Assembly: GCA_965644495.1 (NCBI GenBank)
Contig: CBFFSA010000014.1
Coordinates: 62,001 to 126,000, forward strand
DNA: 64,000 bases
Source: Perkinsela sp. CCAP 1560/9
Lineage: Eukaryota; Protista; Euglenozoa: Kinetoplastea
Direction: 5' to 3'
Position numbers and translations under genes: made by a program. Positions within the stretch are counted from its first letter, which is position 1, and each line of letters starts with the position of its first letter. Below the pieces are notes generated by a model that ran no database searches, was not told where the DNA came from, and worked only from the letters and a program-made list of their open reading frames with translations. Shown here one piece after another: positions 1-64,000 of this stretch.

Positions 1-1267
1 GCAGCTGCTCCAGCGCCAGCCGCCGGTTCTCCCCCCCGCTCCGCGACGCGTGGCACCGGATCGTGATCCCCGTGGGCCGGTGCCGCAGCCGCACGCAGTT
101 GTGCGCGACGTTCACCCCCTGCCCCCCCGGCCCCCCTCCGTGGGACATGGCCATCTCAATGTCCCTATCCGGGATGGAGATTTGGATCGGGGAGGGCTGG
201 GGGAGCAGCGTGACGGCCGCGGTGGAGGTCTGGAGCTTGGGGGAAGTGGAGGGGGAGGGGGAGGGGATGCGCTGGATGCGGTGGACACCGATCTCGTAGC
301 GGAGGGAGGACCCGGCGACGGGGGAGGCGATGCGGAGACGGTAGGGGGGGCGGGTGTGACGGGAGGCTGCGGTAGTGGCCGGTGAAGAAGAGGAAGAGGA
401 GGAGGAAGAACCACTTGAGGATGAAGGTAGAGGGTTGGAAGGTTCAGGGGTTGGGGTGGTGTCGAGGATGGGCCAGTGTTGGGCGGTGCAGTAGGTTTTG
501 TACATTTCAAAGAGTTCAGCGGCGAAACGCCAGCTTTCCTCCCCCCCGGCCATGCCTTTGACCTCGAGGTTCCAGATCTCGGTGGAGTGGAGGGTTTGTT
601 GGAGAAGGGAGGGGGGGAGGGTTTTGTGGCCTACGGTGAAGGGGCGTGAGGTAAGGTAGTGGGAGATGGAGGGGGTTTCGAGAGAGCGGTGGACGGCGGT
701 GACGAAGGTGTGTTCGAGGTCGGAGAGCTCGGGGAGGAGGCGGGTTTGGATTTCCTCCTCAATGAGGGTTGCCATAGAGGTACTTGAGGTGTCGGTAGAG
801 GAGGCGGCTTCTTGGGCATCGGGGGTAGTATTCGTCGAGGCTTCGAGATCACGTTTTTCTTTTATGGCTTCCGCATGTAGAGAAAGAATCTCGCTGCATT
901 TGTTTAGCATGTCCGCGGCCCCCGGCAGGAGTATGTCTTTTAGTCTCTCTTTGGCTTCGTATGGCCATGGCTCAAACGTGTCACTTTTCGTGGAAGTTTT
1001 TGAGGGATTGACGTGTGATTGGGACTTTGTAGGAAACTCGAATCGAAGTCGATGACCGTCCTCTGCATTTTGTCCCAGCGACGGAGTTCCCAAGAACATG
1101 TAGGTCGCCTGTGCACATGACCAATAAACTTCGTGTATGGTAGGAGATATAACGGAAGGAAAACATGGAAGAGGAATCCCTGTGTTGTTCCGTAGATGGG
1201 TCCAGTCGTGCTTTGTATTTTGCAAGTGAGAGGGAAGGGCATATCGTGCGAGGGAACGAAAGAGCAT
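1..1267 (-). CDS. Mitochondrial-type class I peptide chain release factor (RF1/mtRF1-like), 3'-partial
   Basis: Manual minus-strand translation, open from ATG at 1267 (MLFRSLARY, presequence-like) to the window edge. Contains LEVKGMAGGEESWRFAAELFEMY, YEIGVHRIQRIP, QTSTAAVTLLP and GGGPGGQGVN...VRLRHRPTGITIRC (GGQ at 119-127). Not in the ORF track because the stop lies outside the window. Confidence 0.92.
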   Translation of the reverse strand, partial: MLFRSLARYALPSHLQNTKHDWTHLRNNTGIPLPCFPSVISPTIHEVYWSCAQATYMFLGTPSLGQNAEDGHRLRFEFPTKSQSHVNPSKTSTKSDTFEPWPYEAKERLKDILLPGAADMLNKCSEILSLHAEAIKEKRDLEASTNTTPDAQEAASSTDTSSTSMATLIEEEIQTRLLPELSDLEHTFVTAVHRSLETPSISHYLTSRPFTVGHKTLPPSLLQQTLHSTEIWNLEVKGMAGGEESWRFAAELFEMYKTYCTAQHWPILDTTPTPEPSNPLPSSSSGSSSSSSSSSPATTAASRHTRPPYRLRIASPVAGSSLRYEIGVHRIQRIPSPSPSTSPKLQTSTAAVTLLPQPSPIQISIPDRDIEMAMSHGGGPGGQGVNVAHNCVRLRHRPTGITIRCHASRSGGENRRLALEQL

Positions 1268-1891
1268 CACGTGAGGTGTACGTCTCAAGAAGCTGGAAGG
1301 AGTAGGATCATAAAGCTATACATACGGTTGATGAGCCGTGCGTGTGCGACAATGTCGTGGAAGGGGATCATGTTGCGTTCGTGCAGGTAGCAACAGGCAT
1401 AGAAGCAACCTTTGATTTAGAAAGAAAGCAGGTCTTATATACCCTTATATACCCTGTATACAATGTACACGTAGTGATCTCAAGTGACAAATAGATGGCG
1501 ATTTTTGTTTTTTGTCTTCATGCCAATTAATTCAAAAACAAGATATCCGGGTGAGATTAGTGAAGCTACAACTGCAGTCCACATTGTAACCATCTCTGTA
1601 AAAAGCTGTTTATCTAAAGTACACAAAAGAACCTTTTCTACTCGATATACACATCAATTACTCAGATTTTTGAACCTGCAATTCAACCTCTTCCTAATTT
1701 TGAAGCTCTCGATAAAGCAACCAACAAAATAGCTGTACATTTCTATGCTGCACAACGTGAGTAACTTCACAGCACAATAAGACCTAAGAACACAAAAAAA
1801 GGAATTTAAAAATCTACAACTCTTACTAAAATATTGAAATATATCACTAATCTACTAGTGCAAGGCTGATACCTAAAAATATCACCCCACA

Positions 1892-2461
1892 TTACTTCTT
1901 TCTTCCGGTAGGCTTTTGTTTTTGAGTATTCGTCTTTGGCTTACGAACGCCTCTCCCTTTTGCGTTCGATGTGGATGACTTTTTGACAGGGCTGCTCTTG
2001 ATAGCTTTCGCTAATATTCTAATCATGCCATTTTTTGTTGAGGTCGGAGTAAGACCACGTCTCTTGCATGCATCACGAAGAGCTGCCACTGGCATATTTT
2101 TCAAATCCTGACTGCGGAAGTTTCCCTCTACAGGAGAGGAAATCTGGGAAACGGATTGTGATGGAAGTCGGGAAGGCTTCGTAGTCCGAATTGCTGTTCT
2201 TTGCTTTTTTTCCTTTGGTAAACTCTTAGAGTCCTTTTTAGACGGTGGACTATTTCTCTTTTTTTGAGAAACCGCCTGTTTTACTTTTTTTGAATCTTCG
2301 CTGGGGAGACTACTTGGTAGCACTTCTTCGTCTTGAGTACTTTCATTCGGTAGCGGGTTAATTTCTGGTGGGCATAAACAGCTGCTCTTAAAAGAGCCAC
2401 AGGAAAAGCATCGACGACTGAGAATATGTTCTTGTTGCCGCTCTAAGAAACTGTGCTTCAT
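1892..2461 (-). CDS. Basic SAP-domain-containing protein
   Basis: 189-aa ORF; LKNMPVAALRDACKRRGLTPTSTKNGMIRIL fits the SAP motif; K/S-rich flanks. Confidence 0.7.
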   Translation of the reverse strand: MKHSFLERQQEHILSRRCFSCGSFKSSCLCPPEINPLPNESTQDEEVLPSSLPSEDSKKVKQAVSQKKRNSPPSKKDSKSLPKEKKQRTAIRTTKPSRLPSQSVSQISSPVEGNFRSQDLKNMPVAALRDACKRRGLTPTSTKNGMIRILAKAIKSSPVKKSSTSNAKGRGVRKPKTNTQKQKPTGRKK

Positions 2462-2761
2462 TTTAAGCCGTAAGCGAGTTTTTCGAAGAGTATGGGTAAA
2501 ATAAAACTCCGAAATAAGAATTAAACGAAGAATTGATAAGAACAGTGCTCATGAAATCCTTTTTAAAAAGAAATTATGGCTTCTGTATTAAAAATAACCA
2601 TTTAAACTTCATTACTCTTGAATTGTTTTATTTTTGAAGTCCAGGATTCCCAAACAACGAAAGTTTTCCCACGATAGTTGTCATAATTCTTACATGGTAC
2701 ACAGACAATATGAAATCATGCTGAATAAGGAAAACGTCCCCCAATGTCCATCATTCCACTC

Positions 2762-4201
2762 TTAAAAAAAGTCAAAATCACCAATAAGTACGGTGGCAAC
2801 AAAAAACCACACATACCAGTGGTTCCGGTAAGAGTTCGCTATGCGCTCATGAAATAAATATCTCTGATGCTCGCTGCAATAGTTGTAGAGATAAAAATCA
2901 ACAGGAATGCAAAGTTCTCGCTTATCTTTGTCAATACGATACGAAGAACCGGGCGCTGTCAAACGAACGGTATGGCCTTTCAAGTAGGCCCGAAAAAGCC
3001 ATGCGGTGCGCAGAAACGCATCGCAACAAGATTGAAGCTGACTGGGGGTAATGTAATAATTCTTTTCCGTTTGTTTTTGTCCAGTTACTGAAACACCCGC
3101 AGCCGCAGGTAGAGCACTTGGCTCTACCCGTAGAGACGCGTCATGTTCATTAAAATGAAACCCGGAAAGGGTGCATCGAAAGCGCACCGCTTCCACTGCC
3201 TCATGGAGACGTTCCTGTTCCTCCTGAACCGTGACCTGCAGATGCATCAGAGGGGAAGCCTCTGTGCGTAAAAAGTGCAACACCTCATAGGGCGTCGCGG
3301 TGTCTAGAAAACGAACCTCCGCTCGGGCCCAATCAATCGTATAGGGCAATGTTCTAGCAATTGCCCCCAGATTTCGGGTTGAGCGTTTTGTTTTTTGAGT
3401 TTCAGAACTCAAAGGTTTGCTCTTTTCCTCCTCTGTGGGAGTCCTTGATAAAATAGGGCTCTTGTTTGTTGTTTCCTGCGTGGGCTCTTGCAACGCCCAG
3501 GCCGTGTATTGCCCTCTTGTAAAATTACGGTAGTCCGAGGTCTCTTCCTGGTGATCGTTCACGAGGGTTCGTTTCGCCACGTTTGGCAGCTCTTGCAGCA
3601 CCCCCTGCCGTACGGGATCAGGGACCACCGAAAGGGACAAGTGGGAGAATGCGGGGACTTTTTCAAACAGCGCACGAGAGGCAAGAAGTCGCGCAGAGAA
3701 CCCCGCAAAGTCAGCCGATTTATCCCATGTTACACGTTTCCATTTCATTTGGTTGCGCAGGGGCTGGGAGCCGTAATATTGGGTTAGGCCATCGTCGGCG
3801 TCCTCAGGAGAAGGTGGTACAGTTTCCGTCGTTTTCGCAGTGCTTCTTTGTAAATTCGCGCTTTGAGAATCCGTAGGGGTGCTAATTTCTGTGACTGAGG
3901 CACATCCTGGTGCATTCGTTGCATTCTGCCCGTTTGTGATTGGTTTCGTTTTGTCACCGCTTTCTGTTGTGCCCACAGAAAGGGGCGATGTAGGGGGAGA
4001 TGTATTTTTAAACGAAGTGCATGCCCACTGCCATGCGGTCTTTGTGTAGTGAACAAATCCCTTTTCATCTTTTTGACGTTCATGAAGGACATGATTCATG
4101 ATTTCCCTTTGGGTTTTCATCCAAATTAGAACATCACTGGGACGAGTCGTATTTTGAAGAGGTAACGCCACACACCCCATGACAGTAGCGCGACGCATCA
4201 T
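2762..4201 (-). CDS. Hypothetical protein, probably mitochondrial, with hydrophobic C-terminus (weak TCAIM/DUF4461-like similarity)
   Basis: Long ORF; first ATG at 4201 gives MMRR..; C-terminal ELCIPVDF motif and WYVWFFVATVLIG hydrophobic tail. Confidence 0.65.
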   Translation of the reverse strand: MMRRATVMGCVALPLQNTTRPSDVLIWMKTQREIMNHVLHERQKDEKGFVHYTKTAWQWACTSFKNTSPPTSPLSVGTTESGDKTKPITNGQNATNAPGCASVTEISTPTDSQSANLQRSTAKTTETVPPSPEDADDGLTQYYGSQPLRNQMKWKRVTWDKSADFAGFSARLLASRALFEKVPAFSHLSLSVVPDPVRQGVLQELPNVAKRTLVNDHQEETSDYRNFTRGQYTAWALQEPTQETTNKSPILSRTPTEEEKSKPLSSETQKTKRSTRNLGAIARTLPYTIDWARAEVRFLDTATPYEVLHFLRTEASPLMHLQVTVQEEQERLHEAVEAVRFRCTLSGFHFNEHDASLRVEPSALPAAAGVSVTGQKQTEKNYYITPSQLQSCCDAFLRTAWLFRAYLKGHTVRLTAPGSSYRIDKDKRELCIPVDFYLYNYCSEHQRYLFHERIANSYRNHWYVWFFVATVLIGDFDFF

Positions 4202-4439
4202 CAGTGTAATATTCAACAAAAATAATTTTTGAAGAAGAGAATTTTTCTTTTGCAAAAAGAGGGAGGAACGTTTCTTTGAATATCCGAAAGATCACTTATT
4301 AAAATCTTCATAATTTTTTTTTCGCACTGATTTGCTATGAAGTACATTGCTATGTAGGAATATTGTAGGAAAATTCATGCAGCTCCGCTTTGAGTTAAGA
4401 AACTTGAGTTAAGAAAAAATGCTAACGATGTTTGAAGAA

Positions 4440-5270
4440 AGAGGAAATGTGAAATTTCACTTGGGGGGATGCGGGTGTGCATCACCGAACCCGCGCTTTG
4501 CATTTGAGACCGAACGAGATCTATTTTAGTCCGAAAAAATGGGTTGAACGTGCATAACGTACTACATGTACGTTATGCATCGTGCTCATACCTTGCGTGG
4601 AACATTTTCTACACAATGTCCTCAAAACAGCAATGTAACCTTGGCTCGAGAGTGACATTTTTTTAGAGTTCGTAAAGAGTCTTCTAATTTTTCTTTCCCA
4701 AACATACAGACAGAAAGGATGATTTCAAAGGTGTCTCAACAGAACAACGAATGAAGGAGCGAGAAAATTTCATGCAAGAATCCGTCGAAACACTGCAAAA
4801 TTGCCGAGCTTGAATTGTCACCTTGGAGATGAAGGTCGTACATCGCTCTTAGAATCACTGGTTTACCCTGTTGATGTTCTCAACACGTCTTGCTGAAGAA
4901 GTGGGAAATGAACTTTACTGTCTTAAACTCTTCTTGTTCCGTTCAAGAGAAGCATGATGCCTTGCAAACTTTGGGTCCGAAACTCATAGAAGAAGCTCAG
5001 CTTGCACTGAATTGTCCGGAAAGGAATGCTTTTTTTTGGCGGCGTCACGCGATTCTTGGCGGCGTCACGCGATGGGATACGAACAAATGTGACTCCATAA
5101 AGTACGTTATACGAAAGTTGCCAACGTTGACTAGATTAGTGGAGCACCACTGCACGAAAGAAAAGACACCCTGTAAGTCAATTCAGGATATTAAGAACGG
5201 AGATGCCTTAAGCAAACTGCAGCAGGAAAAAAAAGAGCAGGGTTCGCGGAAACTTTTAAACCTTAAATAA
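4440..5270 (+). pseudogene. Degraded copy of the hAT-like transposase family of 19421-22045
   Basis: Fragments LIPCVEHFLHNVLKTAM (cf. LLSCFGHFLNNLAMDAM) and LGGVTRWDTNKCDSIKYVIRKLPTL (cf. LGGVTRWCHDKFSSISFFSTQLPTV), broken by stops and frameshifts. Confidence 0.75.
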
Positions 5271-5273
5271 TTT

Positions 5274-6174
5274 TTTAGGCTCTTCGTTAATATTATTGTA
5301 TTATAGTTATAACATATTATTGTTATTACTAAGTAACGCGGTGGTTGTTTTCAACTTAGAAGTCACTCATGCTGCGCGCTTCGCGTTGAAAACTACCACC
5401 GCGTATAACGAATAGCCTAAAAAAGAAAATTTGGTCTAGAAAGCTGAAGAAAACGGAAACATTATAGCCAAAAATAGCCGATTTTCGAGTAAAAATGGGG
5501 TGATTTTTGGGTATTTTTGCTCTCAGAGCACTAAATCCGATATTTGCGTGCGGGAACTCACCCGTAGGCAGGAATAAAAGCCTACCAAACGTATTGGGTA
5601 GAGAATACGACTCCAACCACACCATTCTTTCGACCAAAAAAGGCCCATTGGGGTTCGAAAAATACTTTTTCACCTTTTTTAGTCAAAAATGAGCCGTTTT
5701 AAGGGGCGCACCACGGCTCGAGAATTGATGCCTTGCGAAAACAACTACGGAGAAAGCTAGTGTAGGTCCCAAAATATCAAAATGCAATAGGGGAAACGAT
5801 TTTGGAAAAATATTTTTTTTGTTAGTTTTTTCGCCAACTTGAAATTTTTTTCCGAAAAAATCCGAACTTGGCGGACCCGTCCTGCGCATACGAGGGGGGG
5901 TCACCCCCGGGTAGGGGGGTGGAAAATGCGCGCCAAAACCCCGGCTACCCCTTCTGCGGGTTTGTTTCGAAAAATATTTTTTTCAAAAAATTTCGTGCGG
6001 TATGCCCCCCTCTAGATCCCCCATTTTTTTCATTTTTCAATTTTGGACCACCGGAGCCCCCTTTTATAAATTTTTCTTCTAATATATTACTGTGTTCCTC
6101 TTTATATTTTCACTGTTTTTGTTCACTTTTTTTCAATAATCGAGGGTAGAGCGGTAGTTTTACAACCACCGCAA
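5274..6174 (+). mobile_element. Family A hairpin-ended non-autonomous element, full-length copy
   Basis: Matches 59575-60453 along its length; 5' long hairpin (with an AT-rich insert) and 3' gcggtagttttacaaccaccgcaa. Confidence 0.85.
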
Positions 6175-6204
6175 TGTACTTTATAGTAACTCTATATTTT
6201 TTAA

Positions 6205-6982
6205 ACGGTGGTTGTAACTTCTTCTTCGTTAAACGCGGACTGTTGAAATACTCCCCCTCTCATTAATAATTATAATTATAATCTATAAACCTTTTTAGTT
6301 TATAATTATAATTATAGTTTATAATTATTAATGAGATTCGATAAGTGATTTTTTCTTATTATGGAGCTCAAATTCTTGATTTTCGAGACACTTCGTTCTT
6401 AGAAGCACTTCGAAGCAATTTTTAGTGCAAAGTATGTGGTACAGGTGTCTTTCTAGATAAAAAATGAAGAATTTGAGGTTTATAATAATAAAAGTGAGAC
6501 TCAGAATTATAATCTCATTAAATTTCTATAAACAATCCCTTTAAAGATTTTTAGAGGTTTATAATTATTAATGAGAGGGGGAGTACGTTTTAGGAGAGGA
6601 TTTTGGAAAAATAATATTTTTGGTCACCCCAAAAATTTCGGAAATTTTGACCTTGTCGGACCCCTCCTGCGCGTACCAGGGAGGGGTACCCCCAGGTGGG
6701 GGGGTGGAAAATTATCGCCGCGGCATACTCTACCACTTCCCTGCGCTCGATTTTGGAAAGCAAAAAATTCGAAAAGAAATTCTTGACGTATGCCCCCCCC
6801 CCCCATGGACTCCCCCCCCTAGACCCTCCATTTTTTACAATTTTTCAGTTTTGGACCACCGGAGCCCCTTTTATAATTTTTTTTTCTATTATATTACTGT
6901 GTTCCTCTTTATATTTTCACTGTTTTTGTTCACTTTTTTCTCAATAATCGAGGGTAGAGCGGTAGTTATACAACCACCGCAA
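6205..6982 (+). mobile_element. Family A deleted copy with nested MITE
   Basis: 5' remnant cttcgttaaacgcgg and family A 3' half ending caaccaccgcaa. Confidence 0.7.
6251..6583. mobile_element. Stowaway-like MITE, TA TSD
   Basis: TIRs ctccccctctcattaataattataa / ttataattattaatgagagggggag, flanked by TA. Confidence 0.85.
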
Positions 6983-7127
6983 CTTTATTTTACTTGCTAT
7001 TTATCCTTGTCACTTTATAAGGAGGCGGACGACTCTTTAGCACATTTACATTTTGAGCGTACACATCCTATGTACATGCATAATCTTGTATTTACTGTCT
7101 TATTCATCTTTCTACTTTCCCTTTCCT

Positions 7128-7925
7128 ATGGATAAACTCACCAGAGGAAAGTTCTGCAAGAAAATTTTGTTGAAATGAAGAGCACAGAAGGAAACAAGCA
7201 AGTAGCAGAGTGTAAGTTGTGTCCTGAAGGTGGACGTAAACATTTTTTGATCGCCAAAGGTCTGCAGACCGACTCTATGGCTCCAGAAAAACACCTGCTA
7301 AAACATGATAAGACTTACGACGTCTGGTCTAGGGAACAACAGGAAAAGCGCCGCCGTGAAAACCCAACAATTAATATATCACCACAGGCTGCTTCACCAG
7401 AACATCATGAAGATTATAAACATCATGATGATTACTATCTGGAAATCAGTGTAGGATCCCAAGCTCAGCTCTTTAGCATCCGCTAAATCGAAATAAAATC
7501 ATGCGAGGTTTATGCCCCACTCCACCTCGAAGAGAAAAGATGAATGAACTGATTATAGAGTACGCGGGGCAAGCGCGAACAAATACATGAAATGAATTCG
7601 AGTTCAAATTTTCAGATGTGTGCGCATGAATGGATACTTCAACGATCCATCATTGTACAATATGTGCCGTGACCCTAGTGTGCAAAGGTACATCAATGTG
7701 TTGGACTAACTATATTAAGCCAATGTCCTCCATTGATGACCCCTCCTTCAAAGTTTGCTTGAACAAGTTTTGGTGGAACTTTGTCCCGAGCGAATTTTTG
7801 CTACACACCTAGAGTCAGATGCCGGAGCAGGAATCAAGGGCTTGATCATGACTGCAACGGAAAACGGAATCGCCTACACCGTTTGCTTCGTTCATTCATT
7901 ACAAAGCGAAGAAAAGGGGATCGGT
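7128..7925 (+). pseudogene. BED-finger hAT transposase remnant (paralog of 23354-30602)
   Basis: ECKLC...EKHLLKH BED finger, RGLCPTPPRREK, SDAGAGIKG..GIAYTVCFVHSLQ (CxxH), with frameshifts. Confidence 0.8.
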
Positions 7926-7956
7926 ACGGTCTTATTTTAGAACGACTTATGTATTA

Positions 7957-8410
7957 CTTCCCCCCTATTTAGTGCTGAGTGAAATTCGGCAAAATTCAAC
8001 ACTAAATAGGGGATACAGCTTTGTGAACGCTGTGGGGCATTTGTATAAAGGCCTGTAGGGGGGCAGCTTGTAAAGGGGGATACAGCTATGAAGGCTAGGT
8101 CTGACAAGCAAAGTATAAAGTAGAAACAAACAAGCGAAGAATGAATACAACCCCGCTCATTAACAATGGGACCAACGTTTATAGAGCTACGAGTCTTGCT
8201 TTTTGTTGATTGCAAGTATCACCCTGTATGAATAAAGTAAATTAAGGTAGAAATCGGTCAGCAATCACAAATAACAAGCAAAGATAAGAAAAAAACGCTT
8301 TTGGAAAAATAGAATTAAGCGCCGCTTCGCGGCGCCTATATGCACTGAACCCAAAATTCAACACTAAATAGGGGGGGGGTTGAGCACTCAATAGTAAATA
8401 GGGGGGGCAG
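7957..8410. mobile_element. TA-flanked MITE
   Basis: TIRs cttcccccctattta / taaatagggggggcag, TA on both sides; internal gcgccgcttcgcggcgc hairpin. Confidence 0.75.
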
Positions 8411-8553
8411 TAAGACTAAGTTCAGGGATTTGTCTATTACATCCCAGAAGCTTACTTCGATGGTTGTATTAGAAAATCTTTGTCTAAATAGGATAAAAAT
8501 ATCTTCTTAATAAGATTGGCTGTTAATAGGCCTTTATAATCACCAAAGAGCTC

Positions 8554-9315
8554 CTAGTGAAGCAGGTGTATTTTAGTGCGACTACAGAACTCTTGGTCAG
8601 TGAAACAGTGGCGCAATGCAGGACTGTGTGTTGAGAGATCTATCATTCCGCTAAGATCTCTATTTCCATCCAAAGTCAACCAAATCACCGTTCCGGGAAG
8701 CCTTTTAAAATCGACTTCGCCTTCGAAGAAATTGTTCTTAAGATAAATGCGTCTCAAATTGCTTTTGATATCCCCGAACTGAGGGGTTCCAGAGAGTTCA
8801 TTGTGGGAAACATCGAGAAACCTCAAAGACGCGGGTAATAAACCGAAATTCAATTCTCCCGTAAAACAGTTGTCGTCGACTGAAATAACCTGCATGAAAA
8901 CTGGAAGATTCTTTATTGATCCAGTAAATTTATTGCTCGAAAGCCGCAGTGTCTCGAGCTTTGGGGGAAACAGTTCAAACTCTACTAATCCACAAAGCTC
9001 ATGACGACTAAGGTCCAATATAAGGACGGACTTTGGAAGATGTTCCCAGAAAAAGGTCCCTTGCAGATTGCATCCTTTCCAATCAATTGCCCCTACTTCT
9101 CCCTCTTCATTGCACCACACACCATGCCACTCGCACGCAGGGGTGTTCGTGTTCCAAGTGGGGTTCAAATTCTTTATTCCTCGAACAAAGAGGTCCAATT
9201 TATATTCCTGAGGTAATTCAGTGCCTTGTATCTTCCCTAGGCGAGTACTCGGAACATCGGCTGTGCATATACCCGAGCATTGTGTATGCAACGTCCAAAA
9301 TATGACACTAGTCAT
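8554..9315 (-). CDS. Leucine-rich repeat protein (LRRNT-like cap + ~24-aa LRRs)
   Basis: RLGKIQGTELPQEYKL..W....PACEWHGVWC cap and LPxxLxxLxLxxNxFxG repeats; first ATG at 9315. Confidence 0.9.
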   Translation of the reverse strand: MTSVIFWTLHTQCSGICTADVPSTRLGKIQGTELPQEYKLDLFVRGIKNLNPTWNTNTPACEWHGVWCNEEGEVGAIDWKGCNLQGTFFWEHLPKSVLILDLSRHELCGLVEFELFPPKLETLRLSSNKFTGSIKNLPVFMQVISVDDNCFTGELNFGLLPASLRFLDVSHNELSGTPQFGDIKSNLRRIYLKNNFFEGEVDFKRLPGTVIWLTLDGNRDLSGMIDLSTHSPALRHCFTDQEFCSRTKIHLLH

Positions 9316-9474
9316 ATTAAAATTTAGAAAAAGAAACCTGACTAAAGTCTTGATCCAAATGCGTTTCGAGATATATTTCTTAGAAATGGGGGAACTAATT
9401 CTGGGGGACAATCAAATTTGTGAAACTCAGTCAACGTTGTCAAATTATAAAAAATGCTGTATTCCCCCGTTAAG

Positions 9475-9896
9475 AAGAAGAAGAAGGTTCGGATGGCTCT
9501 GCAGCGCCAACTGTTAGGGTAGAGTCCCAGGTCACCGACCTTCATTGTCTTGCTACCCCATTCCCAGGCGGCACTCGACCCCTTGCGGCCCGAGAACGGC
9601 TACCCAACCGTAGCTACCAGGACGGGTGTCCGCTCCGTTGCATCGTGTAGGTTGTGTCTCAGGCCTCCTTTGCGCAATCAGCTCGCAATTTAGCGGCTGC
9701 GCTGGAGCCTGGTTCAGCTCGACGGTTCCGGGTCGGTCCTCCAGGGGAGCGGGGTTGGGTGTGGGCATTGAAGGCACTCCTGATCGCTTTCCCTTTGTAG
9801 TGAGGCCGCCAGGTTGCGAGTTTTGCCGATAGCGGGAATCGAACCAACAACCTGCAGGTTGTAAGGCCCACCGTCTGCCAACTATGCCCGAACCAC
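9475..9896 (-). mobile_element. tRNA-derived SINE with (TTC)n tail and 13-bp TSD
   Basis: Minus-strand head with A-box-like TAGTTGG and B-box GGTTCGATTCC (9825-9896); TTC-repeat tail; direct repeat ttcccccgttaag at 9462-9474 and 9897-9909. Confidence 0.8.
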
Positions 9897-10151
9897 TTCC
9901 CCCGTTAAGCGCACTTCGTCTTTTCGTAAAAAGCGCGCTTAACGGGAGGGGTCTGAATCACTAGAGATACGAAGGCTATGCAGCGGAAAAACGTCGATGG
10001 CGACACTTCCGGGAAAGTCTGGAAATTTTGTTTCTTGCTTTAGAAACATCCCAGAACAGTTGCAAAACTTTAATAACAGAAAAGAAGGATTTTGTTTAAA
10101 AAGCGGCACTTTCCTCAATATTTTTCTTTATCCCCCTATTTACTATTATTA

Positions 10152-10315
10152 CCGTGTCCCCTTATTTAGTGTTTAAATTTTAGCTTCGCAGATATACAGT
10201 AACTCTGTTGTAGGTGCCGCGAGGCGGCGTCGAAAAATTGTACGCCTCTATTTTATCTCCTCTACTTAGTGATAATTTTTGCTCAATTCCACTAGACACT
10301 AAATAGGGGAGACGG
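10152..10315. mobile_element. TA-flanked MITE
   Basis: TIRs ccgtgtccccttatttagtgt / acactaaataggggagacgg, TA flanks. Confidence 0.75.
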
Positions 10316-10397
10316 TAATATTTCCGCGGACTGTACACTTTTAATTGACGAGACATGTGCTGGGTAGCATTAGCTCTTGATAACCCTAAAATGAGAC

Positions 10398-11189
10398 TTA
10401 TTCCGGCACTCTCTTCCACCCGCGGTCGAGTTCAGAATACTCAAAACAGTTGGATAGTTTAGTTTTCCATGCATTAGGTTCCAATCTTATAATTTCAAGA
10501 CTTTGGGGAGGATTCCTCAAATCCGCAACGCCCGAAAATTTATTTTGACCCATCTCCAAAAACCAAAGTCCTTCGTGTAGAAAAGAGAAATCAACCTCAC
10601 CACTCAGCTCATTACGGCTAATATCAATTTGCACAAGAGAGCGTGGCAGAGCGCTCAAATTCACTGTCCCCGTAAATCGATTTGAACCAAGCAGCAAGGA
10701 AACCATTCCGTGGGGTAAGTGGGTCAAAACCAGAGGACCCATAAATGAATTCCGTCGCACCTCCAATTCCTTTAGCGTTGCCGGTAGCGCGTCAAGTTCA
10801 AGTCTTCCCGACACATAATTGCTGTAGCCGTCGAACACAGCAAGGCCGAGAGGCAGCAATGAGGTGTCAAGAGTTCCAGTAATCGCATTAGTCGAGAAAC
10901 GCATCTGCACTGTGTTTACAGGCAAATATTCCCACTTCAAAAAACCCTGCAATAAACATGGATTAGAACTGCGATTGGAATACAAGGTATCCCAATGAAT
11001 ACTTAGAGTTTTTAGGTCTCGTTCACAGCTCACGCCTTCCCATTGACATCCAGGTGTGGACGACGTCCATGATTCGTGTGGATTCTCGATACCGGAGATC
11101 AAACGTGTAAGTTGAATTTCTAATGGTAACACTGAACGGCAGATTTTACCTCTATGAACGAGATCTGTCATAAAAGATATTTTGTGCAT
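10398..11189 (-). CDS. Leucine-rich repeat protein
   Basis: 263 aa; RGKICRSVLPLE..SW....CQWEGVSC cap plus LP..L..L...N.F.G repeats. Confidence 0.9.
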   Translation of the reverse strand: MHKISFMTDLVHRGKICRSVLPLEIQLTRLISGIENPHESWTSSTPGCQWEGVSCERDLKTLSIHWDTLYSNRSSNPCLLQGFLKWEYLPVNTVQMRFSTNAITGTLDTSLLPLGLAVFDGYSNYVSGRLELDALPATLKELEVRRNSFMGPLVLTHLPHGMVSLLLGSNRFTGTVNLSALPRSLVQIDISRNELSGEVDFSFLHEGLWFLEMGQNKFSGVADLRNPPQSLEIIRLEPNAWKTKLSNCFEYSELDRGWKRVPE

Positions 11190-11279
11190 AAAGATGCGTA
11201 ATTTAGCATAATATTAGATAGCAATTAAACGCCTGTGTAGTTTACTGTGTCTTCCTGGCAGAGTAACTGGGTATAAAGA

Positions 11280-11572
11280 TTTCTTCTTTAGAGGGTTGAA
11301 ACATCCCCATCCGCACCCAGTGCATCTTCAACAACAAAGACTTAACGAAAATTGGAAGATCCAGAAGGAACACGTTCGGGGAGACACTCCGGGAGAGAGA
11401 TGATTTTTTTTCAGCCAATTTTTATGAGAGCTTCACAATGCGCGTTTTTTGCTGAATGCGTCGGTCTGAAACTCTATACCGAAAGCGTTTCTATCCTATA
11501 CTATAAGACCGAGGCTAAAATTACGCAAAAATTGCTAATTTTAGACCCCCCCAGCATCTGATTTGCACCCCT
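11280..11572. mobile_element. Terminal fragment of Tc1-like family (cf. 27119-28677)
   Basis: ttttagacccccccagcatctgatttgcacccctgta matches the TIR of the 27.1-28.7 kb element. Confidence 0.65.
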
Positions 11573-11599
11573 GTATATTTTAGAGAAGAATTCCCATTT

Positions 11600-11756
11600 T
11601 GTCACTTTTTCGCCTTTCAATCTTACAGACTTCTTAAGGCGTGAGTCAAAACTTAAGACCTATTGTAAACTTAAGACTTGCTGTCGAGACTTACTGTTCT
11701 CACATTTTGAGAAAAACAAGACTACTTTTTGCGTACACATCGGATGAGTGAAGGCC
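11600..11756 (+). repeat. Dispersed repeat, second copy at ~30755-30885
   Basis: Shared cgcctttcaatctta...ggcgtgagtcaaaactta...cggatgagtgaaggc. Confidence 0.7.
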
Positions 11757-11859
11757 ACAGGCAGGTAATCCAACAATTCTGATTACAAATGAGCGTAATA
11801 CTCACACTTCTTTAGATATCCACGTAAAGGAGAAAAGGGGACAAACTGAGCTAACTATA

Positions 11860-12920
11860 TATGAAAAGCGCGAATATGAAAAGCGCGAAATCTGTCTATC
11901 GACTCTCTCGGTAAAAAGAATCCGAGAAAAATACGGAATATCGCGAAGCGGAGTATATGAAATCCGTAGCCACGGTATCAGCTACTTTCAGAAACTCATT
12001 GATCGTTCCATGGGGAACAACCACAGGAATCGTGCTTTCAACGTCCGAGGAGGCGACTACAATGATCCCGAAGCAGTCCACTACAATAAGTCTGAGGCAA
12101 TGGAACGGGTACACGGCTCGTGCGTTCAAGCCTCCTCGTTATGGTGCCCCCTCACCAGAAATAGAGTCATCGACATGATCCGACAAAATACGGGATTGAC
12201 TTCAATAAGTGCTTTGGAAGATACCTGTGCGAAGTTCAGACGGTACTATGGTTGGGTTTGGCGGCGGTGGGGCAGAATACAGTGCTTAGCTCCCGCTGAT
12301 GTGAACTTCCGAATTTCTCGTTGGACTGAAAAGCTCTACGTTCAAAACACTGTTCGTTGCTGTTCGTTCCTGTTTCGCTCTTTTCGGGGATGAAACCGCC
12401 ATGTTCGTCAATGGAGAGGTGCAAGGGTACACACTTGCTCCGATAGGGTGCCCGCAACCTAAAGTAGTGGACACAAATCCAAAGGAAACTGTAACGGCAT
12501 TTCTTGCCGGCGTCTATGATTTCGGGGCCGACGAAGTTTACCCGCTCCACCTTACATTTTTTGAACAGCATCATGATTCACATGCTTCCGCTGATAAGTT
12601 TCTCTGCGGAGATGAAGATTAAATACGCCACAGTGCCATAACAGCAACCAATGACGAATGAATACAGACTCCATTTGGTAAACAATCTCTGTGACTTGCT
12701 TTTTTTAGTTCCTGCCGAGAACACGCTCACACGTAAAAATATCGCAAAAACGTGGCGACCATGCGTTCCCGGTACTCTATCTTATCGTCCTGCCCTCACT
12801 GAAGAGACTCAAGATGAGCAAATAATTGACACCCAAGATTGTTTAGGGCAACTAATGCTTCATGCAGACAATGACCGAAGGGACATAAACGCAGAGGGGT
12901 GGGGTCAGTCCGTAGCGTAA
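11860..12920 (+). pseudogene. pogo/Tigger-like DDE transposase remnant
   Basis: LFGDETAMFVNGEVQGYTLAPIG...KETVTAFLAG (DET motif) preceded by a CENP-B HTH-like KFRRYYGWVWRR; frameshifted. Confidence 0.55.
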
Positions 12921-13251
12921 GCTGATACTTTCGAATTGTAAATTTGGGAAGGACTGTCATTTTATCTTGTGCTAAGTTTACGCCTTTTTTTTCCGTGAGC
13001 TCTTAACGCTTGTCTTGTTTTTCCCCGTCGTGAATGTAATTTCTTTCTTTCCATCCTTAGTTTATTTGTGTGAAACTTTATATGAGTAGGAAACCAAAGC
13101 CTTTTGGGCTCAATTTTTATGTTAGAACACCTATGATTTAACTGAATGGAACCGTTATAGCTACATGGAATATAAGCTGAATGTGAGCATGCATGATTTG
13201 TTTCTTGTTGTTAATTGTTTATTCCTAATTATAGTGTACATCAATAATGTA

Positions 13252-13418
13252 CAGTGGTTTCAAGATGTCTCTTCCCATCATATGAGCACTAGGGGGTCCC
13301 TATGAAAAAAAGGTACCAAAGCGCTTCACTAGGCGAACGAGATCTCTCGTTTGCAACAAAAATGAGCAAAAACGGACAAAAAAACTCAAAATTGAGGGAA
13401 GTTCAATTGAAACCACTG
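13252..13418. mobile_element. Short Tc1-type MITE
   Basis: TIRs cagtggtttcaa / ttgaaaccactg with TA flanks; interior resembles the subterminal region of 43670-44999. Confidence 0.75.
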
Positions 13419-13746
13419 TATATCCTCCATGTGCCCCTTCACCCCTATGAACAAGTGCCCCTTCACCCCTCCTTGACGCCCTCCTCTCCTGCCCTCTTCC
13501 TCTACCATCCTCGCCCGCCCTCCTGGCCATGTATTTTACAGTTTAATTTTTTTTGTCGTGTTATGAGTAAACACGGCGCGGCGAAGCGGCGCCAATTTTT
13601 TTTCATACCTTTTCATCACCCCCCCCCCCCCCCTCCCCCCTTTTTTTATTATTATGGACAAAATCCGAAAAAGTGTCCATAATAAAGTGGGGTTCACAGT
13701 ATGTTATCGTGTAGGGGAGACAAACTCAACCGTTACCTTGCTCAGT

Positions 13747-14545
13747 TTATTTTTTTCCGAGGCGAACATTCGTTTTTTCCACTTGGACGTCCAGTATGTC
13801 AATATCCGGGCCAATCTCACCACAGAGGTCTTCGTTGCTGTGTATCCAGAACTGTCGCATTCCTTTAGGAAGGCTGTCAAACCTTGCTACGCCAGAGAAG
13901 CCATTCTTAGAGACATCGAATACTTGAAGATATGGTGGCAAATTCTGTAACTGAAGAGTTCCGGTAAATTTATTCCCAGATAAGTCTAATTTTAACATGT
14001 AACGCGGAAGGTAAGAAAAGTCTACCCCACCGGAAAGAATGTTCCGAGACACAAAGAGCTCTTTCAGATTGTCCGGCAGATGGGTCAGATCCACACCTTC
14101 TTCAAACTGATTGTGCTGCAGGCGCAGGAAAGCGAGAGTCTTCGGTAAATGCCGTAGATCTAACCCACCATTCAAAAGGTTGTTTTCTGCATTTGAAGTG
14201 CATAAGATGGAATGGCAAGCTAGCAAGATCCAAAGTTCCGGTAAGCCGATTCCCCATCACATTGCAATACTGCACCGTGTGGGGTAGACTGTTCCAGTGC
14301 AACTCTCCACCAAGGCACGTCCCACTACTAGGCCAGTAAATCCGAACAACTTCTCCGTGTTCATTACAATAAATGTTTTTCCAAGTGCACGCCGATACGC
14401 GCTTAACACGCCCGAAGAAAGGTCTTTTAGTCGTACGCCACGAGGCATGCTTTACGGTTATGTTTGAAATAAAATGCTCAAGCATATCTTCTTGGGACAG
14501 CAACATTGAGGACACCTTCCCACGACGATCAGAGCCATCATCCAT
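13747..14545 (-). pseudogene. LRR gene with a frameshift near 14195
   Basis: Cap in ORF 14102-14554 (RRGKV..SACTWKNIYC) continues as LRRs in a different frame (13747-14226). Confidence 0.8.
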
Positions 14546-14839
14546 ACCGTGCAAGCTTTTCTATTCGCTTTTAAAAAAGGTAATTTTAGCCCTATGTCAC
14601 ATTCTGTGCCCCCAAAAACAGAAAACTTTGGCAAAACACTTTTCTATGGGACATAAGAGGACTGAAACTAGAGATTTACGATCCCGGCCGATCCCACCGG
14701 TCCTGGTTGAATTTACGTGGAAGAAAAGACTTGGTGAAAACGCGAGGTCTAGAAATTCGGCGAAAGAAATAGCGACTGTTGTTTTACGGAAACTCATTCA
14801 ATTGGTAAAAATCAAAAACAATGTTCATATGAAGGTAGG

Positions 14840-14995
14840 AGAAACTAAAGGCCCCCTAAGTCTCCTGATCTCAACCCCATCGAAAATATTTGGGGACAAA
14901 TTGAATCACACAAAAATACTAAATGTCCCAAAAATAGGGGGGAATTTGCGTGATGCAATACATTCAGGGATTGAATTGTTGAAAATATTTTGTTG
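14840..14995 (+). pseudogene. Tc1-like transposase C-terminal fragment
   Basis: PPKSPDLNPIENIWGQIE motif. Confidence 0.65.
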
Positions 14996-15120
14996 AAGGA
15001 CTTTCCCCCCCTCTAAAAGCCCGTACAGTTCTGTTTAACAAGTAAATTACTACTTAACAAGCAAGGTTGATACGAGCAAAGTTGTACATACGATCATTGT
15101 CGTTTTAGTATCGTTCTCCA

Positions 15121-15230
15121 TTTTTTTTAGGCTCTTCGTTAAACGCGGCAGTAGTTCTCAAGGCGAAGCGCGCAGCAGTGGTGTCATCTAAGTTGAAAAC
15201 AACCACTACTTTCAACGAAGAGCCTAAAAA
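15121..15230 (-). mobile_element. Solo 5' hairpin of family A
   Basis: taggctcttcgttaaacgcgg...caacgaagagccta palindrome. Confidence 0.75.
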
Positions 15231-15474
15231 AGAATAAAAAGTGGTAGAAAAAAGGTCAAAGTAGTAAAAAATACAGTATCTTAAGAAGCTACTCAAGCGC
15301 CGATCCCGCCCGATCCCGCCTGATAAGTGACAGTGTCCTCCAGGTTTCAGCCCTCTAAATCTCCCAAATGCAACAAAAATGAGTAAAAGCGAATAAAAAA
15401 GCTTTGCTAAATTTAAAATTTTCTAAGTAGAAGATTAGTACATCGAATAAAGTGCGCAGTGCGTAATATTTGTT

Positions 15475-16386
15475 TTACGGTTTCTGTGGACCTCTGAAAT
15501 CAAATCTAGGTAATTTATACCGTGTAGAAGGATTTTTTCGCCTCTCTCCGTCTTTGATCATTACTATATTCGTTCCTGAAGTGTCAATTCTTGTAATCGG
15601 TGAAGTTTTCCTTAGTGATTCCGGTAGTTCGAGATACGTAACTTCTCCAATAAGATTTAAGTTGTTGCTCACCCATAAATATTCTAAGCACTGCGGAAGC
15701 ATGTCAAAAGACACCAAACCTGAAAAGCAGTTATGGTCCAAAAACAGGCGTTCTAGTAACTGAGGCAAGTGCGTTAAATTTAAGGGACCATTTAACTCAT
15801 TGTCAGATAACTTAAGATAAACCATGTTCAATGGCAAATCCGTGAGACTTATGCCTCCAGAAAAAGTATTTTCAGCAATGGATAAGCGTTCCAATTCTTT
15901 GGGCAAACAGCTGAGGTTTATGTCTCCTACAAATTGATTATCATCAAGAATCACCTTTCGCGAATTCACGGGGAGATCCTGCAACTCAACTTTTCCCCTT
16001 AGACAGTTAGAATCCGTATCTAGCTGTATCAGAAGGGGTGGTAACGTGAGAAGTGGTAGCCCACCTGTAAGTCTATTGAGTCTCACGTTTAGGAACTTTA
16101 AAGAACGAGGGAGCATTTCCCAATTAAGAGCCCCTGAAAAACTTTGTGAAGGCATGTGTATGCCAGTGACACGTTTTTCCAGATCGCAGTGTACCCCTTT
16201 CCACTGACACACGGGCGTGAGTGTATTCCAATCGGGCGGTACAACATCGAGTTCTTTGATGAGCTGCATCAGCTCATATTCCGGTGGTAGATTAGCTCCC
16301 CGAACCTTGCTCGGTAGTCTGCGCATCGCAGTGGCGTTGGTGTCGTCGGCAGCGCGGAACACAAAGGCTTCTATGATGTGCATCAT
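15475..16386 (-). CDS. Leucine-rich repeat protein
   Basis: KVRGANLPPEYEL..W...PVCQWKGVHC cap, about 7 LRRs; first ATG at 16386. Confidence 0.9.
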   Translation of the reverse strand: MMHIIEAFVFRAADDTNATAMRRLPSKVRGANLPPEYELMQLIKELDVVPPDWNTLTPVCQWKGVHCDLEKRVTGIHMPSQSFSGALNWEMLPRSLKFLNVRLNRLTGGLPLLTLPPLLIQLDTDSNCLRGKVELQDLPVNSRKVILDDNQFVGDINLSCLPKELERLSIAENTFSGGISLTDLPLNMVYLKLSDNELNGPLNLTHLPQLLERLFLDHNCFSGLVSFDMLPQCLEYLWVSNNLNLIGEVTYLELPESLRKTSPITRIDTSGTNIVMIKDGERRKNPSTRYKLPRFDFRGPQKP

Positions 16387-16646
16387 AAGTTCACACGGAT
16401 TATTTAAATATTTTGACAGGAGACGAAAAAGAAAAAAATACACTGCTTTGTAGTGCTTATGCTAATTCAACGTACTAAATGCCGTAAATCCTACACTGCG
16501 GTGTATTTACGCTCCACCACAACCATGAAGAAAACACTATAGAAAACTACGATTGCAAGAAATGTTTGTTTCTTTTCTCTGAGTCTCTATAACCCATTGA
16601 TACGTGTTGCCCCCCCTCTCCTCCTCTCCCCGAAAAAACAAGAACC

Positions 16647-17987
16647 CTACCCCCTCTTCGTCGGTACCTCTTCCGACAAACCACCACTCTCCTCCCCACC
16701 CCCTCCTTGCGGTACCGCAAACACCCTATAGGGTTTATAAAAATCCCGAAACGGGAACGGGGTAGCAAAGGCACCCACTCTTTTCCCGTTATTGTTATTA
16801 TCGCTGTGTTGTGCGCTCTCCGGGTTCCCGCTGTCCCCTCCCCCCGTGCCCCCTGGCTCCCGGAGCACCACCTCCGTGACGTGCATCATGACACGGGGGT
16901 GGCACAACAGGGGGACACGGAACACACTGTGGAGCATCCGGTCCAGGTGGGGGGGTAGGGCCCCCTTGTAGGGGTGGGTGCGTATCTCCACACACAGCAC
17001 CTCCCGGGGAAACGTGAAGGAGAGGGAGGGGGAGGTGGGAGAGGAGAAGTAACCATCCCCGAAGTGAGGAGAGTAAGGGGACGCCGGAGAGGTCGTGTTT
17101 CCTTCTGTGTTAGGAGAACAAGAGGACTCCGAAGAGATCTTGTCTCTTTTTGTATTAGGAGAACAAGAGGACTCCGGAGAGGTCTTGTTTCCTTCTGTAT
17201 TAGGAGAATAAGAGGACTCCAGAGAGGCCTCGTTTTGATGAGGAGAAGAAGAGGACTCCGGAGAGGTATTAATTTTATTATTACTGTTGTTGTAGTAATA
17301 ATTTTCATTGTGATAAAGATAAACATTGTGATTGTACTGTACATTCTGGTTGTCATTGTTGTTTTTGTGTTGTATGTAGGTGAGAGGTGTTCCCTCGCCC
17401 ATGCTATGGGCTCGCACAAGGGAGAGCCCTGCGGGGCTGAATATTTGTTGCCACGAGCGAAGAGTGTCGTGGAAACGGGGAAGGTATGGAAGAAGGGCAT
17501 GGAGGGTAAGTCGGGGTGGGGGTGAGGAAATAGGTGAGAAATGTTGAAAGTTTGCATCGGAAACCAAACGGGGGAAGGCAGACGGGTCGCTGCTTTTCAG
17601 ATCCATACTGGAGGATGGGGTCACGGTGCAGGAGATGACGCCACTGAGCGAGTAAGGGATTTCATAATCCACGTGGGCCAGCAGAGCGGTACCTTGTGTG
17701 GGAGACCGACGTGAGAGCTCTTGTTCGATAAAGTGTACCATTGAGGGACGTAACGGAGGGTAGACGCTATGATGACGGTTACATAGAATGGGTTTTACGA
17801 AAGCCCAGTGAGGGGGATCCCAGGAAAGGGTACGATAACACTGTGAGCAGCTCAGAAAAGGAATTAAAGTGGAAGGAGGTAGAACTGTGTGGGCGACACG
17901 GAGACGTTTCATTTGTTCTACGCAAAGCTGTGTTTTTGTCTCGGATTGCTTTTTGAGAACATCTTGAAGGGCACGTGGAGGTTTCAT
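16647..17987 (-). CDS. Hypothetical protein with Asn-rich segment and 15-aa tandem repeats
   Basis: 446-aa ORF; 45-bp repeats at ~17060-17265 (SPESSCSPNT...). Confidence 0.7.
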   Translation of the reverse strand: MKPPRALQDVLKKQSETKTQLCVEQMKRLRVAHTVLPPSTLIPFLSCSQCYRTLSWDPPHWAFVKPILCNRHHSVYPPLRPSMVHFIEQELSRRSPTQGTALLAHVDYEIPYSLSGVISCTVTPSSSMDLKSSDPSAFPRLVSDANFQHFSPISSPPPRLTLHALLPYLPRFHDTLRSWQQIFSPAGLSLVRAHSMGEGTPLTYIQHKNNNDNQNVQYNHNVYLYHNENYYYNNSNNKINTSPESSSSPHQNEASLESSYSPNTEGNKTSPESSCSPNTKRDKISSESSCSPNTEGNTTSPASPYSPHFGDGYFSSPTSPSLSFTFPREVLCVEIRTHPYKGALPPHLDRMLHSVFRVPLLCHPRVMMHVTEVVLREPGGTGGGDSGNPESAQHSDNNNNGKRVGAFATPFPFRDFYKPYRVFAVPQGGGGEESGGLSEEVPTKRG

Positions 17988-18737
17988 TCGTGAGTTTGTA
18001 AGTATAGTTTAAGATATAAATATTTATTGCAGGGTTTGCACAAACTATTAAACTATCAATATACAATGAAGTACTATATACACTGCCGACTAATATTACT
18101 GTGCCCCGGCACTTATAGTGCCGCGGGGTACCCCCCCACTTATAGTGCCGTTTCGAAAAAAAATGTCCGAGAAAAAATGACCAAATTTTTTGACCAAAAA
18201 GTAGAGCAAATACGGTGTAAATTTCTAATATATTCGTGTATGGAAATAATTGAAACTTTATTATTAGTTCCCTTCATCAGTTGGACACTATGAAGATTTA
18301 GATGGCAGCGGATGACACTGGGTGGCAATTTCGTAATGGTTTACCCAAACTAAAATTTGTGGAACGGTTTGCGCACATCTGAAAAAAAGTAAGGATGTAA
18401 TCGAGAGAATCATTTTCTGCAACTTCCGTGCTTACATCGCCTCCAACAAATACTAAATGCAGAGTCACGAACTTTGCCACCCTCGTGATGGTGAGGACAT
18501 TTCTCTTCGGTCACGCGCCATGCTTCCAAAATCTTCAAAAGTTTTTCGTATGTCATCATCATGCTTCCAGTTTAGGAACTGTATTATTAAAAGCTGTATT
18601 ATTAGGAACTGTAGTATTAAAAGCAACGGTGCTTCTTTTTTTCAATCACGCATCAATCGCGGCCTCAAAGGAAGAAAGCGCCAGAGAAGCTTTAACAAAG
18701 AGAGAAAGGCAATTTTAAGAAAAGTGCACCTTAAATA

Positions 18738-21700
18738 CATAGCTGTCATTCGACGTCGAAAATTGCAATTCGACGTCTTCGAATGTCTTTCGACGTCGAA
18801 AAAATGGGTCTTTCGACGTCGAACGAAGGAAAAAAAATGGGGGATTCTTGTGTTTATGTGCAGCACTTGAAAAAATGTTTCGATCGACGGATTCTTTTCA
18901 CTACAGTAATTTGCTATGGTATTCGGACGAATAGATGACTACCAGAGAATAAGAAAGTAGCAACGTATGGTTGTCGTCAGGTTGTTCGTCAGACCGCTAG
19001 GAAGTTCTAACCGTGTTAAATGCGTCACCTTTTATTTGAAACATGTTCAAATACGTAATTAATGAAGTTTAATAAAAAGATACGGAAAATTATGACTGTA
19101 CTAGTCATTATCATAGTATAAGCTTATGACGTTTACTGTTGCCGTATAGCTAAGCACAAAATATCTCGCGTTGCAATAATACAAGAAAAATTTAAGTGTG
19201 AGGAAAAAATTTAGCCTTAATGGTCCTGAAGTATGAGACAAAACATGGAAAAAACCCCAGAAAATATCAGTTTCCGAACAATACATGAAACATCCATACA
19301 TAAATAATTATACAGTAATACAATATAACAATATTATAATGGGTTATGAATTTATGACGTATCAGAAAAAAAGCAGACTCGCATCAGGAGCCATTAAGTA
19401 ATTCGGAAGCTTGAAAGAAGTTACACCGAATCCCCATTTCCCGCTGATCCTAACTGTTCCAAATTGTCAAGATACCCGAGTTTGTCGTAGTTCCCCCGTA
19501 ACAGCATAGAGTTTTGTACTGTTTGAGTGCCCATGGATGATTGACGGGAGTTGTACTTGGTGTTCATAACCGACATCCAAGAATCACATTTCGTCACTAA
19601 AGGGGGTACCCATAAATAATGTATCGCCGCTTGATGTATACCTGGGTATTTGTAGACTCCAACTGTTTGCCACCAATGCAATTCGCACTTGTGCACTCGC
19701 GAATCCCATTCGTAGTCGACGCAATTCACATATTCATTCCATTCATTTTCCGTAATTTGAAAAATGGGAGAACCGCCTCGAAAAAGGTCGTTAGCACGAC
19801 TGAAATGAATTGGTTCGAGACCGGCTTTCCGGGCGCGTAGTGCAATGAAATCCGGTGCAAACCACATGACGTCTTCCCAATATTTCATATTGTGATGAAC
19901 TGAAAGTCGATTTATGTGATGCTTGAGGGCACATTCAAAAGCTTCACTGCAGCTTCCCACCCGACTAGCCTTCCGTAATCTTTCTAAAGTTGGCCAAACT
20001 CCCGTTGCTAAAGGCGTACCGTCTAAATCCGAAAATTTTTGTAACGCTTTCTGGATAGGAGCTAGTTCTTCGAGAAAATATTTTGCGGAAGTCGCCAGGT
20101 TATCTACCCCTTCCCGAGCAATAAGATCCGCACACTTACGTACAGACTGACAAACTCGGGGGTTTTCCAGTTCTTGCTTCAGGAACGCGACAACAGTAGG
20201 TAACTGAGTAGAAAAGAAGGAAATGCTGCTGAACTTATCATGGCACCAGCGAGTAACTCCCCCTAACTTAGGAGCCGTAATGCCGTGTACATCCTTTGCT
20301 CTACGAACAGCTTCAATTACTTGAGGTCCATACAATGAAAGTGCGTCACGACAGCGAGGAATATTTTCATGCTGAGCGTTCAGTTCCGCCAAAATTATAT
20401 CAGCTTCATCGGGCGCATATTGTTTCAAAATTTGTACGCTGCTGCGAAGCTGACACACCAGCTCTGTCTGATATTCATCGTCCAGTTTATTGCTAGACAG
20501 CCCCCCATACCATTGAGTGAAAAATTGTTCCGCTTTGTTAGTTTCTTCGTCGAAAGATCCAAGAAGAACGTCTAGGGCCACACCACGATACCGCCCCTTC
20601 TTCGTACAGATCTTGTCATGTCCATAAAATGTTTGTCTGAAGAGCTTTTTAAGTTCAAAAAGGGGTGTTTCCTGAAAGGGTTTCATCGCATCCATCGCGA
20701 GGTTATTGAGAAAATGACCAAAGCAAGATAGTAAGGAGACGTGTGGCATCATGTCCACGGCCCGGTTTCCGAAGTTTATCCAGTCCGACTCCCCAATTCT
20801 TTGAACGCGATCATATATTCTTTTTAATTCTCCTTCTGCCTCATCACGGGCCACGTGGTTAACGGCACAGCCATCCACCATTAAAAACCTCATTTTTCGT
20901 ACCAGCGTAATGCCGAGAATAGAATTCAATGTATTAACCAAACTCTCAGCTGTTTCTTTGCCGTTGAATGCCTTCCGCTTCGGATGATACATGGGTGGTA
21001 ATAGATATTGCTCATCTGAAACATACACCACCCCTACTAATACGTGCTCGTTGAGCACGGAATCAACCCCAGCATCCACAGCTACCCCGAAGAAAGGATG
21101 AATATCGATTTTTGAAATCATTTTTTCCCATATTTCGTTGGCCAAGTCCTTCTCCCAATCACGCATGACCCTGTGATTGTTGCCGAGTGCATTGAGAATT
21201 TCTTCAGTATTTGCTCGCTTGGGGCGTAATTCTTCATAGTTACGAAGTAAAGCGTGTGCAGCTTTGCATGACAAGTTCGTCTTTGCCACAAGACAGGGAA
21301 CGCAGCGACGAACAAAAACATTTACACTCATTGAATTGTCGTTCGGGGTCAGTGAAAAAAGTTCCGGTTCGTTTGCGATTCTCTGTCCCTCGCGCACTAA
21401 ACAAGTGTGATTGATATGGTGATAGTAATGGTTGTTATGGAGCGAATGACTCCACCACGGACAGTCGCGACACTTTATGTGAGTCCGCTGGCCCAAGGTA
21501 TTCACGAGATGGGGCCGAGGATATTTCTCGGCGTATTCGCGACACTCTTTGTTTTTCTTCTCCAAATCTTTCGTTCTACCAGGCGGGGTATCCATTCCCA
21601 AGCAGCGTTCACGAAAGAATTTTGTCGAAATACGGGGAAACCGCATTGGGTCCTGTACAAGCTGTTTTCGAACTACTTGCCTTACAGAGCTTGCCTGTTG

Positions 21701-22227
21701 TGATGGAGAGGACGACATTTCCTCTTCAAGCCTCGCGGTACACTCTCGTCGTACTGAGACAGGAACATAACTCCCTGACGGAACGTTATCGGAAATTTCA
21801 AATCTGCTCTGGGTAGGACCATCTGCTGCTTCCGTGGAAGCATCTCGCTGCATGGCAGTTCTATTCTTCTTCGCCGAATTGGTTCTCTTGGCACGAACCG
21901 AAGTAACTGAAGGAGTAGTAGATGAAACAAATTCGGAAGAATTTGCTTCAGCTAAAGTTGGCACGATTGCATCTGATGAAAGAGCTGGGGGAGAAGGTAT
22001 GCGGATAGGAATCATGCGCCCTCTTCCTCGAACAGAGGTGTGCATTGTGAAAAAAGAAGTAAATTAACACAAAAAAGTAGAAGACTGGTTGCAAATACAT
22101 TTTTTAAACATTTTATAAACATATATTCTGTTGAAAAAAATTCTTTCAGAAACCACACAAGCACTCAAAATGTTTCGACCTTTCGACCGTCGAACGACGT
22201 CGAATTCGACGTCGAATGACAGCTATT
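18738..22227 (-). mobile_element. Apparently intact hAT-like DNA transposon (CATA ends)
   Basis: 22-bp perfect TIR atagctgtcattcgacgtcgaa, subterminal ttcgacgtcgaa palindromes, single long ORF. Confidence 0.88.
19421..22045 (-). CDS. hAT-like transposase, 874 aa (zinc finger, D-D-CxxH-RW, C-terminal dimerisation-like domain)
   Basis: CRDC..H..H finger, VAVDAG, MVDGCAVN, SCFGH, GGVTRW, WW..YPGIHQAA..LWVPPLVTKCDSWMS. Confidence 0.85.
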   Translation of the reverse strand: MHTSVRGRGRMIPIRIPSPPALSSDAIVPTLAEANSSEFVSSTTPSVTSVRAKRTNSAKKNRTAMQRDASTEAADGPTQSRFEISDNVPSGSYVPVSVRRECTARLEEEMSSSPSQQASSVRQVVRKQLVQDPMRFPRISTKFFRERCLGMDTPPGRTKDLEKKNKECREYAEKYPRPHLVNTLGQRTHIKCRDCPWWSHSLHNNHYYHHINHTCLVREGQRIANEPELFSLTPNDNSMSVNVFVRRCVPCLVAKTNLSCKAAHALLRNYEELRPKRANTEEILNALGNNHRVMRDWEKDLANEIWEKMISKIDIHPFFGVAVDAGVDSVLNEHVLVGVVYVSDEQYLLPPMYHPKRKAFNGKETAESLVNTLNSILGITLVRKMRFLMVDGCAVNHVARDEAEGELKRIYDRVQRIGESDWINFGNRAVDMMPHVSLLSCFGHFLNNLAMDAMKPFQETPLFELKKLFRQTFYGHDKICTKKGRYRGVALDVLLGSFDEETNKAEQFFTQWYGGLSSNKLDDEYQTELVCQLRSSVQILKQYAPDEADIILAELNAQHENIPRCRDALSLYGPQVIEAVRRAKDVHGITAPKLGGVTRWCHDKFSSISFFSTQLPTVVAFLKQELENPRVCQSVRKCADLIAREGVDNLATSAKYFLEELAPIQKALQKFSDLDGTPLATGVWPTLERLRKASRVGSCSEAFECALKHHINRLSVHHNMKYWEDVMWFAPDFIALRARKAGLEPIHFSRANDLFRGGSPIFQITENEWNEYVNCVDYEWDSRVHKCELHWWQTVGVYKYPGIHQAAIHYLWVPPLVTKCDSWMSVMNTKYNSRQSSMGTQTVQNSMLLRGNYDKLGYLDNLEQLGSAGNGDSV

Positions 22228-23552
22228 TAAAATAGCTCCAAAAAATTAATGGTAAGCGTGCAGTGACGAAGGTATTCGTCTTTTTCGTTATGGAAACATG
22301 CGGAATACAGCTCGCCATTTCGAAATTTGTTGACGAATTAATATTTCACAAATCTATATTTTTGGGTATCCTTATATCACATTTTTTTACGACCACTATA
22401 CCCCATACCCATCAGTGGAGTAGAAACATTTACCGCTCTTAGGCACTCAAAACTACATGATAGAAAGAATTGCGCCGCGAAGCGGCGCGCTCTTTTTTGG
22501 GGGGAAGAAAATTTTCACCCTCGACCTGAAACATACTACCCCCCCCACTTATAGTGCCGTTTGGTCGAAAACTGCGGCACTATAAGTGGGGGGGCACAGT
22601 ATTGAGTTTTAATTATTAGCGAAGCTCTGCAACTTTTAATTAAAAAATCAATAATATTTGTGCCAATAATTTTTGTAGAAATTTGTGCATATCGACAAAC
22701 AATAGAAGTTGTTGGTAGAGGGGCGGAAAAACCCAAAATTAGGTCAAAAGGGTTTTTTTGCTCCCAAAAAGATTCAAGAATTTTTACGGGGAAGAAAGTT
22801 GCTTATCACCAAAAAATTATTATCCTTCGGAATTACAAGTGTCCCTAGGTATAACCCGGACGGTGGTTTGCATCTCTCTAATCTTGTCAAATGCGTTGCG
22901 AAGGGCAGGTTATTAAGTGGTCATTAAATGATGGGATGCGGGTGTGATCTCGTATGATCTCACGACCAGGTGTTGACATAAAGCCAATCTCGATCATCCT
23001 GCGTCAAATCTTCTCATAAAATTTGAATTTTTGTGTAAAATCTATAGCACTCTTCTCTAAAACGTGGTTGCCAAGATCAGACCTCATGAGAAATTCAAAA
23101 ATTGACAAAAAAGATAAAAAAAATGTTTCTCGCCAAAAATTGACAACTTTTAATTAAAAAAACAATAATTTTTGTGGCATGAATTTTAGCGATAATAATT
23201 TTTGGCTTGGGTGTAATTACTATAAACGTTTTTCAAAAACTATAAAAAACTATTTTTCTCTGTATTTCAAGGCGCTTTTAAGCCCTTGGACGCGCCCTAT
23301 TTACATGAAAATGTATTTTAATCCCTTTTTTCTTCATTTTAGAACCGAAAGAGATGCCCGAAACGAAACTGACGAGGAGAAATTTCTGTAAAGACTATTT
23401 TAATGAAGTACCGCGCACGGGAGGACAGAAACCAGTGGTGGAATGCAACCTGTGTGAGGAGGGAAGTAAGAAGCGGATTTTGGTTCCAAGAGGACTATCG
23501 ACAGATTATCGTTCCGCAGAGAAGCACTTAGTGAAACACGACAAAAAATATG

Positions 23553-24299
23553 GGGTACGAGGACACTTCCGTGAGTACTCATCGAAACGCCCACGTGTCA
23601 AAACGAAAATCATCGAAACGAAAGAAACTCATCGAAGGTGATTTTAATTACTTTTAGCACAAACAAATTCAATCCTGCGGAAGTGGCAGACATAGGTTCT
23701 CAGTGTGCGACCCGCGCGCTGGAGCGCACGGGTCGCCAAAAAATATAGTTATGTCCCAGGGCTACGCTCACAGTTGGGCCTCGATCGCAAACGGGAGCTT
23801 TTGCCTCCAGAAGTGAGCTTCGCTCACAGTTGGGCCTTGCCTCCAGACACGTAAACTAGGTGTCGCAGTATAGGAAAACAACTTTACAATCCTGCGCAAG
23901 TGGCAGACATAGGTTCTCAGTGCGCGACCCGCGCGCTCCAGCGCGCGGGTCGCCAAAAGATATAATTATGTCTCAGGGCTACGCTCACAGTTGGGCCTTG
24001 CTCGCAAACGGGGGATTTTGCTTCCAGAAGTGGGCTACGCTCACAGTTGGGCCTTGCTCGCAGACGGGGGCCTTGCTCGCATACTTGGGCTTCGCTCATA
24101 GTGGAGCCTTTCCTCCAGACACGTAAACTAGGTGTGGCTGACTTCTTATTTTCATGATCTCGACTTTCTTTTCCCAAAGTAATTAAAGTCACCTTCGATG
24201 AGAAGATTGACGTTTCGATGAGTCACACTGTGACACGTAGGCACTTCAATGAGAAATCATCGAAGTGTTGCAAAAACTCACGGAAGTGCCCGGGGGGCC
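23553..24299. mobile_element. Non-autonomous TIR element with 8-bp TSD (GG..CC ends, Merlin-like) and internal ~218-bp tandem duplication
   Basis: TSD aaaatatg at 23545-52 and 24300-07; IRs gacacttccgtgag/ctcacggaagtg and tcatcgaaggtga..aattacttt. Confidence 0.8.
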
Positions 24300-24403
24300 A
24301 AAATATGATACCTGGTGTGCTGAACAAAACGAAAAGCGTCGACGTGCAAAACCGACGTTAAACATCTCGTCACAAGCGTCCAAACCTCAGGACCATAAGG
24401 ATA

Positions 24404-26320
24404 TTGCGGTGGTTGTATAACTACCGCTCTACCCTCGATTATTGAAAAAAAGTGAGCAAAAACAGTGAAAATATAAGAGGAACACAGTAATATACCGGTG
24501 AAACGGTTATTAAGGATAAAAGTAATTAAGGCGGAACGAATTTAAAAATTAATTATTGCCTTAATTAATGTTGCCTTAATTAAAGTGGCGCTGATAAAAG
24601 CCGAAAACAGTTCTTATTAAAATATTCTCGTTCGTAGCATAAATATCACATTTCTGCTAAAAGTGTTCAATTTCTGATCATTTGTCATGTTTTTCGAAAT
24701 GTTTTGGACGAGCTTTACGGTCTTCAACCAGTTCAACGTGTGAGAGAAAAGCTAAAAAGAAAGGAGAAGTCTGAGACGGAATCATGAAGTTAATTTTTCC
24801 CAATTTTTCACCCAAAATGACAAAAAATTAATTATTGCCTTAATTAAAGCTGCCTTAAATTTAATTACCCTTAATTGAATTTTCTACGGTAATAAAGAAA
24901 AAAAAAATATAAAAGGGGGCTCCGGTGGTCCAAACTTGGAAAAAAAAATGAAAAAAATGGGGGGTCCATAGGGGGGGTCTAGGGGCGGGCATACCGCACA
25001 AATTTCTTTTTGAAAAAAATATTTTTCGAAAAAAACCCTCAGAAGCGGTAGCCGGGGTCTTGGCGCGCATTTTCCACCCCCCTACCCGGGGGCGACCCCC
25101 CCCGCGTATCCGCAGGACGCATCCGCCAAGTTCGGATTTTTTCGGATGTTTTTTTCGAAAAAAATATCAATTTGGCGAAACAAATGGCAAAAAAAATATT
25201 TTTCCAAAATTGTTTCACCTTCGAAACATTAAATCGCTTTTTAATTAAAACGAGCATGTTCCCAATATGCCCGAACTTAAGCGTGACACCGTTGAAAGTA
25301 ACTCCAACATAGGCAATACAAGTATGCATGACCCTCTCCTCGTCCATGCCTTCGCACCTAATTTGATCCACTACAGAGGTTGGAAGTCCTTCAACTACTT
25401 GTGGAGTCAAGCACAGTGGGAAGTACTGTGCACCAAGAGGCACAACTACTTGCTTACAGGATACGCAAGGTTCTGTGTCGCTGCCGTCTATGCGATACGC
25501 ACAAACAAGACAACGCTTTGGTGCAACAAGTGAGACGTTGCGCAAAACCTTACATCTCATTTCCTTAGTGGGCACATTTCCTTAGTGGCAGGCTCGGGCA
25601 TCGTGCTAAAAAATGCGTTTAAAGACTTCTTAAATAGTACTGCTTTAAGAAATATAAATATTGATTGAAGTATGATTGAGGAAATTTGTAAAACAACTGA
25701 TTTAAATCCATGAACAAAAGCATAAATTTTGCAAAATAGTGGCAGACAGTGGCAGATGGTGGCGGACAAAACCATACACTTCTGCAGTACATCCATGGAT
25801 GCTTTTTTTAAAATCGATTCTTTTTTGAAATTTTTAAAATCGCTTCATCTATTGTATTTTTATAGTTTGGGACCTACACTACCTTTCTACGCCATTGTTT
25901 TCGACAGATATCCCTTCTTCAAGCCGTGGTATGCCCGCGTAAATGACCCATTTTTGACTCAAAAAGGTGAAAAAATATTTTTCGGACCCCAAGGGGCCTT
26001 TTTGTGTCGAAAGAATGGTGTGGTTGGAGTCGCATTCTCTGCCGAATACGTTTGTCAGGCTTTCATTCATGACTACGAGTGATTTCCCACACGCAAATAT
26101 CGGATTTAGTGCTCTGAGAGCAAAAATACCGAAAAATGACCCCATTTTTACCGAAAATCGGCTAGTTTTGATAATGATCTTTCCGTTTTCTTCAGCTTTC
26201 CACGCCAAATTTTCTTTTTTAGGTTCTTCGTTAAACGCGGTGGTAGTTTTCAACGCGAAGTGCGCAGCACTAGTGACTTATAAGTTGAAAACAACCACCG
26301 CGTTTAACGAAGAGCCTAAA
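24404..26320 (-). mobile_element. Family A copy carrying a nested MITE and ~580 bp of extra sequence
   Basis: Both family A ends present in reverse orientation; interrupted at 24495-24889 and ~25220-25800. Confidence 0.8.
24495..24889. mobile_element. TA-flanked MITE with ttaattaa repeats
   Basis: Imperfect TIRs ccgg..ttaagg / ccttaa..cgg; TA duplicated within the family A consensus. Confidence 0.65.
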
Positions 26321-27118
26321 TATTAGTTTGGAAAGCAGAGTTCGGAATTTCAACCGCAGCTCTCGAACATCCGTTGTTTTTTAACAGAAGTGTACGAGGT
26401 ATGTGTCCCACTCCACCTCGAAGGGAAAAATTAAACGAACTGACCATTGAGTATGCAAAGCAAACTAGAGTAAAGATGTGCGTTGACCTTGGTTTAAAAT
26501 TTTCGGATGTGAGTTTATGTTTAGACACAGCCACTTTTCACCATAGTACGACCTGCGCCGTTACAATGATCAACAATGGTGTTTCTATGTATTGGACCGT
26601 CAAACCCATGCCCGCAAGTGATGCATCTGCCTTTCAACTTCTATTAAAACATACCCCTCCTGGGCAAATGGGTAATTACCCACGTGGTGGTAAACGCGGA
26701 TAATTTACCCGGGTCATTGACCCATTTACCCGCATTCACCCAGATTTACCAACCAACCATACGATCCCGTACTAGAATAAAGCTCGATGACTGTGCCAAC
26801 TTTGCTGAGCAAGTTGTCGCTACAGAAACAGTATCTCAATCCATAGAAGGAAAAATCCGTCTTTCATTCGGTTTCCCCCCTTTCCTATCCCCTAAACCAA
26901 ACAATCTTTCTTTATTTTTTTTATTTTTTTTCTTGACCTGGCGGGCTTATCCCCGCTTCATACAGTACTAATACTATACTGTATAGTAATCACTGTACTA
27001 AAGTCAAATACAACTACTGCGTAAAATCCACATAATGTTAAGTCAGTTATGTTCTGTATCTGACAATGATTCAAGCTCACTATCATTTTCCAGCGAATCA
27101 GCATCACCTTGAGTCATA

Positions 27119-28677
27119 CAGGGGGGTAAATCAGATGCTGCGGGGGGTCTAAAAATTGCAAAACCTTTCCAATTTTGGAAAATGATAGCGTATTCGAGAG
27201 CTCTCGAAGAGTTCTATGTTTTAGAAAAGGCAGCTTCCCGGGGTATAGGGGGGTGTTCAACTGACAAGAAGCCCAAAAACGTCAAAACACAAAAATTGTG
27301 AGAAAGGTTTTAGACGACTAATAATTACAACTTTCTCCTTTTTTTTCTACTACTATGTCGAAACGCCGCTGCATGCTGTTTAAAGTGTTAATGAGCATGT
27401 CATGACCATCTGTTTTAATGTAATCAACCGCTCTTTCAATAGAAAACAAGAGTTCAGTCCTATTTTCTGGATTTGTACCATTTTTAATAAAGGCATCCAT
27501 AATTTCCTAAATGTTTTCAATGGGGTTAAGATCTGGGGATTTTGGGGGAAAGTCCAAAACAACGACTTCGTTTTCTTTAAAGGTTCTAAAACTGCCATTG
27601 TGGCAAGGAGCATTATCCATAGCAACCCGGGACCCGCTATGACGCTTTAAGAAACTTAAAAAAACCCCTCTTTTTGTCATCGCGCATTTAAAAACATCTG
27701 AAGTGATGGTAATTTTCCCATTACTGTCCCTGTTTGGAAAAACATGATAAAAAATTCCATAAATAAAGCTTATACCCATCCAAACGTTCACTCCATCCCC
27801 CCCAAACCACTTTTGCGAAGCTTTTAGAGGTGGTTTCGGGGGGTCACTTGCTCTGCAAATGTAAGAACGGCTTTCGCGCCCAAGTTGACAAGTAAACTTT
27901 TTTTCGTCACACCAAATAATGTGACGAAGCTGTGCGACAGACCACTTCTGCATTTTCAATGCAAAGGTTAGTCGCTTGGCCTTATGAGATTCAGTTAAAA
28001 AAAGGCCTTTCGAAAAAGAACGTTGGATTATCCCGGCGTCCTTCAAAAAATTTACTACAGTTGGCCTGCTGCAGGTGAAACCTCGTTTCCTGACCTCTCG
28101 AAGTATAAAATTCCAGGAGGGACAACCGCGTGTGCTTGACGTGTTGGCCGTGTCAATAATCTCGTGGCACGCATCAAGAAGCCCGGGTGTCGCCACAGTG
28201 CGTTCGCGAGGGGGTGTGGAACGTTCAACGTCCCCGGTTTCCTCAAAGCGTTTCACCCACAACTTGACAGTGCTGTGGTGGACGCCTTCTCTTCGGCAAG
28301 TGGCACTATAGGAATTTGTATTCTCGTAATCTTTTACAAGAAGCATCCTATGTGAATATTTGGTGTGCCCAGGGGAGGAGTACGCCCTATCGGAGAGAGA
28401 TCCTTTGTTCTGCATAGAACGGGATCGCTTTCGCGGCATAAAACTGAGACGAAATGGAGAAAAAACGAAAAAATGAGCAAATTTGGGAAAAACTGCAAAT
28501 TTTAGAGGGGCAAAAAAACTTAAAAAAAATGCCATAAACAAAATTGCTTTCTTTTGGGGTGAAAATAGCGCAAAAACATAGAACTCTGCGAGAGCTCTCG
28601 AATGCGCTATCATTTTCCAAAATTTGAAGGGTTTTGCAATTTTTAGACCCCCCCGCAGCATCTGATTTACCCCCCTG
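27119..28677 (-). mobile_element. Tc1/IS630-like transposon, ~100-bp TIRs, TA TSD
   Basis: caggggggtaaatcagatgctgc.. TIRs at both ends with TA flanks. Confidence 0.92.
27318..28439 (-). pseudogene. Tc1-like transposase (DD32E) with one in-frame TAG
   Basis: MPRKRSRS..HTH..IIWCDEKKF..MDNAPCH..PPKSPDLNPIENI*; frame continues to 27318. Confidence 0.88.
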
Positions 28678-30989
28678 TATATCCTAGCTTGTCACAATTT
28701 CCTCGCACGAATATCTGGTGCGATACAACATCGGGAGCAAGGGAGGCCTGGCGTGAGCTATACATATATCCAAGCACGTATATCCAAGCACGGAAAGACA
28801 GGAGTCGCACCTGTTGACCAGGGGTGGCGTCCAAACGTAGTGTACGGCAGCTTCGTAAATCGCTGGGAACATTTCACATCCAGGACAACACCACCATTCG
28901 TACTCGTTGCTGAACTTAGACGGATCCCAACTGAAATCGAGGCATGCTAAGTATTTTTCCCACTCATCGGATGAAATACGAAAGATCGGCAGCTCGGCCG
29001 ACGGACCGTCCGCATTTTTGTCAAAAACATTATTTGCTCGAGCTACCGAGATGGGGAGAAGACCACAAGGACGAGCGAACTGAACGATCCATCCGGGACG
29101 GAACCAGAGAACATCGTTCCAAAAGCGGATATTATGATTTTTTTGTAGACGAGTCTTGTGATAAAGAAGTGCTTCTCGCATTCGCGAGGGCGCTTCGTCA
29201 CTTTCGCTATGTTCGAACAAGAGCTGCAGCGCAGTTCCGACCTGAGTGAGACGTTTTTAAATCGGCAATGAGATTGAAATGTGCAACCCTCTGTCGTGCA
29301 CACAAAGTGTACTTTTTGGTTAAGGGGGTCTATAAGAACATCCGCGTGTTCGTGCGGACAGTTTGGCGGGCAGCGAGCCAAATTAAAGTGCCCAGACAAA
29401 GACTTCACCGTCATCTTGTGCCGCTCGTTTCGCTTTGATCGCTTTGGGTCCGGGGTCACTATCTCATCCTCAGAGCTTGATTCAGATGAAGCGATCGGTT
29501 CGGGCGTACTGACTGTCGATGATCTTCGCTTGGGCATGTAATAAATAGACGATAAAAGTGCAACGCTATCAGCAAAGTAAATGATATTATGATTGAAGGA
29601 AAAAGAATCTGAGATTTTTCCGATAGGTATACAAAAATAAAACATTTAAAATCATTTAAGGTACAACTTTTCAGTTCCTGTCATCGAGCGGGTAAACGTG
29701 GGTAAAGCGGGTAAATGGGTAATTTACCCGGGTAATTACCCATTTACCCGGCAGGGGTATGTTAAAAGAGGTTGTAGAGGAGCTTTACGCCGATCGAATT
29801 TTTGTGGCGCACGAGGCTTCAGACGCAGGAGCTGGAATCAAAAAGGGTTTAATAATAACCGCTGAAGAGAGTGGAATAGCTTACACTGTTTGCATGGTCC
29901 ACTCGCTTCAACTTTGCATGGGGCACACAATGCGGATGGAAAATACTGATGAGATTTTAGGCCTCGGAAAAAATTACGAAAAGTGACGGGTACCTTGTCC
30001 GACACGTTGGTGGTCGACCTTTGACTCGGTCGAACATGCTCTGGGTGATTCTGATTGGGAAGCGTTTACGACAAAAGCTCGAATGTTTTCGTGGCTTGAG
30101 TCGCTTCTCATTTATCCATTGTTGGCAGATTCATGGAAAGAAACGAATGTACGCTCCCCACGGCAATGCGAATTTGGATGCAGCTGATAAATGACGTATC
30201 TCAGCCACATGGGATGGTCTTAGCAGATCGCCTTGTGCGAATTTTGCGACACGAACATCTTTTTGCTGCATCACTGTCACCATGCATTGACTGGAACGGA
30301 CGGTCTTGCATCGTAGGACTCGGCCAGTGTGCTCGCAATTGGCGATAAAGTTGTCAAAACCCCCCAATAAAGAAGCGTCCGAGCCGGGAGTGCGTCAAGA
30401 TTTGAATCTGTGGTTTAGTGGACGTGTGCAGGAGTTTTTTAACATGAACGAAGGTTTCTCTATTGAAAAAGAAAGTAAAATGTTTAAGTTTTGGTCGGAC
30501 TTATCATTTAAAGGCAAATTTTTACATTTGCCTAGGGCGGCACAGAAGCTGACTTCCTTTGTTGCTTCTGAGGCAATTTGTGAGAGATTGTTAGTTCCGT
30601 AGAATTTATAAACCCCGCGTCATGAAAAGTGACGCCCACTTTTTTTCGTACATTTGTCCGTTTGAGCTGATTTTTGTGGCATTTTGCACATCTCACCATA
30701 GGAACTTTGCGCGCTTATTAGCGGGCCTCAACAGAGAACACCGACTATTTATAATTTTTTCACATTTCCGCCTTTCAATCTTATACACTTCTTAAAGGCG
30801 TGAGTCAAAACTTAAAACCGTATTGTCGATCACATTTTGAGATAAACAAGACCACGCTTTGCGTACATATCGGATGAGTGAAGGCTTATCCGAAGGAGTC
30901 TGTTCGTCCACTGCCCCTTATACCATAGACCGGACGACCCTTAGTCCATAGACCAGACGCAAGTATAATTTAAAATATACAATGTATTG

Positions 30990-32620
30990 TATGAAATAGA
31001 TTTTCGCAATTTCCAATTGGATTCGTATAGTACAGGATGACGTACATCAATGAAGCACATTATATCTCTATGCACATACACCTAGAAACATGCACATTCG
31101 CATGTACCTAGAAAGAAATACGAGTCTCATTCCCAGAAACACCGAATGCAGTAAAGTCTAACGGGAAGAATTTCATTCCGCGTGTTGCTGCGAGACTATC
31201 TTAGACCTTGTGCTTCGTAGCCTCTTCCCGGAAAAGGGTATTTCCAGGCGCTTTACTCTCCATCTCTACGTAAGAAGGAGCTAGTGGGTTGATTACATCC
31301 ACCGTAACAAGCTAATGTCATATTTGGAATAATAGATCCGGGCCTTTTCCTTCTTCAAAGTGAAGCTCCATAACGTCGGGGTTAAAACCATACTGTCGCA
31401 AAATTTTTGCAAAGCATGATTTTACTAGGGCGTGTCTCGATGCTCCCGTCTTGCCACTCACTCGATTGCTATCGAGAGCATGTACTGGAAAGTGGTCATT
31501 GGGATGCAGTTCCCCGCATACACATAATAGGCTCTTCGTTAAACGCGGTGGTTGTTTTCAACTTCGAAGTCACTCATGCTGCGCTCTTCGCCTTGAAAAC
31601 TACCACCGCGTTTAACGAAGAGCCTAAAAAAGAAAATCCGGCCTGGAAAGCTGAGGAAAACACAAGGATTATAGCGAAAATTAGCCGATTTTCGGGCAAA
31701 AATGGGGTGATTTTTGCGTATTTTTGCTCTCAGAGCACTAAATCCGATATTTGCGTGTGAGAAATCACTCGTAGGCGTGAATGAGGAACTACTACGTTCT
31801 ACTGAACGTATTGGATAGAGAATGCGACTCCAACCACATCATTCTTTTGACATAAAAAGACCCTTTTAGGTCCGAAAATTACTTTTCCGCACTTTTTGGT
31901 CAAAAATGGCCATTTTGGGAGGCGTGCAACGGCTAGAGGAGGTATCTGGCGAAAACGACAGTGTAGAAGGCTAGTGTAGGTCCCAAACTCTCAAAATACG
32001 ATAGGGAAAACGATTTTGGAAAAATATTTTTTTTACGATTTTTTTCGCCCAATTGAATTTTTTTCAATTTTTTTCTTCGAAAAAATCCGAACTTGGCGGA
32101 CCTGTCCTGCGGATACGCGGGGGGGGGTCACCCTCGGGTAGGGGGGTGGAAAATGCGCGCCAAGACCCCGTGTACCGCTTCTGAGTTTTTTTTTTCGAAA
32201 AATATTTTTAGCAAAAATAATTGCTCGACCATGACCCCCCCCTAGACCCCCCATTTTTTTCAACTTTTTTTTCCAGTTTTGGACCACCGGGGCCCCCTAT
32301 TAGATTTTTTTCTTCTATTATATTACTGTGTTCATCTTTATATTTTCATTGTTCAATAATCGAGGGTAGAGCGGTAGTTATGTTTATGCATACAATGTGA
32401 CATTGTATGCTTGGGGATGACATTGGGCTTAGCAGATCACGCATGCGGAGGGCAGCCTGTCACTCTGAGTCGCGTAGGTACAATTCGGGGCGATTGGGGA
32501 TCGCTTACATCCAATACTTCGAATATTTATTGGAGAGCTGTGCGAAGAGTGCCTTGTGCTTGTGGCTTAGGGATGTTTGAGATTCGAATTTATTTGAAAA
32601 CTGTACTCTTCCGCCAAATT
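30990..32620 (-). pseudogene. CRE-clade non-LTR retrotransposon 3' fragment (Zn knuckle + restriction-like endonuclease), split by family A
   Basis: Manual translation: W.*AIPNRPELYLRDSE*QAALRMR | CVCG..HALDS..SRHALVK..E..GPDLL..VDV..K.K..FFPL..G. Confidence 0.7.
31528..32380 (+). mobile_element. Family A copy (3' end clipped)
   Basis: Matches 59575-60453. Confidence 0.85.
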
Positions 32621-32692
32621 GAGACGCAAAGTGAGGCATTTGTTTTCCAAAATCGACTCCTAAACCGTATTTTGAGTTTGGGACCTCAGTTA

Positions 32693-33277
32693 CTGTGACC
32701 CCCCCTTTAATATGCACACGTTTTTGGGGTTTGTGCATATTAAGGGGGGGGGTAAGAGGGGGAAGAACCAGCCCCTCCGGGAAAAAAATTGCGCCGCTTC
32801 GCGGCGCCTTTATTTCCTGTGCGTTTTTCGAACTTGATTGATTGATTGATTTTAAGGGCATGTATCCCATAGGGACGTACCCTCCCGGAGATAGCTCACA
32901 AGATATCTTCTTGTGCATTCTCTAAAGATAGGTACAAAAGATTCTCTATGTAGCCAGGCACAAAGGCATCCATGGAATATAATTTGAGAAAACTTTCAGG
33001 TGGCAGAATACTAAAAAAATTGGAATAATAAGTGTATTTTGGAATAATAAAAAAATTAGTGCCCGGCTATCTCCGGGAGGGTACGTCCCTATGGGATACA
33101 TGCCCTTAAAATCAATCAATCAATCAAGTTCGAAAAACGCACAGGAAATAAAGGCGCCGCGAAGCGGCGCAATTTTTTTCCCGGAGGGGCTGGTTCTTCC
33201 CCCTCTTACCCCCCCCCCCCCCCCCTTAATATGCACAAACCCCAAAAAAGTGTGCATATTAAAGGGGGGGGTCACAG
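32693..33277. mobile_element. Young palindromic MITE, ~200-bp near-perfect TIRs, TA TSD
   Basis: 32693-32895 is the reverse complement of 33066-33277; TA flanks. Confidence 0.92.
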
Positions 33278-33599
33278 TACAATTTTTGTATTCGAAGTCT
33301 GTATATTAGATTCGTCTAGAAACTTCGGAAAATCAGTTCTCTTTATCCTCCCTTCAAGCTCTGCATTATCAGACAGTGTTAATTCCTTTAATTTAGAAGG
33401 TAGACAATCTAGGTGTAACAAACCTTCAAAGCTATTTTTATGGAGCGCCAAGATTGTTAGGGTGGATGGGAGGCAACGCAGATTGGGAGTTCCGGTAAAA
33501 GCATTGCATCCTAGTGCAAGAACCCGAAGTATGGGAGGCAGGTGGCTTAACTGAATGTTCCCCGAGAGTCTATTGTACGATATTTCGTTTATCATGCGC

Positions 33600-34005
33600 T
33601 CTTTGGCGCAGAGATAATCCTCTTAATGCGACGGCCGATATCATCGGCACATAATCCGCCCACAACGGATGTCGCCAAAGGGGGTTCGACACGGACTCGG
33701 TCGGTAGAGGGGGTCCAGGCAACTCGCCCTCTCTTTACGCAGCCGGAGGGGCGTACTGCAACCGACTCGGTCCCAGTCGGTAGAGGTGGTCCAGGCAACT
33801 CACCACCTCTTTACGCAGCCGGAGGGGCGCACTGCAACCGACCGCTGCCTCGCGATAATGCGAGGCAGAGTCACGCCCAGTGGTCCTCAAGGGAGGCCAC
33901 CATGGCGCATAGCTCCCGGGAAGAGACAGGCGCGAGAAGAAGAAAGCCGGGGAGGGAAGAAAACTCACTCAAGGAGTGAGCCGGGGAGGGGTGAAAAGTC
34001 GGAAG
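33600..34005. repeat. GC-rich dispersed repeat E with two ~75-bp tandem units; inverted paralog at 62245-62525
   Basis: agtggtcctcaagggaggccacc...ggagtgag..ggggtgaa shared with the reverse complement of 62250-62385. Confidence 0.7.
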
Positions 34006-34059
34006 TACGTCCCCTACTTCCACGACAAAGAGGGACAGTCCCTGCTAGCCGTCAGCCGG

Positions 34060-34162
34060 AGACGGGCTTTTAAAAGGAAAATGTATGCCCGTTTCCGGGA
34101 AAAGAAAGGAAGGGCTAGCAAAATGTACCAACAAGGTACAGAAACTGTATCTAGATCTAGTT
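34060..34162 (-). ncRNA. Spliced-leader (mini-exon) RNA-like sequence; exon 34162-34129, GT donor at 34128
   Basis: Minus strand AACTAGATCTAGATACAGTTTCTGTACCTTGTTG|GTACAT: AACTA start, kinetoplastid SL core GATACAGTTTCTGTAC, TTG|GTA junction at canonical spacing. The 3' extent is a guess. Confidence 0.7.
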
Positions 34163-34299
34163 GACACGATCACTGGACGCATTGCCAAACCCAATTCTCC
34201 AGCTGAACAGCATGAGGGACGAGGCACCCGGCCCCGCCTAGCTAAACGAAAATATACCACATCTCTCAACAACACTCTCCCCTCCGACTCCACCGAACA

Positions 34300-34698
34300 G
34301 GAAACCATTATACCACGACAGAGGCATCTCAGCCAAGCAATATCGGAAAATGAATTCCAGGCTGCGTACATGAAAACAGACGCAAGGACGAGGGCACGAT
34401 GGGTTTCTCAATCAGGGCCGGAAACTGGGCTTTTGTAACACCGTCCAAGAGCAGAGGCTACGCTTTTACCCACACGGAGTTTCGGACTCTGACACGCTGG
34501 TGGCTCGGGATGAATATCTTGCCGGAGGATCAACCTTGCCCAGCTGACGGCTGCACCCTTCCCTTACTTAAAAATGGAGAGCACGCTTTGCTCTGTAAGA
34601 ATGGACACGGTATAATCTCACGACATAATGCCGTAGCGCAACAATTTACGTCCTTTTGCAGCAAAGCTTTCCTTCAACCACAGAGAGAGCTGCTATGA
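34300..34698 (+). pseudogene. CRE/SLACS-clade non-LTR retrotransposon fragment (CCHC knuckle + RH motif)
   Basis: RARWVSQSG..FVTP..EFRTLTRWWLG..CPADGC..EHALLC..ISRHNAV, frameshifted. Confidence 0.75.
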
Positions 34699-35651
34699 CG
34701 TTACGTTAGAACCTCCGCAACGTCGCTTAATGGACACTATGCAATCTTAGTTAGCGTCAGTTCGTGTCAGTCAGAACGCGATCGGAACTATGCGTACGTT
34801 TTCGTGGCATGCCGGAGCAAGTTCGCGCGTATCAAGACTGGCAAGGTCAGGGTGCCCAGTTGACATCGGATGATAGGACTTAGCGATACCAGCCTCCCGA
34901 GCTAGGCCCAGCGATAGGAAATGGGGGGCCGCGGGTAAAAGTTCGCAAAACTTTGGGGAAAACACACCTATTTCTGTTGCATAGCGAGGCGGAAAGGTAA
35001 AAAAGTAGAGGAAAAATATTTATCTCTGCAAAATATGGATAACATTACAGAAAATTGCAAGTTTCAAAAACAGTTTTTTTGTCAACACTGAAAAAAAGGA
35101 TTAAAGGGTGGGAAACGTATTCTTAGGTGCTACGTAACTCTACGGGGGCTCTCAAATGCGATGTTACCACTCCCTGTATGATAAAGGAAAAAATATAAAA
35201 GTAAGCTCCGATGGTCCAAAAAACTACATTTTTTTTTCAAAAATCCACTCCAAAAATTTCTGTCAGTGCCAGTCAGAGCCAACTAAAATAGAAGTAAGGA
35301 AAGATCGATACCACCTGAAAGCACGTTCCTGGAAAGCCTTAGCTCTCTCATACTTGCTGGAAGAGGAGAAAGGTCGACACTCCCCTCAAGCATGTTGCCT
35401 TTTAAATATAGATCACGCATTCCATGAGATAGAAGGTTTAATTCTAACCCACCGGTAAATCTGTTGCTCAATAGACACAGATCTCCAATCTTCTGCGGCA
35501 ACGTAGTGAGTAAAACCCATCCTGAAAAGCATTTTACTTCTATTTGAAACCGATCCTGATATCCTCTTTCACGTCCATTCGCCATACGTAGTGGGCAAAA
35601 ACAAAGGCCACCTCCTAAACCACATTATCGACCCTTTTACCCGGTACTGTC

Positions 35652-38528
35652 CTAGCCTTCGGCCAAGACACCCAGCGATTCCTGCCACGACCTACTCCTC
35701 AACATCGCCTTAAGATAGCGCGACAAGAAAAAACCACAATGAGAGAACGTGTAGTACGGCGTCACACGTGGGAACAAAACCAGAGAATCACGAGGGCCTG
35801 ATTTTTTTACTTTCTTCTTTTCCTCCTCCTCCCCTTCCCAATGTGAACCCGAGGGCGGTTTCCAGGGTGCACCGTAGCGCTGGTGCGTGCGGAGAGGTCC
35901 AAACAAGCTCCCGGAGCGAAGTCGAAATATCAAGACCCGCTGGAGTCGAAGCGCGACCTCCCACTGCCCCCGGTGAAGCGCCAAACAGGCACACTCCTCC
36001 AGGAGCAGCGGGGAGAAATAAGTGGGAGAAATTTCAAAGTGAAATTCTTTTACGGAAGAAGTAGGACCCATAGGCCCCGTACTGAAAGTAAAATGTTGCG
36101 AAAGCAACAGGAGCGCATTCTCCCAGTCTCCCCTTTGTAAGGTTCGTGTAAGGAACATATCGGGAAGATAGTGAAGAATCGTAGGGAGAAAAGAATTTGA
36201 ATTTTCTTGTAAAAGAAAATCCAAGTTCTTTTTGTTTTGGTCCTCGTGAGGGTTTGGTAGGTTCGAAGTCATGTTTGAAGAGAAACGTTGATGCTTCTCT
36301 TTTTTGTGGAACTCGTGAGAGGTTGTCGTGTGGGGCTTACCGCGTAAAGAGGGATAGGTGCGTGCGTAGATTTGAAAAGCACGGTGCCATAGCAGAGGCT
36401 GGGGGGAGAGGAGTAACGCGATCCATAGCACAGCGCGAAGATGCAGGGAAAGGGATTTTTTGTTTTCGACTAGAATGGATCCGTAGTTGCGCCAGAGCGT
36501 GAGAGTGGCACTCCAATGGCCACGCGCGCAAAGATGGAGAAAAGTGAGAGCTACGTAGGATTTTGTGCAATGGAACGTCGCTTTACACAGATTTCTGTGA
36601 GATTCTTCCCGATTCTTTGTTCTGAAAAATAGGTTTCTACGCCCCCGATGCAAAGAAGATTCAGAAGAAGTACTTTTCTTTTCGCTCTTATTTGGGTGAT
36701 TGACCTGTCGTGCGTTGGGTACACCATGGGAAAGATGAAGCAAATATTTTGTTGCAACGCTCAAAAGTGAGCCGGAAGAATCTTCGGTTTGATCTCTCAC
36801 ATCTGGCTTTTCGAGTGGTGTATTGCTTTCGTCATCCGGATCGGTGAGATATTCACCATCTGTGATTTGAACTTCAAGATTCAAAGAATCAGTAGAAGAA
36901 GTGTGTTTCGTATTTGAATCTTTTTTATTTTCTTTCCTATAAGCCATGAAGATAATCATACAGAGAGCGGGAACCAGATAACGGCTGCCTTTTCTTGTGC
37001 ACGTAGCTAAAAGATGATTTAAAGAGAGTCTAACCTTCTTCTCATCCGGAACTTGTAACAGTAAGTGAATAAAACTGTGGAGCAAAGTGCTGGACGCCTT
37101 CGTCCTCAAAAAAATAGATTGCAGACGCCAAATCAAACCAAGGCTTGTTCTCGTTTCTGATTTCACTCCTTGGGAGACCTTTGTAGCGTTCTCCAGAGAG
37201 GATTGCCAAGAAACTGAATGAATTCGCGACAAAGCATTGAGAACTGTGATCCACATATTGTGTGACTTTACTAAAAGATTGCTATGTTGCGTTGTGCAGA
37301 ATTTTCCCCTATCGTTGCCTGCCGAAGCTACGCGTACTATAGAAAAATAAAACAACAACAACTCAGAGAAGCGAACGGACCAGGCATGACACATGTCTCC
37401 ACATGAAAGAGGATGCTGATTGAGGGTAATAAAAGAGGCATTCGAGAAAACCCAGTCACACAGGAAGGATAGCAGCATGATCTCTCTGGAGCTGTTCGCA
37501 GTGCCTTTCAACGCCAATGTTGAAGAGTGCTGAAAAAAAGTTATAGCAGTGGGAAAACTTGGGAAATGTACCATCATCCACTGTAGAGCAGCTTCCCAAA
37601 CACTCTTCGAAGGTGATGTTAGTGTTGTAGTGCTATGGTTAAAAATACACTTGTTCGTCTTTACTTTATAATTTGAGTTCAATTGCGCGTCCCCTTTTCT
37701 TGAATCAAAAAGAGTGCTCCATACGTTATGCAAAAAAGACCTTCGAAAACATGCCACTTCACATACTAGAAGACGGTGGCAGTTTTGTGCAATTTTGCTA
37801 ATGGATCCTGAGTACCTTAAGTTAACGCCTTTCGAATTGCGTTTCCTCAGACCGAAGAGAGCTTCGGAATCTGCATGTTGCAGGCAAAGCACTAAGGCCT
37901 CAAAATTGTTGAAATTACACAGTTGTCCTTGACGGGTACGGCGTAGAAGAATCTCAAAACATGTTTTCCACATGGGAGCATGTTCTGATGAAGAACGTAA
38001 GACGCGACCCTCCGCGTCTTCTCCTTCTCGCTCAAATATCCTCAAATATTCGCCATTAAGAAAATCAGTTTTATCGCTTTTGATTTTGTTAACTGTTTTC
38101 TCGAGAGACGAGATCCCGAATTCGTTGTAAAAACTTGGAGAGACCATTTTCTCCAACCTTTCATGTACGAGCATGTACTTTTCGTATGTGTTCGGAATCC
38201 CTTCATGTAAAATCCATACGCTTCGGGTTCCTGTGCTGCGTGTTGCAAGGCGTATCCTTTGACTGCATTCCCGCCCAGCAATTGTTGAATAAATTCTTCC
38301 AACTCCATATTTTGCAAATGAGTTGGAAAGGTTCCAATCATTTGTTTTTATATCGTGCTCAATTAATCTTTTCAAGATAACGTTGCTAATGTCTAACAAT
38401 GAAGAACAAGGGGCTCTGTCGCGAAGAGGCTCTTCGGTTGCGCGAAGTGCATTGTTGATGTCGTCAAGCAGAAGCTGAAAATACCCAGTATACTTGTCGA
38501 TGTTTTGAAAGACGCGAAACAGAGCCAT
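35652..38528 (-). CDS. Large hypothetical protein with repeated WxxALxL helices (divergent PPR-like)
   Basis: 958-aa ORF; WEAALQW, WSATLTL, WENALLL, WEVALRL, WQESLGVL. Confidence 0.7.
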   Translation of the reverse strand: MALFRVFQNIDKYTGYFQLLLDDINNALRATEEPLRDRAPCSSLLDISNVILKRLIEHDIKTNDWNLSNSFAKYGVGRIYSTIAGRECSQRIRLATRSTGTRSVWILHEGIPNTYEKYMLVHERLEKMVSPSFYNEFGISSLEKTVNKIKSDKTDFLNGEYLRIFEREGEDAEGRVLRSSSEHAPMWKTCFEILLRRTRQGQLCNFNNFEALVLCLQHADSEALFGLRKRNSKGVNLRYSGSISKIAQNCHRLLVCEVACFRRSFLHNVWSTLFDSRKGDAQLNSNYKVKTNKCIFNHSTTTLTSPSKSVWEAALQWMMVHFPSFPTAITFFQHSSTLALKGTANSSREIMLLSFLCDWVFSNASFITLNQHPLSCGDMCHAWSVRFSELLLFYFSIVRVASAGNDRGKFCTTQHSNLLVKSHNMWITVLNALSRIHSVSWQSSLENATKVSQGVKSETRTSLGLIWRLQSIFLRTKASSTLLHSFIHLLLQVPDEKKVRLSLNHLLATCTRKGSRYLVPALCMIIFMAYRKENKKDSNTKHTSSTDSLNLEVQITDGEYLTDPDDESNTPLEKPDVRDQTEDSSGSLLSVATKYLLHLSHGVPNARQVNHPNKSEKKSTSSESSLHRGRRNLFFRTKNREESHRNLCKATFHCTKSYVALTFLHLCARGHWSATLTLWRNYGSILVENKKSLSLHLRAVLWIALLLSPQPLLWHRAFQIYARTYPSLRGKPHTTTSHEFHKKEKHQRFSSNMTSNLPNPHEDQNKKNLDFLLQENSNSFLPTILHYLPDMFLTRTLQRGDWENALLLLSQHFTFSTGPMGPTSSVKEFHFEISPTYFSPLLLEECACLALHRGQWEVALRLQRVLIFRLRSGSLFGPLRTHQRYGAPWKPPSGSHWEGEEEEKKKVKKSGPRDSLVLFPRVTPYYTFSHCGFFLSRYLKAMLRSRSWQESLGVLAEG

Positions 38529-38816
38529 TCATGTATCATCTTATGTTACACTCCATTCTGTAGCTTTCTTTGAACCTCTCCACATTTTTCAAAGAGTGTT
38601 TTCAAACAAATTAAGAAAAACATTTTGTTTCGCATTAAAAGTTATTTACACACAGACCTCTTTCATCGACATATTTGCCGTAATCCCAGCTCCATTCCCT
38701 TTTTCACCCATAAACCATGTACCATCTCTGTACTATATATCATTTCCACCCACCCCATCTCATCGCTCTTCTCGCCCCTTCATTCATCCCTCTCCCCTTT
38801 TTCCTCTCTTTTTACC

Positions 38817-40562
38817 TCACACGCTCTTCCCCCACCCCACCTCACCCTCTTTTTCCCCGACCCCCTGTCTTTCCTCCCTGTCCTTCCCCCTCCCCTCCCA
38901 GAGCTCTCTCAGCCGCTCCCGTGTCTCCCGGAGGTACGCCACCCCCTCCGGTACCCCACTGACGAAACACCCTGGGGTGGTTCGTCGGTTCCACCGGAAC
39001 AAGTCCCGGGAGGCCTGGGAGGCGCTTTCCCTACGCCGGCCCTGTTCCTCCTCGGTAACGAGTCCCGTTGGGAGAGGGGAACCAAAGGTCCAGAGCCACT
39101 CCCCGGGGGTAAAGCATGGGAAAGAAGAATAAGAAGATAAAGAAGAAGAAGAAGAAACAGACGAATCTGTTCCGCTACTCCTTTGTAATGGTGGATTACC
39201 CATAACAAAGGGAGCAGAAGAAGCAGAAACCGACGAATCGGTTCCACTCCTCTCTCGCAGTGATGGATTACCCATACCAGAGGGAGCAGGAGAAGTCGAA
39301 ACCGACGAATCGGTTCCGCTACTCCTTTGCACGGCTGGGTTACCCACACTGGGGGGTGGAGACTCCCGGGTCGTACACGGGAGCATGGCCCCCCGGTACG
39401 CGCTGCGGTACTCCACCCGTAGGGGCGTCCCGGGGGGGATGGCCCGGGTAGCGAGGAGACGGAGGTAGCGGCGGGTGTGGGGAGGGGGTTTGATTTTATT
39501 ATGGATGTCCCGGTGAGGGGAGTGGTGGATTCGAGTGTCCCGGTTAGGGATGTCTATGGGGGTGTCTGTTTTAGGGGCTATATCCCTTTGTTTGTCATAT
39601 TTGTGGATGTTCGTTTGTTTATCCTTTTTATGGGTATTCCCTTTGAGTTGGACGTACACCAGTTGGACGTTTTGTGTTTTTTCACCTCCTGGGGGGAGGA
39701 GAGGTTGAAAAGGGGAGTGGAAGGGGGTTAAGGGGTTGCGGGGTAACCGAGGGGTAGTCGAGAGGAAGGGGCATAGAGCCACGTGGGAGGGTTGGAGGCT
39801 GGAGGGCAAGGTAAAAGTCGTGGGGGGAGAAGAACCGAGGTTAGGTTGGGGTAAATGAAAGACAAATTGACGTGCGTAGGCGTGGGCGTGGAAAAGAAGA
39901 GAGGAGTTCCACTTCAACGGAAGAGAAGCGGAAGCACATCCGCGCAGAAAAGATGGAGATGTGAACCATACAGGTTGATGCATAGCAAAACACTCTGACC
40001 ATAGCATATTCATGATGTCGTTGTTCCGGCAAGCTAGATAAAGATAGCGATCTTGGTCCACCTTTTCGAGCAAAATGGTTTCCAACGCCTGTCGTGCTTC
40101 TGTTTCGCCTAAAATGCGACCAACTGGCCCAAAGTACTCCTTTTGCGAGAGCTTTGCGTCAAATAGTGGTAGACCCTTACTTTGAATTGGAGTAAAAGCA
40201 TTTTTCCTGGAAACTGATGGTACAACTAATAGGGTACTCCATGTAGAACGCCACATCGACTTGCTATACATACTGAATGCGGTCAACAATAGTACCTCAC
40301 GGCTGTATGCGATTTCGGTGTTTTGTACAAGAGGCAGACTGACGGAATTTAGCATACTTTTAACTTTGTCGGGGATAACTGGAGAGCGAAGCACGTAAGG
40401 CACTGTAACAACGAAAGGACACAAAGAATCTGTAGAAGATTGATTAAGACGTACCTGCCTCTTATGGAATGGAATATTAAGCAACACCTCACCTCTACAA
40501 AATGACCGTCTGGATGTGAATCGCGTTCCTCTAATTTTGATACTTTGTAGTCCAAGAGACAT
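38817..40562 (-). CDS. Degenerate SET-domain-like protein with three 24-aa repeats
   Basis: RGTRFTSRRSFCRGEVLLNIP and LLATRAIPPGTPLRVEY resemble SET N- and C-terminal motifs; NH motif absent; 72-bp repeats at ~39140-39350. Upstream ORF extension overlaps TE DNA. Confidence 0.6.
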   Translation of the reverse strand: MSLGLQSIKIRGTRFTSRRSFCRGEVLLNIPFHKRQVRLNQSSTDSLCPFVVTVPYVLRSPVIPDKVKSMLNSVSLPLVQNTEIAYSREVLLLTAFSMYSKSMWRSTWSTLLVVPSVSRKNAFTPIQSKGLPLFDAKLSQKEYFGPVGRILGETEARQALETILLEKVDQDRYLYLACRNNDIMNMLWSECFAMHQPVWFTSPSFLRGCASASLPLKWNSSLLFHAHAYARQFVFHLPQPNLGSSPPTTFTLPSSLQPSHVALCPFLSTTPRLPRNPLTPFHSPFQPLLPPGGEKTQNVQLVYVQLKGNTHKKDKQTNIHKYDKQRDIAPKTDTPIDIPNRDTRIHHSPHRDIHNKIKPPPHTRRYLRLLATRAIPPGTPLRVEYRSAYRGAMLPCTTRESPPPSVGNPAVQRSSGTDSSVSTSPAPSGMGNPSLRERSGTDSSVSASSAPFVMGNPPLQRSSGTDSSVSSSSSLSSYSSFPCFTPGEWLWTFGSPLPTGLVTEEEQGRRRESASQASRDLFRWNRRTTPGCFVSGVPEGVAYLRETRERLRELWEGRGKDREERQGVGEKEGEVGWGKSV

Positions 40563-40944
40563 ATAAAAAAGATGGTCCGAAGTACCACGCTTTGGATAAG
40601 GTTTAGGAAAGCTAATTGTCACATGTAACGACTGACCTACATTATTGAGAATGAATCGCTTATGTACAAGCTTGTATTTCCGGAAGATTAGAATACAAAA
40701 ACTCCCCCCTCCTTTAATATGCACAAAATTGTGCATAGAGCAGGTTCGTAAAGTGAAGCCCACGGGGGCAAATTTGCTTTTTTTTGTGATTTTGAGGTAC
40801 GCGCTCGTATACAAGTAAATAAGAAGGTTGAAACCTATGAAAGACAAAACCTGGAAAAACCCGCATGTTCCTCATTGACGTGGCGAAGAAAAGTACTTTG
40901 TCAAAATTAGTGAAGAACACACTTGGTCTCCATCGTGCGCTGCA

Positions 40945-41272
40945 AAATATTTTTTGCGCTACAAAAAATGAAAATTTTGAAAAAAATATTTTTCGAAATA
41001 ACCCACCAGAAGGGGTAGCCGAGGTCTTGGCGCACATTTTTCACCCCCGTACTCGGGGATGACCCCCCCTGGTATCAACAGCACGGGGCCATCAAGTTCG
41101 GTTTCTTCTGAGTAAAAAATTGAAAACAAAGTCAACTTGGCGAAGAAGATGGCTTAAAAAATAGTTTTTCAAAATTGCTTAACCTATTGTATTTTGAGAG
41201 TTTGGGAACTGTACTAGCTTTCGACGCCGTTGTTTTCATAAGATACCCTTTCTTGAAGCCGTGACACGCCTC
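40945..41272 (-). mobile_element. Family A internal fragment
   Basis: Reverse-complement match to the family A body. Confidence 0.7.
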
Positions 41273-41392
41273 CCGAAATGACGCCCCAAAAATATAGGTG
41301 TCGTGGCAAAACCTGGCAAAACCCGGCAAAGCTTAACACGTTTCAACCCTCTAACTATCTCTTTATATAATAATAATAAAAAAGAAATTTAT

Positions 41393-42976
41393 CATTGTAA
41401 GTTCAGTATGATGAGAAATTCAAAACAAATTGGAAACAAATTTGAGAAATGGAAGAGTACATGTGTTTCTTTTCCATTATATACTCAATACATGATGTAG
41501 TGGAACTTAGCGTAAGCGAATCCGACAGTGACTAATAGATCCTGTGCATCTACAATGTAGATAAAAAGAAACAGAAGTATAAATACAGGGGCTACTAAAG
41601 GCGAGGTGAGTCTCCAATTTGTAAAAATGAAAACAAGCAACTGTGTATATTTTTAAGCCCAAAACTAGCAATTGTATGTAAAACAGGTCGCAAACATGAA
41701 ACAATAAAAAATTGTCCAATTTTGAAAATACAGTTCTCCCTATTCAGTATATAGCAGGGCCCGCGGAAACTTTTTAAAAGCTAAAAAAAGTTTTTCAGAT
41801 CATCGAAAGCGCTTTAAAAACGCTTTTCGAGCTCTTTTTAGCTTTCGAGAGCACCTTTACCCTGCGGACACACCTACAGGCGAAAACTTCGTCAGGAGGG
41901 GGGTCTAAAATTCGTAAAAATTGTCCAATTTCGGAAATACAGCTCCTCCTATTCAGTGTTTACACTGTTTAGTAGACTGTAGTACAAGTTTTAGACTCCC
42001 CAAGTCCGACTTCAAAACCCTTCTCTACGTATTTCTGTGTAAATCATGGTTTGACGGTCAGGCCGTTAAACAGAAGTTTGTTTCGTGTCCGCATATCACG
42101 TAATCGGAGCCAATTGTGTTTGGTGTTTGTTGGGAGGCTACCGAGGCCACTATCTTTACGTAAAAGAAAACTTTTTTAACACTTTTTACATTCCAGAGTT
42201 TTCCAACACAACGTTGGGTGGAGGAGGAAACGGAATTATACTTGTAAATTGATTACGTGACAAATTGATCGAATCGATGCTAGAAGAAATCCCTTGGACG
42301 TCGGCAATCCCTTCAAATTGGTTATCATGCAACCATAATGTTGATAGCTGAGGTGGAAGAGAGTCAAATTGCAAAGTTCCGGAAAACCAGTTTTCTCGGA
42401 AAGAGAAAAAATGAGCACTGGACGGAAGCGTGGTGAGGTCTAACGTACCCGAAAGATGATTGGCTGCCAATATCAGCGTTCTTAAGGTTTGCGGCAAGGT
42501 ACTTGTCAGCACGTTTCCCACTAACTTGTTAAAAGAAAAGGACAGATATACGAGGCAAGGTGGAAGCTGATCAATTCCATGAGCAGTACAAATCTTATTA
42601 TGAGAAAGCATTATCTTGGATAGAGTACGAGGGACATATTGCAAATTAATAGAGCCAGAAAGGTTTTCTTTTTCCCATGAAAGGTCTTGAACTGTTTCAT
42701 TGACACATTCGATGCCTTTCCAAGAACAGGCATCTGTTTCAACAGTCCATGAGGCGTCGCATCCTGATAGGTTGGCAATCATTCGCGCAAGGTGAAAAGC
42801 GGGCGGAAGTACTGCACCGCGTACCCTTCCTGCTCGGGTAGAGAGCGCTGGACTTTCATCCCTCTGAAAGGATAGCTGCATGCGATAAAAAACAACTGAT
42901 TTAGTAAAACTAGGTTCTTTAAAACTAGGTTTTATTGAAAGAATTGTGTTCTACTAAAACGGTGTCAACATGATGA
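41393..42976 (+). repeat. Recent 1.6-kb direct duplication, copy 1 (copy 2 at 50923-52490)
   Basis: Near-identical sequence at offset ~9530. Confidence 0.95.
42186..42881 (-). CDS. Leucine-rich repeat protein (duplicate 1)
   Basis: 231 aa; RAGRVRGAVLPP..SW...ACSWKGIEC cap plus LRRs. Confidence 0.9.
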   Translation of the reverse strand: MQLSFQRDESPALSTRAGRVRGAVLPPAFHLARMIANLSGCDASWTVETDACSWKGIECVNETVQDLSWEKENLSGSINLQYVPRTLSKIMLSHNKICTAHGIDQLPPCLVYLSFSFNKLVGNVLTSTLPQTLRTLILAANHLSGTLDLTTLPSSAHFFSFRENWFSGTLQFDSLPPQLSTLWLHDNQFEGIADVQGISSSIDSINLSRNQFTSIIPFPPPPNVVLENSGM

Positions 42977-43669
42977 AATTTACGGCGTATACCGTGTCCC
43001 GTACATACCGGGACCGTATATACCCCTTGACTTTGCACGACGAATAATCGTCGATGTCCCGACAAGAACGGTTTTATGCAAAGTGAAGGGGTGGGCATTG
43101 TCGTGAAATAACACTAAAAAGTTGAAAAATCCGTAAAAAACACTAACAAAACCCGATAACTGGAGGCATTAATGGCGGACTCCTATGAGGTTAGCTACCA
43201 AGTAAGGGCCGTATGACTAATAACATCCCTTTATGAGAGATAAATATAATGTAAATCGTATTACTCCACTGCACGAGTAACCCTCGATGTCCCTACTGTG
43301 TTAGTTAAAACCTACATAACGAACTAGAACCTGTATAACGAACTAACTGATTTCCGATAGGGGAAAATAGGGCATCTTTGGAATGGAGTTGGAAAGATTG
43401 TACTATCCCATCTTCACAAGAGAAATTTAAACGGAAGCAAGATAATGACGAAAAAAATCTTTCAACCTCGAAACGTTTTAGCATACCACCTTTGGTATGC
43501 TGCGCAGAAGGGGTAGCCGGGTCTTGACCCGCATTTTCCACTCTTACCAGGGGGAGACCCCCCCTGGTATCTGCAGGACGGGTCCGCCACGGTCGGATTT
43601 TTTCAGAAAACACTTTCATTCCACCTATTGTATTTTGATAGCCTGGGACTCTACTACAGTAGTGTAGTA

Positions 43670-44999
43670 CAGGGGTGAACAGAAATCTTGCCCCCCTCTC
43701 GAAAATATGATTTTTTTTATCTGTTTTTGCTCATCTTTGCAGCATTGGAGAGATCTCGCTTTCCTAGCGAAAGGCTTTGCCGCCTTTTTTTCGTAGGGAC
43801 CCCCTGGTGCTCATACGGCGACCCGAAAATCGACCAAAAACAAGATTTTGGAAAACTCAGATTTTGAAAATTACATGGGAAAATGCGTTTAAAGTGAACC
43901 AATATTCGCAAGTTTACAGTTTTTCAAAAAAGAAAATCCTTTTTTTCTCATACTCTAAACTTTTCTTAACTTGTACATGCTTACTTCTTACAAATGAACG
44001 CATGCACGGAATTGCTTCGAATTTACTAAAACTTTAAACAATGGATAACCCCGTTACACTTCAAACTTCCGGTGCATACCTCTGCTTATGCTTGTATTCG
44101 GTATCCTTCTTTTCCAGCCTCCGACCTGGAACAACACTGTCCCGCTTCAGATGCTTTTTGGCCATGGAGTTAGCGCACTCCATAGTGCTCGTGTGCACAC
44201 CTTCAGTTGTAATCCACTGTCTTTTGTAGCTAACACTTTCGCTTTTTTTACCAGAAATGAGAAAAGTGCGAATATTGGTTCAGTTTCACCGAAAATGCAG
44301 AAAATGCCGATCAGTAAGAACTAATACGTGATTTAAACTTTATAGATTAGTACCCAGAATGTCCGCCGTCATTTTCTAATACTATTCGGAGTCTTTTGGG
44401 AACTGAGTTAATTGTATTCATTACTTTTTGCTTTTCTGGAGATCTTTTTATGGCATTGAACGCCTTTTTTATGGCCTCTATGAGTGTTTCGTGGTTGTGT
44501 GCCTTAAATTTGTTCAACACAATGTTGTTCATTTGACCCCAAACGTTTTCTACGGGGTTAAGGTAGGGGGAATTTGGGGGCTAGTCCAACATTTGAATAT
44601 TCTCGTTGGTCAATTTAGATTTTACCATATTACTATCCCCCCCTATCGTAGCGTTGCCTGGTTTCGGGAAAAAGTAACGCTAATGAGGGGGGGTACCGAG
44701 GCAACGCTAGGATAGGGGGGATAGTATGTGTATTGGCGGTGTCCATTTGTACCACTACATCGTGTACATGACCCGTAAGGTACTCTAAGAAACCGTTTGA
44801 TTTATAAAAAGATTGAAGAATCACTTCCCCAGTGACCTTATGTGCATTCTCGTATGTGCACCCGTCGTTGGGCTCAAAAACGTGTAAAAATAGCCCATGA
44901 TCAATACTTGTACCTATCCAAGCCATTACCCCCTTCCCCCCATACCACCTCCGATTTCTTCGGCGTGGTTTTCTTGGGCTAGATTTCTGTTCACCCCTG
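43670..44999 (-). mobile_element. Internally deleted Tc1-like element (DD32E transposase C-terminal half)
   Basis: TIR caggggtgaacagaaatct at both ends, TA TSD; WYGGKGVMAWIG..MDTANTH..D*PPNSPYLNPVENVW..GGHSGY. Confidence 0.85.
44633..44724. mobile_element. 92-bp MITE, TA TSD
   Basis: ctatccccc..tagcgttgcct / aggcaacgcta..gggggatag; removing it restores the transposase frame. Confidence 0.85.
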
Positions 45000-45159
45000 T
45001 ACAACCTACCTATGTGGTAGTGTAGCCTTCTGCAACATTATTGTCAGAAGATACATCTTTTTGGGAGCCGTGGCATGCCTCCCAAAATGACCCAATTTTG
45101 ACCAAAATATGCGAAAAATCAATTTTTCCCCAAAGGGGTCTTTCTGTGTTGGAAAATCG

Positions 45160-45390
45160 AGTTGGCCATTATTTTGGCTCAAAACCCAGTTGGCTACCCT
45201 CTGAAAGTGTGACCAGCTGGCCATCCCACGAAAAAATGGCCAGCTGGCCACCTCCTGAAAAAGTGGCCATCTGGCTATCACCTGAAAAAGTCGCCAGCAG
45301 ACCACCTCGTGAAAAAATGGCCAGCTAGCAACTCTCTGAAAAAGTGGCCAGCTGGCTACCTCGTGGGAAAGTGGCGAGCTGGCCACTTTT
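45160..45390. repeat. 27-bp minisatellite (~8 units) with palindromic core tggccagctggcca
   Basis: Repeated gaaaaagtggccagctggccacctcct. Confidence 0.85.
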
Positions 45391-45598
45391 TTAAGATGTT
45401 GCGATTGATCTTACTGGACAAAAACAACCTAAATTAAGCAATTGGTTTCTCGAAAAAAACAACACCTTTTGCTTCACACTTCTTGTTTACACATTTTATC
45501 AAAAACATTTAATTTTTGTTTGCACAAACAACGTTTAGTGAAGCCAGTTTCTTTGACTGTAATTTTTCTTTGACTGTACATTCTTGAATCAATTGTTT

Positions 45599-46171
45599 CT
45601 ATGTTTTGATAATTTTAGTCTCTTTCGTGAATAGTGCTAATGATTTTGGAAGTTGTGCCATCTGTACGACTCCATAGAGAGAGGTATTGAAGCCCAGATG
45701 TAGAAAGCGCAAGTTCGGAGGAAGATTAGAAAGATCAACTTCACCTGTAAAAACGTTTCCCTGAAGATCAATAACTAACATAGAAGTCGGGAGCACCGTA
45801 AAATCTAAACCACCGCTCATTTTATTTCCTGGAGCGTTCAGAAACGTCATCCCCCGAGGAAGCAATTTAAAGTCCAATGGGCCATGTAAACTATTGTAGA
45901 ACACGTGAAGAACCAGCAGCGTACACGGTGCAGAAGCCCACTGTAACTTTCCTGATAGGTTTTCAGAACCCCAGCATATATCTGTCACTTTCTCCTTGTC
46001 ATTGCATGTTACGCCATGCCAGTGGCAAGCAGGTACATCGGATTTCCATGTAGAGTGAGGAGGCTCTATGTCCTTGACAAATCTCTCAAGCTCGTACTCT
46101 TGTGGAAGACCTGCGTGACGTACTTTTGAGGTCCGAGCTTCGGAGCGATCATCTTGTAGTGCGCCGTGCAT
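45599..46171 (-). CDS. Leucine-rich repeat protein (short)
   Basis: 190 aa; KVRHAGLPQEYEL..PACHWHGVTC cap plus ~4 LRRs. Confidence 0.9.
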   Translation of the reverse strand: MHGALQDDRSEARTSKVRHAGLPQEYELERFVKDIEPPHSTWKSDVPACHWHGVTCNDKEKVTDICWGSENLSGKLQWASAPCTLLVLHVFYNSLHGPLDFKLLPRGMTFLNAPGNKMSGGLDFTVLPTSMLVIDLQGNVFTGEVDLSNLPPNLRFLHLGFNTSLYGVVQMAQLPKSLALFTKETKIIKT

Positions 46172-46441
46172 AGCTATTCAAGCAATATCTTGAAAGACCA
46201 CAAAAAAAGAAAATTCGATGTTCGAAACGTTATAGCAGAAAATGACAGGTATCTATTGTCGCCTTACATTTTATAATTTTCTTTTTACGACAAGACAAAA
46301 AATTGCTCAAGAAATCTGAGAGCATTATCTGGTTAGAGCGTTCTCAAAACGGGTTTGCGCCAAGTGATCTACAGCTCGTTCGAGAGCACGGAGGTTCGAG
46401 CTTTTAGGAACACTGGTTCGAAAATTTACGTCAGAATTCCA

Positions 46442-47980
46442 TCAGTATCTGCAGCCAATGTCGCTGAAAACAACGTCATTGGGATGGTTTTCGTACACGA
46501 GAGCCATGGCAGGAAATGAGGCAGTGGTACTATCAAATGAAAGAGCATTAAAATTGTCAGTCTCCAAGGGTTGGCCATTACCTACTGCTGCAGCATTGAA
46601 CTTCTCTCGTGGCCCACTGCAGTTGGAACCCGTGAAAACTTGGTTCGTCCTCCACCCCTCATTTCGTTCAGACTCATACGATTGATAGATGTTTTGCATC
46701 GGTAATGAGTAATTCTCACCTGAACGAGAATACAATGTCAACGCTTTTCCGGATGCACAGCTCGTTATAATTTGACCTTCCCCTATACAGCAAAGTCGTT
46801 TGTTGGCAATCTGATTGCCGCTGATAACGTGGGTGCCATGAAGAGGCACTTGTGTGCTCCATAACCGTTGTTTCGTAGCCCAGCAATATTCGGAAAGAAT
46901 CCCATTGCATTCTTGAACGTAGAAGGAATGAGAGTTTGTTGCGGACCGACATGCACTACGCACTTTACAAGACGAAGAGGAAAACAAAAGTCCACTGTTG
47001 TAAGAGCGTCGCAAAAAGGAGTGCGTTGAGCTACCGATATCCCAGTGATCTACATTCGAAGTGTTGCGAACATCAAAACTGTACAGTTTGAGATCGTCAT
47101 GAAGAATGAAAATGTGGTTGCGATCGGCATAGAAGCAATTCCGAGAGTTTTCTGTAGGGTTCATGGACGTATCTAAAAATTCGTTTCGAGTGGATACCGC
47201 GTCAATCCCAAACTGTGGGGCACAGTGACTTGACCATATGGCCTTTGGAGTTCCTTTCGGAGATGTATGTATGGGAGGATTGGAGAAGTTTAAGAGCGGT
47301 GCCTGGGCCTTTTCAGTGTGGGGTAGTACATATTTTGGACTCTCAGTCGCTTGACATCGTATATCCCATAAAACAATGGAGCCTCCGCACGATACAGCAG
47401 TAACACAATGCGGTGATACCCATGTAAAATCGACGAACGCTTCCATAGAAGTTGATGCTTCACGAGAGTCTGCTGTCGTCACATTTTCCGAGTCAACGTC
47501 CACGACGCACAATCGATATGAATTATGAAGCGCAACTTTTCCCCAGGCGTTCGGAAGATTACACCAAAGTGCATTGCTTATGGATTCACCATTATTCAAC
47601 CGATTATTTCTTTTATGTATAAAAATTTCTACGCTGCTCACACACTCTTTTCTTTTCCAAATATGATATCGTGTATCGCAAAAATGCGTAGAGAGCAAAA
47701 TAAGGCCATCTGGATCCCAACGAACAACAGACGAAAAATCCGAAGAGCTGTCTGAGCCATCCAAAGCAGCGACTGTTTGTGGTTCTATTTTTGAAGCCAA
47801 TTTTGGTGTATTCAATCTAACACCGTAAGACGCGAAACTGAATTGACGCAGTTTAAAACGCTCCATAGTTCGCAGAGTAAAAAGAAATGGGTCCTTTGAT
47901 GCCCAAATCGGTGCATATATTTGCATTGCAAGGACAGTTTTCCCATTGTTAGCTGAACATGAATAGTTAGCTTCTCTCAT
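46442..47980 (-). CDS. WD40-like beta-propeller protein
   Basis: 512 aa; VRWDPDGLILLS, GSIVLWDIRC, LYSFDVRN. Confidence 0.7.
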   Translation of the reverse strand: MREANYSCSANNGKTVLAMQIYAPIWASKDPFLFTLRTMERFKLRQFSFASYGVRLNTPKLASKIEPQTVAALDGSDSSSDFSSVVRWDPDGLILLSTHFCDTRYHIWKRKECVSSVEIFIHKRNNRLNNGESISNALWCNLPNAWGKVALHNSYRLCVVDVDSENVTTADSREASTSMEAFVDFTWVSPHCVTAVSCGGSIVLWDIRCQATESPKYVLPHTEKAQAPLLNFSNPPIHTSPKGTPKAIWSSHCAPQFGIDAVSTRNEFLDTSMNPTENSRNCFYADRNHIFILHDDLKLYSFDVRNTSNVDHWDIGSSTHSFLRRSYNSGLLFSSSSCKVRSACRSATNSHSFYVQECNGILSEYCWATKQRLWSTQVPLHGTHVISGNQIANKRLCCIGEGQIITSCASGKALTLYSRSGENYSLPMQNIYQSYESERNEGWRTNQVFTGSNCSGPREKFNAAAVGNGQPLETDNFNALSFDSTTASFPAMALVYENHPNDVVFSDIGCRY

Positions 47981-48416
47981 TATCCAATGCTTTCGTCTTC
48001 ATGAATGAGACAAACTCCGCGAAAAACGTTTTGAAATTGGAATATGCCTTTTCCTTTCAAACTTAAAAGGTTATTAAACTTCGCATGATGAATACTGGAA
48101 AACACACCAGCGCTGAAGCAGAGAAATCGCAGATTGTTTTAAGCTAATTTTGCTTTTGATGGCTTTGATGCGAACTGCCCTTGAATAATTCATGGCACGA
48201 TGACAAGCTAGAGGTAAAAAAGGTTGCTATAGATAGAGTAAATAAAATTGCGAAAATACTAAAATAATTTTAACCACTGCGCAGCACCGTTTTGCGTTTT
48301 AGTCTTGGGCGATAAATATTTTCTTGCCTTCCGGAAGCTATGAAATGAAGGAAAATCTATTTGTAATTTACCGTATCTAGTTTAGCATACACCAAGGTGA
48401 TGTAGACCAACTATTT

Positions 48417-48838
48417 TAACATAAATCAGTAGACTAAAATTGCTAATTGTATCAAACCGCATCAAACTGGGGCGTGCATCATAATCATCATTCAGAGATA
48501 GCACAGTAACGTACGTATTCATTTTATCATACACCAACATGCATGACGCAAAACAAAATTTTAACCAGTACATCTGGAGTAAATATTTACATGAATCAGT
48601 AGACTAAAATTGCTAATTGTATCAAACCGCATCAAACTGGGGCGTGCATCATAATTGTCATTCAGAGATAGCACAGTAACGTACGTATTCATTTTATCAT
48701 ACACCAACATGCATGACGCAAAACAAAATTTTAGCCAGCACATCTGGAATAAATATTTACATGAATCAGTAGACTAAAATTGCTAATTGTATCAAACCAC
48801 ATCAAACTGGGGCGTGCAGTATAATCATCATTCAGAGA
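48417..48838. repeat. 170-bp tandem repeat, ~2.5 units
   Basis: aatcagtagactaaaattgc at 48424, 48594 and 48764. Confidence 0.9.
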
Positions 48839-48889
48839 GGCAATATACAGGGGCTTGTTACATATGTACAAACCTTATGTAGCAATAAA

Positions 48890-49312
48890 CAGGGGTGAAA
48901 ATCCGATGCTGGGGGGGTCTAAAATTTGCAATTTTTGCATAATTTTGGAAAATAATAGCGCATTTGAGAGCTCTAGCAGAGATCCATGTTTTGGCGTTAT
49001 TATCATGCTAAAAGAAAGCAAATTTGAAAAGGGCATTTTTTTTAAAAGTGTTTTACCCCCCTAAAATTTTGCTGCGTTTTCAATTTTCGCAGTTTTTTCC
49101 GTGCTTTTTTTCTTTTCTGCTCACTATTATGCCGCAAAAGCGATCTCGCCCTAAGCAAAACAGGCTTATTTATGGAGTTTTTTATCACGTTTTTTCCAAC
49201 AGGGACAGAAATGAGAAAGCTACGATTACTTCACATGTTTTTAAAGCAGCTATGAAAAAAAGGGGAGGTTTCTTAAGTTACTTGAATCGTCATAGCGATA
49301 CTAGAGTTGCTA
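48890..49312 (+). mobile_element. Deleted copy of the 27119-28677 Tc1 family
   Basis: TIR-like start; MPQKRSR fused to IYGVFYHVFSNRD..FKAAMKKRG. Confidence 0.8.
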
Positions 49313-49788
49313 TAAAAAAAAGTGGCAAAATAAATTTGACACCGCTCCGCGGCGCCCGGTCGGATTTGTCCATAATAAAGGGGGGGATACCCCCTGTCCA
49401 TAGTAAAGGGGGGGCACAGTACATATTTTCCGTTAAATCCATATTTTCCGTTACATTACAGTAAAAGTCATAATTCTATGAATCACTAAAAATGAGAATT
49501 GGGCTGTCAACGTGCAACTAGGAAAAATGAGAATGCGGCCCTAAATGATCATGTCCACGTGGAACTCCAGTTGAACACCGAAAGTGAGAATTGATAAAAA
49601 GAAGAGACAAAAAAAGAGAAGACGAAAAACTTCTATACTGCTTCTGTACTTCCTCTTTGTAACTGCTTGTCAAATGCCTTTCCGACCACGGAGCTCAACA
49701 TATTCAGCTGCGCCAAAAGTAGAAGAGTAGTTGACGAGTAGTGTGTCTAAAAAATGTTCGAAAAATACGACACGTGCCGATATACCAT

Positions 49789-50925
49789 TTATGTTAAGGT
49801 TAGCAGGCGTATTTCCCGCTTTGCGGTTTGACACCCTTTTTTGACCCAAGCATTGTGGAGTACCCATGGAACACAGACGATTCCGTACCGAGGAATTACA
49901 CCTGGGGCAAGGGGTTTGGGAAGGTATGATACTGGAACACGAGGGTAGTACACCCCGTTTTGGTCCCACGTGTTGAAGCCATGCTGTTGACTTAGTTGTA
50001 GCATCGTTTTCGACACGATACATTCCGTGCTCTCGTTGGCGTTGACGATTGATGCAGAAATTCTTTTCATGTCAGGTACCTTATCTAACGAAAATCCCTT
50101 TTCTTGAGTGACCGCGGCCGTATTGCACAGTACATCTTTGTTGATCGCATGAGTTACGCTACATTTAGGAGATATCGGTACCAACTGTGTAGACTGAGAA
50201 TCAGTCAAGTCCCTTGAAGAAACCTTTGTTTTTACTTGATCTCGTTGATGGGATAACAATCCACTCGTTAAAATTGTCTCCGGCCGTAAATACGAGATAG
50301 CATGCTCCAGCAAGGGCCCCTCCTCCGATTCTCTCTCCCTTACTTCCTCCTCAGAGAGAGCCGTAAATGGTTTCACGTCGGAGGCAGATCTCGTCACGGG
50401 CCGCGTGGACGAGTGCAGCGCAGGCGGCATCGGGTGCATCCCCAGCGTAGCCTCCAACGCCGAGAGCAAACTCACAGAAGGACGCCGCCCGGCGGTGATC
50501 CCAAACAGCTGATCTTGGGCCCAAGTACGCATCCGGTTTCGTAGTTGCTCGCGTTGCCCTGGGGTCAGTGTCGAGTGTTTTCTACTACTCCCCTTCTCCT
50601 CCACAGTCGCAAGCGCACGCTGGAGCTTCGCAAAGGAGCGGTACCCACGGCACATGGCAGCGCGCATGGTGAAGTAGCGCAGCTTTTGAACGTTTCGGTG
50701 GAACAATAGACTTTCGGTGTGGCGACAAAGATCATCGTGTAGCGCGTGCTGTTGATCTTTGGCGAGCCACTGCCACCTGTCTCGGGTTCCATATTTCTTC
50801 TCCAACAATTCCATGCCTCCGACCGGATGCGGGTATCCCACTCGTCGAATTTCCCAGCAGGGGTAGCGGTACGGGGTGTCCACCACCGCACGAAATGTTG
50901 CGCGTAGAATACGCCCGTTTAGCAT
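49789..50925 (-). CDS. Hypothetical protein
   Basis: 378-aa ORF co-oriented with the cluster; no motif recognised. Confidence 0.7.
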   Translation of the reverse strand: MLNGRILRATFRAVVDTPYRYPCWEIRRVGYPHPVGGMELLEKKYGTRDRWQWLAKDQQHALHDDLCRHTESLLFHRNVQKLRYFTMRAAMCRGYRSFAKLQRALATVEEKGSSRKHSTLTPGQREQLRNRMRTWAQDQLFGITAGRRPSVSLLSALEATLGMHPMPPALHSSTRPVTRSASDVKPFTALSEEEVRERESEEGPLLEHAISYLRPETILTSGLLSHQRDQVKTKVSSRDLTDSQSTQLVPISPKCSVTHAINKDVLCNTAAVTQEKGFSLDKVPDMKRISASIVNANESTECIVSKTMLQLSQQHGFNTWDQNGVYYPRVPVSYLPKPLAPGVIPRYGIVCVPWVLHNAWVKKGCQTAKREIRLLTLT

Positions 50926-52490
50926 TGTAAGTTCAGTATGATGAGAAATTCAAAACAAATTGGAAACAAATTTGAGAAATGGAAGAGTACATGTGTTTCT
51001 TTTCCATTATATACTCAATACATGATGTAGTGGAACTTAGCGTAAGCGAATTCGACAATGAGTAATAGATCCTGTGCATCTACAATGTAGATAAAAAGAA
51101 ACAGAAGTATAAATACAGGGGCTACTAAAGGCGAGGTGGGTCTCCAATTTGTAAAAATGAAAACAAGCAACTGTGCATATTTTTAAGCCCAAAACTAGCA
51201 ATTGTATGTAAAACAGGTCGCAAACATGAAACAATAAAAAATTGTCCAATTTTGAAAATACAGTTCCCCCTATTCAGTATATAGCAGGGCCCGCGGAAAC
51301 TTTTTAAAAGCTAAAAAAAGTTTTTCAGATCATCGAAAGCGCTTTAAAAACGCTTTTCGAGCTCTTTTTAGCTTTCGAGAGCACCTTTACCCTGCGGACA
51401 CACCTACAGGCGAAAACTTCGTCAGGAGGGGGGTCTAAAATTCGTAAAAATTGTCCAATTTCGGAAATACAGCTCCTCCTATTCAGTGTTTACACTGTTT
51501 AGTAGACTGTAGCACAAGTTTTAGACCTCCCAAGTCCTACTTCAAAACCCTTCTCTACGTATTTCTGTGTAAATCATGGTTTGACGGTCAGGCCGTTAAA
51601 CAGAAGTTTGTTTCGTGTCCGCATATCACGTAATCGGAGCCAATTGTGTTTGGTGTTTGTTGGGAGGCTACCGAGGCCACTATCTTTACGTAAAAGAAAA
51701 CTTTTTTAACACTTTTTACATTCCAGAGTTTTCCAACACAACGTTGGGTGGAGGAGGAAACGGAATTATACTTGTAAATTGATTACGTGACAAATTGATC
51801 GAATCGATGCTAGAAGAAATCCCTTGGACGTCGGCAATCCCTTCAAATTGGTTATCATGCAACCATAATGTTGATAGCTGAGGTGGAAGAGAGTCAAATT
51901 GCAAAGTTCCGGAAAACCAGTTTTCTCGGAAAGAGAAAAAATGAGCACTGGACGGAAGCGTGGTGAGGTCTAACGTACCCGAAAGATGATTGGCTGCCAA
52001 TATCAGCGTTCTTAAGGCTTGCGGCAAGGTACTTGTCAGCACGTTTCCCACTAACTTGTTAAAAGAAAAGGACAGAGATACGAGGCAAGGTGGAAGCTGA
52101 TCAATTCCATGAGCAGTACAAATCTTATTATGAGAAAGCATTATCTTGGATAGAGTACGAGGGACATATTGCAAATTAATAGAGCCAGAAAGGTTTTCTT
52201 TTTCCCATGAAAGGTGTCGAACTGTTTCATTGACACATTTGATGCCTTTCCAAGAACAGGCATCTGTTTCAACAGTCCATGAGGCGTCGCATCCTGACAA
52301 GTTGGCAATCATTCGCGCAAGGTGAAAAGCGGGCGGAAGTACTGCACCGCGTACCCTTCCTGCTCGGGTAGAGAGCGCTGGACTTTCATCCCTCTGAAAG
52401 GATAGCTGCATGCGCAAAAGAACAATTGATTTCGTAGAACTAGGTTTTATTGAAAGAATTGTGTTCTACTAAAACGGTGTCAACACGATG
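50923..52490 (+). repeat. Recent 1.6-kb direct duplication, copy 2
   Basis: Near-identical to 41393-42976. Confidence 0.95.
51716..52411 (-). CDS. Leucine-rich repeat protein (duplicate 2)
   Basis: Five amino-acid differences from 42186-42881. Confidence 0.9.
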   Translation of the reverse strand: MQLSFQRDESPALSTRAGRVRGAVLPPAFHLARMIANLSGCDASWTVETDACSWKGIKCVNETVRHLSWEKENLSGSINLQYVPRTLSKIMLSHNKICTAHGIDQLPPCLVSLSFSFNKLVGNVLTSTLPQALRTLILAANHLSGTLDLTTLPSSAHFFSFRENWFSGTLQFDSLPPQLSTLWLHDNQFEGIADVQGISSSIDSINLSRNQFTSIIPFPPPPNVVLENSGM

Positions 52491-52620
52491 ATCCAAAAAT
52501 CATCTTTCATCATAGAACAAACGAAAACATCTCACAGGGGGTGCTACTTGTACAAGAACAAGAGAAGACGCGATACAATGAAACGCATGATTTCCTCGCT
52601 CCCTTCCCTCGTCGGATGTT

Positions 52621-53511
52621 TCACGCTTCTCCTGCCTCGGACAGCGACAACCCCCCCGGGGGGTGCTGCACGCCCCATTCCACGTACTCGCGATGCCGGG
52701 TGCCTCGGAACCCATCCAAGGCGTTGTCCGAGACATCCACCTGGGCGGTACGCGGGAGTGAGGTGAAATCCACGACCCCCACAAAGGCATTGCGCTGCAA
52801 GTGAAGCACCGAGAGGGTCGCGGGGAGTGCCGTGAGGTCCAGTGGCCCCCGCAGCGCGTTGTCCTGTAAGCGAAGGGAGAGGAACTGCGGGGGGAGACGG
52901 GTGAGGGAGATCTCACCGGAGAGGGCGTTGTCATAGGCCCATAAGATCGCGAGCCGAGGGGGGAGATGGGTAAGATGGATTTTTCCGGTAAATTTGTTCT
53001 CCCCAAGGTGGAGTACTTTTAAGGAGAGGGGAAGAGATGTGAGGGAAAGTTTCCCGGAAAGGGTATTGCGAGTGACGGAAAATTCATGTAGAGTTGGGGG
53101 AAGAGAGTTCCACTCAATCTCTCCATCAAAATTACAGTAGGACGCGTAGAAAGTAAGCAGTCTTTGAGGAAGTTCAGGAGTATGAATTCGGCCCGAAAAA
53201 TGTCGTGGACTCGCGGGCTGTCCACCAATTCGAAGCGTACGTACGGTCATTGGAAGGGCATCCCAGTTGAGCTCACCGAGGGGATCGGAATATGGTGTCC
53301 AGTTAATTCCCAAAACATTGGCCTCATCATCGCAGACAACTCCGCCCCACTCACACACGGGCGTGCTATCATTCCAACTCCAATGAGGGGAGGATAGAAG
53401 CCGAACAAAACGTTGCATCTCAATTTGAGGACCTACGTGCGTACGGTGAATCTTTCCCAGACGATGCCGTTTGACTGGGTTTGGCTCATCAAGGGCAAAA
53501 AAGACGAGCAT
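52621..53511 (-). CDS. Leucine-rich repeat protein
   Basis: RLGKIHRTHV..SW...PVCEWGGVVC cap, about 7 LRRs; first ATG at 53511. Confidence 0.9.
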   Translation of the reverse strand: MLVFFALDEPNPVKRHRLGKIHRTHVGPQIEMQRFVRLLSSPHWSWNDSTPVCEWGGVVCDDEANVLGINWTPYSDPLGELNWDALPMTVRTLRIGGQPASPRHFSGRIHTPELPQRLLTFYASYCNFDGEIEWNSLPPTLHEFSVTRNTLSGKLSLTSLPLSLKVLHLGENKFTGKIHLTHLPPRLAILWAYDNALSGEISLTRLPPQFLSLRLQDNALRGPLDLTALPATLSVLHLQRNAFVGVVDFTSLPRTAQVDVSDNALDGFRGTRHREYVEWGVQHPPGGLSLSEAGEA

Positions 53512-54017
53512 GTGGAAGGAAATCAATAAAATAAAAAGCAAAACCAAAAATGTAGATCACAATGTTTAATACACACACCTTTTACTTCCTTTCCATGAGT
53601 GTTAATTTACCTGTACGCTCTCCTACTTACGGTTACAAGTTACAATTTTCGGATTATAAGCTATACTCCGAACTTACTTGTTTGCAAATTATAAATAAAC
53701 TATGGGAGTGAGAGGGATAGGTATCTTTTAAAAAGATTTAGCAAAGTTTAAAATTAGGGGTACGTATCCACTACGTTGATTTGTCAACAAAGTGGTTGCC
53801 ACTTGGGCAGTCGCTCAGCATCATTGCTCTCATCATCAAGTGAATCTAAAGTCCGGCTCCCGTAGTGTTTTCGTAAGCCCCAGATTACGTACAAAGTAGT
53901 ACGATGTGCGTTCCCTGAACGCCTTGAAATTATTCAATCCAAAAGCGGTATAGACCAAAAAAAGATAGATGTGCACATAAACAACCGCGTTCTGCATTGT
54001 ATTACGAAAGATGACTA

Positions 54018-54686
54018 CTAAGAAACAATTGCTACTCCACGAATAAGCTGAGGAATTTCTTTTTGTCTCGTCCACACTTTGTTTCCGAACAAATCGATAA
54101 CAGAGATATCGGGGGAAAGAACAGGAAAACTTACTTCTCCGGAAAATTGATTACGTGCAAGATGAAGGGTTCGAAGTGACTCAGGTAGAGAAACGAACGA
54201 AAGTCCACCGCTTAGATTATTGCAGGAGATGCTAAGAACTCGCAAGCGCTGGGGCAGTTGCGCCAGGTCAAGACCACCTTCAAAGCGGTTACAGCCTGCG
54301 TAAAATTCCTCGAGATTACCGGGCAAATCGTTTGTACATATTGGCCCTGAAAAGCGGAAAGTCTCAAAATTGTATTTTCGGATGTCCAACAAAAGGAGGG
54401 TTGGTGGTAGATGCTTCCATTCCAACTCACCACCCGATGTGCTTCCCCTCCATACAATTTTGTTCACTGTTTGTTTATCACTTTCACAATAGACTCCTGC
54501 CCAATGAATGACTTCGTTGTCAGATCGCCAGCTTTCATGTGGATTTTTTACTTTCTGTGTAAATCTTGACAATTCGTATTCAACAGGAAACGCGCTACTG
54601 CGAACTTTACCCAGGCGAACACTAGGATCTGAATCGCAACAATTGATAGAGGCTAGGGTTAGACGTGAGAAATGCTTATCGTGCAT
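54018..54686 (-). CDS. Leucine-rich repeat protein
   Basis: 222 aa; RLGKVRSSAFPVEYEL..SW..HWAGVYC cap plus LRRs. Confidence 0.9.
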   Translation of the reverse strand: MHDKHFSRLTLASINCCDSDPSVRLGKVRSSAFPVEYELSRFTQKVKNPHESWRSDNEVIHWAGVYCESDKQTVNKIVWRGSTSGGELEWKHLPPTLLLLDIRKYNFETFRFSGPICTNDLPGNLEEFYAGCNRFEGGLDLAQLPQRLRVLSISCNNLSGGLSFVSLPESLRTLHLARNQFSGEVSFPVLSPDISVIDLFGNKVWTRQKEIPQLIRGVAIVS

Positions 54687-55138
54687 AGTATGGTGATAAA
54701 TCTTCTTAGTAAAACAAAACTATCTACTTGCCAATCTTCTTTCCTATGCACAACTTGAACAAACCAGATTTTCGGCTTTGCATGCCCCCAGTGTGCTAAT
54801 TTACAGTTTTTAAATCTGATACGATTGCACAATTGTGCTAAACCGGAGATCACTTTGCTAAATAGTGCTACTTCATGTCATTAGTTAAATTAGACACTGT
54901 ACTCCATGTCATGCGTAATTGCTCGTTTCGCATTTCGACAACGATAATAAAGTTATCACGAAATCTACAGGCCGTCTCTGTACATCAAACTAATCTTTAT
55001 ACATCTCCTCTACAATCGTTTTATACACTCTACACGATTTCTGGAGTTGGGCTTTCGTCTACCGAAAAAACCACAATCCTAAAAATCCCTTCTCACCGGG
55101 GTAAAAACTAAAACCAACCCCTTCGGTCTATCCTCCCC

Positions 55139-56368
55139 TCACCCCCCTCCCGCCCCCGCTTCCCCCGACTCGGAGCACCGCAGCCTCGCCTCTGTCCGTA
55201 TCGGACGAAAGCTTTGCCGGGTCTCCTCCACCGCCGGGGACCCTTTCTGTCCGGCAAATACAAACGCCTGGCGCTGGTAGAGCGTCCCCGTGACCCCAAC
55301 ACTCGCCAGTGCGGTCTCCAGAAAGGAGCCCAGGCGGATGAGGTTGAACCCGTACCCCGGGACCGCGCTCCCACTCACCGCGAGGGCCACGGCGGTGCCC
55401 CGGGGGAGGGCCTGGAGGGTGGACCCCAGGGCGTGGCCGTACCACCAGTGCCACAGCAGGTTTCGCCCCGTGGGGTAGAACCCGCTGTGGAGCACAGCCC
55501 ACCCCCTGCCCGCCTGTGCGGGGACAGCAGCGCAGCAGCCGGGCGTGCGGACCGCTGGGGTCGGCTGCGGCGTGCGCTCCTCTGTGATCAGAGGGGTACC
55601 CGCGGGGGGGTCTTGCCCCGGGCTGTGCGTGGGGGGAACGTCGTGGGGAAGGGGCTGTAGGGCCACCAGGAGGATTCCGGGGCCTGCCGCACAGTCCCGT
55701 TCCAGTATGTGGGTGGTGGGGTACGGGGGGGAGGGGTCGTCTTGGGTTGCGGGTAGGTTGTCCTGGGTTGTGGGAACCTCGGGGGCGTGCTCGATAAAAC
55801 CGGTGGAGGGGGTGATTTGAATACGACCGTAGCAACCCGCAGCTCCGGCGCATGAGACAAGGGAAACGGTGAGTTCTGGCGGAGGGAGGGAAACGTCGCT
55901 TGGACGTGGATCACGGAGAATGGACAGGAGATTGGGGCAACACTGTTGAAAAAAGCTTGGAAAGCATTGGTACATTTTTGTGAGATAGCAGCCCTCCCTT
56001 TTATTGCATGTGTTCCAACAAACAAGGTCAATTTGTCTCCAATAAGAGATTGCGGCGCGAACAAAGGCGAAAAACCCAAAGCATAGGCAATTGGACGCAA
56101 TACCTAGGATACCCAGCACCATGAGAGCACGGACAGCGTTCCCCAAGGAAAATCGTAGAAGACAGAAGCACAAGGTAAGGCTCATCAGCAGAGTGCATAG
56201 TATGAGACGATCAATCCAGCGTGTAGTCAAGGCACGCATGTCCATTGCCCAAGTATTCTGTTCGGACCTATGAAATGCATCACGAATGTAGGCTTCAAGA
56301 CTTTCCACGGCGCCGGAAAGTGTTTCAAATTCTAGAGCTCCTGGAAGGGTGATACCATACCGACTCAT
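55139..56368 (-). CDS. Membrane protein with two TM helices and a C-terminal ILEI/PANDER (GG-type)-like domain
   Basis: Two hydrophobic N-terminal stretches; LQALPRGTAVALAVSG..LASVG..RQAFVFAGQKG resembles the ILEI motif. Confidence 0.6.
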   Translation of the reverse strand: MSRYGITLPGALEFETLSGAVESLEAYIRDAFHRSEQNTWAMDMRALTTRWIDRLILCTLLMSLTLCFCLLRFSLGNAVRALMVLGILGIASNCLCFGFFAFVRAAISYWRQIDLVCWNTCNKREGCYLTKMYQCFPSFFQQCCPNLLSILRDPRPSDVSLPPPELTVSLVSCAGAAGCYGRIQITPSTGFIEHAPEVPTTQDNLPATQDDPSPPYPTTHILERDCAAGPGILLVALQPLPHDVPPTHSPGQDPPAGTPLITEERTPQPTPAVRTPGCCAAVPAQAGRGWAVLHSGFYPTGRNLLWHWWYGHALGSTLQALPRGTAVALAVSGSAVPGYGFNLIRLGSFLETALASVGVTGTLYQRQAFVFAGQKGSPAVEETRQSFRPIRTEARLRCSESGEAGAGGG

Positions 56369-56954
56369 GACTAGGGTGTAGAAAATACGGGAGTTTGTAC
56401 TCCTATTTTAGATGGGAAATCCAAATCTTTGAAATGTAAGACACCTCTCATACATGTAGGGGTCACAAAAAACGTGGGGGAGCCTAAATTTAGAACCTGG
56501 GAGTTTTTGACCTTTGTAAAAAAGGTCTTGAGAGTGTCATGCGAGCTTTTTGACTGATTCTTTTCGCGTAATGCGTGATTCTGAAGAGAACTGCGAAAAA
56601 CTCGTCAAAATGCGTTGTTTTTAGTTTCAGAATAGTTGGAAATGGATATTTTTTGAGAAATACAATGTTAAGTGATACGATGTTACTTGATGACCTTTCG
56701 ACTAAAAATACTCTTTTCATCAGTAAGCCGCCTGTAGATTTTCGGTGTCAGAGGGAGGAAATCTCATGTCCTTAAAGTTCAAGCTTAGTCCACGAGTGCA
56801 CAGTTTGAAAACACGAGTGCAAAAGAAGTGAAAAGAAAACGACTTTTCAGAGTCGAAAACATGGCTTTCCTGATATTTTATCCGCTTTGAGGCATTTCTG
56901 CTAAGATTCTCTACAGTTTTACATAGGAAAAGGAATACTCAGTAGTAGAAGGGA

Positions 56955-57245
56955 CCCATGCGTGGCGTTGTTAGTGGGAAGCAATTTGCGAAGCCATAGG
57001 GGGTGGTATGGCGAGGACCCGCGTGCGCGGGCCTGAGCCACACGCGGCATTGTTAGTAGGATGCAAGTTGCGAAGCCCGAGGGGGTGGTATGGCGAGGAC
57101 CCGCGTGCGCGGGCCTGAGCCACACGCGGCATTGTTAGTAGGATGCAATTTGCGAAGCCCGAGGGGGTGGTATGGCGAGGGCCTGCGCGAGCGGGTCTGT
57201 GCCATACGCGGCGTTGTTAGTGGGAAACAATCTGCGAAGCCCGAA
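56955..57245. repeat. 82-bp GC-rich tandem repeat, ~3.5 units
   Basis: gttagt at 56970, 57052, 57134 and 57216. Confidence 0.9.
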
Positions 57246-57538
57246 GTACGCGCACTAAAACATCTGCTTTTTGCCTGATGAAAGCAAATTTCTGGAAAAC
57301 AAAAGTGTGGGCGGAGGGAAAGGCGGAAAACAAAAGCGTGTGCGGAGGGAAAAGTAACCTGAGCGTGAAGAAAAATCTGAAAAAAAGCGTCAAAAAGCGG
57401 AAGAATATTAGGAAAAATGTTTTTTGAAGCTGTGTGAGCATCTCGCCTCCCTCAAAAGATGAAAAGCCAAGGAGCCGAAACCTGTGTATAGTATTATGGA
57501 AGAAATTCCGTAGGTACTCGGAATTAGTATGTAAGATA

Positions 57539-57667
57539 CAGGGGCGAAATTAATTTGTGTCAACAAAAGTTGTGTTGATTTCTGGGATTAACATGACTTT
57601 TGTTGACACAACTTTTGCTGCCTCGACGTTTGTTGACATAACTTGTTGTTGACATAACCCCCCCCTG
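57539..57667. mobile_element. Short TA-flanked MITE
   Basis: cagggg..tgtcaacaa / ttgttgaca..cccctg with TA flanks. Confidence 0.6.
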
Positions 57668-58665
57668 TAATGTCGTCATCATAAAAGTACGAATTTGCCC
57701 GAATTAGCGCTTCGTTTGCCGCATGTGCTTCGATTGATGAAATGTATTGAGCAGGGTTCGTCGGTGGCTTTGCTCCTAAACATAATGTATTGTGATTTTT
57801 TCTAAGAAGTACTGCTCCACAGCCTAAATTTAATTACGCCCAAACTTAATTAAGCTCAAAATCGGCCTTTGGGATTAATTAAGTTTGGGCGTAACTAATT
57901 TTAGACCGGTAACATTACTTCTTAACCTTATTAAAAAAAATTAACTATACACCCCTTAAAGGATAGCAGTCCCTCCCTTAATTTTCGTACAGGTGGAGTT
58001 GAGAGCTCATCTTTTTTTAAGAATGTGCAGAACAAAAAAGTAGAGCGTTGCCCGCTATTTTTAGCTCAGTTTAGTTCACATAAAACCAAACGCCGGGCTG
58101 AGATCAAAAAAAATATTACATGGATTTTTGACAATTTTTTCGTGAAAGAAAATCTAAAGTGCATCGAAACCGTCAATTTAGTAGCCTGTGTGATCCCCTA
58201 TATTCTCTATTACCAGACGCATACGCTTTAAATAATTCTTACACATGTTTTCTACAGAATCTATATTTTCGTAATTTTTCACTTATTTTCACACACTTTT
58301 TTTGTCAATTTTAAAATTTTTTGCCACTTTGCTGATGGAAAGTAACTTATTGCTCTCCACAAATTTTTTTACACGAATATCATAAGCAATAGGTCCATAG
58401 TGAAGGTTCCGAGGCCGAGAGAAATGTATTGTCATGAGTTAAAAAGATGAATATCCGGCATGAACTTATTTTTTAGGAAAAAGTATGGTGTTTCGTCGAC
58501 ATGACGATTTTTGACCAGTATTTTTAATCTCATTTTTTTCTCTTGAGCTTTTTTTACGCTGATTCCTTCGGCAAACATACGACAAATTTCGAGATCTATC
58601 GAATGCCGAAGGAATTAGGTCAAAAGCTCGAACGACGAAAAAATGAAGGGGGGGGATTGTTATCC

Positions 58666-59400
58666 TTTAAGAGGTGTATCTCCGAGCAGAGCGAGTACCG
58701 CGAGTACGGTACGCGCGTACGAGTCCCCACTCGCACATTGATAATGCATAGTTACTGCACATTGATAATGCATCACGTGCCGCACATTGATAATGCATAT
58801 AGCACGTTGATGATGCATATAGCACATTGATGATGCATATAGCACATTGATAGTGCATACTAAGCGGCACATTGATATTGCATAGTTACTGCACATTGAT
58901 AATGCATATAGCACATTGATAATGCATATAGCACATTGATAATGCATATAGCACATTGATAATGCATACAGCGCATTGATAATGCATTATTTGGAAATTA
59001 AAGGTGTTTTCAAGAAATAGTGAACACTCGTCTCTGCTCCCGGTGAGGCCCCGGAGTTGCGAGAGGCCCCCATACCCCACAACTACCACCTTCCCCCCCC
59101 TATTTAGCGGGGGTCGCGCGAGCGAAGTCGAAAGGCTGTGTGATATTAGTGTAACGCGCATAAGTACATGCCCGTGTATATAAAGGACGCACATTTATGG
59201 ACAGGAATCGGATGTCTTTGTCACTCTTATCAATGTGCTATATGCATTATTAATGTGCTATACGCATTATCAATGTGCTATATGCATTATCAATGTGCTA
59301 TATGCATTATCAATGTGCTATATGCATTATCAATGTGCCGCTTAGTATGCATTATCAATGTGCGGGCGCCGTCTCGTTCCTTAGCTTATCTACCTTTAAG
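58666..59400. mobile_element. Foldback-like element with inverted 20-bp minisatellite arms
   Basis: (gcacattgataatgcatata)n at 58733-58988 and its reverse complement at 59228-59362. Confidence 0.75.
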
Positions 59401-59574
59401 GTCCATGTACGCCTGTCTTTTCCCATGTACAATAATTCAGACACGTCCGAGTGAATTTCTTGGGCACACCTCTCGGACAAAGATGGTTTCTTGCTTTCGT
59501 CGTTTGTCCTTCACAATGATGCTGTAGTTAATGGGGTTGGGAACCCTTTTGGAGCATACACGTGCATCCGATAA

Positions 59575-60453
59575 TTTAGGCTCTTCGTTAAACGCGGTGG
59601 TTGTTTTCAACTTAGAAGTCACTCATGCTGCGCGCTTCGCGTTGAAAACTACCAACGCGTTTAACGAAGAGCCTAAATAAGAAAATTTGGCCGGGAAAGC
59701 CGAAGAAAACGGAAAGATCATTGCCAAAAATAGCCGATTTTCGGGTAAAAATCGGGTGATTTCTGCGTATTTTCGCTCTCAGAGCACTAAATCCGACATT
59801 TTCGTGTGGGAAATCACTCGCAAGCATAAATGGAAGCCTACCAAACGTATTGGGTAGAGAATGCGACTCGAACCATACCATTCTTTCGACACAAAAAGAC
59901 CCCTTGGGGTCCGAAAAATACTTTTTCACCTTTTTCGGTCAAAAATGGGTCATTTTGGGGGGCACACCACGGCTCGAAGAAGAGATATCTGGAGAAAACA
60001 ACTGTGGAGAAAGCTAGTATAGGTCCCCACCTCTCAAAATACAATAGGGGAAACGATTTTGGAAAAATATCTTTTTTGCAATTTTTTTCGCCAAGTTGAA
60101 TTTTTTTCAAGGAAAAATTTCCGAAAAAGTCCGAACTTGGCGGACCCGTCCTGCGGATGCGCGGGGGGGGGGTCGCCCCCGGGTAGGGGGGTGGAAAATA
60201 CGCGCCAAGACCCCGGCTACCCCTTCTGCAGTTTTTTTTCGAAAAATAATTTTTTCAAAAAAAAATCGTGCGATATGCCCCCCCCTAGACCCCCCATTTT
60301 TTTCAATTCTTTTTTCAGTTTTGGACCACCGGAGCCCCCTTTTATATTTTTTTCTTCTATTATATTACTGTGTTCCTCTTTACATTTTCAATGTTTTTGT
60401 TCACTTTTTTTTCAATAATCGAGGGTAGAGCGATAGTTATACAACCACCGCAA
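59575..60453 (+). mobile_element. Family A reference full-length copy (~880 bp)
   Basis: 5' tttaggctcttcgttaaacgcgg..ttaacgaagagccta hairpin; 3' gcgatagttatacaaccaccgcaa. Confidence 0.9.
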
Positions 60454-61079
60454 TAAGTTCTAACATGGACAATTTACAAAAGGCCTATTTTTAATGCCGT
60501 GGTAGCCTTTTATCAAGACATACGTTTCGGGATTGTAGCTTACGAGCAGAGGGAACGCAAAATTCTGAAATGCCTTTTTTCGTGATTTGTTTGGTATGAG
60601 AGCCAACGGATTGCTGATGCTTGTAATGATAGTGACTAGGCGCTTCAGTTCGACTTCTCACTCCGATGGATGGAGCCAACAATATGCGCATTGAGCGAAG
60701 CTCCCCGAAGTCAAGATAGTTCTGCGAGTCAAAGTAACTGTAAGTTCTCAATCAATTCATGTTTAAATAAAAAAACACTTGTCAACTAACATGAAGGCAT
60801 GCTTGTGCGACGCTATACACGTGTATATTATTTTTGCGTCAATCAGATTATTACGTTCGTCGCCCGAAGCAAGGAGGAAACTTATCACACTATACAAACA
60901 TCAACAGAAAGCTTCAATCGGTTTACCCAAGCATACAAGAGCACATCGATTATCAGACCCTTCACCTATGGTGGAAAAAGCGCAAAGGACTCGATAATGA
61001 TTCTTTGACTCCGCAGAAAACTTCGAATCAACGTCCAAGCATGCTTGCTTATTACGAGGCTTTGATCCGAAGACACTTA

Positions 61080-61388
61080 CTATCCCCCCCTATTTAATAG
61101 GGCTACGTGCGACCCCCCCTTTAATAGGGCCACTTGTCTGGAAGGCCAAAACAGATTTCAGGTAAAGTTAAAAAGTTTGTCGAATCCGCCGCGAAGGGGC
61201 GGATTTTCGTGTCTACCCCAGCAACAAAAAGTGTATCAAAAGGGAGGAGGACCTTGTTTAACGACGATAAAAAAAGGCGCCGCGAGGCGGCGCCGACTTC
61301 TTTTCTTTCACATTATTTTCCATGTACCCCCCCTTTAAAAGGGCATTTTGCCCAAAATCGGAGTCCTATTAAATAGGGGGGGGGATAG
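61080..61388. mobile_element. TA-flanked MITE
   Basis: ctatccccccctatttaatagg / cctattaaatagggg..gatag. Confidence 0.8.
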
Positions 61389-61490
61389 TAAATGAATTAA
61401 TTTTCTTTGGATCATAATCCGCGAATCAGCAATGCACGCCTCAGGCGATATTGATTATATGACAAAACTTATCAACAAGCTTCCACGGCG

Positions 61491-62243
61491 AAAAGGGCCC
61501 AGAAGTGCGCATTTTTGTCATAAAATATTTTTTCCGCTGTTTTTTACAAAGGACGAAAAGTGATCATTTTTCGAGCGAAATAGAGTGCTTTATACGTATT
61601 CGCCGCACCATGATACATGCGTAGCGATAAATTTAGTAGATTATCATCAGCTTTTCCTATTCTTCTAAGCGGGGCGGTAATAATCGTGTACGTCGACTCC
61701 GGGCCGATGGTTCACAGTGGGTTAATGTGGTGGTGAAGACCAATCGCTATCATAAGGCTGAGGAAATCTTTGCAAGCTCTCTCGCTGATCGTCGTGCAGT
61801 GACCACTAATCCCGAAGTGCTGGACTTGGCAGTAAGCCCTAGGACCGTTGATGGACCGTTGATGGATGGCGAGGAAGTGCTGCGTTAGGTGATCGTTTGC
61901 GTCACGGAGTCGTGAATCATCGATGTCATTGGATAGATCCAGAGACAGGAGTCCATACGCAGACAGTTGAGTGCATGAATGGACACCTTAAAAAGCAAGT
62001 ACGCACTCGCGGCACAGGCACGCTTGGACGTGAAGACAACGCCCGCAACGCTCGCTTAAAGTTTAGTGGTGAGGTTGTGAACGGGAAATTAAAACGAGGG
62101 GAGCACTGCGGGCATCCTCTACGTAGACTCTTGCTGGGCGTGCAAATGAACTGTAGACATGTACAGGTTAGTTTAGAGTGAAATGTTTTATAAAATGGTG
62201 AAGTTTAAAAAAGTGTGAAAAATGCGCACTTCTGGGCCCTTTT
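61491..62243 (+). mobile_element. Merlin (IS1016/ISXO2-like) element remnant
   Basis: TIRs aaaagggcccagaagtgcgcattttt / aaaaatgcgcacttctgggccctttt; ORF 61897-62181 HGVVNH..WIDPETGVHTQTVE. No TSD seen. Confidence 0.8.
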
Positions 62244-62244
62244 A

Positions 62245-62525
62245 ACCGCTTCCACTCCTTCACCCCTTCCTGACTCACTCCCTGGAGCGAGTGTGCTTCC
62301 ATCTCTCGGCCTCTCTTCCTCCCGTTCCTGCCTTTCCGAGGAGGCAATGCGTCACGGTGGCCTCCCTTGAGGACCACTAGACGTGTCCTCCGCCGACGAG
62401 ACTCTCGGCTCTCTGCACCTGGCGGTCACCCAGCTCTCTGCACCTTGGCCCTGTCGCAGCTCTCTGCACCCGGATTGCCCCCGAAACTGTAATATGGGGA
62501 TTACGCATCCGGCTCTCTGCGCCTG
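62245..62525. repeat. Dispersed repeat E, inverted paralog of 33600-34005
   Basis: Shared gtggcctcccttgaggaccact core; internal ctctctgcac repeats. Confidence 0.65.
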
Positions 62526-64000
62526 CACGAGATATGCTTCTTTGCATTTGTTTTTGTGTAGGAATGGCATGGAATGGTACCGTTTTCCCCCCTTTTGCTA
62601 AATAGAATTCAGACGGCTGTGGCGCTTATCTCCTTCGCTGAGCATGGGTTGGCTTACCAAGGTCAATAAGTAAAAAGGATATCGGTTGGAGATAAACGAA
62701 GTGCGACGCTTGCCACCTCCGTGGCATTAAGTGGAGATATAAATTTATTACCTCCCTAGGTAATCTGGAATGGTAATGAGATCCACAAAAGTTCTTGTGT
62801 TAAGAACACAGTTCAGTAATAAACACAGAACCATTACATACAAGTGTAAGTACCGGGGCACTCAAGCACTGCAACTGTACTTCTCAACGATATTAAAGCA
62901 CTGTCATGAAACAAGCATCAAGGACTTGAACCTTTCCATGAGCACATCAATATGTCTTCTCGTAGTTGAATAGAAACTCGAAATCCGGTAATTTCTGAGT
63001 GCAACTCCGAAGGCTTTAAGTGTAGTACCCCTTTCATTGGTGAAGTCCAATGATCGGAAAAAAGGCGCGCTCTCAACCGGGTCATGTGTCTAATGGAAAC
63101 GAATGAAGAGTTAGTCAGACCATCCCTTTCGGATACGAAAATGCATATACATGTACATACATGAGATTCAAAAAACAACAATATCAAAGAATACTTTGTA
63201 TTGCATTCAAAGGTAGGTACGGATTCTGTGACATGTTATTTCCGACCATAGGCCTACACGAGAGAGTAAAAAAAGAGAGTAAAAAAATGGAAAATGATGA
63301 GAATTGAAAAAAATTGGACTGTGCATTGAAGATTTAGTTCAAATATCAAAATTGACGCGTATTAAATCCGTAATATTCCATAATAAATATGGAATAAGTT
63401 GTACGGAAATGTCTATTTTGCTTCGATTTTAGGGGCCGTATTTCTTGATTTGAATCTTCTTGCTTAATGCTTCGTTAATGCTTATAAAATAGGTTAAAAA
63501 ACACTTTATTTGCACTCAATGTTCCTTTGTTCTGTCAATGGGTTATGGTACAATCGAACGTTGTAAAAGAAAAAAGGGTAACCGGCACTATAAATGTAGG
63601 TTAAAATCCATTTTTTTCTGATGATTTTTTTCCGCTCGAAAAAACTTTTACGTGACTTTTTAAAATGTTTCCACTCATACTCATGACGTTCCAACTTATA
63701 TTTCAATGCTTGGAATACTCAATGGACCGCCCAGGATATGCTACATTGGTCTACTACATTGGTCTACTTGGTATTGGTGACCTGTAAAAAGGATAAGGTG
63801 CGCTCCCAGACACTCCCATCCAGTTTGAACCCTCTTGGAAGCCACCACGGCTACCCCCTTCGCGTTGAGAACTGTTTCCGCGTTTAATGAAGAGACTAAA
63901 AAGGAAAAAATTGCGAAACGATCCAGAATAATCCAACTTTTGGTACAAATACCCGATTCTCCCCATATTTCGTATTCTCCCCATATTTCGGACGTTTTTT

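Follow-up and report, generated by a model that had tools for sequence, protein, structure and literature searches.

The window analysed here, a stretch of 64,000 nucleotides from Perkinsela sp. CCAP 1560/9, contains a complete DNA transposon whose transposase carries aspartate at the position where hAT enzymes have their catalytic glutamate. We consider it very likely that this is an autonomous cut-and-paste hAT transposon of a distinct clade, with an Asp-Asp-Asp (DDD) instead of an Asp-Asp-Glu (DDE) triad.

The element is 3,490 bp long (positions 18738-22227 of the window) and its transposase gene lies on the minus strand. Its boundaries were set by 12 family termini, by a 99.7% identical copy elsewhere in the genome (G000:C12) and by empty-site contigs in which 18732 is joined to 22230. 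A preliminary description of the region had reported perfect 22-bp terminal inverted repeats with CATA termini. The 22-bp match is present (18739-18760 and 22205-22226; chance expectation 0 matches) and so is CATA. Since 11 of 12 termini of the family elsewhere in the genome have one additional outer C, the true end is the 23-mer CATAGCTGTCATTCGACGTCGAA (18738-18760 and 22205-22227). The outermost right base of the window copy, 22227, is mutated: it is T, and G in other copies. The ORF between the ends is uninterrupted, as had been noted, with 874 codons and zero internal stops. The flanks also read as originally given, TAAATA on the left and TAAAATA on the right. The empty-site contigs, assembled from public runs, contain the uninterrupted target ...CACCTTAAATAGCTCC..., which indicates that the original duplication was TAAATA and that the right copy gained one A. 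The window element was present in none of the RNA runs checked, and scanning the window for Rfam families and tRNAs gave no match. Features are listed in Table 1.

Table 1. Positions of the element, its parts and related sequences in the window
Feature	Position	Strand	Basis
Weak relic of third element, TRW-motif region	4956..5186	+	tblastn 31% identity, E 4.8e-5, residues 567-636
Left target-site duplication, TAAATA	18732..18737	.	uninterrupted target in run X3 = TTAAATAG
Whole element, probably autonomous	18738..22227	-	12 family termini, G000:C12 copy, empty-site contigs
Left 23-bp terminal inverted repeat, starts CATA	18738..18760	+	repeat search, family termini
Left subterminal palindromic repeats TTCGACGTCGAA, cores 18751, 18791, 18814	18749..18826	.	
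Transposase ORF, 874 aa + stop	19421..22045	-	best fold Hermes, Z 23.1; family profile against Hermes, E 6e-13
D821 (GAT), Asp at hAT catalytic Glu position, within PPLVTKCDSWMS	19583..19585	-	on Hermes E572 and on Glu of canonical CERIFS
hAT "RW" motif, T598-R599-W600	20246..20254	-	on Hermes T317-R318-W319; R599 invariant, W600 >=90%
CxxH motif, C441..H444	20714..20725	-	invariant in profile A5 and in every match covering the site
D391, predicted second catalytic Asp, MVDGC motif	20873..20875	-	>=90% conserved; just past strand 385-390; adjoins block that pairs with Hermes KFV(T)D248
D324, predicted first catalytic Asp, AVDAG motif, strand 319-328	21074..21076	-	aligned to Hermes D180; >=90% conserved in A5; beta-strand in model
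CxxC (C192, C195), putative N-terminal BED-like finger	21461..21472	-	aligned to Hermes BED-domain CRKC, domain i-E 0.034
Right subterminal GACGTC palindrome copies, cores 22195, 22207	22195..22218	.	
Right terminal inverted repeat, 23 bp, mutated at outermost base	22205..22227	-	comparison with other copies
Right target duplication copy, TAAAATA, one surplus A	22228..22234	.	
Diverged second element from the same clade	26650..29761	-	ends CATACCCC...GGGGTATG; exact TTAAAA duplication 26644-26649 / 29762-29767

To place the protein, its AlphaFold model was compared with known structures, a check that the preliminary description had proposed. Hermes is the best match, with Z 23.1 and rmsd 3.2 A over 404 aligned residues (model 252-860 on Hermes 116-609; VIA-align), residue identity over this alignment being about 12%. 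Hermes chains rank first, followed by integrase cores (Z up to 11.7) and the P element (9.2), with mariner and piggyBac far below; Foldseek returned Hermes in all top 10 matches. P elements, marked by a GTP-binding insertion, Kolobok and MULEs are further superfamilies that bear the CxxH motif; membership among them was rejected on the P element score of 9.2 against 23.1 for Hermes and on duplications that are 6 bp, varied and not TTAA. Kolobok, whose target is TTAA, had been considered because the window flanks contain this tetranucleotide; 11 duplications of 6 bp and varied sequence rule it out.

Profile comparisons agree with the fold. The full-length family profile (A5) matches Hermes with E 6.1e-13 in three colinear blocks, which pair D324 with D180, TRW598-600 with R318/W319 and D821 with E572. 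A profile of 42 C-terminal-domain sequences (A4) matches with E 4.7e-9 and no gap across the motif, the invariant Asp falling on the Glu of SERTFS, residue 572 of the full-length chain. The correspondence to Hermes E572 that had been suggested for the Asp codon at 19583-19585 is thus borne out by both profiles. When the family was aligned by hhalign with canonical hATs of the same genome, the Asp again stood over the Glu of CERIFS (probability 92.9%); an earlier hhalign run of A2 against A3 had the register correct at a probability of just 4%. Among PDB sequences nothing relevant was retrieved by phmmer with one sequence or by profile A2, built from 8 sequences, and Hermes was reached only by the deeper A4 and A5. 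The Pfam dimerisation domain Dimer_Tnp_hAT (PF05699; cut-off 21.4 bits) is detected in genome members (34.9 and 33.8 bits) and distant members (33.4, 29.2 and 25.1); the window protein alone scores 14.7, under the cut-off. A protein-atlas search returned hAT-type neighbours only, at scores up to 0.90, which we treat as leads and not as evidence.

By predicted fold and profile alignment, the window protein falls within the hAT superfamily. Inverted ends of hAT elements are of CAG/TAG type and follow the YARNG rule. The family shares with the superfamily the Hermes-like fold, the C-terminal dimerisation region (in family members) and the CxxH and RW motifs; it departs in the third catalytic residue, in the 8-bp duplication and in the ends, where only the CA of CATA agrees. 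Despite Asp in place of Glu it stays among hATs because homology places it there.

Of the three catalytic positions, D391 would correspond to Hermes D248 by adjacency and topology, as it lies outside the printed aligned columns. A conserved CxxC...H...H block (residues 189-215) aligns to the Hermes BED region (i-E 0.034), and Pfam zf-BED gave no match. D821 lies where helix 818-830 begins, at its N-terminal end; in the model built from a deeper alignment, pLDDT averages 91 over residues 811-820 and 85 over 821-830. A first, shallower model had pLDDT below 50 at segment 818-822, and it took the deeper alignment to bring values to about 85 or more. In Hermes, E572 is an essential residue (PMC2533014). 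From its alignment and modelled position, D821 is predicted to serve as a metal-ion ligand, with catalysis performed by Asp.

We wondered how well this Asp is conserved. Of 52 distant relatives, 50 have it in the Glu-aligned column, the exceptions being His in one full-length relative known from a transcript (P0003) and Gly in one fragment. Codons at the site are GAC (7) and GAT (6), with no Glu codon. An exhaustive search of 1.84 billion proteins gave 235 matches, and none of the best 150 has Glu at the site. Nor is any Glu conserved at 90% or more anywhere in A5, so that the family offers no other conserved Glu; a structure with another Glu in the active site would have overturned the original interpretation. 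Between lineages dS is saturated, with dN at 0.2-0.75; inside single lineages dN/dS is about 1. Judged from these relatives and from the use of both Asp codons, Asp at the Glu position is under selection and not a product of decay, as had been proposed from two copies. The second of these, the diverged element at 26650-29761, is internally deleted and has a Tc1-like element nested at about 27142-28653; its C-terminal ORF contains PPLVNRCDSCLS and hence Asp at the Glu site, and its 6-bp TTAAAA duplication is exact, both as first described. A third relic had been placed at 4440-5270; a weak tblastn match supports it, confined to 4956-5186.

Further, genomic copies were gathered to fix the length of the target-site duplication. 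Exact 6-bp duplications together with CATA...TATG ends were counted at 11 insertions, which represent at least five lineages; the length, previously given as approximately six, is exactly 6 bp and family-wide. Across all lineages the ends are CATAG, CATAC or CATGG. On metagenome contigs of two distant members (L065, L067) the ends are CATG/CATA and the subterminal repeats palindromic, but the duplications do not match; these contigs, probably chimeras of different copies, were therefore left out of the count.

Elements of the family, with inverted ends and duplications, occur in at least 55 places in the genome. The intact copy G000:C12 differs from the window element at 12 of 3,490 positions, has both canonical ends and resides at another locus within a clean duplication. 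This shows that the family of the window element has moved recently, which agrees with its earlier designation as potentially active. The window copy itself may have lost mobility, because its right terminal base is mutated and its duplication is imperfect. Two further copies, G000:C3 and G000:C5, have a common frameshift at different insertion sites; mobilisation in trans thus happens within the family.

The same genome hosts a canonical Glu-type BED-hAT family, exemplified by G000:C37 and by window positions 23354-30602. Both families belong to the hAT superfamily and share the Dimer_Tnp_hAT domain, and their C-terminal domains can be aligned. Where the DDD family has a CDS motif containing Asp, ends in CATA and duplications of 6 bp, the canonical one has SEAACERIFS with Glu, CAGGG ends (CAGGGTTCGCAG) and 8-bp duplications (in both of the two copies examined). 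An ASEAICER motif of a canonical hAT lies at 30291-30599.

Hermes (PDB 2BW3, 4D1Q, 6DWW, 8EDG) resembles the DDD transposase in fold including the helical insertion domain, in the BED-like finger (putative here), the first Asp, the second Asp by adjacency and topology, the CxxH and RW motifs and the C-terminal dimerisation region; its ends are likewise short inverted repeats starting with CA and accompanied by subterminal repeats. The two differ in the third residue (E572 against Asp), in the duplications (8 against 6 bp), in the ends (CAGAG against CATA) and in the spacing between second and third catalytic residues (324 residues in Hermes, 430 in the DDD family). Asp as third catalytic residue of an RNase-H-like core is known from mariner and piggyBac (PMC2533014). 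These superfamilies are, however, not related to hATs; they target TA or TTAA and have neither the hAT insertion domain nor the dimerisation region.

Several alternative readings were weighed. There is a slim chance that the element belongs to an already described group, such as Repbase hAT6 or an unpublished euglenozoan family in Repbase or Dfam, in which case Asp and the 6-bp duplication would be known. hAT5, hAT6 and hAT7 are recognised groups whose duplications measure 5, 6 and 7 bp (PMC12730594), hAT6 having been defined by Kapitonov and Jurka 2007 as cited there; like the DDD family they break the 8-bp rule, and hAT6 does so with the same 6 bp. The window family agrees with the operational definition of hAT6 (hAT transposase and 6-bp duplications), and was compared with the Repbase groups by their description. 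On the other hand, hAT5 and hAT6 are reported to fall inside an animal, Blackjack-like lineage and hAT7 to occur in rust fungi, and the description in PMC12730594 mentions no DDD triad for them. Relatives of the window family come instead from two prokinetoplastid transcriptomes and from metagenomes; those looked up are called "hypothetical protein" at most and are absent from NCBI and UniRef. Relatives were taken from the exhaustive search, as word-based protein searches yielded 3 proteins each; the lack of Glu among its best 150 of 235 matches also speaks against this reading. Full-text literature searches found no description of a hAT with a DDD triad, or of Asp combined with 6-bp duplications. 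Absence of named relatives and of papers suggests that the family is undescribed.

We regard as very improbable a reading in which the third metal ligand is not D821, with a different acidic residue completing the site or a shifted alignment concealing a true DDE family. In its favour, only about 12% of residues are identical to those of Hermes, confidence around D821 was low in the first model, and the assignment was made by alignment. Nevertheless, three independent ungapped alignments (HMMER against Hermes twice, hhalign against canonical hATs) put the Asp on the Glu, the Pro flanking it and a Ser three positions downstream matching as well; no Glu reaches 90% conservation in A5, and D821 begins a helix, like the third catalytic residue of RNase-H-like enzymes. 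It is hardly credible that the proteins are catalytically dead or domesticated and that canonical Glu-type hAT transposases of the genome move the elements in trans. His at the site in one transcript relative would fit such a scenario, as would the trans mobilisation seen with G000:C3 and G000:C5, yet all catalytic landmarks are kept across lineages with saturated synonymous divergence, and dispersal with inverted ends and duplications is unlike a single-copy domesticated gene. Canonical hATs, with CAGGG ends and 8-bp duplications, cannot account for CATA ends with 6-bp duplications. The family's own protein is the probable agent of its movement.

For an active DDD transposase, the following course can be proposed. 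The N-terminal BED-like zinc finger would probably bind the palindromic subterminal repeats. The RNase-H-like core would provide D324 and D391, the long all-helical insertion domain would hold the CxxH and TRW motifs, and the C-terminal dimerisation region would return D821 to the active site. If it works as Hermes does, nicks would be made at the CATA ends and, with help of W600, hairpins formed on flanking DNA before the element is excised; hairpin chemistry in the DDD family is an extrapolation from Hermes. The 3' OH ends of the element would then join target DNA at two points staggered by 6 bp, not 8, giving the 6-bp duplications.

Ac, hobo, Hermes and Tol2 represent a textbook DDE family, with Glu essential in Hermes (PMC2533014). 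A diverse and apparently active natural Asp clade would mean that the third ligand is exchangeable within the hAT superfamily, as it is in Tc1/mariner, and the Glu-type 8-bp hAT of the same genome would form a matched pair for the question of strand-transfer stagger. By 2021 only Merlin elements were on record in the kinetoplastid-related group (PMC8101967); the DDD clade would widen the known DNA-transposon content of these protists. This intact element, its ends being defined, could also serve as a practical base for assaying transposition or building genetic tools. More tentatively, these elements may represent a deep unrecognised hAT clade of euglenozoan-type protists and environmental eukaryotes, still active, in which the DDD triad and the 6-bp stagger are linked via a tighter geometry of active site and target. 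If so, kinetoplastid-related organisms would have in them their first candidate for a native tool based on a cut-and-paste transposon.

The preliminary description proposed a comparison with Hermes transposase, and both profile and hhalign alignments put the conserved Asp of the family at the position of Hermes E572. A profile of 42 C-terminal domain sequences matches Hermes (E 4.7e-9) without gaps over the motif, with family ...VVTsCDSvlS... aligned on ...SSAASERTFS.... The Glu thereby matched by the Asp has chain index 497 in 2BW3 and corresponds to residue 572 of full-length chain 8EDG_A. The full-length profile (E 6.1e-13) matches in three colinear blocks: the N-terminal CxxC finger on the BED region, D324 on D180, and T598-R599-W600 on T317-R318-W319, the third block again aligning D821 with E572. 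D391 (MVDGC) directly follows a block ending at Hermes KFV and adjoins D248, a match resting on adjacency and on its place after strand 385-390, not on a printed aligned column. Using hhalign against canonical hATs of the same genome, D821 falls on the Glu of CERIFS (92.9% probability), which aligns in turn to E572. Transposition by Hermes requires D180, D248 and E572, and every step is lost in the E572A and E572C mutants (PMC2533014). D821 is a putative catalytic residue, and the mechanism of the element is inferred by homology to Hermes.

The only Pfam match of the window protein, to Dimer_Tnp_hAT, scores 14.7 bits, below the 21.4-bit cut-off; other family members in the genome (34.9 and 33.8 bits) and distant members (33.4, 29.2 and 25.1 bits) pass it. 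At least 55 genomic matches were obtained by tblastn, many of them intact ORFs with only 35-43% identity to the window ORF. Among 1.84 billion representative proteins, an exhaustive profile search retrieved 235 relatives. Those looked up are unnamed and derive from metagenomes or run assemblies, except for transcripts of two prokinetoplastid EukProt data sets (PhF_6 and Papus ankaliazontas PhM_4). For an AlphaFold model constructed from 23 diverse members (mean pLDDT 75.6), every top-ranked structural match is Hermes (Z 23.1 over 404 aligned residues at rmsd 3.2 A, with model 252-860 on Hermes 116-609), far ahead of retroviral integrase cores (Z <=11.7), ISCth4 (10.2) and P element (9.2); the ten leading Foldseek hits are likewise Hermes. 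RNase-H-like triads are usually laid out as in the model, where D324 lies within a strand, D391 comes just after one and D821 begins helix 818-830. Judged by homology, in sequence and in predicted fold, the element is a hAT-superfamily transposon.

The Asp was originally taken as conserved rather than decayed, and relatives bear this out: among 52 covering the column, 50 carry Asp, one His (a transcript) and one Gly (a fragment). Additional full-length cluster members likewise have Asp. Across distinct genomic copies the D821 codon is GAC (seven) or GAT (six) and never GAA or GAG, though Glu is one step away. D324, D391, C441, H444, R599, W600 and D821 are at least 90% conserved in the 23-sequence alignment; this level is not attained by any Glu of the protein, which speaks against another Glu serving the active site. 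Comparisons between lineages show saturated synonymous sites with dN of 0.2-0.75; those within lineages give dN/dS ~1, as expected if copies decay after insertion.

Among full-length relatives, only P0003 (PhF_6 transcript, 776 aa) lacks Asp at this position, with His instead. It retains D324, D391, CxxH and RW and exceeds the Pfam cut-off for Dimer_Tnp_hAT; possibly this copy is inactive or domesticated.

Across the entire assembly (110 contigs, 21 Mb), in which the window is C14:62001-126000, a search revealed 14 termini of the window-copy family. Since an extra C is present outside the 22-mer in 11 of 12 close termini, the true end is a 23-mer beginning CATA. The uninterrupted ORF between CATA-ended repeats stands as first described, and the reported 22-bp repeats are the perfect part of an end one base longer. 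At the right end of the window copy the outermost base is T, versus G in other copies. Palindromic TTCGACGTCGAA motifs recur just inside both ends.

Features of the window and genomic copies with paired termini
Feature	Location	Strand	Details
Window copy	18738-22227		3,490 bp
Transposase ORF	19421-22045	minus	874 aa, uninterrupted
Inverted repeats	18739-18760 and 22205-22226		perfect, 22 bp; 0 expected by chance
Altered right junction	22227-22234
Element housing window copy	18099-22600		~1 kb, TA-flanked, inverted ends CTGTGCCCCGG...
Three-level nest	23354-30602		canonical BED-hAT copy, outermost
Second Asp-clade element	26650-29761		duplication TTAAAA
Tc1-like element	~27142-28653		384-aa ORF, HTH_Tnp_Tc3_2 and DDE_3
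Third Asp-clade element, weak relic	4956-5186		TRW region; 31% identity, E 5e-5
C12 copy			exact 6-bp duplication ACACAT
C5 first copy			exact 6-bp duplication TGTATC
C3 copy	G000:C3:218754-222214		exact 6-bp duplication GCCTTT
C5 second copy	G000:C5:249464-252924		exact 6-bp duplication ACCCCC

Target-site duplications, estimated at ~6 bp before genomic copies were collected, are exactly 6 bp long in 11 exact cases from at least five lineages. These include the duplication already reported for the second window element, together with GTGATC, TATTTA, ATAATA, ATTTTC, AGTAAT and TAAAGA from diverged lineages, where one more pair agrees at 5/6 positions. All diverged lineages yielding duplications end in CATA...TATG. 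The window copy is flanked, as noted earlier, by TAAATA on the left versus TAAAATA on the right. In contigs of a public run, 18732 is joined to 22230 (with five ambiguous letters) in an uninterrupted target ...TTAAATAG..., so the duplication is TAAATA and the right side gained one A. These contigs are pre-insertion sequence, not necessarily an allele, and probably come from other copies of the ~1-kb repeat housing the window copy.

Both defects of the window copy, terminal G to T and the extra A, lie at the right junction, and could have been left by an excision that failed or by misassembly of a T/A run. In 12 duplications the first base is never C and the last never G, a symmetrical bias that, at only 12 sites, could reflect chance or an effect of the boundary.

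The empty site of the housing element is read through by contigs in public runs X1 and X2 and by a loose end in X3 (...CGACTAATATTATTGAGT...), which suggests a non-autonomous element of Tc1/mariner type that is missing from this site or from a paralogous one. Elsewhere in the window, a canonical BED-hAT copy is interrupted by the second Asp-clade element, and this in turn by the Tc1-like element. The third relic, previously placed at 4440-5270, was recovered as a weak match over a shorter span.

The canonical family of the same genome (SEAACERIFS with Glu, PTRWWS, Dimer_Tnp_hAT) has CAGGGTTCGCAG ends and 8-bp duplications in both copies examined. With about 40 end pairs genome-wide (40+40 termini; e.g. 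L062:516-2913, L021:40-1003), it is far commoner than the CATAGC family of the Asp clade (14 termini). Many of its copies are short (~1 kb) and therefore MITE-like derivatives. This control ties the 6-bp duplications and the CATA ends to the Asp clade itself: they are neither host properties nor borrowed from the canonical enzyme.

The family was initially considered potentially active. In favour of this, an intact copy on C12 differs from the window copy at 12 of 3,490 positions (99.7% identical) and has canonical ends and a clean duplication; the window copy itself, given its altered right end, may be disabled. The C3 and second C5 copies (L004-L007) share a frameshift, with two ORFs (543 and 395 aa, overlapping at residues 498-516), at different sites with different duplications, so a defective copy was mobilised by protein supplied in trans.

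Palindromic subterminal repeats are lineage-specific: TTCGACGTCGAA in the window copy and TAGTATATACTA, AGTACTTAAGTACT and CGGTACCG elsewhere (L017/L020, L019, L065, L067). Their sequences hint that the DNA-binding domain may read the palindromes and co-evolve with them.

The Asp-clade element departs from three classical hAT hallmarks: its third residue is not Glu, its duplications are not 8 bp long and its ends are not of the CAG/TAG type. Duplication lengths other than 8 bp are already known from hAT5, hAT6 and hAT7, of which hAT5 and hAT6 are placed within an animal lineage (PMC12730594). No report of a hAT with a DDD triad was found in the literature searched, and an entry in Repbase or Dfam may exist. 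By 2021, Merlin elements were the only DNA transposons reported in kinetoplastids (PMC8101967). The original observation is confirmed and its reading supported, with catalysis by D821 proposed from homology to Hermes; the Asp-clade element is a variant hAT for which the literature searched gave no description.
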